Positions 1 to 14,227 of a DNA stretch of 14,227 nt are shown here, piece by piece. Below the pieces are notes generated by a model. The model did no database searches and was not told where the DNA came from. It saw only the letters and a program-made list of their open reading frames with translations. The position numbers and the translations under genes are program-made. Source of the stretch: an uncultured Myxococcales bacterium (lineage in GTDB: Bacteria; Myxococcota; UBA4151); the NCBI GenBank assembly GCA_964013405.1, contig CAXGWI010000095.1, positions 1-14,227 of the forward strand. The letters are read 5' to 3'. How positions within the stretch are numbered: the stretch's first letter is position 1; the number at the start of each line of letters is the position of its first letter.

Positions 1-2
1 AA

Positions 3-2093
3 GACGGGGACGGTTGTTCCGCCACCTGCGGCGTGGGCGTGGTGGATCTCGTCGCTGCGCGAGACAGCACCTGCGCTCGGCTGGAGCGAGGCTGGGTCTA
101 TTGCTGGGGCAGTAATTATGCTGGGCAACTCGGCCTAGGAGACAACCGGGCAAGAGCCTATGCGAGCCGCGTACCAGGGCTGGAGCAGGTGACGCAGATC
201 CATTCCGCAGTCCAGGGATATTCTGCCCTCCAAGAGGGTCAGGTCTTTCTCTGGGGGCATGGCGGCATTGGAGAGAGGGCTCGCTTAACCGCCAATGCGG
301 TCCAGGGTTTGGATGATGTTCAATGGCTGGCACAAGGGGCTTACAACTATTGTGTCGTGCGCTCCAACGGTCGAGTCTGGTGCTGGGGCGACGACATCGG
401 TGCAGAGCCTTTGGAAGTCATGGGTCTTGACGACATCGTGGCGGTGGATGTGGATCGAAACCACCGCTGTGCCCTGGACGGAGCCGGTCAGGTATGGTGC
501 TGGGGTGCCAATGACGTGGGTCAACTAGGCCAAGGGGATCGAGAGCCCCGAGATGATCCGGTGCGGGTCGAGGGTCTGGAGGATGTACGACAGGTTTTTA
601 CCCACTTAAACGCGAGTTGTGTGGTCACCACCTCAGACCAACTGTGGTGCTGGGGTGAGCCTTTCAGTATGCCCGTGCGACCGGGCGAGACGGCGAACTC
701 CCCTCAACGGTTCCCCCAGGCGGAGCCTGTTGCCTTTCTAAGAAAACGCCCTGGGAGGTGGCAGCAATCGATGACGGCCGTCGATCCGGAGGGCCGAACC
801 CTTATCTGGGGCTACTCCAACACCCAACACAACGATGTCACCCACAATCCAGAATCGCCGACCTATCGTTTATCAGTCCATGGTTTTGGACACTTCTGCT
901 GGGTTCCCGACGATGGCATCTTGCGCTGTCGAGCGGGTAGGAACAGCTACCCTTATGGTCAAGCAGGTAACGGCTTAGAACCCTTCATCCTGCAACCCAC
1001 AGTCCTCGACCACACCCCCAGAGCGCAGCATTTGAGCGGCATCGGCAGCATGTGCCTGGTCGATCAGCAAAGGCGGGGCTGGTGCCGAGGCAACAACGAG
1101 TTTGGTCAACTCGCCAATGCCTTGGTTGCAGAAGAAGAACATGTGAATCACTGGGTCCAAGTGCACGAATTCGCCGATCTGCAGGCCATCGAAACCTCCG
1201 GCGACCACGTGTGCAGTGTGAACATCGAGGGCCAGGCTCACTGTTGGGGGCGCGGCGACGCAGGGCAGTTGGGCGATGGGCACGGTGTCAATGATATCAT
1301 CGCCGTCCCCGTCGCCTTGCGCCAAGTCCATGCCATCGAAGTGAGTGAGGGCAGCAGCTGTGCCATTCATGGAGCCGAGCGGCGTTTAAGTTGCTGGGGC
1401 AACAATTGGGGTGGAAAGCTCGGCGTGGGGCTTGAACTGGATGAAATTGAAACCCCAATGCTCGTGGGCGATCTCACTGGCGTTCAGCAGGTGACGCTCG
1501 GCGGACAGGTCACCTGCGCCATCGACGGCATGAATCAAGTGCATTGCTGGGGCCGTAGCCAGTACCTGTTTTGGGAACTCGAAGGCGTGGAAGCGGAGCA
1601 GGATGTTTCCTTGAACACCCCGACCCCTTTGGTGCAATTGGGCGCAGCCCGCTGGATTCACAGTTCGGGGGCGCGGGCTTGTGCCGTCCTCGAGGAGGGT
1701 CAAGCCACCTGCTGGGGCACGACTTCAAATGGTAATCTCGGCGGCTCCGGCGCGACAGACTACACCGTCTTGGCCAATGTGGCTGATGCCCTGGAAGTGC
1801 AACTCGGCGGGAATCACGGCTGTGCCCGTGAAGCCAACAATCGGCTGATCTGCTGGGGCAGCAATAGCTCTGCACAAATGGGCAACGGAGCCTATGAGAA
1901 CCGATCCTACCCCCCCACAGAAGTTGAAGTGGATGCCGCCAGCCATCTTCAGACCTCTGGACGTACGACTTGTGTCCTCGATACTGAGGGTCAGGTGCTT
2001 TGCTGGGGCGCCAATGGTGGCGTTGGCGTGCCCTTAGAAGTCTTGCCCATCGGCTATGACATGGAGCGGGTCCGAGGCATCGATGTGGACTAA
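3..2093 (+). CDS. RCC1/BLIP-II-like repeat protein (14 repeats, probably two 7-bladed beta-propellers), preceded by the end of a myxobacterial Cys-rich repeat; 5' end lies outside the window
   Basis: The frame is open from the window edge: nt 3-32 read DGDGCSATCG, matching the Myxococcus cysteine-rich repeat (DUF4215-type), so GTG at 33 is probably not the start. There are 14 C/L/I-WG-like blade motifs (e.g. VYCWGSNYAGQLG, VWCWGANDVGQLG, AHCWGRGDAGQLG). Stop TAA 2091-2093. Confidence 0.9.
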   Translation, partial: DGDGCSATCGVGVVDLVAARDSTCARLERGWVYCWGSNYAGQLGLGDNRARAYASRVPGLEQVTQIHSAVQGYSALQEGQVFLWGHGGIGERARLTANAVQGLDDVQWLAQGAYNYCVVRSNGRVWCWGDDIGAEPLEVMGLDDIVAVDVDRNHRCALDGAGQVWCWGANDVGQLGQGDREPRDDPVRVEGLEDVRQVFTHLNASCVVTTSDQLWCWGEPFSMPVRPGETANSPQRFPQAEPVAFLRKRPGRWQQSMTAVDPEGRTLIWGYSNTQHNDVTHNPESPTYRLSVHGFGHFCWVPDDGILRCRAGRNSYPYGQAGNGLEPFILQPTVLDHTPRAQHLSGIGSMCLVDQQRRGWCRGNNEFGQLANALVAEEEHVNHWVQVHEFADLQAIETSGDHVCSVNIEGQAHCWGRGDAGQLGDGHGVNDIIAVPVALRQVHAIEVSEGSSCAIHGAERRLSCWGNNWGGKLGVGLELDEIETPMLVGDLTGVQQVTLGGQVTCAIDGMNQVHCWGRSQYLFWELEGVEAEQDVSLNTPTPLVQLGAARWIHSSGARACAVLEEGQATCWGTTSNGNLGGSGATDYTVLANVADALEVQLGGNHGCAREANNRLICWGSNSSAQMGNGAYENRSYPPTEVEVDAASHLQTSGRTTCVLDTEGQVLCWGANGGVGVPLEVLPIGYDMERVRGIDVD

Positions 2094-2147
2094 GCCGAAG
2101 CGTTGCAGCGCCGGCAAAATTCGGCTTCACTAAGGCGAGGCGAATCC

Positions 2148-2900
2148 ATGACGCTCATGAACCGACGGCAGGCGCTGCGACTTAGCGCCAAGGGGCTGGC
2201 TGGCTTGATGGCCACCTTCCCCCTGCTGAAAGCCTGCGCCCACCCCATGGGGCCCGAGGGCAGCGAGCCGGCCACCGTCGCCGGGGATGGACCGACTCCG
2301 ATCGAGCCTGGCCCCATCGACTGGGAGGACTTTCTCAGCCAAGTGAGCGAGCTGGCTGAGATCCAATTCAGCCCCGATTGGAATCAAGAGGCCTATGTGG
2401 AAGATGTGCGCCAACTGATGGCTCGCCTGAACCTCGAAGACCCCTTTTTGATCCAGGCCTATGCCGATTACGCAGATCAAGTCCGAGACTTCCCCGAGAT
2501 CACCCAAGTGTATCATGAGCCGGCCTTCGAGGTGGCCATCCTCGAATTCGAAGAGGGTGAGGTCATCCCTTTGCACGACCATCCGGACATGACGGGGGTC
2601 ATCATGTGTGTCAGTGGCACGGTGGACGTGGAGAACTTCACGCTCCTCGATGAGCCGGCCGAAGACAGCGAGTTTCTGCTGCAGCGCACCGCCCAAACCC
2701 GGATGCGGGCTCTCGACATCGGCACGCTCACATCCCGAGACAGCAACATTCACAGTCTGAAGGCCCTGGAGTTCACCCAGATGCTCGACGTCTTCACCCC
2801 ACCCTACAATGAAGATCGCAGCAACCGCAGCCGTTGGTTTCGCCGGGAGGCATCCCCCCTGCCGGGTCGTGACGAGATCTTCGCCGCCTGGGAGCGCTGA
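2148..2900 (+). CDS. PCO/ADO-family (cysteamine dioxygenase/plant cysteine oxidase-like) cupin thiol dioxygenase, predicted Tat-exported lipoprotein, 250 aa
   Basis: ATG 2148 follows AGGCGAGG at 7 nt spacing. The N-terminus has MNRRQAL (twin-Arg), a hydrophobic stretch, LLKA-C30 and a Pro-rich linker. The core has IPLHDHPDM, NIH and MLDVFTPPY, as in the ADO/PCO three-His cupins. Confidence 0.8.
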   Translation: MTLMNRRQALRLSAKGLAGLMATFPLLKACAHPMGPEGSEPATVAGDGPTPIEPGPIDWEDFLSQVSELAEIQFSPDWNQEAYVEDVRQLMARLNLEDPFLIQAYADYADQVRDFPEITQVYHEPAFEVAILEFEEGEVIPLHDHPDMTGVIMCVSGTVDVENFTLLDEPAEDSEFLLQRTAQTRMRALDIGTLTSRDSNIHSLKALEFTQMLDVFTPPYNEDRSNRSRWFRREASPLPGRDEIFAAWER

Positions 2901-2903
2901 GCC

Positions 2904-4093
2904 CTAGCGAAAAGCGCCAGGCACCAAGGCCACCGGCGTGCTCGCCGGCAGGCGATAAATACTCTCGCTCACCAGCGCATCGAGGCCTTTCAATTCAGCT
3001 CTGGGATCGCTCACTTTGGGATACACAGCTCGCAGCTTATCGAGGGCACTGGCTGGCAACAGCGCGAGTCGAGCCCCTTCCGGTCCGGCCTCTAAGTCTG
3101 CATCAGCCGGTGCACAGGGCGGTGAGCCCACCGCACCAAAGGCATCACCAACCTCCATGGTGACCAACTCCGTCTCCATACTTCCCCGGCGGCGCAGGGC
3201 CCGGATCTGCCCCCGCAACACCAAACCCAGCATGGCCTGTTCTTCACCCTCGTGGAGCAACTCTTCGCCGGGCTCAAACTTACGGTAACGAAACTTCACC
3301 AACAAACGGGCTTTCTCGGAATAATCCAGATCCCGAAAGCCGGGTAACGCGCCGATCATGTTGAGCAAGAGCCGGTCACGACAAAAGCGTAGCAGGACCT
3401 CTTCGAAGGCCACGTCCTGCTGGGTCTCTCGCTGCAACACGCTGGCGCTCAACTCCAGCAAGCACGTCTCCCCCAGACTCCGTACTGTCGCGGCCCGAGG
3501 CCGCCCCGAAAGATAGGAAAAGACCCCGAGGACCCCCCCCGAAGTCATCCGCATCCGCTCCTGTTCGACCCCTTGGTCTCCCCCTAAAACTTGGACCAGT
3601 CCCGAGGTGATCAAATAGATGGAGTCGCCCGATTGGCCAGGCTCAAACAGGACCTCTCCATCCTCTAAGCGTACCAAGCGACTCGATTCCACCAAACGCT
3701 CAAAGCTGGGCCCCGGGAAGAGCGATAAGACGCCCAATTCCTTTTTCGACATCAGGTGGGTGGTTTCGGTCACGTCGGTCACCGCCGGTTTCCGACTGCG
3801 CAGCGCCGAGACCAACATCATCCCACTGTCGCTACCCGCCTGGCCACCGGCCGCATAAAGCCGGGAGATCAGGCGGAGCACCCGGGCATTGCCCGGATGG
3901 CGACTGAGGGCTTCTTTTGCCGTCTCGGCGGCCCAAGGCCCTTGCCCGGCCCGATGAAAGTCACGAATGGCCGTGAGATAGGATTCGAGGTCCCCTTGCT
4001 CTCGGGCAGCTGCCAGCGACCCTTGTGCACTCTGAATGAGTTTCGCTTGGTCGGAAGGAAAGAGCCATGCTTTCAGCTTCCGCCAAACGCCCA

Positions 4094-4094
<1 letters not shown>
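2904..4094 (-). CDS. Tandem cyclic-nucleotide-binding (cNMP) domain protein with N-terminal TPR-like helices and no HTH
   Basis: Two CNB-like units: GEVLFEPGQSGDSIYLITSGLVQV...GRPRAATVRS and GEELLHEGEEQAMLGLVLRGQIRA. TPR-like segment AAETAKEALSRHPGNARVLRLISRLY. The ATG overlaps the upstream TGA by 1 nt (TGATG). Confidence 0.8.
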
Positions 4095-6411
<2,317 letters not shown>

Positions 6412-6777
6412 CTAGCGGGCGAGGCGCTCATACATGCGGGCAAGGAGGCCCGACACACGATCCGCTCGCTCTTGAAGGTGCTCTAGACGATCCAAATCCA
6501 GTTCCGGGGGATCGATGGGCCTGAGATTTCCACTGGCGATCTGCTGCTCGATCGCGGCAAGGCCGAAGCCTTCCTCAGCCCGATCCTTGACGAAAAGAAT
6601 CATCTTCACGTCTTCACGAGTGTAGCGGCGCTGACCCGTCCCACCGCGGGCGGGGGCCAAGCGTGCGAAACGCTTCTCCCAGAACCTTAGTTTGCTGCAG
6701 CTCACCGTGGCGATTCGAGCGACCTCACCAATGCGGAAGAAGCTCTTATCTCCCGGAATGCGAGGGTCTGCGCTCAT
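6412..6777 (-). CDS. Small MerR-family HTH regulator of the type commonly found directly downstream of ihfA
   Basis: IPGDKSFFRIGEVA...LRFWEKRF...GQRRYTREDV; ATGA overlap with the ihfA stop. Confidence 0.9.
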   Translation of the reverse strand: MSADPRIPGDKSFFRIGEVARIATVSCSKLRFWEKRFARLAPARGGTGQRRYTREDVKMILFVKDRAEEGFGLAAIEQQIASGNLRPIDPPELDLDRLEHLQERADRVSGLLARMYERLAR

Positions 6778-7088
6778 TCGTTCCCCGGGTTCAACTGGGC
6801 CCGCAGATTGGGGCTTGGGCGAAAGGTCACCACGCGACGGGCGGAGATCGTGACTTCCGACCCCTTCGACTTGGGGTTTCGACCGACTCGAGGACTCTTG
6901 TCCCGTAAGCGAAAGGTACCAAAGTTGGTTAACTTGACGTGATGGCCCGAGGTCAGACCCTCTTTCACCAACTCAAGGAAGGCTTCGACCGCTCGTCCGG
7001 CTTCCCTCTTGGAAAGCCCCGTCGACCGATGCACGGAGTCGACGAGATCCATCTTCGTCATCGTTTCGACCGCTGCTGCTTGGCTCAT
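6774..7088 (-). CDS. ihfA: Integration host factor subunit alpha (IHF/HU family)
   Basis: MTKMDLV...VKLTNFGTFRLRDKSPRVGRNPK...ISARRVVTFRPS; canonical position after pheT. GGAG lies 6 nt before ATG 7088; an alternative ATG is at 7061. Confidence 0.93.
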   Translation of the reverse strand: MSQAAAVETMTKMDLVDSVHRSTGLSKREAGRAVEAFLELVKEGLTSGHHVKLTNFGTFRLRDKSPRVGRNPKSKGSEVTISARRVVTFRPSPNLRAQLNPGNE

Positions 7089-7144
7089 GCCTTACTCCAG
7101 AATCCAGGGGTCAATTGTTCCCTGTCTTTTTGTCCCTTCGGCTG

Positions 7145-9496
7145 TCAACGGCGCAGCCGCGCGCCCATGCGGTCCGCGGCCAAGCTCTGATACCGTTCCA
7201 ACCAATGATTGATCTGCTTCTCGCCCAGCGTTCCCTCGCTCGATTGTAATGAAAACCGTACGGCCACGGACTTCTCATCGGCCTCCAGGCCAGGCCCTCG
7301 ATAGACATCGAACACCCGGGCTTTGACCTTCAACTGAGGATCGACCTCCCCGGCCAAGTCGGCCAGGGCGCCCGCGGGCTGAGCTTCAGAAACCACAAGC
7401 GCCAAGTCCCGGTGAACGGCCGGAAAGCGTTCAAGTGCTTGAAAGCTCGCCAATCCCTGGGCCGACGCAATGAGGGCAGTCAGATCGAGATCGATGAGCC
7501 AAATCCCCTCCGGCAGATCGTATTGGTGACGGATCTCCGGATGGATTTCCCCCAATGTCCCGAGAGCTGTGTCGCCACAATGAACCCGGGCCGAGCTCCG
7601 GGGATGCAGGAACGGATCCTCACTGCGCAGCAAGGTGCAGGAAGGGATTCCCTGGCCCATCAGCAGTCCATCGAGCAGGCCCCGGACCGTTGCTAAGCCT
7701 TCGACACCGGGAGCTCCTTCGAAGAGCAGGCCGAACCGTTTCGATTCTCCATGCGAACCAAACACTGTCCCCTGTTCGCAAAGCCTGAGCCCGGTCAATC
7801 CGTGCCGGAGATTGCGGGCTGCAGCCTCCACCAGTTGGGGCCTGAGGTCGTTGCGAAGAAAACGGGTTTCTTCGCCCAAGGGATTCGAAATCGGCAGGCC
7901 TTCCCGGCCGCTGCGTTCGATCCACTGGGGGCTGGCAAAGGCGAGGGAGACCGTTTCGTGGAAGGCCTGGCCCCGCAGACCATCCCGGAGGGCTCGACCG
8001 AGGGCTTCGCGAGGGTCCACATTGCTGATGGTCGCCGTTGGCGGTGGCTGTGGCGGCAGGCACTCAGGCACCGCAGCCATCCCCACGACCCGTAGGAGTT
8101 CCTCTGCCAAATCCGCTGGCCGGGTGAGATCGGGACGCCAACTGGGCGCCACCACTCGCTGGCCTTCAACCTGGCAGCCGATCGCCTCAAGAATACTCGT
8201 CGCTCGATCCGTGCCCAGTTCAAGACCGATGAGCTGCTCGGCCTCGGCCAGATCCAGATCGATCACGTGCTGCCCCGTTGGCGGCTCGCCCGAACGCACC
8301 CGCCCCGAGGCAACCTCCCCGCCGGCCAACTCAGCCATCATGCGGGCTGCTTCATCCAGAGCCACTTCGACCCGCTGAGGGTCCGTGCCCCGCTCAAAGC
8401 GATGACTCGACTCGGAATGCAGAGCAAGACGCCGGGCTGTGCGACGTACGGTGGCCGGATCGAAAAGGGCTGCTTCGATGAGCACTTCTCGGGTGCCTTC
8501 ATGCACCTCTGAATCGGCCCCACCCATCACACCCGCGAGGGCCACCGGCCCCACACCATCACAGATGAGCAGGTCGTCGGTGAGCAGGTCTCGCTTCTGC
8601 CCATCGAGGGTCGTCATCGACTCGCCGGCTTCAGCCTTACGTACCTGAATGGCTAAGGCCCCAGCAGCGTTCGGGCGCAGACGTTGGGCGTCAAAGGCAT
8701 GCAGAGGCTGCCCATGGCTCATCAAAATGTAGTTCGTAACGTCCACCACATTATTGATGGGGCGAACCCCCGCGGCATGGAGCCTCCCTTGGAGCCAGTC
8801 CGGACTCGGACCGATGGTGACACCACGGACCAAGCGGGTGCCGTAATAACTGCAGGCCGGATCTTCCACCTGCAATGACAAGTCGTAATCCGGGCCCACG
8901 GCATCCACATTGGCCACCACAGGCTTTAGGGCGAGTTGAGGATGGCGCAGGCTTAACTCCCGGGCCAGGCCGATCATGGACAAGGCATCGCCCCGGTTTG
9001 GCGTGACGCTCAAATCCAAAATGAAGCGCCCGCCGTTGCGCAGATAGTCACTCAATGCCCGGCCCACCACCGCGTCGTCGGCGAGGATCATGATCCCATC
9101 GTGATCTTCTCCGAGGCCGAGTTCCTTGAGCGAACACATCATCCCGCTGGAGGCTTCGCCGCGAATCTTGGCCTTCTTGATCTTGAAGCCACCAGGCAAC
9201 ACGGCCCCGGGGACTGCGACGGCGACCAAGTCCCCCTGTTGGTGATTCGGGGCACCACAAACGATCTGACTTGGTGCGTCGGCGCCAATATCAACCTGAC
9301 ACAGGCTAAGCCGGTCGGCATTGGGGTGCTGATCTTTGACCAAGACCCGACCGATGACGATGTGATCGGCCACATCTGCGTCGGAGAAGACCCCTTCAAC
9401 CTCAACGCCGAGATCCGTGAGGTCGGCCGAAACCACCGCTTCCGACGGGAGCTCGCCGTCGAGCCATTCCCCAACCCAATCACTGACGAACCTCAT
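7145..9496 (-). CDS. pheT: Phenylalanine--tRNA ligase beta subunit
   Basis: OB domain HPNADRL/IVCGAPN/GMMCSLKELG, TPNRGDALS, INNVVDVTNY, GQPLHAFD, RFERG, PSWRPDL, and anticodon-binding RDLALVV/FDVYRG. ATGA overlap with pheS. Confidence 0.98.
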   Translation of the reverse strand: MRFVSDWVGEWLDGELPSEAVVSADLTDLGVEVEGVFSDADVADHIVIGRVLVKDQHPNADRLSLCQVDIGADAPSQIVCGAPNHQQGDLVAVAVPGAVLPGGFKIKKAKIRGEASSGMMCSLKELGLGEDHDGIMILADDAVVGRALSDYLRNGGRFILDLSVTPNRGDALSMIGLARELSLRHPQLALKPVVANVDAVGPDYDLSLQVEDPACSYYGTRLVRGVTIGPSPDWLQGRLHAAGVRPINNVVDVTNYILMSHGQPLHAFDAQRLRPNAAGALAIQVRKAEAGESMTTLDGQKRDLLTDDLLICDGVGPVALAGVMGGADSEVHEGTREVLIEAALFDPATVRRTARRLALHSESSHRFERGTDPQRVEVALDEAARMMAELAGGEVASGRVRSGEPPTGQHVIDLDLAEAEQLIGLELGTDRATSILEAIGCQVEGQRVVAPSWRPDLTRPADLAEELLRVVGMAAVPECLPPQPPPTATISNVDPREALGRALRDGLRGQAFHETVSLAFASPQWIERSGREGLPISNPLGEETRFLRNDLRPQLVEAAARNLRHGLTGLRLCEQGTVFGSHGESKRFGLLFEGAPGVEGLATVRGLLDGLLMGQGIPSCTLLRSEDPFLHPRSSARVHCGDTALGTLGEIHPEIRHQYDLPEGIWLIDLDLTALIASAQGLASFQALERFPAVHRDLALVVSEAQPAGALADLAGEVDPQLKVKARVFDVYRGPGLEADEKSVAVRFSLQSSEGTLGEKQINHWLERYQSLAADRMGARLRR

Positions 9497-10533
9497 GGCT
9501 GCGCCTCCCGATCCAGTTGCTTGAACTGCTCAAGGAAGTCGATGCGAGAATCGAAGAATAAACGGATGTCGGGGACTCGATAACGAAGCATCGCGATGCG
9601 CTCCACCCCCATACCGAAGGCGAAGCCACTGTATTGCGTGGGATCGATATTGACGGCTTCCAAGACGTTCGGGTCAACCATGCCGCAGCCCAGAATTTCG
9701 AGCCAGCCCGTATCACTGCAAACCCGGCAGCCCTCACCGCCGCAGAAGATACAACTGACATCAACCTCGGCGCTGGGCTCAGTGAAGGGAAAGAAACTCG
9801 TCCGCAGACGAATCTCTGTCTGAGCGCCGAACATCTCCCGGGCAAAATGAGCCAGCGTTCCCTTGAGGTGGGCAAAGCTAATGTCCTTGTCGATCAGCAG
9901 CCCCTCGACCTGATGAAACATCGGACTGTGGGTCACATCGGCATCGCAGCGATACACCGCACCGGGTGCGATCAAGCGCAGAGGAGGAGCGTTCTCCATC
10001 ATGCTACGAATTTGGACGGGGCTCGTATGGGTCCGCAGCAGCCGACCATCCTGGAGATAGAAGGTGTCCTGCATATCCCGAGCCGGATGGTCCGGTGGTA
10101 TGTTGAGCGCGCTGAAGTTATGCCAGTCGTCTTCCACTTCGGGTCCGCTGGCCACCTGATAGCCCAGCCGAGCAAAGATGGCGGTGATCTCATCTTGAAC
10201 CCGGCGGAGTGGATGGGCCACACCATGATGAAGGCCCTCGGCCCCCGGCAGGCTCAGATCAATCCGTTCCGACAATTCCGCATCGAGCGCCGCACGGGCC
10301 AAACCTTGCTCACGGGCAGCGATGGCCTGAGACAGCGCAGCTTTGACCCGATTGGCGCCCTGACCCAGCGCCTTGCGGTCCTCTTTAGGTAACTGGCCTA
10401 GGGTACGAAGGATCTGAGCCACATGCCCCTGCTTGCCCAGGTAGGCGACGCGGATCGCCTCAAGGGCCTCACGATCGGCCGCAGCGATGGCTTTGAGGCC
10501 CTCGGCCTCCAAATTTTCGAGACGGTCTAGCAT
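9493..10533 (-). CDS. pheS: Phenylalanine--tRNA ligase alpha subunit
   Basis: HPARDMQDTFY, LRTHTSPVQIR, HSPMFHQVEGL, FPFTEPSAEVD and GFAFGMGVERIAM. Confidence 0.99.
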   Translation of the reverse strand: MLDRLENLEAEGLKAIAAADREALEAIRVAYLGKQGHVAQILRTLGQLPKEDRKALGQGANRVKAALSQAIAAREQGLARAALDAELSERIDLSLPGAEGLHHGVAHPLRRVQDEITAIFARLGYQVASGPEVEDDWHNFSALNIPPDHPARDMQDTFYLQDGRLLRTHTSPVQIRSMMENAPPLRLIAPGAVYRCDADVTHSPMFHQVEGLLIDKDISFAHLKGTLAHFAREMFGAQTEIRLRTSFFPFTEPSAEVDVSCIFCGGEGCRVCSDTGWLEILGCGMVDPNVLEAVNIDPTQYSGFAFGMGVERIAMLRYRVPDIRLFFDSRIDFLEQFKQLDREAQP

Positions 10534-10551
10534 GGCAGCAACCCCTGCCGA

Positions 10552-10911
10552 TCAAGCGGTAACAGCAGCCTTTGCTTTGTCCACCAGCTCGGTGAAGATC
10601 TCAGGCTCGTGCAACGCCAGGTCGGCCAGAACACGACGGTCCAACTCGATTCCAGCTTGGGACAATCCGTGCATAAATCGGCTGTAGGACAATCCGTTGG
10701 CCCGGCTCGCCGCATTGATGCGAACGATCCACAGCTTGCGAAAATCCCGCTTCTTCTGCTTGCGGCCCTTGTAGGCATGCTCGTGGGCCCGGTCGACGGC
10801 CTGACGGGCAACCCGCCAGACATTCTTCCGCTTTCCGCGATAACCTTCAGCCCGGTTGAATACCCGCTTGCGCCGACGCCGGGAGACAGTACCACCTTTA
10901 ACTCGTGACAT
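10552..10911 (-). CDS. rplT: 50S ribosomal protein L20 (bL20)
   Basis: MSRVKGG...GYRG...[19 protein letters not shown]...YSRFMHGL; the SD AGGAGG overlaps the rpmI stop TAG. Confidence 0.99.
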
Positions 10912-10923
10912 GGTGCGTCCCTC

Positions 10924-11130
10924 CTAGATGTACGGCACGCAACGAGCGACCATCTTGGTATCGACGGCATCGAGGGTGCGGGTACCACGGTGCTGGCGCT
11001 TGTACTTGGCGCTCCAGGCCGTGAAGTTGTGGCTTGTGTTCGCGCGCTTGGCTTTGAGCTTGCCCTTCGCCGTGCGCTTCAAGCGCTTTGCAGCGCCCCG
11101 AACGGTCTTCATTTTGGGCCCTTTTGCCAT
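10924..11130 (-). CDS. rpmI: 50S ribosomal protein L35 (bL35), 68 aa
   Basis: PKMKTVRGAAKRLKRTAKGK...SH...PY, lying between infC and rplT. The start is reassigned to ATG 11130, which has GAGGAGG 6 nt upstream. Confidence 0.95.
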   Translation of the reverse strand: MAKGPKMKTVRGAAKRLKRTAKGKLKAKRANTSHNFTAWSAKYKRQHRGTRTLDAVDTKMVARCVPYI

Positions 11131-11230
11131 GACGGGCCTCCTCTTTTTCAACCGGTGAGGCGGGCTTTGTCTTGCGACCAAGCCACTTGTTGAGAGCCCC
11201 ATTCGGCGGCCCCTCCTAAAGGAGGCGGCG
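11131..11230 (-). promoter_or_regulatory. Structured 5' leader of rpmI-rplT, candidate L20 autoregulatory ribosomal leader
   Basis: Hairpin CCUCC-UUUA-GGAGG (11212-11225); GNRA-capped hairpin GGCUU-G-GUC-GCAA-GAC-A-AAGCC (11163-11184); the flanking GGGCUCUCAAC can pair with GUUGA...GAGGCCC across the rpmI SD. Confidence 0.5.
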
Positions 11231-11236
11231 GCGCAG

Positions 11237-11263
11237 AAAGTACAAAAGGTGCCCCTGAGTCAA
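11237..11263 (-). promoter_or_regulatory. Possible sigma70-type promoter for rpmI-rplT
   Basis: TTGACT (11263-11258), then N15, then TACTTT (11242-11237), followed by GC-rich CTGCGCCGCC. The 15-nt spacer is shorter than optimal. Confidence 0.3.
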
Positions 11264-11302
11264 GGAAAATGGGGGCCACAGCGCATTCGAGGCGAAGAAA
11301 GC

Positions 11303-12028
11303 TCAGTCTGCGGTCACTGCTTCCGCTTCGGAATCAGTCGCTTCCTCGGTCCCTTGGCTGGCGGCCGCAGCAGCCTCTGCAGCGGCCTGTTCAGCGGCTC
11401 GCTCCGCGGAAGCCACTCGAGCGGCTTCCTTTGCCGCTTCTTGCTCTCTGATCTGGGCTGCTCGAGTTTTCGCTCGTTGTTTCAAGGCTTCCTTATTGGG
11501 TGCCAGGATGGCGAACATGTTTCGCCCTTCAAAGCGAGCGACCTGTTCGACTTCCGCCACATCAGCAAGGGTCTCCACCATCTTGTCGATGTGGGCGCGA
11601 GCGATCTCCGGATGGGCCATTTCCCGCCCCCGGAACATGATGGTCACCTTCACTTTGTCGCCCCCCTCAAGGAAGCGACGAGCGTGACCGGCTTTGGTTT
11701 CAAAATCGTGCTGACCCGTCTTGGGGCGGAGCTTCACCTCCTTGACGGTGATCCTCGTCTGCTTTCTACGCTGGGAGGATTCTCTCTTTTTCCGTTCGTA
11801 TTTGGCTCGACCCGCATCCATCAACTTGCAGACAGGCGGCTGGGCTTTCGCACTCACTTCCACCAAGTCGAGACCGGCTGCATCGGCCCTTGCCAATGCG
11901 TCCTCACGACTCAGCACGCCAAGTTGCTCGCCATCGGCATCGATCAACCGCACTTCAGCAGCATCGATTTGGTGGTTCATTCGGGGCTCGTTACTTACCG
12001 GGGCGGGCCCCATGAAACGTCGGCGCAA
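11303..12028 (-). CDS. infC: Translation initiation factor IF-3 with an Ala/Glu-rich C-terminal extension; probable TTG start
   Basis: EVRLIDADGEQLGV, LDLVEV, PPVCKLMD, VKEVKLRP and GDKVKVTIMFRGRE. AGAGGAG (12040-12034) lies 5 nt before the in-frame TTG at 12028. Confidence 0.98.
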   Translation of the reverse strand: MRRRFMGPAPVSNEPRMNHQIDAAEVRLIDADGEQLGVLSREDALARADAAGLDLVEVSAKAQPPVCKLMDAGRAKYERKKRESSQRRKQTRITVKEVKLRPKTGQHDFETKAGHARRFLEGGDKVKVTIMFRGREMAHPEIARAHIDKMVETLADVAEVEQVARFEGRNMFAILAPNKEALKQRAKTRAAQIREQEAAKEAARVASAERAAEQAAAEAAAAASQGTEEATDSEAEAVTAD

Positions 12029-12085
12029 AAAGTCTCCTCTCCCGGTCAGCGGGATCGTCGCTGAGGTGTTAAAGTCTGTTCGTGG

Positions 12086-14059
12086 CTAGAGGTCAAGGTT
12101 TGGCATAGCGGTTTTTGACGTCAGCCAAGCCACCGCTTCTTCCAGGGTCTGCACCCCGAACTGCTCGCCCTGGCGGCTACGGACCGCAAGGGAGCGAGCT
12201 TCCACCTCCTGGTCACCGATGACCAGCAGGTAGGGAATACGCAGAAGGCGAGCATCGCGGATCTTCTTCCCCAGACTCTCGTTCCGGAGATCCATGCTCA
12301 CCCGCAAGTCGGCTTGCCTAAAGGCTGCCTCGACCTCTCGGGCAAAATCCTCTGCCCGCTCTGAAATGGTTAAAACACGAGCCTGCTCTGGGGCCAGCCA
12401 GGCGGGGAAGTCGCCGGCATAATGCTCGATCAGGATACCAAAGAAGCGTTCTAGGCTCCCTAGAAGGGCTCGGTGGATCAGGATCGGGGCACTCTTGCCG
12501 CCCTCCGCATCGATGTAGGACATGCCAAAGCGCTCGGGCAGGTTGAAGTCCAACTGCACCGTGGAGCATTGCCAGGTCCGGCTCAGCGCATCTTTGATCT
12601 TCACATCGATCTTAGGCCCATAGAAAGCGCCGCCGCCCGCATCGAGGACATAGTCTAGGCCTTGGGCCGCGATGGCCTGACGCAGCAGATCTTCTGCTTC
12701 GTCCCACAAGGCTTCGTCACCGACATATTTCTCGTCGGGCCGAGTGCTCAGGTTGATCTCGAAATCCTCAAAGCCAAAGGCGCTTAGGATGGCGAGGACG
12801 AAGTTGAGGACCCCAATGAGTTCTTCACCCAGGTTCTCGCGGGTGCAGATGAGGTGGGCGTCATCCTGGGTGAAACCACGAACCCGCATCAAACCGTGGA
12901 GGGCCCCTGCGAGTTCATAGCGATAGACCGTCCCCAGCTCGGCGAAGCGGAGGGGCAACTCGCGATAGGACCACTGCCGATGCTTGTACATCATCACGTG
13001 GAAGGGGCAGTTCATGGGCTTCAGCAGATACTGCTCTTCATCCACACCGATGGGCGAGTACATGGACTCAGCATAGAAATCGAGGTGGCCTGAGATCTTC
13101 CACAGGTCGCTTTTCGCCACGTGGGGAGAATAAACGATGTCGTAGCCACCGCGCCGATGGGCTTGGCGCCAGAAGCTCTCGATGACCTCACGGACACGGC
13201 CGCCTCGGGGCAACCAGAGAACAAGCCCCTGGCCAATCTCTTCGTGGAGAATCGAACCATCATCCTGCCGGTGCACATCGCCTCGCTCGGAGACCGTGAA
13301 CAAATCCAGCTCACGACCCAGCTTCCGGTGATCTCGCTTCTTCGCTTCTTCGAGGCGATGAAGATGGGCCTTCAACTGCTTCTTGTTGAAGAAGGCGATG
13401 CCGTAGATCCGCTGCAGCATCTGCTGAGTCGAATCGCCCCGCCAATAGGCTCCTGCGTGGCTTAGGAGTTTGAAGCTTTTCACCAAACCCGTGTGGGGCA
13501 GGTGAGGACCACGACAGAGATCATCAAACTCACCGTGATGGTAGAGGGAGATCTCCCCTTCGGCCGCATCCAAGAGCTCGACCTTGTAAGGCTCATTTTG
13601 TGCTTCAAAGCGCTGGCGGGCCTCTTCCCGATCCACCACCTCCCGACGAAAGGGGCTGTTCTCCCCGATCACCCGCTGCATTTCGGCCTCGATGGCTTGC
13701 AGATCTTCTGGCGTGAAAGGCTCTTCTACCTCGAAGTCATAGTAGAAGCCGTTGACCCCATCATTGACCACCGGTCCGATGGAAATCTTGGCGTCCTGCC
13801 ACAGGCGCTTCACCGCGCTGGCGAGGATATGGGCGGTGCTGTGACGGAGCACCTCAAGAGCTTCGTCGTCATTCTCCGTGAGGATCTGGACCTCATCCTG
13901 GTCCGAGAGGGTCCGGGAGAGGTCGACCACATCACCATTCACCTTGGCGGCGATGGCCCGCCGCGCCAATCCTTCCGCAATCGACGCGGCGAGGTCGTAG
14001 GCAGAAGCGCCTGGCTCCAAGGCCCGCTCAGAGCCATCTGGGAGTCGTACCGAGATCAT
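12086..14059 (-). CDS. thrS: Threonine--tRNA ligase
   Basis: TGS domain (LPDGS), editing domain RHSTAH and DLCRGPH, RDHRKLG, KPMNCP, LMRVRGFTQDDAH, GAFYGPKID, HRALLGSLERF and an anticodon-binding domain. Confidence 0.99.
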   Translation of the reverse strand: MISVRLPDGSERALEPGASAYDLAASIAEGLARRAIAAKVNGDVVDLSRTLSDQDEVQILTENDDEALEVLRHSTAHILASAVKRLWQDAKISIGPVVNDGVNGFYYDFEVEEPFTPEDLQAIEAEMQRVIGENSPFRREVVDREEARQRFEAQNEPYKVELLDAAEGEISLYHHGEFDDLCRGPHLPHTGLVKSFKLLSHAGAYWRGDSTQQMLQRIYGIAFFNKKQLKAHLHRLEEAKKRDHRKLGRELDLFTVSERGDVHRQDDGSILHEEIGQGLVLWLPRGGRVREVIESFWRQAHRRGGYDIVYSPHVAKSDLWKISGHLDFYAESMYSPIGVDEEQYLLKPMNCPFHVMMYKHRQWSYRELPLRFAELGTVYRYELAGALHGLMRVRGFTQDDAHLICTRENLGEELIGVLNFVLAILSAFGFEDFEINLSTRPDEKYVGDEALWDEAEDLLRQAIAAQGLDYVLDAGGGAFYGPKIDVKIKDALSRTWQCSTVQLDFNLPERFGMSYIDAEGGKSAPILIHRALLGSLERFFGILIEHYAGDFPAWLAPEQARVLTISERAEDFAREVEAAFRQADLRVSMDLRNESLGKKIRDARLLRIPYLLVIGDQEVEARSLAVRSRQGEQFGVQTLEEAVAWLTSKTAMPNLDL

Positions 14060-14227
14060 TTATTCGGGCGTGTCGGACAAGAGGTCGTCGGCTTCCACAC
14101 TGTGCTGGGTTTGGCGCTGAAGCACTTCGGCGATGGCTGCTTCGAGGGCCGGATCCAAGTCATCGAATGCGAGCCCAGCCAGGCCTTCTTCCTGCCACAC
14201 CACCTTCCCGTGGGTGTGCACGAAGAG
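14060..14227 (-). CDS. C-terminal fragment of a probable PilZ-domain protein (5' end outside the window; absent from the ORF track)
   Basis: Manual translation gives LFVHTHGKVVWQEEGLAGLAFDDLDPALEAAIAEVLQRQTQHSVEADDLLSDTPE*. The G-x-VVW...G-h-x-F-x-x-L plus helix pattern is typical of the PilZ C-terminus. TAA (14062-14060) abuts the thrS ATG. Confidence 0.65.
   Translation of the reverse strand, partial: LFVHTHGKVVWQEEGLAGLAFDDLDPALEAAIAEVLQRQTQHSVEADDLLSDTPE

Follow-up and report, generated by a model that had tools for sequence, protein, structure and literature searches.

The window, by which we mean the whole stretch of 14,227 nucleotides analysed here, carries at positions 2148 to 2900 of the plus strand a gene that, by translation and Pfam, encodes a PCO_ADO-family cupin of 250 amino acids plus stop, referred to below as P0001. 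The gene begins 54 nt after an RCC1-repeat gene (3-2093, plus strand), whose product has at least 696 amino acids and runs off the contig start, and it converges on a gene for a protein with two cNMP-binding domains (2904-4094, minus strand). The latter is coupled to a gene for a ParA-family ATPase whose N-terminal extension is unusual, being rich in Cys and containing several CxxC motifs (4094-5083, minus strand), next to which lie thrS, infC, a probable rpmI, rplT, pheS, a probable pheT, an IHF/HU gene, a MerR-type regulator and purA (5080-14059, minus strand). No pathway is evident from these neighbours in the window. A purine-rich, ribosome-binding-like stretch (2132-2140, plus strand) ends 7 nt before the ATG, and we accept the start at 2148 because of the spacing of its GAGG, 7 nt upstream, and because the same Met begins relatives with 94% and 82% identity. 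The source genome has a single copy of the gene, and the hairpin in the intergenic region upstream of it is no better than those of shuffled sequences (z -1.37). Three short contigs of one public metatranscriptome (X1, share 0.09) cover 492 of the 753 nt of the gene at 96-99% identity, and the rest of the 14.2 kb window has no full-length match; this is only a hint of expression, as the run was chosen with a stretch containing the gene and may hold DNA.

P0001 scores 69.3 bits (E 3.8e-19) against Pfam PCO_ADO (PF07847, cut-off 27), versus 14.3 bits against CDO_I (PF05995, cut-off 23) and 12.9 bits against Cupin_2, and nothing in NCBIfam lies above cut-off. In a sequence search of the PDB the top nine matches are PCO and ADO entries (E 9e-11 to 3e-6, with a range of 9e-11 to 4e-8 for PCO4, PCO5 and ADO), ahead of the best CDO at E 0.078, and a profile built from 46 relatives reaches only nine PDB entries at E<=0.01, all of them ADO/PCO (1.7e-17 to 6.6e-14). 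The AlphaFold model (mean pLDDT 90, pTM 0.76) has three helices (residues 59-109, 2322-2474, plus strand) before a cupin barrel (residues 117-234, 2496-2849, plus strand), the latter matching PF07847 by Pfam, model and Foldseek. In Foldseek the 18 rows listed above rank 20 all belong to PCO/ADO (E 1e-14 to 7e-13); CDO first appears at E 1.3e-9. VIA-align gave near-ties for PCO4 (Z 18.9, rmsd 3.5, 186 aligned), CDO (Z 17.7, rmsd 2.7, 164 aligned) and MDO (Z 17.1, rmsd 3.3, 162 aligned), and the structure-alignment Z was discarded as a discriminator between ADO/PCO and CDO. The assignment of P0001 to the PF07847 sequence family, and neither to CDO/MDO nor to ADO/PCO proper, is thus based on sequence features and not on the fold. 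An earlier sequence-only reading had proposed membership of PCO_ADO rather than CDO/MDO, and on this Pfam, with the HMM comparison that it had called for, the PDB sequence search, Foldseek, the profile and the tree described below agree; the structural superposition that it had suggested went its way in Foldseek, where PCO/ADO came first, but not in VIA-align.

By alignment, the predicted metal ligands are His143 and His145 (2574-2582; ADO His112 and His114) and His202 (2751-2753), Asp214 (2787-2789) is the equivalent of the catalytic Asp206 of ADO, and Pro-Pro-Tyr220 is followed by the nine-residue ADO/PCO hairpin (2799-2837), here Arg-rich and with Ser228 and Trp230 in place of ADO Cys220 and Tyr222, all on the plus strand. 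The motif and codon positions given in the sequence-only reading are exact (His at 2574, 2580 and 2751; LDVFTPPY at 2784-2807, with Asp214 at 2787 and Tyr220 at 2805). The three His are invariant in a close set of 176 rows, which combines P0001 with 95 proteins from databases and 80 loci from genomes and is redundant, with some proteins doubled, and the equivalents of Asp206 and Tyr212 are conserved in 99% and 100% of it and in 100% and 99% of 88 representatives found with HMMER, figures that are partly circular because these very motifs were covered by the patterns used to find the 80 loci, and because an Asp..Pro-x-Tyr pattern served as a filter for the 88 representatives. The equivalent of ADO Ile109 and the hairpin length are also kept. 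In ADO, Asp206 and Tyr212 are reported to bind the substrate amine and side-chain heteroatom, with Asp206 essential for turnover (PMC12098869), and an Asp next to the iron, replacing the SHY motif, is described as the ADO/PCO arrangement (PMC10966181). The absence of S-x-H-x-Y claimed by the sequence-only reading holds across the family, with no SHY-like motif after the third His in any of the 176 close relatives. At the position of CDO Arg60 and ADO Tyr87, P0001 has Ile118 (2499-2501, plus strand; alignment and PMC8503633) and thus no carboxylate-binding Arg; among 175 relatives this position is Ile in 112, Phe in 22 and Leu in 17, and never Arg, and our own alignment places Ser/Ala opposite MDO Arg168. 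ADO is likewise without this Arg, and the presumed reason is that its substrates carry no neighbouring carboxylate (PMC8503633).

The ADO-like set of residues is kept as to the three His, the Asp and Pro-Pro-Tyr, but Phe101 and the Cys220-Tyr222 pair are gone. Leu132 (2541-2543, plus strand; alignment) replaces Phe101, whose position is Leu/Val/Ile in most relatives; Phe occurs in 14 of the 176, all Bacteroidota (14 of the 15 Bacteroidota loci retain it), and is absent from the other 162, as against its presence in 38 of 39 eukaryote-type sequences. The Cys220 position is Ser/Ala in close relatives, and Cys-x-Tyr/Phe within 14 residues of PPY is found in 7 of 167 relatives versus 35 of 38 eukaryote-type sequences. 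The Leu208 position is Phe in 175 of 175 relatives, and the pocket contains an invariant Phe216 and a near-invariant Phe134. The median net charge of the hairpin is +2 in 174 relatives versus -1 in 36 eukaryote-type sequences, and its Arg224, present in 93% of relatives, may be structural. The changes at Phe101, Cys220, Leu208 and in hairpin charge were not among the selection criteria of the sequence set. The eukaryote-type set consists of P0191 and those 38 of 119 metagenome loci in which a single open frame contains both motifs, the other 81 having been dropped as intron-split or cut; its loci were picked by one motif, and the label comes from sequence and tree, not taxonomy. In ADO, Phe101 is reported to stack on the substrate amide, and its mutation to raise the peptide KD up to 80-fold (PMC12098869); the Cys220-Tyr222 pair is described as not essential for ADO catalysis, and the entrance hairpin, which together with Pro-Pro-Tyr defines ADO/PCO and not CDO/MDO, has been proposed to serve protein substrates (PMC8503633). 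The thiol and the amine of an ADO substrate reportedly have to be free; dipeptides bind near 1 uM, and an adjacent negative charge is disfavoured (PMC11406360).

The N-terminus of P0001 has a predicted Tat lipoprotein signal (residues 1-30, 2148-2237), suggested by sequence, relatives and a helix at residues 6-28 of the model, in which twin Arg6-Arg7 (2163-2168) precede a hydrophobic stretch and a lipobox-like Leu-Lys-Ala-Cys30 (2226-2237) has a non-canonical Lys at -2, where relatives have LAGC, LSGC or LGGC. A Pro/Gly-rich tether follows (residues 31-50, 2238-2297), of low confidence in the model (pLDDT 52-54) and of variable length among relatives; all of these features lie on the plus strand. 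By a pattern rule of our own and not a trained predictor, namely RR followed by a 20-residue window with 11 or more hydrophobic residues, a twin-Arg signal is present in 163 of 168 full-length close relatives (8 rows of the close set with too short an N-terminal part being excluded), in 48 of 59 full-length PPY-type representatives from an unseeded HMMER search and in 84 of 84 members of a sister subfamily, compared with 104 among 674 control ORFs taken from the family loci. Pfam TAT_signal does not match P0001. A loose lipobox rule matches 53 of 163, some probably falsely, and the near relatives of P0001 have canonical boxes. The source genome encodes both tatC and lspA (signal peptidase II), and P0001 is predicted to be exported by Tat and lipid-anchored. 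The predicted Tat signals in the protein and in nearly all close relatives point to a location outside the cytoplasm, away from N-degron sensing. For the cyanobacterial cupin MncA, Tat is reported to export the protein folded, after it has been loaded with a weak-binding metal (PMC8867077).

A first protein search with P0001 returned 96 proteins, and a genome scan confirmed 103 relatives, of which 80 were kept. By record title, some of which look misnamed, the 80 loci belong to Pseudomonadota (37), Verrucomicrobiota (20), Bacteroidota (15), Myxococcota (3), Planctomycetota (3), Bdellovibrionota (1) and Acidobacteriota (1), and the family with the predicted export signal, although patchy, is found in at least seven bacterial phyla on this reckoning. 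Many of the Pseudomonadota loci are, judging from their names, sponge-associated bins. The nearest named records, at 94% identity, are Myxococcales MAGs, and among 60 related genomes two carry a match, one of which is weak. At E<=0.001 a family profile matches 2130 cluster representatives, 150 of them inspected; the core motif had no match in viral contigs. Cultured carriers include Endozoicomonas numazuensis, Rubritalea tangerina, R. profundi and Spongiimicrobium salis. Bacterial clusters are labelled PCO_ADO in the ESM Atlas, and one database source auto-names a family member cysteamine dioxygenase; thus the family is in databases, unstudied.

Several variants accompany the family. Five Bacteroidota forms of 355-359 amino acids (L068, L069, L074, L078 and L079) have an extra C-terminal domain of about 100 residues, DUF3471-like in L078 (27.6 bits, under cut-off), and no zinc-type cluster is present within 6 kb of any of them. 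The sister subfamily (P0097-P0190 and L227), whose named members are Planctomycetota, consists of predicted Tat lipoproteins mostly under the Pfam cut-off, with the motif HDHRHYNG, with Asp-x-Phe-Thr-(Tyr/His)-Phe where others have Pro-Pro-Tyr, and with a conserved segment of about 30 residues ahead of the twin arginines. Eight short relatives of 186-212 amino acids (P0276, P0278, P0284, P0289, P0297, P0302, P0309 and P0319) have no signal peptide and begin at the helical domain, and are candidates for cytoplasmic members or for truncated gene calls. On the metagenome contig L141 a eukaryote-type PCO motif abuts an apparent bacterial gene end on the opposite strand; by eye the contig is probably chimeric, and it was left out as a bacterial carrier of the eukaryote-type motif.

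A tree of 97 rows and 123 columns (IQ-TREE LG+C20), from which three long rows and the named ADO/PCO sequences were left out and whose bootstrap had not settled (0.963), splits nine CDO/MDO-type rows from all PCO_ADO-like rows (100/98). The 23 eukaryote-type rows form a clade with L223, an acidobacterial protein on a long branch (100/98), to the exclusion of P0001, which falls in bacterial clades of 14 and 25 rows (99/97 and 99/95); the base of the tree is without resolution in this 97-row set. In a 94-row set without L223, a tree holding all 65 bacterial rows together had a better likelihood than the quick free tree (p-AU 0.68, not rejected). The family thus sides with ADO/PCO while falling outside the eukaryotic clade, a position compatible both with a sister and with a stem of that clade, and we claim no donor. 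As such, the placement proposed by the sequence-only reading is retained as to the side of the CDO split but not as to the eukaryotic clade, and P0001 does represent a bacterial branch of a family that the papers found describe only in eukaryotes, although not the bacterial branch nearest the eukaryotic enzymes, L223 being the bacterial protein that groups with the eukaryotic clade. The relevance to the origin of N-terminal cysteine oxidases that it had suggested is plausible.

When ORFs within 6 kb of 81 loci were clustered, no partner common across phyla emerged, and a conserved operon was rejected; the RCC1-repeat neighbour is common only to the 94%-identical relative. Pfam scans of 68 and 116 proteins from these loci (116 of 174 picked neighbours plus some additions) likewise gave no cross-phylum partner, and they revealed no neighbouring gene indicative of cysteamine, hypotaurine or glutathione use and no ATP-grasp family member among the 184 proteins scanned. 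In six loci (L034, L038, L040, L043, L045 and L047) the gene lies tail-to-tail with znuA, by znuC/znuB, and divergent from two ABC exporter genes, an arrangement that is restricted to one sponge gammaproteobacterial clade and counts once. A taurine route via Xsc was not upheld, Xsc being found in 0 of 37 carrier genomes, which, given a control of 1 of 61 Pseudomonadota genomes over the cut-off, shows only that there is no coupling to the Xsc route; hypotaurine might still be used without Xsc. Replacement of CDO was also dropped, as the finding of CDO_I in 0 of 6 carrier genomes is uninformative because of base rates of 5/61 and 3/51. The source genome encodes a gamma-glutamyl transpeptidase, a common enzyme and a known source of Cys-Gly. 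A de novo palindrome search upstream of family genes found nothing shared beyond close kin.

Eight of the 15 Bacteroidota loci (L060, L064, L067, L070, L071, L072, L073 and L077) lie in COG0523/DUF1826/DUF3526-ABC clusters of several gene orders, and COG0523 and DUF1826 clusters are found in 0 of 65 other loci; these carriers are kin and possibly share one mobile island, and we offer no statistic. L076 and L243 were also noted in such settings. The COG0523 proteins are ZigA-like (561-566 bits, cut-off 600), and cluster-mates include PhoX, a purple acid phosphatase, an S46 peptidase, FolE and TonB receptors. Five loci have a perfect TGCAAC-N3-GTTGCA palindrome ahead of the gene or cluster, at distances from 20 bp to about 15 kb: 20, 755, 332 and 2152 nt upstream in L060, L064, L076 and L077, respectively, and at the head of a 15-kb island in L072. 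In one genome there are 13 perfect sites versus 0 for the control, which indicates that the palindrome is a real signal there; it also adjoins Fur-family genes, TonB receptors and a gene for a protein like the metal-independent carbonic anhydrase (122.8 bits, under the 350 cut-off). We take this palindrome to be a Zur box, and found no literature confirming it as such in Bacteroidota. DUF1826 has been drawn in Zur-regulated COG0523 clusters, and Zur regulons are described as gathering zinc-independent replacements (PMC2770081). No matching box occurs within 250 nt upstream of the non-Bacteroidota genes, and the P0001 gene has no zinc context of its own, as the 4 near-matches to the box in its genome are all off this contig and the COG0523 genes of the source genome lie on other contigs.

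Taken as a whole, these features make an exported Fe(II) thiol dioxygenase of small 2-aminothiols, such as cysteamine and Cys-Gly-type peptides, our best explanation of P0001, with about an even chance of being correct. Following the logic of MncA, the protein would fold and take up weak-binding Fe(II) in the cytoplasm, and would then be exported folded by Tat and anchored by lipid. The free amine and thiolate of the substrate would chelate the iron, Asp214 would steer O2 as Asp206 does in ADO, and the product formed outside the cytoplasm would be a sulfinate of cysteamine or of short N-terminal-Cys peptides (Cys-Gly). The retention of the Asp206 and Tyr212 equivalents together with the lack of a carboxylate-binding Arg points to a 2-aminothiol substrate, and the loss of Phe101 argues against long peptides. 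An anionic tail, as in Cys-Gly, could be accommodated by the basic hairpin, opposite to what ADO prefers. Leu for Phe101, Phe216, Phe134 and the missing Cys220 would also allow for another substrate. Here we speculate, more weakly, that the job of the enzyme might be to clear reactive or metal-binding thiols at the cell surface and not to feed taurine catabolism, and that in Bacteroidota thiol oxidation might also free thiol-bound zinc under zinc starvation.

The zinc link of the Bacteroidota fits a role other than dioxygenation equally well. P0001 could instead be an exported cupin that reuses the 3-His/Asp centre to bind metal, catalysing another reaction or none at all, either as a zinc-independent substitute for a zinc enzyme or as a metal scavenger, and the COG0523/DUF1826/DUF3526 clusters (the first two confined to Bacteroidota), the palindrome at five loci and beside Fur-family, TonB receptor and carbonic anhydrase-like genes, cluster-mates such as PhoX, purple acid phosphatase, the S46 peptidase and FolE, and the habit of Zur regulons of collecting replacements (PMC2770081) all speak for it. 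We nevertheless consider it unlikely, as the equivalents of Asp206, Pro-Pro-Tyr212 and Ile109, which serve thiol dioxygenation in ADO, are conserved, and as the zinc link is limited to kindred Bacteroidota that may share one mobile island, with no box close upstream of the other genes and no paper found that identifies the palindrome as a Zur box. An N-terminal cysteine oxidase acting on exported proteins or larger peptides, such as N-terminal-Cys hydrolases or proteolysis products, and thus an O2-dependent extracytoplasmic modification, appears rather doubtful. The hairpin, proposed for protein substrates, favours it in being of ADO/PCO and not CDO/MDO length and in following Pro-Pro-Tyr; the 14 Bacteroidota relatives with Phe101 and the stand-alone gene without pathway partners would fit a protein modifier too. 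However, Phe101 is lost in most close relatives and nearly universal in the eukaryote-type set, no substrate gene co-occurs, and the N-terminal Cys of mature lipoproteins is blocked.

A carboxylated thiol, such as cysteine or 3-mercaptopropionate, might instead be oxidized by an exported dioxygenase in which a new Arg holds the carboxylate, for which the basic hairpin and the prevalent Arg224 could be cited; this we regard as improbable, given that there is no Arg at the CDO Arg60 or MDO Arg168 positions and no SHY motif, that the Asp next to the iron is of the ADO/PCO kind (PMC10966181) and that Arg224 may have a purely structural role. Finally, the sequence-only reading had described the ADO/PCO enzymes as O2 sensors of the Cys N-degron pathway. 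A cytoplasmic O2 sensor in a bacterial Cys/Arg N-degron pathway, a counterpart of the plant and animal ones, would suit the homology to ADO/PCO, yet the family-wide export signal, the position outside the eukaryotic clade and the lack of any match to the arginyl-transferase domain ATE_C in the 94%-complete source genome make this role scarcely credible for P0001.

Besides the preferred reading of P0001 as an exported aminothiol dioxygenase, a wider proposal can be made, which in its entirety is unlikely: that an extensive, undescribed Tat-exported bacterial ADO/PCO-type family is the sister or stem of the eukaryotic O2 sensors, oxidizes aminothiols or N-terminal Cys outside the cytoplasm, serves in Bacteroidota under zinc starvation by destroying the thiol ligands of zinc and so freeing the metal, and provided the bacterial starting point for N-terminal cysteine oxidases. 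If true, enzymatic thiol oxidation would be a way to acquire metal. For asking what the common ancestor of plant and animal O2 sensing enzymes did, the family would be a nearer outgroup than CDO, its natural variants at Phe101, Cys220 and the hairpin give a handle on peptide versus small-thiol specificity, and the cultured carrier species make it directly testable. An active member would be a thiol dioxygenase located outside the cytoplasm and might take part in the cycling of thiols and zinc in sponges and waters. According to a 2025 review, PCO_ADO-type sequences are confirmed only in eukaryotes (PMC11773813), and the bacterial thiol dioxygenases named in a preprint are MDO and MSDO (bioRxiv 10.64898/2026.05.19.726356). 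Our literature search found nothing on bacterial or exported PCO_ADO proteins, which subscription reviews or supplements could mention, on a thiol dioxygenase outside the cytoplasm or on seawater thiols as zinc ligands.

Among known systems, MncA is a manganese cupin that is Tat-exported folded after metal loading (PMC8867077), but it belongs to a different cupin family and its likeness to P0001 is one of export logic only. CDO and 3-mercaptopropionate dioxygenase (PF05995) share the overall fold (Z 17.7 and 17.1 versus 18.9) and the 3-His centre, whereas P0001 is under their Pfam cut-off, lacks the SHY motif and Arg60, has the ADO-type Asp and hairpin, and is separated from them by the 100/98 branch. 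Human and mouse ADO (PDB 7REI, 8U9J, 9DXB, 7LVZ) resemble P0001 in PF07847, the 3-His centre, Asp206, Ile109, Pro-Pro-Tyr212, the nine-residue hairpin and the lack of both the SHY motif and a substrate Arg; P0001 differs in its Tat/lipoprotein signal, in an identity of only about 20% in structure alignments, in Leu for Phe101, Ser/Trp for Cys220/Tyr222 and Phe for Leu208, in a hairpin that is basic where that of ADO is acidic, and in its place outside the eukaryote-type clade. Arabidopsis PCO2, PCO4 and PCO5 (PDB 7CXZ, 7CHJ, 6S0P, 7CHI) have the same catalytic residues and are the best sequence and Foldseek matches, but act on cytosolic or nuclear N-degron substrates and otherwise show the same contrasts as ADO. 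The acidobacterial cassette of an ATP-grasp, a PCO_ADO and an unknown gene (L223:95-3173) likewise encodes a bacterial PF07847 protein (89.4 bits), which, unlike P0001 with its RCC1-repeat and cNMP-binding neighbours, is without a signal peptide, retains both Phe101 and Cys-x-Tyr, and clusters with the eukaryote-type sequences.
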